Below, in pieces: positions 1-44,077 of a DNA stretch of 44,077 bases. How positions within the stretch are numbered: the stretch's first letter is position 1; each line of letters opens with the position of its first letter. The translations under genes and the position numbers were made by a program. The DNA is taken from positions 1 to 44,077 of IMG/VR virus record IMGVR_UViG_3300047507_000002, one strand, 5' to 3'. The stretch comes from a virus (taxonomy: Duplodnaviria > Caudoviricetes). The notes under the pieces are model-generated. The model saw nothing but the letters and a program-made list of their open reading frames with translations, ran no database searches and had not been told where the DNA came from.

Positions 1-127
1 CCTGAACTCACAAAAGGGTTACAGGATATGCTCATCACTAACATTAATATCACTCCTAATAGACTAAACAATATCTTCATTTTCCTCCTTATAATTCGGC
101 AAGAAATTCTATATAAGCCCCCCCCCT
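1..127. repeat. 127-bp terminal direct repeat (identical to 43951-44077); circular contig overlap
   Basis: The first and last 127 nt are identical. The tail-fibre stop (89) is followed by the ATG at 80, which is the same ATG as 44030, so gene order is continuous across the join. Confidence 0.95.
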
Positions 128-3100
128 TAATAAACATCCATGTCCAGCAGTGTAACCAGTGTCTGTCATAATTAATACGCAACCATCAATAGTAGAACCG
201 CCTAATGATAATGTTCCAGATTTTACTCCATCAGAGGAAAGAAAAGTGAAGGTACCTGACTGTCCTAATGTTGGTGCTGCTCTCATTGTTACAGTGGAAG
301 AGTAAGCAAATACTGCATCAGTTGTAGCATAAGCGAAACCAGCCATAAACCAGTTTGTTGCAGTCTGTATAATTCTTAGGTAGTATCTCTGGCATAATGC
401 CAGTTCCTGTGCAAAAGGTCTAATCTCAAATGGGGTTGCTATCGCACCGAGTTCAAGTTGGACTTGCGTGATATAGATAGCATCATCGGCTACACCGTCT
501 GTCTGGTCGCAGTAGATTAAAACAGCGATATTTGCCGTGCTTGCCGTATCAATAGATACACCTTCAATCTTAAAGGTTTGGAATGAGGTTGTTAAAGTAT
601 TTGAGGCTGCCGTATTTTCCGCAGTCCAGTTAGTCGCAAATGATGTAATAGGTGCAGCCCATGTATTCACGGCATCGGAAGTTACTGCATCTGCTGTGCT
701 AGACCATGATAAAATATTCGCTCTTAGAGAATGGGTATTATCATCTGACGCTGCCATTCTAGCTTGGAAAGATAATGACACAGTTCTGCCAATGAACCGC
801 ATTGCATCTTTGTTTTCTAGGATATTCAGGATGCCAAATTGCTTATTGGCAGTTGCAACCAGAAGTTTTATAGACGCAGTAGCACCAGTGGGAATAACCG
901 TTGTTGATTGCGAGACATCCACAATATCATTTCCATCTGAAAGCAGAATCCATCTGTCAAGTAGAAAGGTATCATCTGAGTTAAGAGGCGTAGAGGCTGC
1001 GGTAAAGGAAGTTCCTCTTTGTGCTACCCTAAAACCACCGTTGATAATACCATTCCTGTTAGATTCCACTTGAGCGTCAGCAGCTACAAAATCCCACTTT
1101 GAATCTGCGGAGTTGTAGATAAATCCAAGATACAATGTCTCACTTATTACTGTCGTAGTTGGTAGAGCATATTCCAATGACCTATAAATGGCGTTCCAAG
1201 CTAAGGTTCTCGCTGTTCCATTATCTATTATTCTGATAATTAACTTATTGCCATTTGCAGGAGTTCCTGAAGGTGCTGCAAAAGTGGCTGTCTCTGCCAA
1301 TGCTGTTACCGTAAATAAGTTTCTCAAACTCCCGCCTGTCGGAGTTGGAGTAGCCGATGATGCGGTGGTTGTTATTTCCTCTACTACGTTAGAGGTAGCA
1401 ATGATAGTCTTGGTTGTAAGCGTTTGACTATCACTTGTCCCGACTATTGTTCCCGCAACACCATGCGTTCCTGTAGTTAAGCCAGCATGGATAGTTAAGG
1501 CACTTGATGAGGCTGCTCCTAAGTTAGTTAATGCGGTCGCAGCAGTTGAAGCTCCTGTTCCACCATCAGCAACAGGCACATCAGTTCCTCCCGCACGATA
1601 CATTAAATTCCCTTCTACATTTACATCACCACCTGCCGAGGCACGGGTAAGAGTCGTGTCTGTAGCGTGACCGACATTTACTCCTGTAAATTGAGGACTA
1701 TCACCAGTTCCTACTCCTAATGATGTTCTTGCGGTAGCCCCTGATTCCCCTACAAAGTTTGTTCCGTCACCTACAATGATAGTCCCATCCGTGACGGCTA
1801 TTTTAGTTATATCATTGAGTTTTGCGTCATATCCTTGAATGTCACTTCCAACTACAAGTCCTAAGTTAGTTCTCGCACCTGGGATGGTTGATGAACCCGT
1901 GCCACCTTCTGTTACCGCATTGACTTTAGAATAAAACCATCTTTCCTCACCACTTGCCGAACTTCCTCCCCATGTAACATGGAAGGTAATATCCACATTG
2001 TTAGGCAAGCCACAAATAGTAGCATTACCAGTTGAATCTATCGTTCCTTCCTTTACTAATACATGGGTATCATCTCTGAATGCCTGGACTCTCGCACCTT
2101 TGGCTACTCTACCTTTCTTATCGTAAAGAGACGGTATTGTAAAACATCGGCAGGCGATATAATCTACAAGATAAGGATACCCGTCATTGGTAATCGTATC
2201 TATAGACCAGATGGTAGTGAAGTTCCAGCCAGAGTAAGTAGTCTGAAGTTTCATCTGGACTGTGGTCTTACCAGTTCCGCCGTTCGAAGTAGCTTGCCCA
2301 GATGTTTGAGTATCCCAGTAGGAATTGGTTGTTGCCTCACCACCAGTACCTCCTGTTAATCCGCCTACATTACTAGTACCAGTAACAGCACCAGTAGAGT
2401 AAGATTTATCTACCGAACCTCCTGCAACCCTGCCAACTAATCCTCCTACCATATCATCTCCAGTTACATCCCCTCTGGCATAGCAATTAGTTATCGTTCC
2501 AGTACCAAAAAAGAAATCTCCTACTAATCCACCTGTATAATCTATCCCTGTCACATCGGCAGTAGAGTATGATGTGTTTATTATAGAAGATGCCTCACCC
2601 ATTAATCCTACTAATCCACCTGCCGAATAACTACTACTACTAACCGTGCCAGTAGAGTATGAATGGGTTATGGAACATTCGTTACTTCCAACCAACCCAC
2701 CAACATAATATCCAGAGGCAGTTACAGTCCCAGAAAAATAAGAGTCATCTATTGTACCAGATGACCATACCCAACCTATTAATCCGCCAACATAATTTAC
2801 TCCTGTAACTGCACCAGTAACATAGAAGTCAGTAGAAACAGATAGACCTTGTGTTACACCTGCTAAACCACCTACATAATCCTTACCAGTAATATTAACA
2901 CTTGTTAATCCAATATCCCTGACAGCCCCAGAGGCATAACCAAAGAGACCTACCTCATCTTCTGTTGGGCGATTTATAAAAAGCCCACTTATTATATATC
3001 CATTCCCATCAAGTGAACCTGTGAACTCAGTACCAGTATTTCCTATTGGGTCAAATCCAAAATATGTTCCAGGATTCGCAGGGTCTTCATTCCAAGTTGA

Positions 3101-3199
3101 AGTAGCCGAAGCATCTATATTCCCGCCGAGTACATAACTCCCAGCGAGATTACTTGACATAGCTTGAAGTTGTGTTACAGTAGTAATTACGATACTCAC
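89..3199 (-). CDS. Tail fibre / receptor-binding protein with N-terminal GLUG-repeat beta-helix and C-terminal carbohydrate-binding-like domain
   Basis: GGLVG/GGLAG repeats over the first ~345 aa; fibre hinge motifs (GGTGASTAATALTNLG, ARTNLGL); C-terminal RNGIINGGFRVAQRG...QVQLELG...ELALCQRYY module common in phage tail fibres. Confidence 0.85.
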   Translation of the reverse strand: MSIVITTVTQLQAMSSNLAGSYVLGGNIDASATSTWNEDPANPGTYFGFDPIGNTGTEFTGSLDGNGYIISGLFINRPTEDEVGLFGYASGAVRDIGLTSVNITGKDYVGGLAGVTQGLSVSTDFYVTGAVTGVNYVGGLIGWVWSSGTIDDSYFSGTVTASGYYVGGLVGSNECSITHSYSTGTVSSSSYSAGGLVGLMGEASSIINTSYSTADVTGIDYTGGLVGDFFFGTGTITNCYARGDVTGDDMVGGLVGRVAGGSVDKSYSTGAVTGTSNVGGLTGGTGGEATTNSYWDTQTSGQATSNGGTGKTTVQMKLQTTYSGWNFTTIWSIDTITNDGYPYLVDYIACRCFTIPSLYDKKGRVAKGARVQAFRDDTHVLVKEGTIDSTGNATICGLPNNVDITFHVTWGGSSASGEERWFYSKVNAVTEGGTGSSTIPGARTNLGLVVGSDIQGYDAKLNDITKIAVTDGTIIVGDGTNFVGESGATARTSLGVGTGDSPQFTGVNVGHATDTTLTRASAGGDVNVEGNLMYRAGGTDVPVADGGTGASTAATALTNLGAASSSALTIHAGLTTGTHGVAGTIVGTSDSQTLTTKTIIATSNVVEEITTTASSATPTPTGGSLRNLFTVTALAETATFAAPSGTPANGNKLIIRIIDNGTARTLAWNAIYRSLEYALPTTTVISETLYLGFIYNSADSKWDFVAADAQVESNRNGIINGGFRVAQRGTSFTAASTPLNSDDTFLLDRWILLSDGNDIVDVSQSTTVIPTGATASIKLLVATANKQFGILNILENKDAMRFIGRTVSLSFQARMAASDDNTHSLRANILSWSSTADAVTSDAVNTWAAPITSFATNWTAENTAASNTLTTSFQTFKIEGVSIDTASTANIAVLIYCDQTDGVADDAIYITQVQLELGAIATPFEIRPFAQELALCQRYYLRIIQTATNWFMAGFAYATTDAVFAYSSTVTMRAAPTLGQSGTFTFLSSDGVKSGTLSLGGSTIDGCVLIMTDTGYTAGHGCLLRGGAYIEFLAEL

Positions 3200-3543
3200 A
3201 TTAACGCCTCTTGTCCTAATAATGCCAATTTCATCGTGTTCTCTATCTTCTCATCGGCTAGACTTTCTTCTCGTATATCCACAACTTGATACCCTGATGA
3301 TAGTAATCGTTCCTTGCCTAATAAGTCTCTAGCCTTCGCCTCGAATGTGGAATGATAATAACTTCCCATTATACGAATTGCTAAGTTTCGGTCTGGCACA
3401 ATGAAATCCACGGTAGCACTTCCAACTTCACCAGAATAACCGAACATAGTCTCCTGTGTATTAAAAAAGATGTTTTTTCTGGTAAGCCATAGATAAACCT
3501 TTTGCTCCAAACTTGAAAGGAAGGATAAAGCATCTTCACTCAT
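3196..3543 (-). CDS. Vsr/DUF559-like PD-(D/E)xK endonuclease-fold protein
   Basis: VDFIVPDRNLAIRIMGSYYH...RD...LLSSGYQVVDIRE pattern; 4-bp overlaps with both neighbours. Confidence 0.7.
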   Translation of the reverse strand: MSEDALSFLSSLEQKVYLWLTRKNIFFNTQETMFGYSGEVGSATVDFIVPDRNLAIRIMGSYYHSTFEAKARDLLGKERLLSSGYQVVDIREESLADEKIENTMKLALLGQEALM

Positions 3544-5327
3544 CGCCTCAGAAGTTCTCCTACAGAAACTTGAAGAGTTCCCACCTCCCTAGAAGCATCC
3601 CAAGTAACATTTTCATCAATATTCTCTATCTTCACTCGGTAACTATCCCCATTGACTGAATCTCCCGAAGGATAAAATAGAACTAATGTGTTCTTATCCT
3701 GTATAGTGTGTAAACTATCAATAATGGCTTCTGAGTTATCCTGATAAACCTTAATCACGAATGTCCAGCCTCGTAATCGTTTCGTGCCTACATCATAATC
3801 TAATTCTAGACTTCGTAATTCAGGAGTGGAAGTTGAACTGTTGGTCTGCCCCATTACAGCAAGTTTCATCCACCTGAACTCCAATCCCTCACCTGCATCA
3901 TCACCAACGGGAAAAGATAACGCCGTAGGTTGTGGTGAAGTCTTGAATGTTCCTAGTGTCTGCCAATCAGAGTCATTATCTGACCAGTAATAGACGGTGA
4001 AATACTTGCCAGTATCACACCCCTTGGTAATCGCAGCCACCGAGATAGCAGTCTTAGTGAATCCTTCCAATGGTCTAAAGATGGGATAAATCATCTTTCC
4101 CGAAGGTGACACATACGTATAACCTGAAATCTCAGTAACATCGGTATTGAAATCAGGCATCATACAGTATTTGATATTTGTTCCTTCTCCCCACCATAGT
4201 CTTCCGTTTGTGTATAAATTAGACGGAGAATAACAAAGACAGGTTATTGCTGTGTCGGCAGCAGAGGTGTAAATCTGTTGATTCCCGCCTACCGTTCCGT
4301 GCCTCTTTATGATTGAACTCTTATCTGAAGATGAATTTTTGGATACAGAATAAACCATCCAACTACCATCGGCCATCCCTATCATATCAGAGATATAACC
4401 CTGATAACCGTTTGGAAGTCCGTCATCTTGGTCTGGGCCGATGTCTGTGACAATACCTCCAGCGATTCTCTTAATCCCTGACCCTGTAGAAACGTAGATG
4501 TACGAGTTCCAAAACATACCCGCCATGCCAGAATATGTGTGCCCTGGCAATTCCAGATAAGGATAAATCTCCTGTACCCAAGGGTCTATTGTCCATAAAC
4601 CTTTACTCGTATGAAGGCAAAGTAAGGGTTCATCCGTAGCCTGAGACTTAGCGGTAAAAAGTCCATAAACCGTTCCTAAATAAGCCGTAACATCGCAAGT
4701 TGACCATGTTCCATCTATGTCTTTGGCTGGGGAATAATATATCGTATGACCAGAGAACCCGTATAGTTTATTATCGTGAAATGCCAGATAACCCATACAT
4801 CCTGTTAAGGTACTCCATGATGTCCCATTAGAAGTATATATAGCCGCCGTAGCCGAACTAACCACAAGATATGTGGCGGTTGAGTCTGTGACCACGATAG
4901 CATCTATTGGACTGGCAAGACTACTATCCACAGTAGTCCAAGAGGGAGTATCCGCATTTGACCTGGCAATCTTGCTAGTACCAATACAGTATGTGTATTT
5001 AGCCAATGTAGAATCAGTAAAATCAATTATCTTGACTGGTGCTACAGTAAAACTTCCCGCGGAGTTTACATATGGCCCAAGGATGATTCCAGCATCATGG
5101 CTCCCGTCTAACCCCTCAGACCAGTAGCATTCCTCAGTTCCAGAGGATTCCTGGTACTTATGCCCTATCCCACCCCTCATACCCTTCCACGCCTCTACGG
5201 AAGCTTGTGTAAACGAAGAATACCCAGGGATACCCGTCTCAAAACGAGCAGCCCTGGGATTAATATTTCTTCGGATTATATTGCCAGTTACATCATAGTA
5301 TTCGCCGTCTAGTAAAATTATACTCAC
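3540..5327 (-). CDS. Tail tubular protein B / nozzle-like beta-propeller virion protein
   Basis: 595 aa, rich in beta-strand and WD/BNR-like motifs (YTSNGTSW); lies between the adaptor-like gene and the tail fibre, as in podoviruses. Confidence 0.6.
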   Translation of the reverse strand: MSIILLDGEYYDVTGNIIRRNINPRAARFETGIPGYSSFTQASVEAWKGMRGGIGHKYQESSGTEECYWSEGLDGSHDAGIILGPYVNSAGSFTVAPVKIIDFTDSTLAKYTYCIGTSKIARSNADTPSWTTVDSSLASPIDAIVVTDSTATYLVVSSATAAIYTSNGTSWSTLTGCMGYLAFHDNKLYGFSGHTIYYSPAKDIDGTWSTCDVTAYLGTVYGLFTAKSQATDEPLLCLHTSKGLWTIDPWVQEIYPYLELPGHTYSGMAGMFWNSYIYVSTGSGIKRIAGGIVTDIGPDQDDGLPNGYQGYISDMIGMADGSWMVYSVSKNSSSDKSSIIKRHGTVGGNQQIYTSAADTAITCLCYSPSNLYTNGRLWWGEGTNIKYCMMPDFNTDVTEISGYTYVSPSGKMIYPIFRPLEGFTKTAISVAAITKGCDTGKYFTVYYWSDNDSDWQTLGTFKTSPQPTALSFPVGDDAGEGLEFRWMKLAVMGQTNSSTSTPELRSLELDYDVGTKRLRGWTFVIKVYQDNSEAIIDSLHTIQDKNTLVLFYPSGDSVNGDSYRVKIENIDENVTWDASREVGTLQVSVGELLRR

Positions 5328-6403
5328 TCAATTATCCTCTTTGCATTAGCATACGGAGCTATTGGAGGTCGTGCTTCAATCCTTGTTCTTGTCTGTAAAC
5401 ATTTATTGAATACCGCAGTCAGGTTATTGGACTCTACCTTTGAGAACGGTAAGAATGTAGTAGCCACTTCTACTAAATCATGTGGGGGAAGAAAGATAAT
5501 ATCCGTATCAGCACTAATAGAACCTTGACCACCTTGATATTCCAACTTGATTCTTAAATCCGCCACTATACTATAATGATTCTCGTCAAACTTTATCTTG
5601 GGTGGGTAAACCTTCAAAATCGTGTAATCTCTTGGGTCAACGATATTCTCTATTGGGAATGTGCCATCACCTACCGTTTCATCTTCAACGACGGTTATCG
5701 CACTGCAAGTTTTCCCACTTGTCGTGCCAGTAGCAGTTTCGCCAACCACGAATGTTCCATCAATTTCCCTGACTAGAATATAAGTCCCGCCTGACGGCCC
5801 ATAAGAAAGAATACCTGTAGCCAATGATGTGCCACCTGTTATCGTCTCTCCTAAAGTGAAATCCCCTGACACCGTGCCTGTTAATTTCTTGCCTGATACA
5901 GAATCTTCGGTAGTCACTCTGTAAAGATAAAGACAGTCGGTAGGCAGACTATACTCGTAGGTATAGAGTGTATTCTCATCGTTACTCGTAGATTCCGCAA
6001 GTGTGATTGTGGTTGAATCAGATAAGTCAATAAAATATTTCCTCGCAAAGAGTTCAATCGCCTGATTAATGGCATCTCTTAATTCACTAACCGTGAATAT
6101 CCTATGAAGTTCCAGACAAGATGTAGCATCATAAGCCGCAGTAGCAGGTGTAACAGTCAATACATAAGATGCCCAATCACTTGCCAGTCTCGATACTCCG
6201 ATATTTGACCCTGCAAAACAATAAACCTCATATTCGCCTTTATTGAAATAATCGGCAGCCTTGGCATAGAATTGAGGTGGGTCTGTCGTGGCTACAGTCG
6301 CCGTAGTTGTTGACCCAGCCGATACCGTACATAAAACACAATCGCCAAGCATCCTAGATAATCTCTGTCTGATAGTTTTCTCGTAATTAGAATAAAGTGC
6401 CAT
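5324..6403 (-). CDS. Tail tubular protein A / head-tail adaptor-like protein
   Basis: ELRDAINQAI and YEYSLPTDCL motifs typical of podoviral adaptors; position upstream of the nozzle-like gene. Confidence 0.6.
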   Translation of the reverse strand: MALYSNYEKTIRQRLSRMLGDCVLCTVSAGSTTTATVATTDPPQFYAKAADYFNKGEYEVYCFAGSNIGVSRLASDWASYVLTVTPATAAYDATSCLELHRIFTVSELRDAINQAIELFARKYFIDLSDSTTITLAESTSNDENTLYTYEYSLPTDCLYLYRVTTEDSVSGKKLTGTVSGDFTLGETITGGTSLATGILSYGPSGGTYILVREIDGTFVVGETATGTTSGKTCSAITVVEDETVGDGTFPIENIVDPRDYTILKVYPPKIKFDENHYSIVADLRIKLEYQGGQGSISADTDIIFLPPHDLVEVATTFLPFSKVESNNLTAVFNKCLQTRTRIEARPPIAPYANAKRIIE

Positions 6404-6412
6404 AATTCACTC

Positions 6413-6724
6413 CTATTTATCGCCCACGAATTTCTCATAGAGCGTAAAATGTTCGTCCCTGAGTTTCTTATCATCATTAAGTTTCTTGAGAGCATCAACG
6501 ATAATATCACTAGCCTTCTCGCCAATATGAATGCCTTTAGTTTCCCCTGTATCGTTATCCCATAAAATCATAGTGCCTTCTTGTCGAAAGTTATGTTTCT
6601 TATGTTCTTCCTCGCTAAAACTCAAGGATTCCCTAAGTTCCCTCACGATTTTGAGAGTCGTGAAATCACCCTCTATTGGTAGAATACTCAATAAGTTGTA
6701 TCTTTCAACTATTTTTAATTCCAT
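6413..6724 (-). CDS. Hypothetical phage protein (tail region)
   Basis: 103-aa ORF packed tightly in the operon. Confidence 0.75.
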   Translation of the reverse strand: MELKIVERYNLLSILPIEGDFTTLKIVRELRESLSFSEEEHKKHNFRQEGTMILWDNDTGETKGIHIGEKASDIIVDALKKLNDDKKLRDEHFTLYEKFVGDK

Positions 6725-6726
6725 TT

Positions 6727-7524
6727 CTAAGTCACTAATGTGCCAAATATCGGGATATAATATGGTGTGCTTCCAACCAGAATCTTTATATGCCCGTCTG
6801 CTCCTAAAGCGTTATCACCAGTAGTCCCTGTCGGGTTCACATCACCCGTATAACAGGGTTTTGCAGCAGCACTCCCTAAAGCCGTATTCTGCATATCCAA
6901 AAAATACGTTGTACCACTCACATTCGTAGCATCATATATTTGCATAACTGATGTTGGATTAACCTTTCCATAGTTATAGATATAGATGTAGGAACTTTCC
7001 CCATTCAAGGCACTGCCCGTTTCCACGCCGAAGAATATTCCAAGTGGGTGAATATCTCCAATCGCAGTTAGGTTACTACCTGACCAGATACTCGCTATTA
7101 CACCATAACATCCCTGCGGGTCTGAACCAACGTAGGTGCAATTACCAGCGAACTCCGTCTGCCCTACCAAAGACCTCATTGAAGCAGTTACATTGTTTGT
7201 GGAATAACTTGTTACTACCGCCCTGAAACATTCCAATCTTCCACTTGTTACTGCTGCCGAGTGTGCAGCATGAAGAACAAACTTATTTGCAGTTACGGAT
7301 GCGGGCGTAGTGTCAGTGTTCTCCTGGTAGACCAGTATGTTAGATGCTACCCCATCCCAATGTAAAGGATTAGTAGATGTCCCGATATTTATTAAATTGG
7401 GTATGACTGTATTGGCTGCCACATTAATAGCAGTGGTACACGTTCCAATCGTAAGTGCAGTCGTTCCCGATAAACTAAGTTCGCCTATAACACTACCTTC
7501 ACTTTGTATATCTCTTGTTCCCAT
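6727..7524 (-). CDS. Virion structural / fibre-like protein
   Basis: Gly/Thr/Ser-rich; C-terminal HIKILVGSTPYYIPIF motif seen in phage fibre proteins. Start placed at MGTRD (GAGGT SD); the ORF track extends to 7587. Confidence 0.6.
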   Translation of the reverse strand: MGTRDIQSEGSVIGELSLSGTTALTIGTCTTAINVAANTVIPNLINIGTSTNPLHWDGVASNILVYQENTDTTPASVTANKFVLHAAHSAAVTSGRLECFRAVVTSYSTNNVTASMRSLVGQTEFAGNCTYVGSDPQGCYGVIASIWSGSNLTAIGDIHPLGIFFGVETGSALNGESSYIYIYNYGKVNPTSVMQIYDATNVSGTTYFLDMQNTALGSAAAKPCYTGDVNPTGTTGDNALGADGHIKILVGSTPYYIPIFGTLVT

Positions 7525-7599
7525 TATGACCTCACTTAATTTTAAGCAAGGTGGGTACGAGATAATGTCTCGTACCCACGATTGCACAAAATTCTTATA

Positions 7600-8094
7600 T
7601 TACTTTGATGCTTTCTTTAGAATAGCCTCTTGCATCTTGGTGTTCCTTGCCTTCTCCTCTCTGTCTATTTCTTCCTTAATCGTTGCCCATTCCATCTTAT
7701 GACGCTTCTGCATATGGCGTTGAACCTGATAGGGTGAAGTTAAATTCGCCTTCGGGCAGGTTGCTAATCCTAGTGCGTCATAGTGAGCACGGTTGGGATT
7801 ATCGAGATGGAGTAAGCATTTCAGCGTTCCTCTCCTTGGGCTTATGCGAGGCTTTCTTGTGGTGAAAACAAGACTTCCGTCTGGTCTTTTCTTTCCTAAA
7901 TGTGCTGCCAACATATTGTGGTTACATATACTGCGGTCTCCTGTTCTCGTATCATAGATGTAAACGTAGCCAGCACTCTGCATCTTGGTAGGACTCATGT
8001 CGGTTAATGGTTCTGTCGCATCTAACCTAATTTCCGATTCTGGTGCTACCTCAGCATCCCTCATCTGCTCCTCAATTAAATTTTCTTCTGTCAT
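7600..8094 (-). CDS. Hypothetical protein with Cys/His (C2H2-like) motif
   Basis: CLLH...CPKANLTSPYQVQRHMQKRH; AAGGAGG SD. Confidence 0.75.
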   Translation of the reverse strand: MTEENLIEEQMRDAEVAPESEIRLDATEPLTDMSPTKMQSAGYVYIYDTRTGDRSICNHNMLAAHLGKKRPDGSLVFTTRKPRISPRRGTLKCLLHLDNPNRAHYDALGLATCPKANLTSPYQVQRHMQKRHKMEWATIKEEIDREEKARNTKMQEAILKKASK

Positions 8095-8129
8095 AGTGTC
8101 CTCCTTAACTTATGTTAGTTCCCGTTCGA

Positions 8130-8453
8130 CTATACTTTATATTTCTCTAAGCCTAGAAAATCCTTTACATCGAACTTGGTACTACGTAGAGAATCCGCAA
8201 TACCTTTTAGTTCGTCAACCGTGTGTTCCATATAAGACGGAATCCTTAATTGATTGATTCCCTTGAAGTTGCTCGCCTTACCTATATCCTTACGCCACTC
8301 ACAGACAACATCACCTCTAGGTACTTGTATTATCTGGTAGCGGTGAAAACCCCTATTTCCAGGCGATTGAAAGTTCAACTCATATAGGGCGATTGCCTTC
8401 TCGTTGCCTATGATGTTCTCAACTGCTGGTATTATGTCCATTTTATGCGTCAA
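8130..8453 (-). CDS. Hypothetical phage protein
   Basis: 107-aa ORF in the late operon. Confidence 0.7.
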   Translation of the reverse strand: MTHKMDIIPAVENIIGNEKAIALYELNFQSPGNRGFHRYQIIQVPRGDVVCEWRKDIGKASNFKGINQLRIPSYMEHTVDELKGIADSLRSTKFDVKDFLGLEKYKV

Positions 8454-9273
8454 TCTCTACGCCATATAGGAAAGTAGGCTTCCTTAAGCCAAAACCTGAA
8501 CTTGATTCGCCCGTAACATACTTTCCTGCCCTGAAAGTCCCCAAAACATCAGCCATACCAACAGTTGTGCCACCCTTACTAAAGCTCAATACCTCTCTTG
8601 AAATTGCCCCATCGGCTGATGTGCTTTCTCCTATTCTGCCCCTGTTAGTAGCATAGTCAAGATAATAAAGAACCCTACCAGCGATAAACACCTTGCCCGT
8701 AGGTACAACATAATCAACACCTGCGGTGTCGTGTAAAGTCTTGGGGTCAGAATCAGTAGCATCGCTTGGGAGTACCAATAGTTTTAACTTACTGTAATCC
8801 GTGCAAAGATAACCGCCGACATCGTATTGGATAGTAACTTCGGGAACGGCTAATACTTCAACACCGTAGAGTATAGTGGGGGTTCTAAGTTGCTGAGAGT
8901 TATGGGATGATTCAGCGGTAATATATTTGCTAGCAGCGAACTTCCCCACCACATTACTTGTGCCTGGATAGGTAGTCCCTTCACCAAAGGCAAGGACATC
9001 TTGGCTGATTGCCCCACCCGAAGTATCTGCCTCTCCTATTCTGCCACAGGTTGTATTAAAATCAAGATAATGGGTAACTCTGCCTCCTATAAAGACAGAG
9101 GTCGCAGGAACTTGGTAGGCGGCATCAGTGGTTACATCATACATAGCCTTCGGTTCATCATCATCGGCGTTTGCAGATAAATAAAGAACTTTTAACTTGC
9201 TGTAATCACTAAAGTTCACGCCACCTATTTTATGAATAAGTGCAGTTGTAGTTGGTATTATATGAATTCCCAT
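8443..9273 (-). CDS. Putative virion protein made of two tandem homologous domains
   Basis: DYSKLK...GRIGE...GAIS...KY.T.ESS...LR.PT.LYGVE occurs twice. Confidence 0.75.
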   Translation of the reverse strand: MGIHIIPTTTALIHKIGGVNFSDYSKLKVLYLSANADDDEPKAMYDVTTDAAYQVPATSVFIGGRVTHYLDFNTTCGRIGEADTSGGAISQDVLAFGEGTTYPGTSNVVGKFAASKYITAESSHNSQQLRTPTILYGVEVLAVPEVTIQYDVGGYLCTDYSKLKLLVLPSDATDSDPKTLHDTAGVDYVVPTGKVFIAGRVLYYLDYATNRGRIGESTSADGAISREVLSFSKGGTTVGMADVLGTFRAGKYVTGESSSGFGLRKPTFLYGVEIDA

Positions 9274-9548
9274 TATTCCTCCACCCCTAAAATCGTAATT
9301 GTGCCGTTACTACCAGCACCAGCATTCTGAAAATAAAGTGTGCTTATATCTACCTTAGTGAAACCAATCGTTTCTTCTGCACCTACTGGGTAAACCACTA
9401 CACCTGTTTCTCCCAATAGCATATTGTTAGTTGTAACGATAATGATGGCATCTCGTAAATTCTTTTCGGATGTTTCAAATCTGGTGGCGTTATCATCAGC
9501 CATCGTCATCGTCTTACTATAGACATTCCCACCAAACTCATTGAACAT
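9273..9548 (-). CDS. Small putative virion protein
   Basis: 91 aa, beta-rich; AGGAG SD; stop/start overlap with the next gene. Confidence 0.7.
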   Translation of the reverse strand: MFNEFGGNVYSKTMTMADDNATRFETSEKNLRDAIIIVTTNNMLLGETGVVVYPVGAEETIGFTKVDISTLYFQNAGAGSNGTITILGVEE

Positions 9549-9638
9549 TTTTCACACACTCCTTTGCCCAGTTCTACTGGGTCTGTTATTTTGGGCGAGT
9601 ATAAAGCCCTCGCCTATGGCTTATCGTTGGCTTACTGT

Positions 9639-10067
9639 TTACAATCCAGTTTCCCAAACTCTGTAGAGTATCTGAACGTGCATCACACCATCTCCAGCAG
9701 TTGGATTAGCCCCAGGCTGCATAAATTCTAGTGATGTATTGACAAACGGTATTGCAGTTGAATCAGGTTTAAGTATACGTACTTCGTCTTCTGATTGGTC
9801 AATAAAGTCAGTACACGTTGCCGTAGAACTTACGTTTGTGGACTGACTAGTGAATCTCACCCGATAAGACCCAGCTGAACCTACAGTATAGGCAACCGTG
9901 CCATAGTCATAGGCAAGAAATGCACCAATAAACTCTAGAGCTTTGCCTGCCCCTGGAGCTTCCACTAATACTTTTGGCGTGGTATAAAGTGCCAGTAGTT
10001 CTGCTGATGTAACTGTTACAAAGTTACGATGAATCTCCCAATTAAGTGCAGCTATATTTTTAGCCAT
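9639..10067 (-). CDS. Putative capsid decoration protein
   Basis: SAELLALYTTPKVLVEAPGAGK motif common in genes downstream of phage capsids; AGGAGG SD. Confidence 0.6.
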   Translation of the reverse strand: MAKNIAALNWEIHRNFVTVTSAELLALYTTPKVLVEAPGAGKALEFIGAFLAYDYGTVAYTVGSAGSYRVRFTSQSTNVSSTATCTDFIDQSEDEVRILKPDSTAIPFVNTSLEFMQPGANPTAGDGVMHVQILYRVWETGL

Positions 10068-10144
10068 TTCTCCTCCTAAGCGGATAACTCCGCAGTTGAT
10101 TTAAGTTGCTGGTTGATAAGGCTCAGCCAGCAAAGCCTTTAGAC

Positions 10145-10894
10145 TTATCTAGTCCAATCTCGGTTAGCCTCAATCAATAAGTAGTCCAAATCAATAGAGG
10201 CTGCCGTTGACTTCGCCCAAACACCAGCTATACCAGCTAGTAGGGTTGTGGTAGTTGCCCCAAGACCAGCACCAACACTCTGTTCCAGTTTTCCATTGAT
10301 GTACCATCGAGCAGCACCATTCGGGTCAATCTCTAACCTTAGTATGTCACTCTCTTCAATTACACAAACCTGACTGGAAATTACACTAGCCGAGGTTTGA
10401 GTAGTATCGGTTGCCAGTAAGTAGGGCATATGCCAGTAAGTAGCTGACGAAAGAGTGCTATCCAAATGGAAACCAATAGAAGGAACTACCTTGGTAATCG
10501 TTCCCGTCAAAGAGGTTATTGGTTCAGCAACTTGGTCTGCATTAGCTGTGCAAAAACCGATAAAGACATTTTTTGTCGTCAATGCAGCCATCTCGACTCT
10601 CGTCTCAAGCACTAATGGCCCATTAAGGACAGGACTGAATACAACATTAGTACCAATCGCTGCCCCATCTGCGTCTGTATGTGCAGAGGCTTGTACTCGG
10701 ATATAGCCACTTGACTTGTCTAGTGTATATACACCAGCATCATTGTTTACCAAGTCACCTGTAACCTTGAATGGCCCAAGAGCATAACCAGCAGCAGCCA
10801 ATTCGGCAACTGTTATTGCTATAGGAATTTCTGGGCCTGCGAAGTCATCGAACAAGCGTATTTTGCCCGTTCCACTTTGTCCACTTCTAGACAT
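10145..10894 (-). CDS. Putative minor capsid / decoration protein (lectin-like beta sandwich)
   Basis: RLFDDF at the N-terminus, ARWYING, IDLDYL at the C-terminus; follows the capsid gene; AGGAGG SD. Confidence 0.65.
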   Translation of the reverse strand: MSRSGQSGTGKIRLFDDFAGPEIPIAITVAELAAAGYALGPFKVTGDLVNNDAGVYTLDKSSGYIRVQASAHTDADGAAIGTNVVFSPVLNGPLVLETRVEMAALTTKNVFIGFCTANADQVAEPITSLTGTITKVVPSIGFHLDSTLSSATYWHMPYLLATDTTQTSASVISSQVCVIEESDILRLEIDPNGAARWYINGKLEQSVGAGLGATTTTLLAGIAGVWAKSTAASIDLDYLLIEANRDWTR

Positions 10895-10907
10895 TTTGTT
10901 TTTCCTC

Positions 10908-11111
10908 CTAAAAGAACTTTAGTTCTCTTTCTAAATTTTGTATTCGGATAATATAAGGAGCGGTTATTTGTCCCTGATGCACAGGGTAACGGGGAACCGC
11001 AGCAAGATTCTCTAAACGACAATCCCCTTTATTCCCGTTCAGAGCATGAATAAGCCACCCTTTAGGGATTTTACCGTGAACCTCTTGCCATACCTCACGA
11101 TTCTTATTCAT
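10908..11111 (-). CDS. Minimal, degenerate HNH endonuclease-like protein
   Basis: VWQEVHGKIPKGWLIHALNGNKGDCRLENL; ATG overlaps the capsid stop (TAATG). Confidence 0.7.
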   Translation of the reverse strand: MNKNREVWQEVHGKIPKGWLIHALNGNKGDCRLENLAAVPRYPVHQGQITAPYIIRIQNLERELKFF

Positions 11112-11983
11112 TAACTTGTTGGGGTTGTTGCGTCTGAGTAGATTTCCACACCCCAAGTATCCAATCTCTCACCATAAGCATATTCGTCATAGTGATAGAT
11201 TTTCGTAGCTCCACCACCGATGTTCTCAGCTCTCACAGCAACCATTCTCGGTGCTCTGCCCTGTACTAGGATAATTGCCTCCTGTGCGAAGACTCCACCC
11301 TTTGCGTCACCACTACTATCTATCGTGATGTTTCCATCGGGATAGAGTTGTACACCAGCAATCATACCCCTGAATCCTTCAGAGAATACTCTGGCCGTCA
11401 AACCTTCCGCTATGGGATAAGTACCTACACCCGCTATGATTTCATCCTCTATGTCCTTAATTTGATAAGGATGTTCAACGCAACGGAAAGGTGGGTTGCC
11501 AGGTTCAGTTGTGTTACCCTGAATAAGGGCCACTGCGGCAGCTATATGCCCACTTGTTTGGGTATTGCCAGCACCACAGTATGAGTTAGAGAACCCATCG
11601 AGAACGGTTAATCCATCCTCATCTTTCTTTCGCTGTATTGCATTTTGAGCCAGTGAGCCGATTCTAGCATATGCGTTCTTGGATATTCTCGCAGCTACCC
11701 TGTCTGTTATACACGTCTCAATCCCTGCCGCAGTGGGTATGATTGTCAACAGTGTGTCAGATACTTGCTGCGGGTTGTCCAATTCGGTGGTTTCAGTTAT
11801 GTCCTGTGCGGTAAGTTGGGCAAACGAAACTTCGTTCCAATTCAGACCAATACCCTCACCAAGAGTTTGCTTTTCCACCAGTTGAGGCATAACGCCTTCA
11901 AACTCCCTGACTATTCTCGCTGAAGCTATTACAGTTTGTAAACTATCAGCAAGAGAACCAGTAGTTGTATTACCACTTGCCAT
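11111..11983 (-). CDS. Major capsid protein
   Basis: 290 aa directly after the scaffold; HK97-fold-like features (AIQRKKDEDGL, VEHPYQ, DEYAYGE). Confidence 0.85.
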   Translation of the reverse strand: MASGNTTTGSLADSLQTVIASARIVREFEGVMPQLVEKQTLGEGIGLNWNEVSFAQLTAQDITETTELDNPQQVSDTLLTIIPTAAGIETCITDRVAARISKNAYARIGSLAQNAIQRKKDEDGLTVLDGFSNSYCGAGNTQTSGHIAAAVALIQGNTTEPGNPPFRCVEHPYQIKDIEDEIIAGVGTYPIAEGLTARVFSEGFRGMIAGVQLYPDGNITIDSSGDAKGGVFAQEAIILVQGRAPRMVAVRAENIGGGATKIYHYDEYAYGERLDTWGVEIYSDATTPTS

Positions 11984-11995
11984 TTGTTGCCTCCA

Positions 11996-12649
11996 TTATT
12001 TCATTTTTTGCAGAATCTTCTGTGCCCGTTTGTGGTCATTAGACTTGCCTTCACTATAACTTTTCATAAAGGCTTCATCCGAATCTCCACCAGCATCAGA
12101 AGTCCCACTATCAGCCTTAAAACCTGATTTTTCTTGAACTTTAGGTTGCGACTTCTCCTTCTCCACAGATTTAAGTTGAGCCATAAGTTCCATTTCCCTG
12201 GGACTCGTTGCGTCTAAAAGTTCACGGGCATCATCAAGACCAAGGTTATACTGTTTGGCTAAGTCCTTGGCTTGGTTATATTTCCTTTCAACAGCACCTT
12301 CTTCTTTTTGTCTCGTTTCTTCGAGTTGACGTATATCGTCTTCGAGTTGGTGCCTACGCCTAGTTTTGCTTTGCCCTTCAGCATCGCCTTCAAGGTCTGT
12401 TAGTTCTTTCTGCCGTGATTCTAAACGCTGTCTCTCCTGTGCTTTGTGAAGTTCTTGAAGTTCGCTTTGAACTTTAGAGAGCGTGGCTTCCGCCTTGTCT
12501 TTTAGACTCTGCATCTTCCTCCACTCATCCTCTGTTCTTGGTTTTGAAGTCTCCTTCTTCTCAGTAGAAACTACCTCGGAAGTTACCTTAGAAGTTTCCT
12601 CCTGCGGTATCTCCTGTGATGTTCCTTCTTGAGTCAATTCTTGCTCCAT
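11996..12649 (-). CDS. Capsid scaffolding protein
   Basis: Highly charged coiled-coil with acidic N-terminus, immediately upstream of the capsid gene. Start at MEQE (AGGAGG SD); the ORF track extends to 12694. Confidence 0.75.
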   Translation of the reverse strand: MEQELTQEGTSQEIPQEETSKVTSEVVSTEKKETSKPRTEDEWRKMQSLKDKAEATLSKVQSELQELHKAQERQRLESRQKELTDLEGDAEGQSKTRRRHQLEDDIRQLEETRQKEEGAVERKYNQAKDLAKQYNLGLDDARELLDATSPREMELMAQLKSVEKEKSQPKVQEKSGFKADSGTSDAGGDSDEAFMKSYSEGKSNDHKRAQKILQKMK

Positions 12650-12700
12650 GTAATCCTCCTTTATTTTTGCCACTTTTAAGGTAGTAGCCACCATGCGACC

Positions 12701-15700
12701 CTACTTTGCTGCACCTGACCAAGGATAGGTTTTTGTAGTTCCTGCCCAAGGTGTAGTTCCCTCAGACCAAGGATATTGAGGTGCTGGTGTTCCCCTGTAA
12801 TCATCCCACCAAGTTTCATCTTCTATTCCTCTAATTCTAGATTCCTCAACTGACCTTGCTGGTTGAGGTAAGTCTTTTATCCACGCATTTATATTATCCT
12901 TGATATATCCTTGAATCTCTGGGGAATACTTAAGTATGAACTGGTCTAGTTTTGCATTCAGGGTATCCCAATCTATCGGCAAATCCGAAGCCTCAATTAA
13001 TTGGGAATAATATGACCAATATTCGTCAAGTGCTTTATCTTCTGGTTTGGCACTCTCGTTTAGATAATCTTCTATTTGTTTTGTTTGTACTGGGTCTAGA
13101 AGTGTCTGTATCTGCCAAATTGTGTTTCTAGAACCTGAATAATATGGTCTGATACGACTGCGTTCCTTATCATAGTCATACTTTGTTATTGTCCCATCCA
13201 AGAGAGCCTGTGCTGCCTTATTTAAGTCAGTATCTCTTGTCTGAATTGCCATATCAGTTACAAGGGCAATAACTTTTGGTAAATCGGCTCCCCTTATTAG
13301 CAGTTCATTCTTCGCTGCATCATAGATTGTTTTGAGGTCAGAATGATTCCTCATTAAGTCGTCTCTTTGAGCACCATTCAAACCGTCATAAGGTAAGTTA
13401 TAATCAGACTTGGCATACTTCTCTCTTAGAGATTGCACCTCATACCACTTACTTGTAATAACATTCACGCCAGCGAACTGCCCTACAGCTTGAGTTATCA
13501 TTTCCTCTGTGGTCATTTGAGTTCTAAGAGCCTCAACTATTGAGCCCGCAGTTAAGGGGATGCCTCCTTCAAACTCGTATGCTAATGTTCTCCATATCTG
13601 TTCTGGTATTTCACCACTTCTGATTTTCTGCCCGTAATAATCCTGGTTTCGAATTAGGTCAAGTTGAACTCTCATAAACGGATTAATCCTGTTCCATAGA
13701 TATTGAGGCAATCCAGCAAACGGTAGAGGAACTGGCACTCCACTGAGTTTCTTGGGATAGATTGCCCTGAATAAAGCCCGATATGGCCCGCCAATGGGTA
13801 TCCTTGTATTCCCTATCATAATAGATAGAAACTTCCCATTGTTCGGGTCAGGGTTAATAGCATCTAGGATGGCTTGCTCAACACTTTCTCCTCTTCGTTT
13901 TGCCCTGTCCGCCTGTGATAAAGCCGATACAACTATTGCAGTAGCAGCCATTGTAAGAATTATCTTTAAGGATAGAATTTCCTCTGTCTTCGCCTTTTGC
14001 CCAGTTATTAACTTTATAAATCCCTTTGTTGCATTTCCATAAAGTTCCGCAGGTTTGCGAATGAATGAATATGATGTTGGCAAAGCCCGAAGTAAGGTAT
14101 GTCTTGCTTTTGATTGCCCTAATTTCTCAGGACTCATTAAAGGGAATACTTGAGTAGCTATCGTAGATGCAGAAACCTTAGCATCAAGTTCTGTCATCCC
14201 ACCTTTAACTAAGGACGTCCATGTTTTAGTATATAAATTGTAAGTTTGCCTAGTTACTATTAGAAATGTGCTTTCTGTGAATTTACTAAAGCCTGGTATT
14301 TTACTTAGAAAACCGCCAGCAAACTCTTGTGGAGCACCACCAGGAATGCGTCCTAGAAGGGAGAAGAATTGTGCCCATTCTCCAGGATTCTTTTCTATAT
14401 CTTTTGCTAATCCTTCAACCGTGAAACTTACTAATGGATTTCCCGATTCAATGGCTTTTTTAATCCCACCACCCATTTGAATTAAGGAACCAATCGGGTC
14501 TGCCAGAATACCAACTGGTGTTTGAACACCGATGATAGGTGAGAGGTCTCCTGAAAATACCGTACCTCTCATATTCTCAATAAAATTTAGAAAACCATTA
14601 TTGCTGACTTTCAGTAATTCCCTGATAATATTTGCCTGTTCTGCTGGGAAGTAACGATATATCCCTTGCTGAACAAACACATACGGTTTTAGATTGGCAG
14701 CCTCCCATGCAGGTCTAAGGGCTTTGATTTGTGCCCTAACGCCATCTATTTCCTTCTGTATATCCTCAATTCCCATTCCTTTTCGTATGCCAGCAGCGAG
14801 TTTAACATCAAGGGCACTCTGGGCATCCGCCAAATCAACATCTTCGGCTGGACTATTCAGGAAAGTAGTAATCGCCTTGTTTAACTTTACATCTAGTGTG
14901 CCAGCACTACCTTGTAGAGAAGCAAGTCTTCCTCGTAATGCAAGCATCTTCTTGGCAAGTTGCGGATGAGTTTCTTGTATTGCTTCAAGTCTAGTCTTGC
15001 CTGCGAGAACAGTTCTGAAAGTTTCCCCAGCAGACATAGAACCTTTAGCACTATCCATTCCATAGATGAGTTTCTCTACATCAAGTTCAGGCTTGAATGT
15101 TTTATCGTATGCCATTCGCTCTCTTATAGAAGCCCAGATTCTTGTTCTAGCCCTGCCAGAGGCGATAGCCCTCATTTCACTCCCTACCGCTTCTATGGTA
15201 TCCTCAGATATATCTATATTGGATAAAAATGCACCACTTACCTTAACAGGATAAGTGCCAATCTCTACCCCATAATTGTCTTTGATGAAATTGAGTAACC
15301 CCGTGTTACGGTCATTTAGTTTGGTAAGAACCGCCTTTTGCTTATCGGTCAAGTCGTATAAATCAGGATTATCTGCGATGTCTTTTAATGTCTTGGTAAT
15401 TGGACTCTTTGCTTGCTCGGCAGTTCCCAGAAACTTAATCTTTACCTTGCCACCATTTATGATTCGTTGTCTCTTTATCGCAGCAGGAAAGACATCTTTT
15501 AATTCTCCGATTATAGAAAGTCTAGTCGGCAATGCCCTGACGGCAACATCTCCCCTAACAGCAGATTCGGCAATGTGAGCGACTAATATCTTTTCATTCT
15601 CACCTTTCATTAAAAGTCCTGGTCGTTCAAATTGCAGAATTTGCTTGATACCTGGAATTCTATTTAAAAGATTTGTAAACTTGCCAGGTCTATCCCTTTC

Positions 15701-17875
15701 AACAACTGTTCTTGATTGCTCTATAATCTTATCTCTTTGAGCGAAACTTGGTGTTGGTTTCGCAGCAGTCGGAGGTATAGGTGGAATAGTCGGTGGGACG
15801 GGAGTAGTAGGTGGGACAATCCCACCAGTAACTTCAGGAGTAACCTTACCAGTAGTCGTCTCCCATTTAGGAGTTCCAGGCGGTATTCCAATAGCATCCT
15901 CTTTATCTATTAAAACTACCTCTCCATTCTCTTGTCTCACCTGCCAAGCGGGAGTATTTTCATCTATTAATCCCTCTCCCACTACAGTTCCCTTTAGTGC
16001 ATTGGGTTGTCTGCCCATTTCGCCCTTTAATTCAATATAATCACCAGTTTTAATCTCTCTTGCTGCTTTGGGTGATGGGTATTTAATTGGCATTTCCCCA
16101 GTAATCGTACCCTCTTCTGCCATAGCGGTAGTAGCATATTCAGGAACACCTCTCGTTACAACCTCGCCCAACATTCTCTGGTTAGAGGGAGTTAATTTGA
16201 TAACGCCACGACTTTCAAGGGCATTGAAAAGTTTGACCCCATCTGCCTCCATCATCCCTGTGTATAAAGGAACTCCTAACGACTCGGCTTCTGAGAGAAC
16301 CTTATCAATGGTCTGGGAGGCAAGTCCCTGCCTTCTGGCGGTCTCAGTAATATCAATCCTCCCCATTATTATGCCGTCAATCCCGAAGGCTTCAGTAGTT
16401 CCATAACTTACCTTGCCTACCACTTGGTCGTTTTGTAGGATTTCATATCCCTTGCCTACGTTGGTAGTTATGGGCTTAAATTCAACTCCAGGAACTTCGC
16501 CAGTAATGGTTTCCCATCCTGCCATTGCAGTCTCACGAACTATACCCTCAGTTTCTATCCCTGTTATAATATCATCATATAGAGGATTACTTTCGCCAAT
16601 CTCTTTCTTGAGGGAGGTCTTAACCTTTTGAATGGCCTTAGAACTACTTACTATTGCTTGCCCAGCACCAGCCATTATAGTAGTCAGAAGAAATGTCTGT
16701 GGAGCAATTTCTTGAAATGCTTGAAGCCAAGTTATTTTCTTGTCTCGCAACCCAGCCTCTACTTCTATCGCACTTTGCCCCTTCTGGGTGATTGTTTCGG
16801 TTAATAATTCCTCTCCGTATATTGAAGCTATTTTCCCTATTAGTTTAGTGGCTATTGACTTACCAACTACCTTGGCCAAGGGTGCTGTTAAAATCCTCGC
16901 AAACGCCAAATTACTAATAGCCTCTGGTACTGCTTCCCAAAGTCCATACTTAAATGCCTTATCAGAGAAATCTTCTTTTAGTTGGTTTTCTTCCTCTTGG
17001 GTTAAACCTACACCTGTTTGTTGAATTCTCTCTTCGTTCTTTAGTTCAAGATATTGTTGCATTATCTGATACGAGGTCATTTGATATGCAACCGCTCCAG
17101 ATGCAGCAGTTCCTAATCCCCAAGCCACAACTCTCATTCCAGGAAGAGGAATCCAACCAACCGCAGCACCAGCACCTAATCCAGCTCCCATAGAGACAAT
17201 AGAATAAGATAGACTTTGTGGCATTTGGGCTAAACCTTGTAGAGTAGGCGAAAAGGGATAGCGTTGGGAAACATCCTGAACAAATTGGTTTATATCTTCA
17301 TTAGCTTCAGAAATATATGTATCTGCCCAATTTTTATTAACGACACTTGCCCCACCCTGCCCCTGTGTTGCTTGTAGTATAGATGCTGCTAATTGTTTGG
17401 GGAGTTTACTTAGACTTTCCCCTATAACACTGGCATAATCCTTAGTGGGGACTAATTCCAACATCATTACACCTGGATATGGTAACTTAGGAGTAGTGGT
17501 TTTAGTAGATATGAAAGGGACACTCTCAAAAGGAGGCGCAATTGGTGATGGAGTCGGTAACACTGATACAGTTCCAAAGACCTCACGTAATTGGTCATTT
17601 GTAACATCTGGCATGAGATTCCTTAACAATGCCTCAGTATCATTATTCCAACCCACCCTTTGTATATCACTAAGAAACGCATCGGGTTTCTCCGCAGCAT
17701 AACTTAAAACATCCGATGCTTTCTGGTTAGGGAAAATCCTAACAAGAAGATTCTCAAATTCTGTACCGTATGCAGTTTCAGAGGGTTGAGTAGCCATTCC
17801 AGACCAGGGATATGCTTTTCCAGTTGCTTGTTGAGCAGGTTGAGTTGATGTCCCAGTCCAGGGATATTTAGTCAT
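12701..17875 (-). CDS. Large internal virion (ejection) polyvalent protein with GNAT acetyltransferase domain and C-terminal large-polyvalent-associated-like domain
   Basis: ~1,724 aa; hydrophobic Gly/Ala-rich segments; IDITETARRQGLAS GNAT motif A; PDPNNGKFLSIMIGNTRI...NQDYYGQKI region. Confidence 0.75.
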   Translation of the reverse strand: MTKYPWTGTSTQPAQQATGKAYPWSGMATQPSETAYGTEFENLLVRIFPNQKASDVLSYAAEKPDAFLSDIQRVGWNNDTEALLRNLMPDVTNDQLREVFGTVSVLPTPSPIAPPFESVPFISTKTTTPKLPYPGVMMLELVPTKDYASVIGESLSKLPKQLAASILQATQGQGGASVVNKNWADTYISEANEDINQFVQDVSQRYPFSPTLQGLAQMPQSLSYSIVSMGAGLGAGAAVGWIPLPGMRVVAWGLGTAASGAVAYQMTSYQIMQQYLELKNEERIQQTGVGLTQEEENQLKEDFSDKAFKYGLWEAVPEAISNLAFARILTAPLAKVVGKSIATKLIGKIASIYGEELLTETITQKGQSAIEVEAGLRDKKITWLQAFQEIAPQTFLLTTIMAGAGQAIVSSSKAIQKVKTSLKKEIGESNPLYDDIITGIETEGIVRETAMAGWETITGEVPGVEFKPITTNVGKGYEILQNDQVVGKVSYGTTEAFGIDGIIMGRIDITETARRQGLASQTIDKVLSEAESLGVPLYTGMMEADGVKLFNALESRGVIKLTPSNQRMLGEVVTRGVPEYATTAMAEEGTITGEMPIKYPSPKAAREIKTGDYIELKGEMGRQPNALKGTVVGEGLIDENTPAWQVRQENGEVVLIDKEDAIGIPPGTPKWETTTGKVTPEVTGGIVPPTTPVPPTIPPIPPTAAKPTPSFAQRDKIIEQSRTVVERDRPGKFTNLLNRIPGIKQILQFERPGLLMKGENEKILVAHIAESAVRGDVAVRALPTRLSIIGELKDVFPAAIKRQRIINGGKVKIKFLGTAEQAKSPITKTLKDIADNPDLYDLTDKQKAVLTKLNDRNTGLLNFIKDNYGVEIGTYPVKVSGAFLSNIDISEDTIEAVGSEMRAIASGRARTRIWASIRERMAYDKTFKPELDVEKLIYGMDSAKGSMSAGETFRTVLAGKTRLEAIQETHPQLAKKMLALRGRLASLQGSAGTLDVKLNKAITTFLNSPAEDVDLADAQSALDVKLAAGIRKGMGIEDIQKEIDGVRAQIKALRPAWEAANLKPYVFVQQGIYRYFPAEQANIIRELLKVSNNGFLNFIENMRGTVFSGDLSPIIGVQTPVGILADPIGSLIQMGGGIKKAIESGNPLVSFTVEGLAKDIEKNPGEWAQFFSLLGRIPGGAPQEFAGGFLSKIPGFSKFTESTFLIVTRQTYNLYTKTWTSLVKGGMTELDAKVSASTIATQVFPLMSPEKLGQSKARHTLLRALPTSYSFIRKPAELYGNATKGFIKLITGQKAKTEEILSLKIILTMAATAIVVSALSQADRAKRRGESVEQAILDAINPDPNNGKFLSIMIGNTRIPIGGPYRALFRAIYPKKLSGVPVPLPFAGLPQYLWNRINPFMRVQLDLIRNQDYYGQKIRSGEIPEQIWRTLAYEFEGGIPLTAGSIVEALRTQMTTEEMITQAVGQFAGVNVITSKWYEVQSLREKYAKSDYNLPYDGLNGAQRDDLMRNHSDLKTIYDAAKNELLIRGADLPKVIALVTDMAIQTRDTDLNKAAQALLDGTITKYDYDKERSRIRPYYSGSRNTIWQIQTLLDPVQTKQIEDYLNESAKPEDKALDEYWSYYSQLIEASDLPIDWDTLNAKLDQFILKYSPEIQGYIKDNINAWIKDLPQPARSVEESRIRGIEDETWWDDYRGTPAPQYPWSEGTTPWAGTTKTYPWSGAAK

Positions 17876-18945
17876 TACCAATTCGTTACCCTCGTTGTAG
17901 GAGCCTGCACATAATAACGTTCGCCTCTTTCAGCAGGTCTTTGTCCCATATATTCTTGATAAATTTCAGGGGTTTCCTCTGATAACCACGCTGCAAAACC
18001 TGATTCTCTTTTGGTTGCTTCGGCTCTTGCTTCCTCTCGTGTTTCATATCCTGTTAATCGTGGCAATCCAGCTTCAAATTCAGCTCGTAAACTAGGATAT
18101 TCACTCTGTATATATTCCAGTAAAGCCCCAGACATATCACTTTGTTCTTTTCTCCAGTTGGCAAAGGCCTCAGGATACATGGGAGTTTCGCCATATCGTT
18201 CCTTTGCAGCATATCGTTCCTCGGTATATCCTTCTTCACGCCTTCTGGCTGCCTCTTCAGGAGTTAGGGCATACTTTTCAGCTCCTGCCTCTTCCTCTAA
18301 CGCTGTTCCATATTTCTGTTTCCAAATATCTAATTGTTTTTGTGCCTTATCAGGATTAGCAAGCCAATCCTCTATATTTGTAGGAAACCAATCAGTTAAT
18401 TCCCCATAGGCACTTGCATATCGTTTGAACGTGTTAAATTCCCGTAACTGTTCCTCAGTATATCCTCTTGAATAGTATTCAGCATTACCCGCCCATTCAT
18501 CCATGTGGGCGAGAAAGTCAGCAATATCCTTCGGAACAGGCCAGTTTTTACCATCTTTTGTTTTGAGGAATGCCAGATAATCGTTATAGTTATCTAATTG
18601 TGCCTGAGTATATTCAGCAGCAGGAGGAGGGGGAGTAGTTGTCAAGGTTGCTTGTTCTACTGGGGTTAAAAGGGATGCTTGCGGTGTGGGTTGTCCCGCC
18701 CATTTTGCTGCTTCTTGTACCCCATATTTTTGAGCAATAGTGGGTGTGGTCTGAGCAGTAGATGGAGTGGGTGTCGTTACAGGAGCAGTTGTAGTGGTTG
18801 CCGTGGGAGTTGTAGGTGTTGCCCCAACAGTTTCAAGACTTTCTGCCCCTAGTCCATAATATTGAGCCATCTTGAGAGCACCTTCATAGGTGTCTGCATG
18901 AAATTTAAGAGTTGTTCCGTCTTTTAGGTGAAGAATGTAATCCAT
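17875..18945 (-). CDS. Putative internal virion protein
   Basis: 356 aa with Thr/Pro linker, between the portal and the large virion protein. Confidence 0.6.
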   Translation of the reverse strand: MDYILHLKDGTTLKFHADTYEGALKMAQYYGLGAESLETVGATPTTPTATTTTAPVTTPTPSTAQTTPTIAQKYGVQEAAKWAGQPTPQASLLTPVEQATLTTTPPPPAAEYTQAQLDNYNDYLAFLKTKDGKNWPVPKDIADFLAHMDEWAGNAEYYSRGYTEEQLREFNTFKRYASAYGELTDWFPTNIEDWLANPDKAQKQLDIWKQKYGTALEEEAGAEKYALTPEEAARRREEGYTEERYAAKERYGETPMYPEAFANWRKEQSDMSGALLEYIQSEYPSLRAEFEAGLPRLTGYETREEARAEATKRESGFAAWLSEETPEIYQEYMGQRPAERGERYYVQAPTTRVTNW

Positions 18946-19188
18946 TTATAACCATCCTCCAAAAATATCTCTGGGTTTCTTTCTCTGAAGAGGGACATTC
19001 TCAGGAAGTGATTTCGTTACTTTAGGAGGTCGCCCTGCTATATCGTATCTTGGTCGAGAAGTAGGAATTCGGGATTGTGGCAAGCGTGGTGTATTATCAG
19101 CCGTTACCCTTAAACCTTGAATTGGCTTTTTTGTGCCACTAAATCTTTCTACTAATCTATCCCTCATTTCTTGAATTAGGTCTGGCAT
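18946..19188 (-). CDS. Small basic hypothetical protein
   Basis: 80 aa, Arg/Pro-rich, abuts the portal gene; GGAGG SD. Confidence 0.65.
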   Translation of the reverse strand: MPDLIQEMRDRLVERFSGTKKPIQGLRVTADNTPRLPQSRIPTSRPRYDIAGRPPKVTKSLPENVPLQRKKPRDIFGGWL

Positions 19189-19189
19189 C

Positions 19190-20836
19190 TTATCCTCCTG
19201 GCACTTGTGGTACTGGTGGAGTTCCCTCTGGCGTTCCCGTGGGTTGTCCTGGCATACCTGGTACCCCTTGCTGTTTCTGTAAATCCATTAAAGCTAATTG
19301 CTTTAGTAATATCTTCGCTTTATCATATTGTTTCTTTTCTATGTAAGCTAGAATTACATCTGGCAATTTAAGTTCAGGAATCGCAGCCTCAACCCCCTCT
19401 ATATCTATCTCAGCGATTCGGGATGGAACATCCTGCTCTAATATCACTCTCTCCATAACATCCTTCTTGCTCATTAGCCCAAGTTGTAATAACATTTGTG
19501 CTCTCTGAAGAGCTTCTACCTCATCATAAACATCCTTCCGCATTAACTCGGCATTTACATAGAAATCATTGTCAAGAAGTTCGGGTACCATATCAAAAAC
19601 CTCGTATGTTTTGTTAGCTACGGTTCTTACTGGTACGGTCAATCCCTGAGTTGTAGCCTGACATTTAACCATACGGCAAATTCTTGTATACATATCATTC
19701 AATGCTCCTACTATAGGAGTCTCAGTATCCTGCTTATCCTGACCCAAAATTCTAAGAGCCGCACCTGAATGGGCTGATGTATCGGGATTTAATTCAGCAT
19801 AGGTAGCATTTTTGATACCAGTAGATATATCTCCCATTATTGCCATTAAACTACTTGGTATATCGGCTATCTTCATACTTTGCACCGTTTCTGATTTGGG
19901 ATGACTCATCATAGCCCCAGGGTAAAAGTCTAAGGTTTCTGAAGTCATAACAGGATTTGTTCCATCTTCATAAGCATGGTCTAATGGTGCTTTTGCTATC
20001 ATATGGGCATGGGTGGCGGTAATTGACCTCATTTTATTAAGACTCCTGAATCCCGTCTTCACATGGTCAAATATACTCTCACCCCATGAAGTTACCTGTA
20101 TACCAGAACTGTCAATAGCCTTAGGGGCACGAGCAACAGGTTGTAAAATGATAGGAACTCCCTTAAACGGATGCTTCCACACCTTGCCGAGTCGAGTCTT
20201 ATCTTCAGTAAGATATCTAACATTATGGTCTCTGTCCCAGTAATCACTCTTTGAAATCCCCTTTCCTTGTTCGTCTTTAACTTCTACCTTGTATTCATTC
20301 CATATAGATTCAGCACTAGGGAATGTCTCATAACATCCCCATGCCAAACCCTTACTGTCAAACTCAAAGGTTAGAGAACCAGGATATAAGGGCAAGAAAT
20401 CCCAAACAATTTCGCCAGTTTCATCATCAAGATAAACTAATATACGAACAGCGATTCTGCCTATGACTGTTGCCTGCCACGAGGTAGCTGGTAATAACTT
20501 AACTTCTCCTATCATAGACAACCTTTCATCAGCTTTCCCAAATCCGTGATAGTACATATTCTCTTCATGGTTAGCTGTCTTTATAGCATCAGGATTGGGT
20601 AATGGGTTAGGTGGTAAAACATGAATATCTAACCGAGAACGATTTATAGATGCTTGAGTCTTGATTGCCAAGGCCACCATCTCTGTCCCCGTGATATTAA
20701 TAGCCATCTTGTGAGTATCAAATATCTGCTCCGTGCCACTCCATAAGTCGTAGTTTTCTTTATCTTTGTCAAATAGTGGTTGGAGTTGTTGTTTTCTTTT
20801 TTCTACTTTTGCACTAATCTCATCTATATTTTTCAA
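19190..20836 (-). CDS. Portal protein (podoviral head-tail connector type)
   Basis: 548 aa immediately after TerL; HPFKGVPI and HSGAAL motifs; Pro/Gln-rich tail. Confidence 0.85.
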   Translation of the reverse strand: MKNIDEISAKVEKRKQQLQPLFDKDKENYDLWSGTEQIFDTHKMAINITGTEMVALAIKTQASINRSRLDIHVLPPNPLPNPDAIKTANHEENMYYHGFGKADERLSMIGEVKLLPATSWQATVIGRIAVRILVYLDDETGEIVWDFLPLYPGSLTFEFDSKGLAWGCYETFPSAESIWNEYKVEVKDEQGKGISKSDYWDRDHNVRYLTEDKTRLGKVWKHPFKGVPIILQPVARAPKAIDSSGIQVTSWGESIFDHVKTGFRSLNKMRSITATHAHMIAKAPLDHAYEDGTNPVMTSETLDFYPGAMMSHPKSETVQSMKIADIPSSLMAIMGDISTGIKNATYAELNPDTSAHSGAALRILGQDKQDTETPIVGALNDMYTRICRMVKCQATTQGLTVPVRTVANKTYEVFDMVPELLDNDFYVNAELMRKDVYDEVEALQRAQMLLQLGLMSKKDVMERVILEQDVPSRIAEIDIEGVEAAIPELKLPDVILAYIEKKQYDKAKILLKQLALMDLQKQQGVPGMPGQPTGTPEGTPPVPQVPGG

Positions 20837-20837
20837 T

Positions 20838-22286
20838 TCAACCTCGCCATGTATTAGAATAAGAAACCTTGATTCCCTGAGTCCCTGATTTATATTGAGT
20901 AAACCCGAAATTCGCCTTGCATGCAGCCATTACTAAATCGTCATGTGAGCCTTCGGCTGCCTCCATCCTACCGTTTTCGCCAATCTGGAAGGCAAAAAAC
21001 TCCTTGATTGCGGGGATATAGTGAATTTTCACCCCACTTCTTATCGCCTTCTCCATCTCTATGAGGTCTTTATCCCTTGTTCTTCCACTTTCTATATAAC
21101 CTAACTTCTCTCTTTTCTTGTCAGAGCAGTAAATCTTCCCTTTATCATATCCTAAAGCCACCAAATCACCTAAATAAGTAGTCCCGAAGGCATCGGCACC
21201 GCCGATAACTCTCGGACAGTAGTATTCTTTTAGTAATTCATGGCTCATAAAGGCAAAGGTATCGGGTAAAATCTGATTGGAATGAATCACGGCACACAAT
21301 TCTCGGCTTAAACCGTCTTTCCCCTCTATCCAGAGGACGGAATAATCTCCACCACGTCCTTCCGCCATGTCCACACCAGCGATATACTGGACTCCGACCT
21401 TCGGATGATGATAGATATGAATAACACCTTGACGAATTTCCTCTTCTTTAAGGGCTTCTTGCTGAAGTTTCTGGAGAATACCAGCGTCAAAGACTGTTCT
21501 TCCTGTAATCGGGCTTAATGCCTCTTCTTCTGTCTTGGGATAGTCTGCCTTAAACTGCCACTCTAAGTAATAGTCTCTTTTAACTCTCTCGAACCACTCA
21601 TTATTTCTACTGGGAACGGCATCACAAGGAATGAAAATTGGATAAAAGTTATTTCTCCCTGCTCTAGCCTCTCGCCAAAGTGTCTTGAAATGAGAGTCTA
21701 AAATAGTCGGGTCGGCGGTTGAAACGACAATCCCGTGTGCCCCTGCATCTATTGTGGGTTTAAGATGTGCCCAGTTTTCTTTAGCGTTAGGGTGAAACTC
21801 ATTCTCATCCCAGATTACTAACGAAGCAGTCTCACCTACTCCTGCGTATTCCGTTGAGGGTAAAGTATGAATCCGACTGTGTTTCCCCTCAAAATCAATC
21901 GAGAATACGCTATCGTGCCCTGTTTTCAGTTGAAGATACTTCGGTAACTGGCTATAAATAAACTTCGCCTTTCTTAATAACTCCGCAGCCTCAGTCTCCC
22001 CCTTGGAAATCATAATCACATTCCCGCCTGTCTTATAACACCACCAAATCGCTATTGCTGCTAGAGTCCATGAAATCCCAACCTGCTTACTTTTAAGAAC
22101 GATTATTTGAGTGTGTTCACAAATCGCCTTGATAAACTCTACTAAATGAGGCCACATCACATACTTGATAATCTGATTCGTGGTGGCATCCAAAATCTTG
22201 ACATACTCAAAGAACTTTAACGGATTAAGTATGTCTATCTTCTGGCCTATCTGCTCTATGATGGGAAGTTCTGTTTCAGTTGGCAT
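20838..22286 (-). CDS. terL: Terminase large subunit
   Basis: Walker A-like LKSKQVGIS, Walker B VIWDE, nuclease motifs GVDMAEG and HDDLVMA. Confidence 0.95.
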   Translation of the reverse strand: MPTETELPIIEQIGQKIDILNPLKFFEYVKILDATTNQIIKYVMWPHLVEFIKAICEHTQIIVLKSKQVGISWTLAAIAIWWCYKTGGNVIMISKGETEAAELLRKAKFIYSQLPKYLQLKTGHDSVFSIDFEGKHSRIHTLPSTEYAGVGETASLVIWDENEFHPNAKENWAHLKPTIDAGAHGIVVSTADPTILDSHFKTLWREARAGRNNFYPIFIPCDAVPSRNNEWFERVKRDYYLEWQFKADYPKTEEEALSPITGRTVFDAGILQKLQQEALKEEEIRQGVIHIYHHPKVGVQYIAGVDMAEGRGGDYSVLWIEGKDGLSRELCAVIHSNQILPDTFAFMSHELLKEYYCPRVIGGADAFGTTYLGDLVALGYDKGKIYCSDKKREKLGYIESGRTRDKDLIEMEKAIRSGVKIHYIPAIKEFFAFQIGENGRMEAAEGSHDDLVMAACKANFGFTQYKSGTQGIKVSYSNTWRG

Positions 22287-22389
22287 TGCTTACCTATTAT
22301 AGAAAAAAGACCAATCAACCTTTAACTGCATTACTCTCCACGTATTCGCCCTTAAATATACAAATGGCGTCTTGAATAAAATCACTAAT

Positions 22390-22635
22390 CTAAAATATGC
22401 TTTTATATTTTCCATCTTGTTGAAGGAATCCATAATTGTGCCGCCTCAGTTGTCCCGTTGCTCGACTATCCCTAAACCAACCAAGTTCCCATATATTCCC
22501 CTTTATGTGGTGGAATCGCCAAATGTGAACCAAACCACAATCACAACAAGCGTCACTAATAACGGTTCTGCCTAAATCTATCCTTATCATTGCCCCATTC
22601 TTAAACTTTGGATATTTAGTTCGATTTGTTGCCAT
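22390..22635 (-). CDS. Small Cys/His metal-binding phage protein
   Basis: ACCDCGLVH motif; GAGG SD. Confidence 0.7.
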   Translation of the reverse strand: MATNRTKYPKFKNGAMIRIDLGRTVISDACCDCGLVHIWRFHHIKGNIWELGWFRDSRATGQLRRHNYGFLQQDGKYKSIF

Positions 22636-22654
22636 ATATGCTTTGTACCTCTTT

Positions 22655-22733
22655 GGGCAGGGCTGGTGTGCTTACTCACGCCATTTGACGGAGTGTGCTG
22701 AGACTTTTTTCCCGCCAGTCTTGCACCCTGCCT
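22655..22733 (-). ncRNA. Candidate structured RNA, three-way junction (copy A)
   Basis: Stems GGCAGGGT/GCCCTGCC, AGACT/AGTCT and TGG-GTG/CAC-CCA; homologous to 30193-30262. Confidence 0.55.
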
Positions 22734-22762
22734 TTAAAACGACTACCTGTCACTCAATTTAT

Positions 22763-22834
22763 TTGCGGGTCTGGGGGTTGAACCCAGTCCTCTAGTTTAT
22801 GAGACTAGCAACTTAACCGTTTGCCCTACCCGCT
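22763..22834 (-). tRNA. tRNA with CAT anticodon (Met/fMet-like or Ile2), atypical
   Basis: AGCGGGT...CTAGT-CTCATAA-ACTAG...CTGGG-TTCAACC-CCCAG-ACCCGCA-A; no encoded CCA. Confidence 0.85.
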
Positions 22835-22937
22835 ATACCTTTCAAACGGTAAATGATTTCCTACATCTTTAGCTTTGACGGTACCTTTTATTGCCCAAAA
22901 GGTTGGTTTTGTCGGCGGAAGAATCAAGTCTCTTTGC

Positions 22938-23246
22938 CTACCCCTTTGGATTTTGGGGTCTGTGTTTCCAGCACCAAGCAGCAAAACCCACCCTGAACCA
23001 ATGATAGCCCCAGATAAGTCCACCTATTAGAATATTAAAGGGCATAGGAGCCATGAGTAATCTATTTTTAGGTAAGTCAGCATACGCAACACCATACCCT
23101 CTAGGATATTGAATCATCTCTGCTTCATGGTAATCAGACCAAAACAGGAATGGCCTTTTAGGAAGAACAAATTCTATCCTGACTTTATCCCCAACCTGTT
23201 CATCCTTCTTTGTGCATATCGGATAATATACTGATACCTCTAACAT
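22938..23246 (-). CDS. Hypothetical protein
   Basis: 102 aa; AGGAGG SD; hydrophobic C-terminal part. Confidence 0.7.
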   Translation of the reverse strand: MLEVSVYYPICTKKDEQVGDKVRIEFVLPKRPFLFWSDYHEAEMIQYPRGYGVAYADLPKNRLLMAPMPFNILIGGLIWGYHWFRVGFAAWCWKHRPQNPKG

Positions 23247-23361
23247 TCGCCTCCTTACTTTACATAATTACTATTTCTAATTCTGGGGTTGGCGTTTTGT
23301 AAACGAGGTTCGCTATATATCGTTGTTGTTGTTTTTATTGGTATGGTATTCATTGTTGATA

Positions 23362-23451
23362 TTAAAGAAGCCAGCGAAGGAAAAGAATCAAGCCATAGAT
23401 AGCAGAGACGCAGAGGCAGAGCATAAGAATAGCTATAATGATTCTCTTCAT
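23362..23451 (-). CDS. Putative 29-aa membrane peptide
   Basis: MKRIIIAILMLCLCVSAIYGLILFLRWLL; ATGA overlap with the TerS stop; below the ORF-track cutoff. Confidence 0.45.
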   Translation of the reverse strand: MKRIIIAILMLCLCVSAIYGLILFLRWLL

Positions 23452-23810
23452 TCGATTGTCCTGACCTCGCCCTCTATCACCTTGGGAAGCAAGGCTCTAT
23501 TGGCTATCTGGAACCGTTCTATTAGAAGGTCTATCTGGTCTGCACTCAACTGTATTGTCTGTGTTACATCAAGGCTAACTGATTGCACAGGCTTGCCCAG
23601 TCTCCTATTAAGCAGCTCAATTGCACTCTGTAAGGCTACTGTGTCGGCTGTATAGAGTCCAGTAGGTTCGTTACAATGAGGACAGATAACTTGCTTACCT
23701 TTAGACCACTCCTGAAGGTTGTGGATGATTTGTTCAATGTTAATATCCTGTATTGCATCTCTTAACTGTCTACCAGGCTTCTTTTTTCTACCAGAGCCTA
23801 TACCACCCAT
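23448..23810 (-). CDS. Terminase small subunit-like protein
   Basis: N-terminal GGIGSGRKKK and AIELLNRRLGKPVQSV motifs; upstream of TerL; contains a CPHC insert. Confidence 0.65.
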   Translation of the reverse strand: MGGIGSGRKKKPGRQLRDAIQDINIEQIIHNLQEWSKGKQVICPHCNEPTGLYTADTVALQSAIELLNRRLGKPVQSVSLDVTQTIQLSADQIDLLIERFQIANRALLPKVIEGEVRTIE

Positions 23811-23934
23811 GTATAACTATCCTTTATATATATAATAAAATAATTCATTAGATATATATAATTAATTAATAAGGATTAATAAATTAAAGGGCACACTATA
23901 ATTATATAATAAATATAAATAATAATAAAGAATA

Positions 23935-24093
23935 CTATTTCTTCCTTTTAACTCTTTTTGGTAGTCCTTTAGGAGACTGACCTTTAACATACTCGCAAGC
24001 TACCTTCTTAGACGGTAAGCCTTTACGTCTTTTAATACCACCCGTGCAGACTCCCTTCATAAGTTTGAATTGTTGTTTTGACTTCGCAGGCAT
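23935..24093 (-). CDS. Small basic protein (MPAKSK, DUF3008-like)
   Basis: MPAKSKQQFKLMKG...KGLPKRVKRKK, 52 aa; TAATG coupling to the upstream gene; not in the ORF track. Confidence 0.7.
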   Translation of the reverse strand: MPAKSKQQFKLMKGVCTGGIKRRKGLPSKKVACEYVKGQSPKGLPKRVKRKK

Positions 24094-24329
24094 TATTTCC
24101 TCTTCCTACCAGCAGCAGACATTTGAGCCATCTTCTTGGTACCGTATTTCTTACGACCTATAGTAGCAGCCACCGCAGCAGGATTCCTTGCTCCACGTTT
24201 AGCAATCGCCTTTGTTAAAGTCTTGAACCGCCCACCTTGCCCTAACGGTGCTGGCGTGCCTTTGATAACATAGCTTGAACCTTTTGTTTTTTGCGCTCTC
24301 GCCGATGTTCTTTTTACTACTCTTTGCAT
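24093..24329 (-). CDS. Small highly basic phage protein
   Basis: GGRFK...NPAAVAATIGRKKYG...AAGRKRK; GAGGTG SD. Confidence 0.8.
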   Translation of the reverse strand: MQRVVKRTSARAQKTKGSSYVIKGTPAPLGQGGRFKTLTKAIAKRGARNPAAVAATIGRKKYGTKKMAQMSAAGRKRK

Positions 24330-24408
24330 AGTTTCACCTCACATTTTATATCTAATTAGGAATTTTGTTCTAATTTTATCCTTGAAGCTAATTGAAACAC
24401 TTGTTCTA

Positions 24409-24437
24409 TTGACAAGTTAGAGAGAGAGATTTAGACT
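24409..24437 (+). promoter_or_regulatory. sigma70-type promoter of the rightward early cassette
   Basis: TTGACA-N17-TAGACT. Confidence 0.8.
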
Positions 24438-24443
24438 TAAGCA

Positions 24444-24454
24444 GTTCTTTAACA
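24444..24454 (+). promoter_or_regulatory. boxA-like antitermination element
   Basis: GTTCTTTAACA at the predicted transcription start (rrn boxA consensus TGCTCTTTAACA). Confidence 0.65.
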
Positions 24455-24503
24455 ACTGAATATAGCAGGCGAGGCAGGCAGGGTAAAAGGAGATAAGACC
24501 GAG

Positions 24504-24701
24504 ATGGCAAACTTAGCAAATTTAGTAAAAGCGTTCCGAACTAATGTCCGAGAAGGCAACCCTTGTGAGATGAGATTTGATGGTGAGACCATCCAGCTCT
24601 ACCCTCTATTAAAACCCAATCATTCTGAAAACGACATTGGGGTTTGGAATAGAACTCGTGTGGGAATGGTAACAAAGCCTAGTAGTCCCAGAAAAAGCTA
24701 A
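24504..24701 (+). CDS. Hypothetical early protein (enclosed by an inverted repeat)
   Basis: 65 aa; AAGGAG SD; first gene after the promoter. Confidence 0.7.
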   Translation: MANLANLVKAFRTNVREGNPCEMRFDGETIQLYPLLKPNHSENDIGVWNRTRVGMVTKPSSPRKS

Positions 24702-24799
24702 GCCCCTAACAGCCCTGACCTCGCCCTCTATATCCAGAGGTTAAGAATACTCATAAGACCGAAGCGAGTCCAGCTCGGCAGAGTAAGGGAGAAAGGAAA

Positions 24800-24997
24800 A
24801 TGGAATCTATAAGAACTCTTAACAAGCTTCTCAGAGAAAACGGGTTAAGCGAGAATACAGAGGTAACACGCTACAAGGGCAAATATCATTTACTGCACAT
24901 TTGCGGAAATGGTGTACCCGTTCCCCTAATAATCAGCACAGACATCAAGGAAATCAAAGACCATATTGAAATATATCTTTTAGAGAAGTCAAAATAG
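24800..24997 (+). CDS. Hypothetical early protein
   Basis: 65 aa; purine-rich SD. Confidence 0.7.
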   Translation: MESIRTLNKLLRENGLSENTEVTRYKGKYHLLHICGNGVPVPLIISTDIKEIKDHIEIYLLEKSK

Positions 24998-25065
24998 CTA
25001 TAGAGCGGGTTTGAAACCACGCTTCCTCTAGCACATAGCCAATAAGATAAAAGGAGGGAAAGGAA

Positions 25066-25269
25066 ATGACAATAGAAACTCAAGGAAAGCCAAATTGTCA
25101 ACTCACGGGTGAAGACGGGAATGTGTTTGGCCTAGTTGGTAAGGTATCCAAGACGCTCAAACGAGCAGGACAACCAGACAAGGCAAAGGAAATGGCGGAC
25201 AGAGTATGTAAGTCTGGCAGTTATGCCGAAGCAATCGCCATAATGGGCGAATATGTAGAAATCTCATAA
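25066..25269 (+). CDS. Conserved small phage early protein
   Basis: KPNCQLTGEDGNVFGLVGKV...SGSYAEAIAIMGEYVEI, a recurrent phage/MGE family; AGGAGG SD. Confidence 0.8.
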   Translation: MTIETQGKPNCQLTGEDGNVFGLVGKVSKTLKRAGQPDKAKEMADRVCKSGSYAEAIAIMGEYVEIS

Positions 25270-25309
25270 GTCCTGACCTTCATGGCAGGCTGAGAAGAAG
25301 AGGAAACAG

Positions 25310-25624
25310 ATGAAAATTAAAAGTACATTACAACAGTATGGAACAGGAAGGGGATGGTTTATTACCTGCCCCAAGTGTAATACAAAGTTTGTAAGTAACA
25401 AGAAAGGGGTTTTCCGTTGCAATGGCATGGAATATAAAGACTGCCCATTTTGCAATGATAAGCCAGAACTTACAACAAGGGGGTTCAAAATGTTATGCAA
25501 GCTCTACTCACCCATCTGCGCATCAAATGACGAAGTCCAACGCTATTACAATGGCGATAAACAATGGACTGTCTGGACTTTTTCTGGCATAAAAGGCGAG
25601 TATCACAAGAAGGAGGAGAAATGA
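25310..25624 (+). CDS. Zn-ribbon protein
   Basis: CPKC and CPFC motifs. Confidence 0.7.
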   Translation: MKIKSTLQQYGTGRGWFITCPKCNTKFVSNKKGVFRCNGMEYKDCPFCNDKPELTTRGFKMLCKLYSPICASNDEVQRYYNGDKQWTVWTFSGIKGEYHKKEEK

Positions 25625-25800
25625 AATGTTGGGAATGTAAGAGACAAACAAACACAGCTGGTCGGGTTTGCTATACCGATGGCAGAGAAGAAAAGGTTAG
25701 GGATGTTTGCCCTAGCTGTCTAAATCTTCTCACTCTCAATCCTTGCCATTATGCCGAAGTTAAAACGATAACCCAAAGACAGATAAAGGGGAGGGTATAA
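25621..25800 (+). CDS. Small Zn-finger protein
   Basis: MKCWEC...CPSC; GGAGGAG SD before ATG 25621. Confidence 0.7.
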   Translation: MKCWECKRQTNTAGRVCYTDGREEKVRDVCPSCLNLLTLNPCHYAEVKTITQRQIKGRV

Positions 25801-25973
25801 TGAATGACTTTATAGGTTCATTTGAGGCTTTCTTAAAGAAAGAAAACCCTAATGTTTGCCTCACTTGTTGGGGAGAGGGTAGATTAATAGAGGTGTTACC
25901 AATAACGGGATTTAGACATGACATCGAGTGTCCTGCCTGTAAGGGGACCGGAAATATAAAGGAGGTCAAATGA
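25800..25973 (+). CDS. Small DnaJ-type Zn-finger protein
   Basis: CLTCWGEG...CPACKGTG, 57 aa, coupled to both neighbours; not in the ORF track. Confidence 0.7.
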   Translation: MNDFIGSFEAFLKKENPNVCLTCWGEGRLIEVLPITGFRHDIECPACKGTGNIKEVK

Positions 25974-26164
25974 ACAAAGAAGAAATATCTAAACTGTTAA
26001 AGCTCCCGTTTCCCGAACTGGCAAGGATATGCCAGAGTCCTGAGACTTTAGCAAGTGTGTTAAGCCTCGCTATTAAGATAGGGATAGGTTTAGGTCAGAA
26101 GAAAACTTGCGAAGATTATGGCAAGGCGTTCAGAGGATATACTAAAATCTTATTGAGTAATTAA
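25970..26164 (+). CDS. Hypothetical protein
   Basis: 64 aa; AGGAGG SD. Confidence 0.7.
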   Translation: MNKEEISKLLKLPFPELARICQSPETLASVLSLAIKIGIGLGQKKTCEDYGKAFRGYTKILLSN

Positions 26165-26171
26165 AGGAGGT

Positions 26172-26510
26172 ATGAATATGTATACAAAAGGAGAATGGAA
26201 GAGTAGGGAGGAAAGAGATGGGTTGGCTGCCGAGGTAATAGAGAATGATAAGGGTGTATCAATAGCCTTAATCTTATCCCTTGATGATTCTATGAAGCCC
26301 TTGCCACCAGATGAGGTTAAGGCCAATGCTCACCTAATCGCAGCAGCACCAGAGAATTACGAGATGAACTCGGAAACCCTAAGGCTGTATAGATATTTAA
26401 GAGACTACGAAGAGGCATTATGGAATCAATTAATAGATGTTTGCCCTGGCATAATAGACCATTGGGATAGGATTAAGAAGGCTCTAGCCAAAGCCGAAGG
26501 CAAAGAATGA
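26172..26510 (+). CDS. Hypothetical phage protein (ANAHLIAAAPE family)
   Basis: YTKGEW...ANAHLIAAAPE...ALAKAEG motif widespread in phage early genes. Confidence 0.8.
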   Translation: MNMYTKGEWKSREERDGLAAEVIENDKGVSIALILSLDDSMKPLPPDEVKANAHLIAAAPENYEMNSETLRLYRYLRDYEEALWNQLIDVCPGIIDHWDRIKKALAKAEGKE

Positions 26511-26592
26511 TAATCTTAATACTAAGTCTAGCATTCGGGTTCGGTGTAGCTTTCGGTATTATGCAATACTGGGAACGCTGAAAGGAGGGAAA

Positions 26593-26823
26593 ATGAAAAG
26601 TATTACCAAAGATGATTTTCTTATCAAGACCACTCCAGCTTCTAATGCTGTCCTCTACTGGAAACATAATAGACAACGAATCCAACTTTTCAAAAGTGGA
26701 GACCCCATCAAGCGAGCAATTAAATTCAGGGATTGGTTAATTAGATGGTATGCTCACGAGAACTACAAAATGGATTCACAGAGGCATATCTATCAAGACC
26801 AAGTCAAAACAGGAGGGGATTAA
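26593..26823 (+). CDS. Hypothetical protein
   Basis: 76 aa; AGGAGG SD. Confidence 0.7.
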   Translation: MKSITKDDFLIKTTPASNAVLYWKHNRQRIQLFKSGDPIKRAIKFRDWLIRWYAHENYKMDSQRHIYQDQVKTGGD

Positions 26824-26833
26824 CTGCCCCTCT
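26812..26833. terminator. Hairpin at the convergence of two operons
   Basis: GAGGGG-N8-CCCCTC between converging genes; weak U-tracts. Confidence 0.45.
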
Positions 26834-26848
26834 TCGTTATCACCTTCA

Positions 26849-27103
26849 TCATCTTGATTCCTTAATGTTTTGCCATACCCACCACGTTATTAATACCCCA
26901 ATCGTGGAGAATATGACTAGCAGTGTCATCGAAACCGCAAAAACGAATACCCGCCCTTTGTCGTAAACTAACGCCACGTAAAAAGCCAATGGCGTTGATA
27001 TTGCCACCAAGATTACATCTACTAGCTTTATCAGCAACCATTTGCGAGTTTTCTTGTCTCGCCATGTTGCTTGGAGGCTCTTGAGTATGTGGAGGCTCAT
27101 CAT
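26849..27103 (-). CDS. Two-TM membrane protein (holin-like candidate)
   Basis: Two hydrophobic helices, basic N-terminus; GGAGG SD. Confidence 0.55.
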   Translation of the reverse strand: MMSLHILKSLQATWRDKKTRKWLLIKLVDVILVAISTPLAFYVALVYDKGRVFVFAVSMTLLVIFSTIGVLITWWVWQNIKESR

Positions 27104-27290
27104 TAACCTCCGTTAGTTCATTATACATTTTTAGGTTTGCCTCTTCTGTATTTGCGGTGTTTATGGGGAATTTCGTTATAACTACACTGGCTACCAAGTC
27201 GTAACTGTAAATTGTTAAGGCGAGGCATTGAATACATCGCCATTAAAGCTGATATTGTATAGAATGTTGAGATATTCATCGCAGTATTAT

Positions 27291-27539
27291 TTACTCTGAT
27301 TGCAGTATTAAGTACCTCCAGAGTGATTCGGTCATAGTCCAATCAGTACACCAATAATCACCATAGTCAAACCACGCTGCTAAAGGGAAATACTCAGCAG
27401 GTTTATCTTCCACAATCTCATACTTTATACCTTCGGGAGGGTAAGTTTTTATCTTTGCTGTTGAATGTCTCCTCCGAATGGCTAATATTAGAAGTCCTGT
27501 TAAAATTCCTAGAAGAAAACCAAGCAAGTAACTAAACAT
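27291..27539 (-). CDS. N-terminally anchored membrane protein
   Basis: Hydrophobic N-terminus followed by RRRH; GGAGG SD. Confidence 0.6.
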   Translation of the reverse strand: MFSYLLGFLLGILTGLLILAIRRRHSTAKIKTYPPEGIKYEIVEDKPAEYFPLAAWFDYGDYWCTDWTMTESLWRYLILQSE

Positions 27540-27623
27540 TTATCCTCCCTTTTTAAGGCACGCATACAGGACACCCGCATCCTTTTAAGACAATCACACA
27601 GATAGTCAATAGACACAGCCATA

Positions 27624-28445
27624 CTATGAAGAAAGCCTTTTCTTTATCTTCCATAATATCGCCACAGGCCAGAATGAACAGCCAGGATTCCCTTCACCCC
27701 TGCCTTCTGTTATCTCGTCTAGGAAAGCATCGAGTTTCACCACGTCTATCGGAGAATCGCCAACCCAATCATCTTTATTGTCCACGATTCCATACGCCTC
27801 ATCTACTCTATCATCCCAAAACGCCCAAGTCAATCTCTGTCGTTTCCCCCATGTCATACAGGTTATACCATATTCGTCATAAGCGTAGGCATGAAGATAA
27901 ACTCCATGTCCGCCTAGTAAATTACCACTATAAGGCATTATATCCCATACTTCGCCAGCCTTGAACTGCTCCATGTCCCGTTCATAAACCTTCATCCCGA
28001 AGTTCACTCCACCGAGTAAATGAATACAATGCTTCACTTCGTCGTGGTCTTTCCAGTCCACCGAAGCAAAGGCATAAATTGTATAAGCCTTACCACCGAT
28101 TAGCCAGCCATCATTACGCCACGCCTTTAGGCTATTAAGAAGATACAAACCACTATCGGCTCCGCCCGATTCCTTGAAGTATTCGTCAACAACTTCTTGG
28201 TCTGTAATCGGAATCTGCCAACCTTGCTCGAACGCTTCAAACCTCAGGGTGTGATGTCCCCTAGCAGCAATAACACAATCTCCATACTGGTCATTGCCAT
28301 ACATAAAGTTATCCTCTACCCCTAGAACCTCATCTAAGTCATAGATAGTAGGCAACTCAGGGAGTAATTCCTTTCTGAGAATAGCTTTAAGAGGGATTGT
28401 TCTTTTATCTATTACCGCAGGCAGTTTTCCTAGTTTTAATTCCAT
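27624..28445 (-). CDS. Papain-like (C1-type) cysteine peptidase
   Basis: GNDQYGDC (catalytic Cys), GGHGV (His), TWG motif. Confidence 0.75.
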   Translation of the reverse strand: MELKLGKLPAVIDKRTIPLKAILRKELLPELPTIYDLDEVLGVEDNFMYGNDQYGDCVIAARGHHTLRFEAFEQGWQIPITDQEVVDEYFKESGGADSGLYLLNSLKAWRNDGWLIGGKAYTIYAFASVDWKDHDEVKHCIHLLGGVNFGMKVYERDMEQFKAGEVWDIMPYSGNLLGGHGVYLHAYAYDEYGITCMTWGKRQRLTWAFWDDRVDEAYGIVDNKDDWVGDSPIDVVKLDAFLDEITEGRGEGNPGCSFWPVAILWKIKKRLSS

Positions 28446-28446
28446 A

Positions 28447-28743
28447 TTACCTCGCTACTAACAGAATAATCGCACCTATGAACGCACCAAGTATGAAATC
28501 CCAGAAGTCTAAATATCCTTCATCATCTTTTCTATTCCAACTTATATTCCAGTGCATATAGAGTATAAAGTTCACAATGGATTGCCACAGTTCAAACAGT
28601 CCGAAGGCTATGAATAGAGTTATAGAAAGTCCTGAATAATGAGGATATAGAAGAGCACAGATTAAACCGCCAGAAATGTGCCAGGGAACAGTAAACTTCC
28701 GTGTAAAATGTTCCCCAGCCCACTTCCATAGGTCATTTAACAT
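28447..28743 (-). CDS. Small membrane protein
   Basis: 98 aa, about 3 hydrophobic segments; WHISGG...FELWQ...DFWDF. Confidence 0.7.
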   Translation of the reverse strand: MLNDLWKWAGEHFTRKFTVPWHISGGLICALLYPHYSGLSITLFIAFGLFELWQSIVNFILYMHWNISWNRKDDEGYLDFWDFILGAFIGAIILLVAR

Positions 28744-29138
28744 TAGAACACCGCCTTAATCACTCCTGGTGAAGCAGCACGTAACTTTTCTTCTTCGTTA
28801 AAACTCGGTGGTGCAATGACAGCACTAGTTAGGCCAACTGTCCAATCAATCAACGTGCTGGATGGTACAAAGCGAACCAGTAACCCCACATCAAAGGCCT
28901 TTGCCAAGTCTTTTAGCGTATTCAATGTATACTTACCATAGTTTGGGTTTTCCCATGATGAAACTAAGGGCTGTTTCACACCCAATAACTGGGCAAGCTC
29001 AGACTGCTTTAGGTTCTGTCGATTTCGAAGCGAACGAATCTGGAAAGCAATACCTACGTTAATATGCTCGTCAATAAACTGTTCACGGAAATCTTTGTCT
29101 CTCAAGTTTTCCCACATTTGTTCCTGTTTAGAGTTCAT
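28743..29138 (-). CDS. XRE-family HTH protein (HigA-antitoxin-like)
   Basis: IAFQIRSLRNRQNLKQSELAQLLGVKQPLVSSWENPNYG...TLKDLAKAFDV. Confidence 0.85.
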   Translation of the reverse strand: MNSKQEQMWENLRDKDFREQFIDEHINVGIAFQIRSLRNRQNLKQSELAQLLGVKQPLVSSWENPNYGKYTLNTLKDLAKAFDVGLLVRFVPSSTLIDWTVGLTSAVIAPPSFNEEEKLRAASPGVIKAVF

Positions 29139-29149
29139 GCTCCCTCCTA

Positions 29150-29326
29150 GCTTTTTCTAAGAAGCTGGAAAACCACGAATACGCTTTGGCTCTTTATTTC
29201 ATGCATTATAACTTCGCTCGGCCACATAAGACTTTATCTAATCCTTATCCAAAATCACCGGCAATGGCAGCAGGATTAACTAATCACGTTTGGACGATTG
29301 AAGAAATTGTAAGATTGGCTGAGTGA
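29150..29326 (+). pseudogene. C-terminal remnant of an IS1-family transposase
   Basis: Translates AFSKKLENHEYALALYFMHYNFARPHKTL...SPAMAAGLTNHVWTIEEIV*, the characteristic IS1-family C-terminus; the N-terminal and catalytic parts are absent. Confidence 0.8.
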
Positions 29327-29335
29327 GATTAGAAT
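29307..29335 (+). promoter_or_regulatory. Putative sigma70 promoter for the downstream tRNA
   Basis: TTGTAA-N17-TAGAAT ending 8 nt before the tRNA. Confidence 0.6.
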
Positions 29336-29343
29336 ATAAATAC

Positions 29344-29417
29344 CCGCCAGTAGCTCAGTTGGATAGAGCACCTTCCTACTAAGTCGGTGGTCATGGGTTC
29401 AAGTCCCATCTGGCGGG
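29344..29417 (+). tRNA. Arg-type tRNA body with ACT anticodon and mismatched anticodon stem (variant or pseudo-tRNA)
   Basis: CCGCCAG TA GCTC AGTTGGATA GAGC A CCTTC CTACTAA GTCGG TGGTC ATGGG TTCAAGT CCCAT CTGGCGG G. Confidence 0.8.
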
Positions 29418-29586
29418 CACGCATTATAAAGGAATGCCACTCCTCAATGGTATTCATAAATTCGTGAATATCAATTACTACGCCTTTTAGGATTTTCATT
29501 GAAGTTCAAGAGGAGCTAGCTCGGCTTCTTATCAGCGACCCGCCGATGTTGGTTTCATCAACCTAATCGCACACTAGCCCAATTAT

Positions 29587-29754
29587 CTAATCATTAAGAT
29601 TTAACATCTTGGCAACAGGTGGAAGAACCCAAATGGCACTTAGAAGGGCTACAAAGATGTCTTTGATTACCACTTCCGCAGGAATGAATTTAGCCACTAG
29701 TATAATCCCTGCTACAAGAAACCCTGTTACAATCGCTTTTGATTTGTCTTCCAT
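29587..29754 (-). CDS. 55-aa two-TM membrane protein (holin-like candidate)
   Basis: MEDKSKAIVTGFLVAGIILVAKF...IFVALLSAIWVLPP; AGGAGGT SD; not in the ORF track. Confidence 0.6.
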   Translation of the reverse strand: MEDKSKAIVTGFLVAGIILVAKFIPAEVVIKDIFVALLSAIWVLPPVAKMLNLND

Positions 29755-29855
29755 TTTACCTCCTTATTATTTTAATCAAAACCCTCTTTAAGCGAGGGTG
29801 GATAAATTCATGCCATAGAGTACAGGCCACAACACAGATAGGAATACACCACCAT

Positions 29856-30176
29856 TCAATCATCTTCCGTGCAATACTGCTCAATTAAAAGTTGGGAGTC
29901 TTGATACAAATCCTCTAACACAGTTGGGATTAGGTTATCAGTTCCGCAATGTTCCAAGAGCGTTAAAACCACATCACAACGATTCCTTATAGACTTTATA
30001 ATCTCAGCTAATTCATCAGTATCCATACCATTGATGGTTGTATCGCCTACCATTGCTTCAGGATAGCTTGTACTTGTTTTCCAATTAGTAAGCGTAGTAG
30101 AGTTATCCATAAGAGCAGATGAACAAACACAATTCTTAAATTCTCTATTACATCCTCGGCAGATTACTTTTGGCAT
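29856..30176 (-). CDS. Hypothetical protein with N-terminal Cys cluster
   Basis: CRGC...CVC; AGGAG SD. Confidence 0.7.
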   Translation of the reverse strand: MPKVICRGCNREFKNCVCSSALMDNSTTLTNWKTSTSYPEAMVGDTTINGMDTDELAEIIKSIRNRCDVVLTLLEHCGTDNLIPTVLEDLYQDSQLLIEQYCTEDD

Positions 30177-30192
30177 TTATATCTCCTGAAGG

Positions 30193-30262
30193 AAGGTAAG
30201 GGCTGGCTTATGCTTATCCCATTATTGCAGAGGCTTCGCTTTCGCCTTGCTGCCCTCACCCC
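30193..30262 (-). ncRNA. Candidate structured RNA, three-way junction (copy B)
   Basis: Stems GGTGAGGGC/GCCCTTACC, AGGC/GCCT and TGG/CCA; lies in the 5' UTR after the promoter at 30289-30317. Confidence 0.55.
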
Positions 30263-30288
30263 ATAATTAATCATACACCTCATTGTCA

Positions 30289-30317
30289 AGTCTAACATCT
30301 TCTATTTTTAATGTCAA
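30289..30317 (-). promoter_or_regulatory. sigma70-type promoter (extended -10)
   Basis: TTGACA-N17-TAGACT with TG at the extended position. Confidence 0.75.
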
Positions 30318-30392
30318 ATTAACTATAAAATCTCTATAAAATGGCAATAATTAAGTTTTAATTTCCCCTGAAAAGCGTTCTTTTACGCCGTT

Positions 30393-30647
30393 TTATATCC
30401 CCCATTCCTTGAGCTTGGATTGCCACCCTCTCTCAGAAAGAATGATATAGTCTTTCTCTCCTAGATGACGATGTTGTTCTACCCACTCCCTCACTTCCTT
30501 CAACATAAAGTTTCTGCCAGCCTTAAAACTGATTTCAGCTAATAATTCCTCTCTTTCCCTTAGTCCTGCAAGAGTGCCATTATTTAATACTTCTATAGAA
30601 ATTTTACTGGTAGCTTCCTCAATACAAGTTGTTAATTTAGATTCCAT
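30393..30647 (-). CDS. Small hypothetical protein (LKEWGI paralog family)
   Basis: AEISFKAGR...WQSKLKEWGI; AGGAGG SD. Confidence 0.75.
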   Translation of the reverse strand: MESKLTTCIEEATSKISIEVLNNGTLAGLREREELLAEISFKAGRNFMLKEVREWVEQHRHLGEKDYIILSERGWQSKLKEWGI

Positions 30648-30658
30648 ATTCCCTCCTT

Positions 30659-31273
30659 TTATTTTCTTGCCTCCTTTAAAAGATTTTCTAAAATGCTAAT
30701 TCTATTTTGTAACGCCTTTACATAAGTCCCCCTATCATGTTTCGCTGGCGGAACAGCCACAAGGTTTTCCAGGCGATTATCTGTTCTAATTCCGTTAAGG
30801 TGATGAACATACCACTTTTCAGGGATTTTACCATGAGCTTGTTCCCATACAAAGCGGTGCTCTAAAATATATGCATAACCTTTCTTGTAATGAGGATTAG
30901 GGTTTTTCATCGCTATATACCCATCTTTACTTATAAATTGATTGTCGTTTAATCTTGGGATAGTTCGTTTAGCTTTTCCCGCACATTTGTGACATCTCAA
31001 GCCACGCCCCCTAGAAGTAGGGATACCACAATCCATGCAATAAGATTGGGGCTTGCGAAATTGAACACCAGCACAGGGACAACACCTTGTCCCCTTATAA
31101 CTTATAAGTTTCCCACAATCCAAACAAGGATGTCTATGCTTTTTGAGCCACTCTTTAGTTCTAAGTTTTGCCTCTTCCTTATGTGTTTCCCTATATCCCT
31201 TGCTGTATTTATCAAGTCTATCTTTATTCTTGAGATAATAACGTTTATTATATTCACTCTTGTTCTTATCCAT
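30659..31273 (-). CDS. HNH endonuclease with Zn-ribbon repeats
   Basis: EHRFVWEQAHG...VHHLNGIRTDNRLENL; several CxxC pairs. Confidence 0.9.
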   Translation of the reverse strand: MDKNKSEYNKRYYLKNKDRLDKYSKGYRETHKEEAKLRTKEWLKKHRHPCLDCGKLISYKGTRCCPCAGVQFRKPQSYCMDCGIPTSRGRGLRCHKCAGKAKRTIPRLNDNQFISKDGYIAMKNPNPHYKKGYAYILEHRFVWEQAHGKIPEKWYVHHLNGIRTDNRLENLVAVPPAKHDRGTYVKALQNRISILENLLKEARK

Positions 31274-31280
31274 AACAATA

Positions 31281-31721
31281 TTATACTATACTTTGGCTTA
31301 CCACACAAGTTTTGGAGTGGTAAGTCTCCCTTACCCATCTTCTAAACGAACTTTTCTTACGCTTCAACCCTTTAACATACATCAACGCTTCTCTAGCCTC
31401 ATCATCTAAGGTATCGAAGGTTTCTCCGGCCTTAATCTGAGCACACAATAACTTTCCCGCCGTGCCTGTTCGTTTAAGTCGTTTATCTACTTCAGCCCAG
31501 ATAAGTATAGGTTTTACAAAGGATGCCTCAGTCTTGATAGTTCTTTGTCCCTCATTATCAGAGTATAATTCTTTAGGCCACCTGCCTGATTGTAATACTT
31601 CGCAGTTCGTTAGTATCCAAATTACCTGCCAGATGCACCACTTTATCTCAGAGAAATTATACCACTCTTTACCTATACATAGGCGATAATCGTGGCAGTT
31701 ATGGCAGTTTCCTGAGTTCAT
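31281..31721 (-). CDS. Hypothetical protein
   Basis: 146 aa with N-terminal Cys cluster and basic C-terminus. Confidence 0.7.
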   Translation of the reverse strand: MNSGNCHNCHDYRLCIGKEWYNFSEIKWCIWQVIWILTNCEVLQSGRWPKELYSDNEGQRTIKTEASFVKPILIWAEVDKRLKRTGTAGKLLCAQIKAGETFDTLDDEAREALMYVKGLKRKKSSFRRWVRETYHSKTCVVSQSIV

Positions 31722-31819
31722 ACTAACTCCATTTAGCCAGCTTTTGTATTGTGGTCATTGCGGTCTCTTGGTTTGCCAAGGATAATCTGTCCACCATGTC
31801 CCTGCCATTTTTCTTGTTT

Positions 31820-32134
31820 TCATTCCATCATCCTCACTTTGTCTTTAATATCTTGAAGCTGGGCTTGGGCTAGAAATGCCTCCCACTTTGTATTATCAAT
31901 CATCGGTCTTTTGTACCATTTTTCTTTTGCTTGCTCTATCTTCTCATCCCTTATTACCCCCAGCTTCTCTATTTCTTGCTTGAACCAGGCCACATACTCT
32001 TTGTGGATTTGGTCGGCCTCCTTACGATAAACTTCCTTCACCCATTCATCTACTTTCTCCCACTCAATCCAATCTATAACCACTCCCTTTGTTTTCCAGA
32101 TATAAATTTGCTTTGCCATCTTCTCTCTTAACAT
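31820..32134 (-). CDS. Small hypothetical protein (AQAQL paralog family)
   Basis: 104 aa; LAQAQLQ; GGAGG SD. Confidence 0.7.
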   Translation of the reverse strand: MLREKMAKQIYIWKTKGVVIDWIEWEKVDEWVKEVYRKEADQIHKEYVAWFKQEIEKLGVIRDEKIEQAKEKWYKRPMIDNTKWEAFLAQAQLQDIKDKVRMME

Positions 32135-32403
32135 TGTGCCTCCTTTACTCCTGTATATTTGGACTTCAGGGATTGCCAGTTAAAAGGTGAATCGGTCTTA
32201 ACCCAGCATTGCCCAGATTTACAATAGCTTTCAATCTCCTCAAATATCTCCCTTATCCTCTGCTCATAATAAGCTGCATCGGCATCATTTTGAGCAGCCA
32301 TTCCAGCCAACATTAGGGGCGTAGTTCTAATTGTTTCCTCCTGAATGATTACCTCTCTGCCCAGAAACATTATCTTAAATTCACTTAATATCGGTGGTTT
32401 CAT
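32128..32403 (-). CDS. Small hypothetical protein
   Basis: 91 aa; IREIFEEIE...WQSLKSKY; AGGAGG SD. Confidence 0.7.
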   Translation of the reverse strand: MKPPILSEFKIMFLGREVIIQEETIRTTPLMLAGMAAQNDADAAYYEQRIREIFEEIESYCKSGQCWVKTDSPFNWQSLKSKYTGVKEAQC

Positions 32404-32567
32404 TGTGCCTCCTTCTTATCCTTGATTAACTTTTCTCCATAAAATCGGCCTTGAACTGCGATGTTTCTACTTACGTTATCAGGAAGGGAATCTAAAAAGC
32501 ATTGACGGCAGAGCTTAGAACTGCAATCGTATGTCGGCTTTTTACATTTGATACATTTACAGCTCAT
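32400..32567 (-). CDS. Small Zn-finger protein
   Basis: CIKC...LCRQC, 55 aa; ATGA overlap with the next gene. Confidence 0.6.
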   Translation of the reverse strand: MSCKCIKCKKPTYDCSSKLCRQCFLDSLPDNVSRNIAVQGRFYGEKLIKDKKEAQ

Positions 32568-32709
32568 TCCTTATCTCCTACCAGATAAGTAGTAATATCA
32601 ATAAAGCCCATAGAGGAGATAAACTACCAGTAACATAAATAGCAAAACCGATTAAGGCACATATCCCAATAGTAGCCAATGCTTCTCCTAAATATTTCAT
32701 TTCCCTCCT

Positions 32710-33519
32710 TTATCCTTCTACTCTTACTTCGTCTTTTGTGGGTATTATAACAAACTTAGGACAGCCAAGCGAAGTTGGTGGGTAGTTCTTCTTCTCCCCA
32801 TAACTGGCTGATACACCCTGGGAATAGGTCTTGAACCAGCAACCTGTTATTGCCCCAACTCGTTCCTTCTGCTTAATAATATTGGCATCACTCAATTCTA
32901 GGTAAGGTACTGTATGAGTGATAATATCATGCATATGCCCCATCCCATATATTCTAGCATCAAAGGCACTCATAAATCTCTGCAAACGGTTCATCTTCGC
33001 CCCTGGCGTGATAGCCCAGCCTGAACCATGAGAGAACACACACTTATAGACATGATGTTCATTACTGTTTTCTCTAGAGAATCGCAGTTTCACCCATGTA
33101 GAATATCCTAAGTTCGGTAGTTTCAGCCTATCGCATAGATTTGTTTGGACATCCGTATGAAGGAATCGTCTTATAGCATCTTCGTGATTCCCCTCAAGTA
33201 GTCCTATGCACTTATCCACTATGGGAGAGAATAGCTCAACAAGTCGTTTAGTTTGTTCCTCAGCCACATTATCCTGTTTGCCTATAAGCCAATCTGCTAT
33301 GCTCTTGGAATCCCATCTTTTATCAGAAGGCGTAATGAATTCTCCATAGTCTCCCATGCCAATCCATATCGCCTGGGGGTTGTCTTTAATCTCAGTGATT
33401 ATCTTCTGTAGGTCGCTCTCCGTGCAATGCTTAGTCCCGATATGCGAATCGCCAATAGGATACAGTCTGAACTCCCCTTCGCTTCTCACATAGATTAAGG
33501 TTTTCTCAATAACCTCCAT
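32710..33519 (-). CDS. Calcineurin-like metallophosphoesterase
   Basis: GDSH, MGD, GNHE, HG and GHMH motifs. Confidence 0.9.
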   Translation of the reverse strand: MEVIEKTLIYVRSEGEFRLYPIGDSHIGTKHCTESDLQKIITEIKDNPQAIWIGMGDYGEFITPSDKRWDSKSIADWLIGKQDNVAEEQTKRLVELFSPIVDKCIGLLEGNHEDAIRRFLHTDVQTNLCDRLKLPNLGYSTWVKLRFSRENSNEHHVYKCVFSHGSGWAITPGAKMNRLQRFMSAFDARIYGMGHMHDIITHTVPYLELSDANIIKQKERVGAITGCWFKTYSQGVSASYGEKKNYPPTSLGCPKFVIIPTKDEVRVEG

Positions 33520-33532
33520 TATATCTCCTTGC

Positions 33533-33937
33533 TCATTTTGCGGAACTCATACTCATTTCTTGGAGTAATTGTTTGATTATGATTTCATCTAGGGCATCGT
33601 CTCGCTTTTTATATAAATGTGCCCGAAATTCAAGAAGGTCAAAGCCTTTGTCGCCTAATTTCTTTCTCATATAAGCCGTGTATTCATTCCGTCCATCGCC
33701 GTGTCCCCAACCGAACTTATGATGATACCAGCATAATGAGTCGCAGTTCTCAGGGTCGAACCTTGTATTCTCTCTGCCACGCCCCCAATAATGGCTACAA
33801 TGCAAACCTCGTTTGTTCTCGGAATAATCCTTGCTTCCCTCTTCCCTTTCCATATCACAGGCTACGCATCGCCATCCATCCCTAGCCCGAATGAAATCCC
33901 TAAAGAGCTTGTCTGTTTTCCTCTCTTTGACCTTCAT
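33533..33937 (-). CDS. NinG-like HNH endonuclease
   Basis: FRDFIRARDGWRCVAC...HCSHY...TRFDPENCDSLC..HH. Confidence 0.8.
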   Translation of the reverse strand: MKVKERKTDKLFRDFIRARDGWRCVACDMEREEGSKDYSENKRGLHCSHYWGRGRENTRFDPENCDSLCWYHHKFGWGHGDGRNEYTAYMRKKLGDKGFDLLEFRAHLYKKRDDALDEIIIKQLLQEMSMSSAK

Positions 33938-34179
33938 ACTAACTCCATCTTCTTGAGAATCTTCTGAAGTTGGGCTTGGGCTATCGCAACATGGTCTGCG
34001 TTTACACTTATATCCGCATCATAATAATGCCCCTGCACTTCCCTAAGAACATCATTAAGTTCCACATCCGTCAATAGTTCCTTCTTAATCTCCTCTTTGA
34101 GAACACTAATCACATCGGCAACGGTATCCTCAAGCGTTCTATGCGGTGTCCTAAGTATTTCCGTTATCTTTTCTCTCAT
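33934..34179 (-). CDS. Small hypothetical protein (AQAQL paralog family)
   Basis: LLTDVEL...IAQAQLQKI. Confidence 0.7.
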   Translation of the reverse strand: MREKITEILRTPHRTLEDTVADVISVLKEEIKKELLTDVELNDVLREVQGHYYDADISVNADHVAIAQAQLQKILKKMELV

Positions 34180-35180
34180 AATCCCTCCTTAATAGGTTTA
34201 TCTAAATACCCTAATTTATGACAGTCATCGCAAGGGCGATTGTTTCGCCAACCTTTGCCAAAACAGTTTCCACATTTAACCACTTCCCTGAAATCGGTTA
34301 TCTTTACACCTCCCTTTATCTTATAAACAAACTTATGGCCCATAATAGGACTCTTGGTTTCCTTAACACTACCCACTGTGAGCATAGTCATTTCAGGGTC
34401 TTCTCCATAAGGGTCTAATAGAATCTCGGCATCAACAAAATCCTTAGAGGGATTGCCCCCACGTCCGTAGTCAACACCAGGGTTCTTCTGTAAAACAACT
34501 ATGGCTATCCCATTCCCTAACGCTCTTTTGATTTCCTCTAAGATAGGACTTATCAGATAATACTCCCCGGGTAGGTTTATCCAGTCAATAATATAGAATC
34601 CCCCAGGTCGTATCTGTTCAGCAAAGTCTTGATATACAGGAAGTAACTGAAACCTCTCTTTACCTTGCTCATCTACCCATTTAACCCAATCCATATTGTC
34701 TAACCTATTGAGAAATCTGGGGGAGGGTTCAAACTCCCCATCCTTACCCATTATCGTATATTCATTCCCCATCAAAATAGGGTTCATGTCAAGGTTCTCG
34801 GACGTTATATTCATACACATATTTGTTTTCCCTTTATTCTTGAATCCTGAAAACATCCATAAATCCCCTTGCCTTAAAACAATCTCATTAAAAAAATCCA
34901 ATGGTTCTAGGGTTTCTCTATCTAGTGGCGGATTTAATTTAACTACTGGCCTGCGTTCCCTCCCAAATATTTTAATTGGTTTAGCTATCTTAACCTTCCT
35001 ATAAAGTCCTCGCCCAATCTTTTTTAATTCTCTATCAACAACCATCCTTTTAATAGCCATATAAAAGGTTGAACTACTAGCATCTATATCATGCTTTTTT
35101 CTGAACTCCTCTACACGGAACTCCTCTAATTCTAAATCAATCCATTGTTTAATCTGTTCGGTGGTTAATTTCTCAGTCAT
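34176..35180 (-). CDS. RecA/DnaB-like P-loop helicase (replication protein) with C-terminal Zn finger
   Basis: Walker A GFKNKGKT, Walker B IID, VVLQK motif; C-terminal CGNCFGKG...CDDC; adjacent to the iterons. Confidence 0.7.
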   Translation of the reverse strand: MTEKLTTEQIKQWIDLELEEFRVEEFRKKHDIDASSSTFYMAIKRMVVDRELKKIGRGLYRKVKIAKPIKIFGRERRPVVKLNPPLDRETLEPLDFFNEIVLRQGDLWMFSGFKNKGKTNMCMNITSENLDMNPILMGNEYTIMGKDGEFEPSPRFLNRLDNMDWVKWVDEQGKERFQLLPVYQDFAEQIRPGGFYIIDWINLPGEYYLISPILEEIKRALGNGIAIVVLQKNPGVDYGRGGNPSKDFVDAEILLDPYGEDPEMTMLTVGSVKETKSPIMGHKFVYKIKGGVKITDFREVVKCGNCFGKGWRNNRPCDDCHKLGYLDKPIKEGL

Positions 35181-35190
35181 AGGATTCCTC

Positions 35191-35352
35191 TTGTGAGTTT
35201 TGTGAGTTTATATTTAATCATATCAATTTTCTGTGAGTTATGTTAGTTTATGTGAGTTTCACCAAAGCTAATTGGTGAGTTTGTGAGTTTCCCTTTCTGT
35301 ATCTATCCACTCTTATCTCCTGTATAATAATTGTCGCTTCTTTAAAACTCAC
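35191..35352. repeat. Iteron array / putative replication origin
   Basis: GTGAGTT at 35193, 35202, 35233, 35252, 35275 and 35283, a variant at 35242, and an inverted copy at 35346, in an AT-rich intergenic region. Confidence 0.7.
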
Positions 35353-35398
35353 GCCCTACTCCCCTCCCCACCCATCCATTATAACTAATAAGATAATA

Positions 35399-35770
35399 CT
35401 ATTTATATTTAGGCTTGTATGCTTTCTTGGGTTGTTTCTCTTCCAAGGCGAAGATTCTCTTCTCAAGGTTAAGCATCTGCCTTCGGCGTTGCTCTACTTC
35501 CCAGTTAAGCATCTGGATAATGTGAAAATGACTTCCGAGTGTTCTGCCGACGGTTTCCAGCATCTCTTTATCTTGGTCAAGGTTAATCTCCATATAAGTA
35601 TTGTCCAAAACCTTGCTAGCGATAAACGATGCTATCTCGGCTATATGGTCATCTTCGGCGATACGAACCTCATCGGTAATAAATATCCCGTTGTCAATAA
35701 CGACTTCATGCTCACAGATTCGGTCTATGAACTCTATTGCTTCCTTGGATAGGGTTATCTCTTTAGCCAT
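35399..35770 (-). CDS. Hypothetical protein
   Basis: 123 aa; GGAGGAG SD. Confidence 0.7.
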   Translation of the reverse strand: MAKEITLSKEAIEFIDRICEHEVVIDNGIFITDEVRIAEDDHIAEIASFIASKVLDNTYMEINLDQDKEMLETVGRTLGSHFHIIQMLNWEVEQRRRQMLNLEKRIFALEEKQPKKAYKPKYK

Positions 35771-35788
35771 CTACTCCTCCAGTCATAC

Positions 35789-36958
35789 TTAACCCCAATT
35801 CATAACTGTTGTATAAACTTTTGACATTTCATTCCGTTGGAATTTTTCGGATAGCTTTCTCATTACAGCAACTTTATCAAGCCTTATATCTATTTCTATT
35901 GCCCTATACTCAATTAATACTCTTTCTCTAAAAGCAAGTGTGTCTTCAACTATCTTAATGCAGGACTCAATTAAATAATGGTTTGCCTCGACCTTATGAG
36001 CTTCAAATTCCTCTAGTAAAAGCTGTTTTATGAAATCCACTGTGAGTTTATCGATGTTCTCTAGAGCATTCCAACAAGTCGCCAAGATGGAATTCCTTGA
36101 AATACCTTTGCCTTGAGAAAAATGGATTATCTCGATAGTCTCTGGTTTACATTTGTATTGAATAGTCCTTTTGTCTATAGTTTGGAGATACCAAACAGCA
36201 CCTTCTACGCCCGCATAAGTGTTATTGTCCAGTTTCCGTAAGTTGCCTTCTAATTGTTTTTGAAGGGCAAGGTAAGAATCTTCGTAGTTTTTATCTATAG
36301 TAGCTAGCAACTGCACTTTGGATAATCGGCAATCTATTTGTGTCGGAGGGATGATATTTCCTGCGTTTGTTACGCCAAATAAAAGAGCATACGCCAATGG
36401 CACATCATAAATAACAAGGTGAGGATTCCGTGCTCCATATAATTCAAAGGATAAGTTAAAATTATGGCTGGTGAGCAACTCGCAGATATAATCAAAATCA
36501 TTATCTGCAACTTCATTCCACATAGCAAAAAAGTTACCCCATTTTGAGCCAGCATTAACAAAGGGCATCAACCTCGTTTTACAAGTGTAAAAAATAGTGT
36601 TCCCATCAGTGTAGGAATAAACAAGTATGTTTGTGCCGTCCAGTTTCTCAAAGATTTCTATTTTATTGGCAACAGGGAAACCATACTTTCTTTCACCTGT
36701 CTGTGTGGTAGTAAATGGGTAGTGCATTTTGGGCGTTCCCATAATAAGTTGTTCTTTGACTGGGATTCCATTGATGTGAGTAATTATCAACGCTCCATAA
36801 TATTCAGTTGCCCTTCTGGAAATATATCCCCTAACTTCGTTTTGCGGATTGAAGGGGTCTATCTCACAAAATTCATGGTAGTCTTTCCCAAATAATTCTT
36901 CGACTTTCATTCCTTCTTCCTGAGTCATACTAGCTCCATTACTTCTTGCCTTCTTCAA
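35789..36958 (-). CDS. ATP-dependent RNA ligase (Rnl family)
   Basis: Nucleotidyltransferase motifs I (EKLDGTN), III (FELYG), IV (EGAV) and V (YKCK); no OB domain apparent. Confidence 0.85.
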   Translation of the reverse strand: MKKARSNGASMTQEEGMKVEELFGKDYHEFCEIDPFNPQNEVRGYISRRATEYYGALIITHINGIPVKEQLIMGTPKMHYPFTTTQTGERKYGFPVANKIEIFEKLDGTNILVYSYTDGNTIFYTCKTRLMPFVNAGSKWGNFFAMWNEVADNDFDYICELLTSHNFNLSFELYGARNPHLVIYDVPLAYALLFGVTNAGNIIPPTQIDCRLSKVQLLATIDKNYEDSYLALQKQLEGNLRKLDNNTYAGVEGAVWYLQTIDKRTIQYKCKPETIEIIHFSQGKGISRNSILATCWNALENIDKLTVDFIKQLLLEEFEAHKVEANHYLIESCIKIVEDTLAFRERVLIEYRAIEIDIRLDKVAVMRKLSEKFQRNEMSKVYTTVMNWG

Positions 36959-37229
36959 CTGTTAGCCCCAGTTCTTTGACTATAAACTCCAACTCATCTA
37001 TGGTTCTTGCAGGGCGAATACGAAACATCGTGGTAGATTTCTCGCCTTTCTTATCAAATATAAGATTACGAACACGCCATTCCTTTTCAATGACACAGCT
37101 ATTGGCATAAATAGACTTTCGCATATCTGCTACGCACTTTTGTCTATCAATCTCCGACATCCCAGGAGCGGGACAAATACAATCCGCTCTAAGTAAATCT
37201 TGCCCCTGTCTCTCCATAGGGTTAGTCAT
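36939..37229 (-). CDS. Hypothetical protein
   Basis: 96 aa, coupled to both neighbours. Confidence 0.65.
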   Translation of the reverse strand: MTNPMERQGQDLLRADCICPAPGMSEIDRQKCVADMRKSIYANSCVIEKEWRVRNLIFDKKGEKSTTMFRIRPARTIDELEFIVKELGLTVEEGKK

Positions 37230-37678
37230 TTAATCTCCTGTCTAACTGGAATATCAGGTTCAAAAAATCCCAGTTTGCCTTTCATTGGTATCGGCTTGTC
37301 ATAAAGAATAGGATTAGCCAGCAAAAGACCATACATACCAACCTCATGCCAGACTGAATAGATATGTGGGTCTTTGGCCGAGGGATTGCGATATTGACAG
37401 CCGATAATATCAACCTCACCGATGATTGCTCCCTTCACTAGACTTCTATAAAAGTCCTCAGTGCGTATCATGTCCCAAATCTCCGTGGATACTCTGTGAT
37501 GAATAAAATTCCATGCCCCATCATCTATGACCTTGCTGGCGTGAATATAAATCCGTCTTGGCGTGGCTGGATAATTCAAAAGCGGCGGCATATGAATATG
37601 CCAAGTGCGATTCTCCACATCTTTAATCCCTTTACAGATTAACCATGCCCAGGGTTGCTTAATACTGAGTGCTTTCAT
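37226..37678 (-). CDS. ASCH domain protein
   Basis: MKALSIKQPWAWLICKGIKDVENRTW...IHAS...GAIIG...KGKLGFF. Confidence 0.92.
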   Translation of the reverse strand: MKALSIKQPWAWLICKGIKDVENRTWHIHMPPLLNYPATPRRIYIHASKVIDDGAWNFIHHRVSTEIWDMIRTEDFYRSLVKGAIIGEVDIIGCQYRNPSAKDPHIYSVWHEVGMYGLLLANPILYDKPIPMKGKLGFFEPDIPVRQEIK

Positions 37679-37719
37679 CTCTCTCCTCTCAAAGGATGGG
37701 CTATTGATAACTTATATTG

Positions 37720-37977
37720 CTAAGATTCAACTTGGTTATAATCAGGGGCTTCAGCAAATTCAGGAAATTCAAAGAATTTGCATTCCCATACGGGCATAGT
37801 CATTCCATTGATTTTGCAGGTTCGGTAATTTTGCTCTGCCAAATCACAGTTTTCGGGTGTATTGGGTTTGAATTTCCCACACCTAAAACATAAGCAATGC
37901 TCTCTGTGCTTCCCTTTTAGGGCTTCGTCCACAAAAACCCATTCTCCGTGATGTGTATAACCTATAATATTGCCCAT
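37720..37977 (-). CDS. Cys-rich hypothetical protein
   Basis: HCLCFRC...C...C...WEC; AGGAGGT SD. Confidence 0.75.
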   Translation of the reverse strand: MGNIIGYTHHGEWVFVDEALKGKHREHCLCFRCGKFKPNTPENCDLAEQNYRTCKINGMTMPVWECKFFEFPEFAEAPDYNQVES

Positions 37978-37991
37978 ATTTACCTCCTATT

Positions 37992-38294
37992 TCAGTCATT
38001 TCTCTTATAATCCCCATTCCTTGAGGTTGGCTTCGGGAATTTCTTACGTAATCCCTCAAGTAATCCAACCGTATAGGATTTTAGGGTCGTATCATCACTA
38101 ATAAGTGCTAACCTTGCCATTTCTTCTATCACCTTCTCAATTCCCTGCTTCTCACCAAGAGCGAAGGAGATTTCAGCTTGGGCTTCCCTTCTATCCTTCT
38201 CGACTGGAACAAATGTTGGTTCTCCTGCTTTGTCTCTGCAAATCTGGTCTAGTTTATCCCTACTTATTACTGTATCTCTCGCTTCCATATTCAC
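37992..38294 (-). CDS. Small hypothetical protein (AEISF paralog family)
   Basis: MEARDTV...EAQAEISFALG..QGIEKV. Confidence 0.7.
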   Translation of the reverse strand: MNMEARDTVISRDKLDQICRDKAGEPTFVPVEKDRREAQAEISFALGEKQGIEKVIEEMARLALISDDTTLKSYTVGLLEGLRKKFPKPTSRNGDYKRND

Positions 38295-38382
38295 CTCTCC
38301 TTTCTAGGAACTATCTGTATTAAGGCAACGATGGTAACAGCAACTACAACTACTCCCGCGATAATCAATGCTATTCCTATGT

Positions 38383-38652
38383 TCATTTCTCCTCCTTCTT
38401 CAGACATTTAACAAAGCCTGCCTTGAAGCCTTCTTTTCTAGCCTCGTATGCTTGATAGTTGCTGTGTAGTGCAATCTTTTTAGCAATATCAAGTAAATCA
38501 TCACGGAGAAAATCTATTGGCGGTAGCACAGCTCCACATTGTAATTCACCATCATCACTATATTTGCCAGAGCAAGGATGTGCTGCCCACAATCTTCTAC
38601 GTAGTTCTAATTCTTTAGCTTCCACATTCCCTCCGTAACTTGTAAATCTCAA
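38383..38652 (-). CDS. Hypothetical protein
   Basis: ELELRRRLW..H...YSDDGELQC...IDF; the true start is probably the GTG after a GGAGG. Confidence 0.65.
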   Translation of the reverse strand: MRFTSYGGNVEAKELELRRRLWAAHPCSGKYSDDGELQCGAVLPPIDFLRDDLLDIAKKIALHSNYQAYEARKEGFKAGFVKCLKKEEK

Positions 38653-39220
38653 GAAGATGCCTGAATATCATTTTCTCTTTTCTCAGGTCTGTTCTAATCG
38701 GGGCATCAAACCTATCATCTTTAGGCAACCATAGAATCTGATGTTCTTTTGCTTTTTGTCCGTTTTCTGCACCTAAGATGTCATAGCCCCCAAGCTGTAA
38801 CCAATGGCTTTCGTATATGCCACCGCTAGTCTTTATATCAATTCGTCTTTTCCAATTAACTACAAATATGTCTGGTTGCCCACCAAACCTAAATCGTTCC
38901 GAAACAAGCGGTTGCTCAACTATCAATTCTAGTTCTTGTCCCCTTGTCTGTTCCCACCACCAATTAAGAAACTTGTTGAAACATTTACCAACAGTCTCAT
39001 TCGGTATCGTGAATACCTCGCCCGTAAGAAACTTCATAATGCAATCGTGTGTTAATGTTCCTATATCCCCAGCATTATCTCTCTGCTCTCGCCAGTCTTT
39101 GCCTTGCTGACCTAACTTCCACGCCCAATCTATGAGCTGTGGTTTGTCTAGGATATTGCAAATTGTGGTAACGCCAGGGACAATCTCACCCGATTGTAAC
39201 TTGTAAATATTAGCTGGCAT
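38615..39220 (-). CDS. PD-(D/E)xK Cas4-like exonuclease
   Basis: PGVTTI...GTLTH...EQPL...GGQPD...IDIKT...LQLGGY. Confidence 0.85.
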   Translation of the reverse strand: MPANIYKLQSGEIVPGVTTICNILDKPQLIDWAWKLGQQGKDWREQRDNAGDIGTLTHDCIMKFLTGEVFTIPNETVGKCFNKFLNWWWEQTRGQELELIVEQPLVSERFRFGGQPDIFVVNWKRRIDIKTSGGIYESHWLQLGGYDILGAENGQKAKEHQILWLPKDDRFDAPIRTDLRKEKMIFRHLLEIYKLRRECGS

Positions 39221-39434
39221 TTATCCCCCATTCCTTGAGCTTATCCTGCCACAAGCTCAGTTTGAAATTACAGAAATCATGGTCTTCACCTTCCAAGAAA
39301 TAGAGGTCAATGAAATCCACCACTTCCTTTCTTCCCTCTTGTTTACCACCCTTAAAAGAGAGTTCAACTTGGTCTTTTATAGCTTCAAGAATATCCTCTA
39401 AAACCTTTTCACTTAGGGTTGTTTTAGCTTCCAT
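39210..39434 (-). CDS. Small hypothetical protein (LKEWGI paralog family)
   Basis: MEAKTT...ELSFKGGKQEGRKEVV...WQDKLKEWGI. Confidence 0.7.
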   Translation of the reverse strand: MEAKTTLSEKVLEDILEAIKDQVELSFKGGKQEGRKEVVDFIDLYFLEGEDHDFCNFKLSLWQDKLKEWGINAS

Positions 39435-39859
39435 TATTTCTCTTTCCCTCCTAACTTCTCGGCTTCACCTACCAAGCCATCTTTGTTCATAATAGTTCGG
39501 CAAGTATTATAGATTTCATTGAATATCTCTTTATCGAACGGCGTGTTTTCTTCCGTGCAATGATTATAAACCTCTACTGTGGCCTTTATCCTGACCTGCC
39601 GTTCTATTGAGGCTGTCTCCTCTGGAGATTTGCCATAGGATTTCTGTGGCCTATTCTCACTGGATTTGCTCTGCGTGGCAAGCATATAATACTTCCCGTC
39701 TCTTGATACTTGCAGACTATCCTTATCTAGTTCAACCCCTTCCTTAAATTCAGGTTGGGTGAACATCAATAAAGGAATCTCCGAGCCTTCAAGTGCTATA
39801 TCCCAATATTGCTTGCCATCTTTCTTTCTATTCCGTGATGTGATTTTGATTACTTTCAT
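39434..39859 (-). CDS. Putative single-stranded DNA-binding / recombination-associated protein
   Basis: OB-like N-terminus (KDGKQYW) and SIERQV helix; lies near the exonuclease gene. Confidence 0.5.
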   Translation of the reverse strand: MKVIKITSRNRKKDGKQYWDIALEGSEIPLLMFTQPEFKEGVELDKDSLQVSRDGKYYMLATQSKSSENRPQKSYGKSPEETASIERQVRIKATVEVYNHCTEENTPFDKEIFNEIYNTCRTIMNKDGLVGEAEKLGGKEK

Positions 39860-40029
39860 TCTTCCCTCCAAAGAATAACGGTATTTTCAGATTCTTCCAT
39901 TTCCCGTGCGGGCTCAATCTCTTTCAAATCCTCACTTCCACATGACGGGCATTTCCCATCTCTCTGTTCACTTCGGGTCTGGTCTGTCTCGTGGAAAGTT
40001 GTTAAGCAATCCTGACATTCAAATATCAT
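39856..40029 (-). CDS. FmdB-type Zn-ribbon protein
   Basis: FECQDC...CPSCGSEDL, 57 aa; not in the ORF track. Confidence 0.65.
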   Translation of the reverse strand: MIFECQDCLTTFHETDQTRSEQRDGKCPSCGSEDLKEIEPAREMEESENTVILWREE

Positions 40030-40217
40030 TTTCCCCTCCTTGCCAATTCTTCAAAGTCTTCTTTAGTAAAATAACCGCCTACCTTTTGATAGGCAGATAG
40101 AGTATCTTCTACCTCTGGTGCCCATCTTCCTAGAAGCCTTAATAGGAAGACAATCCTTTCATCTAGTGCCAGCCTCATATTAGACATATCAATTTCTGTT
40201 AATATATTTGTTTTCAT
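40026..40217 (-). CDS. Hypothetical protein
   Basis: 63 aa, coupled to its neighbours. Confidence 0.6.
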   Translation of the reverse strand: MKTNILTEIDMSNMRLALDERIVFLLRLLGRWAPEVEDTLSAYQKVGGYFTKEDFEELARRGK

Positions 40218-40367
40218 TTTGCCCTTCTTTCCAATTCTTCATCAAGCCGATGTTTGTATCCATGAACAAAAGTATCCACATATACGATATGAAGCCACGT
40301 CTCCAACCATTTCCAATGAGCCTCTGCTACCTTCTTAATGTTACTCAACTTCTCTTCATTTGCCATT

Positions 40368-40670
40368 TCACCCTCCTCTTATATCTTTAATACTTGCTTG
40401 TGGCATCCAGTCTCCTGGAATTGATTTTGTTCTATACTCTTTTATATTCCTCTTAGCTGGTGGTAAGTAATCGCTCACTTTATCATCTAATACCTGACAT
40501 TCTGTCATATACTCGCACTCTTCAGAATGCTCACAGCACCTTCTAATTACCTCATCTATTTCCTCACCGTCTTTAACTGTGAGCTTCGTTAGATATGCTT
40601 GTTTTAACTTCCGCCGTAATAAGATTATCCCTTCGGGTATCATTTCTCCCCCTCCCAAAATGAGAACCAA
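40368..40670 (-). CDS. Hypothetical protein
   Basis: Cys cluster CCEHSEEC..C; the likely start is MIPEG. Confidence 0.6.
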   Translation of the reverse strand: MVLILGGGEMIPEGIILLRRKLKQAYLTKLTVKDGEEIDEVIRRCCEHSEECEYMTECQVLDDKVSDYLPPAKRNIKEYRTKSIPGDWMPQASIKDIRGG

Positions 40671-41031
40671 GCCATTTTCCCTGACATTTCTTAGAACACC
40701 AAATATGTTTATATCCTAGTTTTAAGTTTCGGTTATACAGAGAAGATGGTCTTAAAAACAACTTATCACATCCCTCACACTGAAGTTCAAACATCTTCAC
40801 AACATTAACCTTATTCCAGCAACCTTTACATCTCTTTCCACTTCCGATTATCTTCCCGCAATCCTGACATTTGATAGGATGATAAAGAGTTGTAGGTAAG
40901 TTAAGTTTCTTGAGATGGATGCATATGCATTGTCTACTCACACCCAAGTCTCTTGCAATAGTCGCTGCCTTTCTATCAGGGGCTAATGTGCGAATAGTTA
41001 GAACAGCCTTTCGTGTTATTTGATTATTCAT
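40573..41031 (-). CDS. HTH plus Zn-ribbon putative regulator
   Basis: ATIARDLGVSRQCI helix-turn-helix; multiple CxxC and CSKKC motifs. Confidence 0.75.
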   Translation of the reverse strand: MNNQITRKAVLTIRTLAPDRKAATIARDLGVSRQCICIHLKKLNLPTTLYHPIKCQDCGKIIGSGKRCKGCWNKVNVVKMFELQCEGCDKLFLRPSSLYNRNLKLGYKHIWCSKKCQGKWLGSHFGRGRNDTRRDNLITAEVKTSISNEAHS

Positions 41032-41383
41032 TTTTCACCAGTTCGGGATTCTCATAGATGTTGCTGATAACTTCCATAGATGAACTATTATCAAATCCCC
41101 ATGAGTCGCCGTTTTTGTCTATCAACTTGTAACGAACACTAGAATCATCCCAAAGGATTTGGAACAGTTCTACTTTGGGACAACCGTAATCTTGTAATTG
41201 AACTAGGAGAATATCCCCCTCATAGATTTCCTTGCCGTTCTTATCGTGGAGTCCTGTGTATTGAAGGAAAATCAAGTCAGGGTCAAGAAATCGACACATC
41301 ATAGTTTGATTAGCCAATAGGCGTTCCCATGATAAGAATGTCATCACCACTGGGTCCCAAGCTCTAAACTTAATCTCTCTCAT
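41024..41383 (-). CDS. YopX family protein
   Basis: MREIKFRAWD...QYTGLHDKNGKEIYEGDI...EVISNIYENPEL. Confidence 0.95.
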   Translation of the reverse strand: MREIKFRAWDPVVMTFLSWERLLANQTMMCRFLDPDLIFLQYTGLHDKNGKEIYEGDILLVQLQDYGCPKVELFQILWDDSSVRYKLIDKNGDSWGFDNSSSMEVISNIYENPELVKNE

Positions 41384-41410
41384 TTCTCACCTTTCCTTTA
41401 ATCGCTGAGT

Positions 41411-41523
41411 AGTGGGTAGAAGTAGTCAACTTTGAAAGACCACATGAGAATCGAACCCAATTACTGCCTGAGCTACAGCCAGACACCAGTTTTGTTTACC
41501 CATATCGCTAACTCCTACCCACT
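41411..41523 (-). ncRNA. Structured leader RNA with a tRNA-like anticodon arm and T arm
   Basis: 13-bp terminal stem AGTGGGTAGGAGT/ACTTCTACCCACT enclosing TCTGG-CTGTAGC-TCAGG and TGGG-TTCGATT-CTCA. Confidence 0.6.
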
Positions 41524-41529
41524 GTCCAT

Positions 41530-41558
41530 ACTTTATCACAGCCCCTAAAAATTGTCAA
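41530..41558 (-). promoter_or_regulatory. sigma70-type promoter of the leftward early operon (extended -10)
   Basis: TTGACA-N17-TAAAGT with TGn; predicted start about 41523. Confidence 0.8.
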
Positions 41559-41613
41559 TAGCCCCTCTAGCTTTGGAAGAGAATTTAGCACAAACGTTTC
41601 TAAAATGGGCAAC

Positions 41614-41650
41614 AAAAAAGTTCCCGCCCTCTCTTTATAAGAGAAGACGG
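41614..41650 (-). terminator. Intrinsic terminator ending the late/structural transcript
   Basis: CCGTCTTCTCT-TATAA-AGAGAGGGCGG followed by GAAC-TTTTTT. Confidence 0.65.
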
Positions 41651-41668
41651 TTATGATATAATATACTT

Positions 41669-41833
41669 ATGAAAGACCAAATGGTAGAGGTTATTAAATC
41701 ACCTGAAGCACCTTATCTAGTGGGGAAGCGAGGTATTGTTTCCCATAAACAAGGCAATTGGTTTTGTGTAAAGATAGGAGATACCTTCACTCATTTCCGT
41801 AAAGACCAAATTAAGGTTGTCAAAACCCCCTAG
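41669..41833 (+). CDS. 54-aa SH3/KOW-like protein, probably leaderless
   Basis: MKDQMVEVIK...VGKRGIV...FCVKIG...FRKDQIKVV; TGATATAAT lies 6 nt before the ATG. Confidence 0.6.
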   Translation: MKDQMVEVIKSPEAPYLVGKRGIVSHKQGNWFCVKIGDTFTHFRKDQIKVVKTP

Positions 41834-41987
41834 AAATCGCCCCAGTGATATGTTATTAGCTTTGCGATATTGCCCTTGAAATGAAAAGGAATAATCTAGG
41901 GCATGGGGTTGTTCTCCCTCAACCATTCCTCAGTGTAACTTTTCAGTTTTAAAGTCTTGTTGGTTTCTTCCATTCTGCGTCGTCCAT

Positions 41988-42245
41988 TTACCACCAATGC
42001 ACAAGATTTCCAAGTTCCATAATTACCATAGCGAGGAAGGTCGTTAATAGAGTAACACTTCGCCAGTTTAATTTCATTCTGGATTCCACCTTAGTTATCC
42101 GCCCATCATGCTGTACAAGCACATCAGATTGCTCCTTGAGTGTGCCGTTTATCTTCTCTAAGTGTTCCTTGGATGTGTTACAATCTTGAGCTACTAATAA
42201 CAATAATTCTCTATCGGTCTTTGCCTCGAAGTTAATTTCAGCCAT
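41988..42245 (-). CDS. Coiled-coil plus C-terminal TM protein (XhlA/holin-associated-like)
   Basis: INGTL...HDGRITKVE followed by a hydrophobic helix; AGGAGG SD. Confidence 0.65.
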   Translation of the reverse strand: MAEINFEAKTDRELLLLVAQDCNTSKEHLEKINGTLKEQSDVLVQHDGRITKVESRMKLNWRSVTLLTTFLAMVIMELGNLVHWW

Positions 42246-42253
42246 ATCTCCTC

Positions 42254-43465
42254 CTAAAGCATCTTAAAAAACGAACCTCTTCTTCTCAGTAATGGAGAGG
42301 CTAAGGTTGTAAAAAGTTTAGCATATCCATATCCTGTGCCTTCTGAATTATCAGCGTATGCCCGAATTAAGTAGGTTGTTTCTGCAACTAATCCTATGAT
42401 ACCTAATGAATAAACTCCAGCACTATAAGAATCGTCCTCATAGATAACGGAATCGCTTGTCGTAGGAATTGCAGTGCCATAGAAGTTAAACTCCCATAGA
42501 TAAAAGTCTGTGCCTGTATCTCCACCATTCCACTTGATACGAATACCATCCACCTGACACGCAGTAAAGGATTTTGTAATCCAAGTATCCTTTGTGATTA
42601 CTCCTGAGAAGATATTGGTATAACTTCCCCCAGAGTATATATCAATGGCAACATTGGGATTTTGCGGATTACTTCCAGCATCAATAACTCTGGCATACAA
42701 TCTAACCGCATCCCCGTAAAGAGAAGTGGCAGGATAGAGATATAAATAATATCCTGTCCAAGATGTGCTTGCTGCTGATTCTAAATCATTATCATACGCA
42801 TCAGATTCAGCAACCCACTTGCTATCAGGGTCACTGTGACTTGTCGGGAGTATCCAATCGTCTGCTGTTTCCTTATGGCAGAATCCCCTTCGGGTAACTG
42901 TCGCCCCACCTGTAGATATTATCTCTCCGTTTCCCGTTGCTGAATCATTATCAATACCAGTAGGATTATTTGTCGTATCAACAGGAATAACTACCGTATA
43001 GACAATTTCTACATAGATTTGGGTACATCTGAGAGGGAAAATAAGTTCATGTTCAACATCATAACCAGCATTTCCACATACCCCAATTTGCAAACTATCT
43101 GCTTGTTGCCAAGTCTGAACTTCAGTAAAGGTCGTGTTATAAGATGTATAAGTAGTGCTAGGAGTATTGGAATCTCCATAATAATCTACTCCACCCGTGC
43201 GAAGGAGAGTTTTGCAAGTACCCTCGAAAGAATCGCTCTCACTTCTACATACGATATAGACTTTTACAGAATCAATTTGTCCTACATCACCGATATTAGG
43301 CAACCCGAAACGGCAATTCACTCCTGCAAGTTCAGATGTAACAATATAATCGGTATCATCATTACTGATTGCCTCATCCACATTTTCATAGAAGTAATCT
43401 CCTCCAGGCTTACTCCAAGAGGTAGTTAATTCATCACTGTTGGGTCGTAAGGTTAAAGTCGGCAT
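42254..43465 (-). CDS. Virion-associated protein with FN3-like and beta-sandwich domains
   Basis: LTLRPN...ENVDE N-terminal module; GGATVTRRGFC...GLVAETTYLIRAYADNSEGTGYG FN3 signature. Confidence 0.7.
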   Translation of the reverse strand: MPTLTLRPNSDELTTSWSKPGGDYFYENVDEAISNDDTDYIVTSELAGVNCRFGLPNIGDVGQIDSVKVYIVCRSESDSFEGTCKTLLRTGGVDYYGDSNTPSTTYTSYNTTFTEVQTWQQADSLQIGVCGNAGYDVEHELIFPLRCTQIYVEIVYTVVIPVDTTNNPTGIDNDSATGNGEIISTGGATVTRRGFCHKETADDWILPTSHSDPDSKWVAESDAYDNDLESAASTSWTGYYLYLYPATSLYGDAVRLYARVIDAGSNPQNPNVAIDIYSGGSYTNIFSGVITKDTWITKSFTACQVDGIRIKWNGGDTGTDFYLWEFNFYGTAIPTTSDSVIYEDDSYSAGVYSLGIIGLVAETTYLIRAYADNSEGTGYGYAKLFTTLASPLLRRRGSFFKML

Positions 43466-43466
43466 A

Positions 43467-44030
43467 TCACCTCACGATTTTATCTATTATCACAGGTATC
43501 GCAAGTTCGGTATCAAAGGGAGTCTCAGAAATGAAATACACGAGAACAAACGAATCGGCGTTTTGGGTAGAGTTTATCCCATAAGCAGGATTATATAATT
43601 TAAGTTTCCCTGCCTGATATGCCTCTAAAGCCTGAAGGGACACATAACAATTCGATGTCGTGTAGTTTTGCCCCAGATACTTACGGACAACCGTTGCTTT
43701 CTTAGCCGTTACATTAACAGCCATCAGTGCTGCAACGTGCATAGACTGAGGCGGTTGCGGTGGAGTTGGTGTAATCGTAGAGTTCAAATCTAATGGAACT
43801 GCCTGTTCTGCGTTCCATTTTAGAAAGTCTTGAAAGTCCATATTCTCCTCACAGATTGGGATTGACATATTCCCTTTCTGGATGGAACAAACTTTTCCAG
43901 TTATAGTGTCATAATTTAATGTGTACATAGGTTCATCTCCTTGGGCAATCCCTGAACTCACAAAAGGGTTACAGGATATGCTCATCACTAACATTAATAT
44001 CACTCCTAATAGACTAAACAATATCTTCAT
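43467..44030 (-). CDS. Predicted lipoprotein with tail-fibre-assembly-like motif
   Basis: Signal peptide MKILFSLLGVILMLVMSISC; IPICEENMDFQDFLKW; directly follows the tail-fibre gene in the circle. Confidence 0.65.
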   Translation of the reverse strand: MKILFSLLGVILMLVMSISCNPFVSSGIAQGDEPMYTLNYDTITGKVCSIQKGNMSIPICEENMDFQDFLKWNAEQAVPLDLNSTITPTPPQPPQSMHVAALMAVNVTAKKATVVRKYLGQNYTTSNCYVSLQALEAYQAGKLKLYNPAYGINSTQNADSFVLVYFISETPFDTELAIPVIIDKIVR

Positions 44031-44077
44031 TTTCCTCCTTATAATTCGGCAAGAAATTCTATATAAGCCCCCCCCCT

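Follow-up and report, generated by a model that had tools for sequence, protein, structure and literature searches.

A three-way-junction RNA motif outside Rfam in a sediment phage, one form of which probably derives in part from RNase P RNA

The closest described counterpart of the RNA reported here is type-A RNase P RNA (RF00010), which is about 350-400 nt long and in which a contact between P12 and L13 is named in the available part of PMC2275092. In the list given in PMC3494683, loop 182-188 of 1U9S is GNRA-like, and we infer that this loop is L13. Small, intergenic, covarying RNAs without known function have also been described as orphan structured RNAs of phages (PMC10690425, in the parts available), and the element resembles them in all of these respects; four motif strings were absent from three supplementary files of that paper, although its motifs may yet overlap with the element. 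The available parts of bioRxiv 10.64898/2026.09.22.753630, PMC12990946 and PMC8457005 contained nothing specific to the element.

We analysed a window of 44,077 nucleotides, positions 1 to 44,077 of IMG/VR virus record IMGVR_UViG_3300047507_000002, in which a first-pass annotation had placed two copies of an unrecognised three-way-junction RNA. Both minus-strand elements, A and B, together with their common sequence blocks, were present where they had been placed (Table 1). The annotation had called for an Rfam cmscan, and neither element matched an Rfam family; the motif is a structured RNA absent from Rfam 15.

Table 1. Coordinates of the two elements and of neighbouring features in the window.
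Feature	Position	Strand	Remarks
Copy A (A-type), three-way-junction motif	22656..22732	-	81.5 bits with model R1, whose training set included copy A
A, P1 5' strand	22725..22732, partner 22663-22656	-	8 bp
A, variable P2 domain	22687..22720	-	positional equivalent of RNase P P12; alternative registers possible
A, AAA junction and P3 hairpin	22664..22686	-	resembles RNase P J12/13-P13-L13
Copy B (B-type)	30194..30261	-	P1 of 10 bp (30261-30252 paired with 30203-30194), short P2, degenerate P3
tRNA, CAT anticodon	22762-22835	-	ends ~30 nt before A
81-aa ORF after A	22390..22635	-	no Pfam or PHROG match
Terminase large subunit	20838-22286		next after the 81-aa ORF
sigma70-like promoter upstream of B	30289..30317	-	TTGACA-17-TAGACT, extended -10; consensus match only
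106-aa ORF after B	29856..30176	-	no Pfam or PHROG match

Taken alone, the folding z-scores of the two elements are modest (-2.28 for A and -1.82 for B, in the tightest cuts), and it is the recurrence of the motif in other genomes, where its stems show compensatory changes, that leads us to place it beyond chance. The closing stem, P1, which had been described as changing in sequence while continuing to pair, shows covariation in 5 of 9 pairs, and the P3 hairpin does so in 1 of 7; the covariation score was reached by none of 500 shuffles, and RNAalifold recovers P1 and P3 unaided. In three B copies the outer P1 sequences differ with pairing kept, and G.U pairs on the sense strand occur in both P1 and P2. 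Across 13 A copies the tail is 96% identical, versus 40% for the P2 interiors, and the chance level for a relaxed descriptor is 0.075 matches per 371 kb. These data support a conserved three-way-junction RNA outside Rfam, with an element length of 70-110 nt. The compensatory middle stem proposed previously (AGAC/GTCT versus AGGC/GCCT) holds in some copies but not in general: that stem appears in the minimum-energy folds only of window copy A, L246 and window copy B, and in the other A copies the same strand is paired elsewhere. P3 of copy A has 7 bp, including a C.A pair, and a 6-nt loop containing GUAA. The P3 of B differs from it, and B scores 11.2 bits (E 1.6) with a covariance model built on A copies only; B is likely a derived form in which the junction core was kept and P3 rebuilt.

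Beyond the two window copies we found 16 A-type copies, 2 B-type copies and one divergent candidate (C), many of the metagenome copies lying on contigs with neighbouring ids and hence not being independent. The extra A-type copies are located in phages, in sediment contigs and, in three cases, within one Dehalococcoidia MAG. Model R1 matched a single genome, G001, both among 150 genomes and among 101; an exact pattern hit two genomes in a set of 202, G605 among them. A copy of B that is 94% identical across 67 nt is present in the phage G614, which yielded no tblastn match to the window ORFs and is thus a carrier without a common protein. The closest terminase relative has no copy of A or B. 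The source of the window is a sediment phage that carries both forms of the element, of which only the A-type is likened to RNase P.

BLAST against plasmids returned nothing, and against phage records a 26-nt match within a primase gene in 2 records. Contigs aligned to 22200-30700 contained no A variant among the matches listed, and a search of sequencing runs listed no RNA run as a carrier. When the register of the first-pass annotation was used as a pattern, it hit 36 viral loci in 8 distinct contexts, none of them a homologue on inspection, and additional viral patterns gave no new members, one match (L421) being a genuine RNase P gene. A loose tail pattern hit 179 of 401 Dehalococcoidia genomes, its reversed control often matching too, and none of 30 inspected loci was a member. 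Groups sharing the tail (the L126 group, L152/L153 and L155/L037/L096) were dropped, as they have no 5' core.

Reciprocal profile tests match the 3' half of the A-type form to a part of type-A RNase P RNA that comprises the P12 bulge, J12/13 and P13/L13. Both present, in the same order, GUGC(A), a variable helix, an AA run (in some of the A copies), AAA, a 7-bp hairpin with a GUAA loop and then GC, and pair 4 of P13 alternates between U-A and C.A in the element and RNase P alike. Of 23 Chloroflexota RNase P RNAs with P13, 19 scored 12.1-26.9 bits with the element profile, whose blocks were picked after the likeness had been noticed; at most 1 of 200 shuffles reached the scores of those 19, and the background maximum was 13.1. 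The median for RNase P was 24.7 bits in the order of G001 (Dehalococcoidia; n=30) versus 11.5 in other phyla (n=16). With the reciprocal profile, 11 of 14 A copies scored above all background (380 kb); window copy A, at 9.9 bits, lies within background, and B was not among the listed matches. An AA run stands at the P12-bulge position in 10 of 17 A copies, and in 7, including window copy A, it is absent with the loop kept.

The element is nevertheless not an RNase P, because the catalytic domain, P14 and both tRNA-elbow T-loops are missing. It is far shorter than RNase P RNA and has a closing P1 of its own; L13 of RNase P has 7 nt, whereas the loop of the element has 6 in most copies and is offset from L13 by a fixed shift. 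The hairpin resembling P13, with its GUAA-containing loop after AAA, is confined to the A-type and does not occur in the C candidate or in B, which does not match RNase P RNA. Of the motifs by which membership of type-A RNase P is judged, UG..A was seen in none of 17 A copies and AG..A in none of 15. RNase P was never among the matches of the Rfam scans, the RF00010 gathering score not being reached, and neither nhmmer (best E 0.9-3.3) nor covariance models (13 bits, E 0.55) gave a significant likeness. Conserved regions of the catalytic domain gave scattered one-mismatch matches only, at window 16316 (+) and 6892 (-), neither of them close to A or B. Weighing these sequence comparisons, we consider it probable that a Dehalococcoidia-type RNase P RNA was the source of the A-type 3' half, its P12-P13 region having been captured.

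The neighbourhood of the copies is variable. The tRNA(CAT) that had been reported upstream of A was confirmed, and the same pair of tRNA and element occurs in L065, where 60-bp direct repeats flank the block. Three of 17 A copies have ACCA after P1, and neither ARAGORN nor Rfam called the elements tRNA-like. Elsewhere the element is found between ORFs, ahead of a terminator-like hairpin or on G001 contigs that are not phage-like. The promoter claimed for B is the top-listed site of our scan, about 28 nt above the element, but the scan as a whole returned 20 sites versus 22.6 expected. Each element had also been said to precede the Shine-Dalgarno sequence (SD) of a small Cys-containing gene; SDs are indeed found at +7 and +12 nt, but the link to Cys is at background level, CxxC occurring in 4 of 11 downstream ORFs versus 28 of 145 background small ORFs. 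The suggestion of a metabolite riboswitch is unsupported, because downstream homology is lacking (blastp of the 11 ORFs downstream of copies found no homologous pair), the distance to the SD varies (+7 to +124 nt, with none found for some copies) and a terminator-like hairpin follows one copy and a tRNA one candidate; nor do the copies have a common expression platform.

Tentatively, we propose that this is a mobile three-stem motif, likely derived from rnpB, whose fold, predicted to be compact, may serve phage transcripts in cis as a roadblock to nucleases. Capture of the P12-P13 region would have supplied the A-type 3' half; P3 would stack on P1, and the GUAA loop of P3 would dock on P2 as L13 does on P12 in RNase P. 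Such a fold could stall a 5'-to-3' exonuclease, e.g. RNase J; mRNA that lies downstream of a promoter, or of a tRNA that has been excised, would then be spared, and where a terminator follows, a small stable RNA would be left over. All five Dehalococcoidia genomes examined had a match above cut-off to TIGR00649, the RNase J family. A roadblock alone does not explain the 30 invariant bases, because a plain hairpin could stabilise RNA too. The host of the phage is uncertain: among 138 terminase relatives, named ones are labelled Zixibacteria (86%), WOR-3 (79%) and Dehalococcoidia (69%), and in the order of G001 a relative at 35-37% was found in just 2 of 201 genomes.

We regard as doubtful an action in trans, by which a small RNA cut from the phage transcript would mimic the surface that P12/P13 form in the RNase P RNA of the host and either sequester a host factor, or a defence nuclease, that recognises this surface or pair with RNase P. 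The invariance of P3 at the sequence level, the best match being to Dehalococcoidia RNase P, the long P1 joining both ends, the position of copies beside tRNAs or before a terminator-like hairpin and the lack of a common phage protein would all suit such an RNA. It sits less well with the loss of the P13 likeness in B and the C candidate, where the junction core is kept, or with the fixed shift relative to L13, and no host factor binding P13 is known to us. A specific version, in which Dehalococcoidia phages and islands excised the P12-P13 subdomain, without tRNA binding or catalysis, and the free RNA passes for RNase P before a host factor or defence nuclease, seems to us unlikely.

A new class of self-cleaving ribozyme, splitting polycistronic phage RNA, is improbable. 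The patchy, multi-copy, intergenic distribution among unrelated small genes, the three-way junction with a predicted loop-helix contact and the independence from any phage partner are in keeping with one, but the A, B and C forms have few unpaired bases in common, no ribozyme family in Rfam matched even at E 10, and copy A does not abut the end of the tRNA but stands about 30 nt away. Possible likenesses to Pistol, twister, twister-sister, hatchet and TPP had no Rfam support. The HDV-like fold requires conserved sequence 3' of P1. Theta (HDV-like) ribozymes, as described in the available parts of PMC10879173, are likewise small structured RNAs near phage tRNAs, as are 2 A copies and the C candidate; the element differs in having no family match and no conserved sequence 3' of P1, and most copies have no tRNA nearby.

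Two further readings we hold to be quite improbable. The first, modelled on the put-/nut-like antitermination family, is that the element serves in cis, at the head of late transcription units, as a site for RNA polymerase or a regulatory protein of the host. The positions of B, shortly after a strong promoter-like site, and of A, ahead of the terminase gene, accord with this, whereas the placement of the other copies, and the absence of A and B from the closest terminase relative, do not. The second is a passenger or recombination linker, a scrap of rnpB spread by cassette shuffling without any RNA function. The repeat-flanked block in L065 and the non-independence of many metagenome copies speak for it; the compensatory changes in P1 and P3, the sense-strand G.U pairs and a tail conserved beside a freely varying P2 speak against it. 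That the element is a riboswitch binding a ligand, for instance a variant of c-di-GMP-I (RF01051), is very improbable: two adjacent helices at a junction are common to both, B is superficially alike in a P2 starting GC-AA and GAAA in its loop, several copies lie 5' of SDs and 28 of the 101 Dehalococcoidia genomes scanned contain c-di-GMP-I, but the lower P2 stem is absent from the element, Rfam gave no match, and the c-di-GMP-I profile scores -9.9 on A and -9.4 on B versus 23.7-64.8 for 30 true members.

In the open-access papers that we searched, we found no published case of an RNase P subdomain reused as a mobile module. If the proposed origin from RNase P RNA is true, the A-type form would represent a subdomain of an ancient ribozyme that was lifted out naturally and reused as a mobile module, and it would offer a minimal model for the L13-P12 contact. 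At a size of about 80 nt, the element is directly testable.

Copies A and B of the three-way-junction motif both exist as the first-pass annotation described them, each with its closing stem (P1; 8 bp in A, 10 bp in B), and their placement was borne out: the tRNA(CAT) ends about 30 nt before A, and B sits downstream of a sigma70-like site that was top among the sites listed in the promoter scan. At gathering thresholds, Rfam called two tRNAs only in the whole window, and searches with A and B each, up to E 10, returned, apart from the adjacent tRNA, only matches that were weak and unrelated. The motif is genuine, and no Rfam family covers it. No description of it appeared in the literature searched, which was covered mostly as listings, nor did four motif strings occur in the three supplements of PMC10690425 that were searched; that paper's files 1, 2 and 4, together with three of larger size, may bear on novelty.

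Features of the window and of related loci
Feature	Record	Position	Strand
Copy A	window	22656-22732	-
P1 of A	window	22732-22725 with 22663-22656	-
Copy B	window	30194-30261	-
P1 of B	window	30261-30252 with 30203-30194	-
Terminase large subunit	window	20838-22286	
Inverted repeat	window	7538-7593	
Hairpin and CCAA(C/A)CTT-like stretch	window	~22915-22880	-
Promoter-like site 1	window	24409-24437	+
Small-ORF cassette	window	24504-26823	+
HTH gene	window	28743-29138	
ACT tRNA block	window	29153-29418	+
Short ORF tail	window	29201-29326	
Promoter-like site 2	window	30317-30289	-
RNA-ligase-like and ASCH-domain proteins	window	35789-36958; 37226-37678	-
Second structured element	L060	~1372-1447	+
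Direct repeats	L065	591-629/1204-1242; 1281-1340/1707-1769	-
Linker	L247	8520-8560	
Candidate junction	L247	8704-8783	+
R1 match	L407	592-687	-

To find relatives, we searched with the conserved 3' part (tail) and with covariance models. The tail pattern matched 71 loci in viral sequences, two of them members (L060, B-type; L065, A-type), and a second viral pattern matched two, one a member (L246). In metagenomes (59 of 64 parts) there were 120 matching loci, which fall into 93 distinct contexts. Among them were 12 of the A type, one being the L065 contig again; many metagenome copies carry contig ids adjacent to one another and are not independent. Both members among 41 GTDB loci lie in one Dehalococcoidia MAG (G001), where R1, a model whose training included copy A, added a third (L323). 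The A-type total is 17 with window A counted; one copy is truncated where its contig stops, and another has a decayed 5' part. L407 scored 30.7 bits with R1, but is GC-rich, pre-selected by pattern and without the loop. L152 and L153 represent another repeated element, present twice on a single contig; it has the tail pattern in common with the motif and not the 5' core.

The A-only model gave B 11.2 bits. The two types are linked by common sequence blocks, and also by a pair of loci with the same outer P1 and upstream flank, of which L246 has the A core and L060 the B core. A third B copy, in run X6 (56 nt, 5 letters differing), has unrelated flanks, and these still pair as outer P1. Phage record G614, which may be incomplete, carries B at 94% identity and had no protein match to the window; any partner of the motif is therefore likely to be either the RNA itself or the host. 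In L247, the closest terminase relative (80%), copies of A and B are both absent. Its three-way junction, just 5' of a tRNA-Tyr and in the matching region, has the GGTGCA and CCAGCC ends of the motif and a 9-bp P1, with a P3 (3' hairpin) unlike P13 of RNase P RNA; a descriptor loosened after this junction had been noticed gives 0.075 chance matches per 371 kb, and we therefore rank it as a candidate, C-type copy.

Among 13 aligned A copies, both sides changed at 5 of 9 pairs in P1 and at 1 of 7 in P3. No shuffle of 500 reached the covariation score, a count that is not a probability since shuffling ignores the relatedness of copies, and slid registers paired at most 47%. RNAalifold, unaided, predicted P1 and P3. 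Pairing of the variable stem P2 reaches 67% in the register that we name, and identity between copies is 40% in its interior versus 96% in the tail. The compensatory AGAC/GTCT middle stem proposed earlier forms in folds of window A, window B and L246, whereas elsewhere the strand pairs differently. The noted link to Cys-containing genes does not stand out: CxxC was without clear enrichment in ORFs downstream of motif copies. There was no blastp match among 11 such ORFs (at least 25 aa).

The surroundings of the copies vary, as does SD distance. A terminator-like hairpin follows L223, and 60-bp repeats enclose a tRNA and element block in L065, where direct repeats flanking this block and an HNH gene duplicate a neighbouring gene end or start. 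Going by raw translations, the G001 copies lie between genes whose products are either large and apparently secreted or ATPase-like, and one motif-bearing contig has an integrase-like ORF as well. In L060 a second structured element (closing stem CCTGAGC/GCTCAGG) lies immediately upstream of the motif, and its 3' end recurs in L246, where that contig terminates. Ahead of the element or tRNA, small hairpins and a CCAA(C/A)CTT-like stretch recur in L177, L194, L209, L214, L219 (just 5' of P1), the window and L065; one such hairpin also resembles a general P13 stem. A recurring intergenic linker (AAATAGTAATTATGTAAA-like or TTTTACAATTATGT-like), possibly a promoter or cassette boundary, stands ahead of small-ORF SDs in the related contigs L142, L177, L194, L209, L214, L219, L229 and L247.

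The window, a 44,077-bp virus record, has direct terminal repeats, and its DNA occurs in freshwater sediment metagenome runs, two of which may be where it came from. Its ACT-anticodon tRNA, encoded on the other strand from the late genes, is adjoined by an HTH gene and by a short ORF tail that is matched by many unrelated contigs and resembles an IS transposase end; this region is probably an inserted block. The two promoter-like sites have identical hexamers, and the first heads the small-ORF cassette. The RNA-ligase-like protein (PHROG 562, E 7e-8) and the weak ASCH-domain protein had no tblastn match among those other carrier records that were examined. Between structural-region genes lies an inverted repeat that is long and imperfect.

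The 3' half of the A form reads much like G001 RNase P RNA 3' of P12 (AA bulge, J12/13, P13), a likeness noticed before it was tested. A gapped profile of this half was run on 23 Chloroflexota RNase P RNAs that bear P13. For 19 of them it gave 12.1-26.9 bits, a score equalled by no more than 1 of 200 shuffles (3-14 of 200 for the remaining four); the background maximum was 13.1, and seven RNAs without a P13-like hairpin gave at most 1.3. In 380 kb, where the highest background score was 11.7, the reciprocal profile, from 21 RNase P blocks only, gave 15.6-27.4 bits to 11 of 14 A copies; window A (9.9) and L223 (10.4) fell below that maximum, and L249 and B were not among the matches listed. The median RNase P score was 24.7 in the G001 order (n = 30) versus 11.5 in other phyla (16 of 17 extracted), a difference whose significance is overstated because the genomes are related. 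L342, the RNase P RNA of unpublished G559, entered the profile tests, and no conclusion rests on it. Of 28 parsed RNase P RNAs, 25 have U-A and 3 have C.A at P13 pair 4; in the motif, the matching pair is C.A in 11 copies of 13 and U-A in the other 2. Counting against the link are nhmmer (E 0.9-3.3), a covariance model (13 bits) and the post hoc choice of profile blocks. On these comparisons, RNase P RNA is the likely origin of the A form.

The motif is not itself an RNase P: both T-loop cores of the tRNA-elbow module (PMC3664808) are absent from A-type copies, the P14 of type-A RNA is missing, and the copies have no catalytic-domain landmark in their vicinity. A P12-L13 contact is named in PMC2275092, and PMC3494683 classes a 7-nt loop in the specificity domain of type-A RNA as GNRA-like. 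As the motif loop keeps GUAA and 10 of 17 A copies have an AA run, predicted docking as L13 on P12 is plausible. That the motif serves as an RNase P decoy, one of two main rival readings, seems to us rather doubtful, and that it is a new ribozyme, the other, quite improbable. A c-di-GMP-I variant was rejected on testing.

We tentatively favour, at well short of an even chance, a compact fold that is predicted to block 5'-to-3' decay. Such a block would fit every position seen and require no phage protein, and TIGR00649, an RNase J-type family, is present in five of five Dehalococcoidia genomes.

Follow-up and report, generated by a model that had tools for sequence, protein, structure and literature searches.

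The locus and its parts

The question raised by this locus is whether a phage can express a single small gene from a unit built like a bacterial rRNA operon, with a boxA followed by the two strands of a long helix that encloses the gene. It stems from an original prediction, made from the letters of the DNA, which placed the first ORF of an early operon in such a structure and went on to suggest that its mRNA might be excised as a unit, that it might be circularised by a phage RNA ligase and that the arms share their ends with another structured RNA of the same genome. The window, i.e. the whole stretch of 44,077 nt that was analysed, carries a 127-nt terminal repeat, which indicates a circular phage genome. 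Most of its genes are read leftward. TerL lies at 20838-22286 and a putative terS, called by position and without a family match, at 23448-23810, divergent from the small ORFs of a short operon that is read rightward and begins at 24504. The best TerS homologue (82%) is named as a Dehalococcoidia bacterium and another as Zixibacteria, so that the Dehalococcoidia can be proposed as host only tentatively. Comparison of the DNA with cultured phages gave no meaningful match, and the RNA genes matched by Rfam in the window are two tRNAs and nothing else. ARAGORN places a serine tRNA with anticodon ACT at 29344-29418 (plus strand), which is adjoined by an HTH gene and resembles a host-derived piece; the short fragment beside it at 29186-29326 is one that we take to be like the C terminus of a transposase. 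A short repeat (30396-30426 and 39222-39252) lies at gene ends, where several small leftward ORFs have a KLKEWGI-like C terminus.

The promoter, the boxA, both arms and the 65-aa ORF all lie at the coordinates originally given to them, and all are on the plus strand. The sigma70-type promoter TTGACA-17-TAGACT (24409-24437) recurs in the syntenic position of L001, L035, L054, L063 and L065; taken together, the promoter-like sites of the window are no more numerous than chance would give (20 against 22.2 expected). It is followed by the boxA word GTTCTTTAACAA (24444-24455), the sole exact copy in the window, which with its extension, GTTCTTTAACAACTGAATA (24444-24462), also makes up the outer part of the long stem on its 5' side. 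The format is that of the rrn boxA of E. coli and of the Bacillota. The 5' arm (24460-24484) includes a CA at 24479-24480 that forms the short strand of a conserved internal loop, and just within the stem a Shine-Dalgarno sequence AGGAG can be read at 24488-24492. The cargo ORF (24504-24701) has four homologues with 58-78% identity; searches of its 65-aa product against Pfam, PHROG, Atlas and PDB folds were without a match and its structure model is weak (pLDDT 64). The 3' arm (24702-24733) contains the long strand of the internal loop, CTAACAGC, at 24706-24713, and an anti-boxA (24735-24748), predicted to pair with boxA, forms the outer end of the cassette.

Folding of 24440-24745, a check that the original prediction had called for, gave a z score of -2.5, with one of 100 shuffles folding equally well. 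When 24444-24484 was scanned against the whole genome (7316 windows, mean -16.1 kcal/mol, sd 4.9) with its own antisense strand excluded, the best partner was 24697-24752, at -42.4 kcal/mol. The arms are thus predicted to pair as had been supposed, but the extent first given to the stem was too short, as boxA is also predicted to pair with 24735-24748 (pair probabilities mostly 0.6-1.0). The predicted helix is therefore one of about 34 bp between boxA plus the 5' arm and the 3' arm plus the anti-boxA.

Recurrence in viral and metagenome contigs

An unbiased set of sites came from a scan of viral contigs in which boxA was the only word sought and which yielded at least 127 distinct boxA words. 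Among the 127 listed, 83 could be tested and the other 44, which were without a testable ORF, were dropped. Pairing of the leader with the sequence after the stop codon was scored as a stem at z < -3 and E < -20 with a Shine-Dalgarno sequence present. By this test 37 of the 83 testable sites among the matches listed, the window included, have a stem around one ORF, compared with 16 of 351 ORFs without boxA at the same loci (matches listed), although the latter were given a more generous test. The remaining 46 of the 83 listed sites failed, some of them being real cassettes slightly under the cut-off (e.g. L035-2, L059 and L061). The cargo of the 37 stem-positive sites among the matches listed falls into 34 protein families, and at the level of sequence the architecture and its recurrence around unrelated ORFs are established. 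This enrichment of stems around boxA-led ORFs, together with the related cassettes described below, lends strong support to the likeness to rRNA operons that had been proposed, and pairing of the arms around different ORFs in related phages is no less strongly supported.

Several further features recur. Among the matches listed, G-U pairs outnumber A-C mismatches in the stems by 62 to 23 (p 3e-5), a strand-specific bias that has to be read with the caveats that the sites were picked with an RNA energy model which itself leans to G-U and that a G-T bias equally fits single-stranded DNA. An anti-boxA GTTAAR lies 3' of the arm in 12 of the 37 listed cassettes, compared with 6 of the 146 windows that served as control (p 7e-6), and a simple pattern places a promoter immediately 5' of 17 of the 37. 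In the cassettes among the matches listed boxA is the sole invariant word and in every case has the same orientation as the cargo gene, and many cassettes have arms that form near-perfect duplexes of 25-30 bp. A cassette of L135, near 2500 on the plus strand, encloses an ORF of 442 aa, so that the design extends beyond tiny genes. A 135-aa ORF of L035 (near 5008, plus strand) is without boxA and has a strong inverted repeat of its own around it. In unrelated phages (L003, L005, L007, L008, L014, L025, L026, L029 and others) a promoter and boxA lie directly 5' of apparent tRNA arrays, some of them repeated, which suggests that rrn-type antitermination has been borrowed for phage tRNA operons.

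Exchange of arms and cargo

At the syntenic site of L001, whose TerL is 80% identical to that of the window, the same promoter and a boxA precede a stem of 27 bp that is unrelated in sequence, includes three G-U pairs and surrounds a 121-aa ORF. On contigs anchored by TerS the unit is found singly, in tandem (L035 and L065) or further down the operon (L061), and in L051 and L064 the site is empty, a near-identical promoter being present and the cassette absent. The tandem cassettes of L035 and L065 each have their own boxA, as do those of L099, L199, L200 and L222. The arms of the window enclose other cargo in L099, L221 and L222 (a search with the bare 18-nt arm word gave five of eight matches in unrelated contexts) and, conversely, one cargo family has differing arms in three cases, L065/L221, L199/L090/L065 and L099/L195. 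A contig of run X3, counted with L099 as one phage because of identical flanking letters, has 24447-24492 and 24695-24744 in common with the window and differs in both insert and flanks, so that the common segments mark the ends of the unit. In L044 (196-240, minus strand) a truncated boxA is fused straight to a local hairpin behind a promoter, as would be expected after deletion of a cassette. Judged from these alignments, arms and cargo swap independently and the cassette is a modular unit exchanged among phages.

Internal loop and local hairpins

In the inner stem of the window CA stands opposite CTAACAGC, and the same 2x6-8 nt internal loop, in which CA or CT faces a strand of 6-8 nt with AAG or AACAG, is present in 12 long-range stems and absent from the majority of cassettes, roughly two in three of the 37 among the matches listed. 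The flanks of the loop in L099 are compensatory (TAGA CA AGG / CCT ATAAGT TCTA). A local hairpin at 24749-24784 (plus strand), directly 5' of the RBS of ORF 24800, carries the loop in circularly permuted form, and a second with the same loop, at 25262-25295 (plus strand), has an arm-like stem, CCTGACC/GGCAGG, before the RBS of ORF 25310. Counting the window operon, relatives and unrelated phages there are 14 such local hairpins, 11 that make up the model and 3 found by it, and 12 of the 14 directly precede an RBS and start codon. The hairpin pattern found 12 where shuffles gave 1, 1 and 0 (L117 was left out as a likely chance match), with four of seven matches of the pattern search lying in unrelated contexts. 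Double changes occur at 6 of the 10 hairpin pairs, a count that is partly circular because the set was picked by a pattern demanding pairing. The loop hairpin is also seen in the unrelated L209 (2000-2033, plus strand) and L211 (1966-2033, minus strand), in the latter twice in tandem behind repeated promoters with boxA-like words.

A search of the arms and local hairpins against Rfam found no match to a ribozyme or other family. Some relatives have hammerhead-like cores whose ends lie no more than 14 nt from boxA (6 of 127 sites among the matches listed), scoring 31.8-33.3 bits with the Rfam Hammerhead_II model, i.e. below the 37-bit cut-off, and these RNAs and the loop hairpins occupy the same intergenic positions. 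The internal loop, which the arms share with the local hairpins of the operon, probably serves for recognition or cleavage, in the role that hammerhead-like ribozymes have in some relatives.

Proposed mode of action and its alternatives

Taken as a whole the analysis makes it rather probable that 24444-24748 is a swappable single-gene cassette that is laid out as a pre-rRNA module and works as one. With boxA bound by Nus factors of the host, the 5' arm would stay close to RNA polymerase while the 3' arm is still being made; on its emergence the predicted helix would close and be cut by RNase III, giving a one-gene mRNA whose ends would be paired and protected and whose stability may thereby be affected; the operon as a whole would be punctuated by interchangeable RNA devices. 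In the published accounts the rrnTAC keeps boxA near the exit channel, and delivery of the 5' strand to its complement has been proposed (PMC8632103, PMC10250234); with a complete or stable rrnTAC, cleavage by RNase III during transcription is reported to rise from 12% to 56% (10.64898/2026.03.17.712431). It is reasonable to suppose that the cassette mRNA is excised by RNase III, but pairing does not imply cutting, since the leader-trailer helix of E. coli is reported to matter even without RNase III (PMC10250234). As an integrase and a reverse transcriptase are not associated with the cassettes in the 35 records listed, these may have spread by recombination between repeated boxA, arm and RBS words, as PeSL cassettes do. 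A bolder version, in which the phage not only plugs a single gene into the host pre-rRNA machinery but also employs the loop as a new, permutable cleavage element (a ribozyme or the site of a dedicated nuclease) that releases an end-paired, possibly closed RNA, is improbable.

The main rival to this reading is that boxA serves antitermination, loading Nus factors stably for the operon, while the stem remains uncut and is protective, or else buries boxA and so switches Nus off after the first gene. The predicted unpaired fraction of boxA does fall from 0.72 to 0.27 once the anti-boxA has been transcribed, the phage promoter-boxA units ahead of tRNA arrays have no ORF-enclosing stem, and in the helix of the window interruptions follow one another at intervals of 3-7 bp, which could make it a poorer RNase III substrate. 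For antitermination one boxA per operon would be enough, yet every tandem cassette has its own before its own arm, and the long near-perfect duplexes formed by many arms are typical RNase III substrates, which speaks against an uncut stem; we consider this explanation unlikely. A further alternative makes the internal loop the active element, either as a self-cleaving RNA or as the site of a nuclease or RNA-binding protein, whether local or split around the ORF, and reduces the stem to a scaffold. The retention of the loop in long-range stems and local hairpins, the compensatory flanks in L099, the position of the hairpins before start codons, their presence in L209 and L211 and their filling of the intergenic positions of the relatives' hammerhead-like RNAs are all in its favour. 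The absence of the loop from most of the listed cassettes, its very small size for a ribozyme, the lack of a match among Rfam ribozymes and the partly circular covariation count weigh against it, and it must be regarded as quite improbable.

It might also be argued that the arms act as DNA, as attC-like recombination sites formed by single-stranded hairpins or inverted repeats that move the cassette, and that the RNA fold is incidental. Cassettes have clearly been gained, lost and swapped, and the G-T bias is compatible with single-stranded DNA. An integron or tyrosine recombinase was absent among the 68 ORFs of the window, however, and the tyrosine recombinase family PF00589 was found in 1 of the 35 records listed, so the comparison with integron attC sites was negative; that with retrons, whose msr-msd is bounded by a1/a2 arms, likewise, the reverse transcriptase PF00078 occurring in 0 of the 35 listed records. 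Arm sequences are moreover unrelated between cassettes, and the only word that does not vary is boxA, an RNA signal fixed on the sense strand of the cargo. We regard a role of the arms as DNA sites as very improbable.

RNA ligase, RNA copy A and terS

The least probable of the readings considered, and one that we find hardly credible, is that after excision the mRNA is closed into a circle by the RNA ligase that the phage encodes at 35789-36958. The product of this gene does match PHROG 562, a T4 Rnl1-like family (E 7e-8), and Rnl1-like ligases join 5'-phosphate to 3'-hydroxyl ends, which are those left by RNase III. A homologue of the ligase was nevertheless found in 0 of 38 boxA-bearing records among those listed, a search that took in some records failing the stem test, and in 0 of the 11 that are at least 90% complete; fragment records are unable to show absence but near-complete ones can. 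PF09414 occurs in 1 of the 38 listed records, and the ligase is missing from the two closest relatives of the phage, in which TerL is 80% identical, so this part of the original prediction fails. As the phage has two tRNA genes, tRNA repair is the ordinary reading of the ligase. A sequence search for a related solved structure found none.

The words said to be shared between the arms and the closing stem of RNA copy A do exist, at 22725-22733 and 22658-22665 on the minus strand, but the link is superficial. CAGCCCTG occurs three times where 1.0 is expected, a number reached by 10 of 100 shuffles. The words are paired continuously in the closing stem of copy A and straddle the loop in the cassette, i.e. 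they lie in a different register, and related arms alter the shared word (AGTCCTG in L035, L099, L131 and L222) whereas the homologues of copy A retain it. The connection between cassette and copy A was rejected on these grounds. Copy A is a separate conserved RNA with close homologues in L055 and L074. Copies A (22658-22733, minus strand) and B (30195-30260, minus strand) are related structured RNAs without an Rfam match, one of them lying after tRNA-Met and the other behind a second TTGACA-17-TAGACT promoter.

An exact identity of 18 nt between the 3' arm (24714-24731) and the 3' end of the putative terS (23460-23477) makes the early RNA antisense to terS mRNA in the window. Antisense control of terS was rejected because the match reaches 12 nt in 0 of 39 terS homologues (11 nt in the best), and the identity is read as a one-off.

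Comparison with known systems

Phage genes set between RNA processing signals have been described before. Hammerheads flank single variable small genes in prophages, where it has been proposed that they divide a long transcript so that each gene has its own mRNA (PMC3088659), and according to the same account circular products were sought and none found (see also PMC6765202). The cassette of the window is without a hammerhead, its device consisting of a protein-dependent signal and a long-range helix. The PeSL of the T4-type phages RB49 and phi1 resemble the cassettes in their repeated regulatory words, their place in a variable early region and their recombination-driven shuffling, but as described they consist of a promoter and local terminator hairpins, with neither boxA nor a gene-enclosing helix (PMC2839356). 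In T7, too, a host promoter is followed by a boxA word in the early operon, which is reported to be processed by RNase III (PMC6938266); there local hairpins follow boxA, whereas in the cassettes the helix spans the whole gene and there is a boxA for each. Lambda nut sites are likewise phage boxA elements that load host Nus factors, as the accounts of them relate (PMC8632103, PMC10250234), but the boxA of the cassette is of the rrn type and is followed by a long-range arm; a local boxB-like hairpin after boxA was not found, and the N family was matched by 0 of the 68 ORFs scanned. In the open-access full texts searched no description of boxA-led phage cassettes enclosing an ORF was found; the motif survey of PMC5737381 is a possible source of the loop motif. 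The present analysis appears to contribute an unbiased test of enrichment, the pairing of boxA with an anti-boxA, the independent swapping of arms and cargo, the negative ligase test and the permuted loop motif.

The closest likeness is to the rrn operons themselves. There, as in the phage cassette, a promoter or spacer is followed by boxA and at once by the 5' strand of a helix of 25-40 bp whose partner lies beyond the enclosed unit, with one boxA for each unit. In E. coli rrnB the leader-trailer helix starts directly after boxA, and in the rrn operons of Priestia and Paenibacillus the 23S stalk has boxA itself at its base, paired with a complementary sequence that lies beyond the 23S, just as boxA has its anti-boxA in the window. 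The phage cassette differs in enclosing a Shine-Dalgarno sequence and a short ORF instead of 16S or 23S rRNA, in being mobile, tandem and provided with arms of unrelated sequence, and in that boxB and boxC were not seen. We regard it, on the strength of these sequence features, as a real and new use of known parts. The stable loading of the rrnTAC and leader-trailer helices have been deemed special to rRNA, and a natural and widespread set of short mRNAs on the same plan would mean that the route by which rRNA is chaperoned and processed has been taken over by phages for protein genes. The cassettes yield a candidate RNA motif in two circular permutations, and, being small, natural and available by the dozen, with arms that vary and a boxA at fixed spacing, they are substrates on which the long-standing "delivery" model of helix formation guided by boxA could be tested. 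Their layout would also account for the exchange of fast-changing early genes together with their own expression signals, in a unit that follows the plan of a pre-rRNA module.
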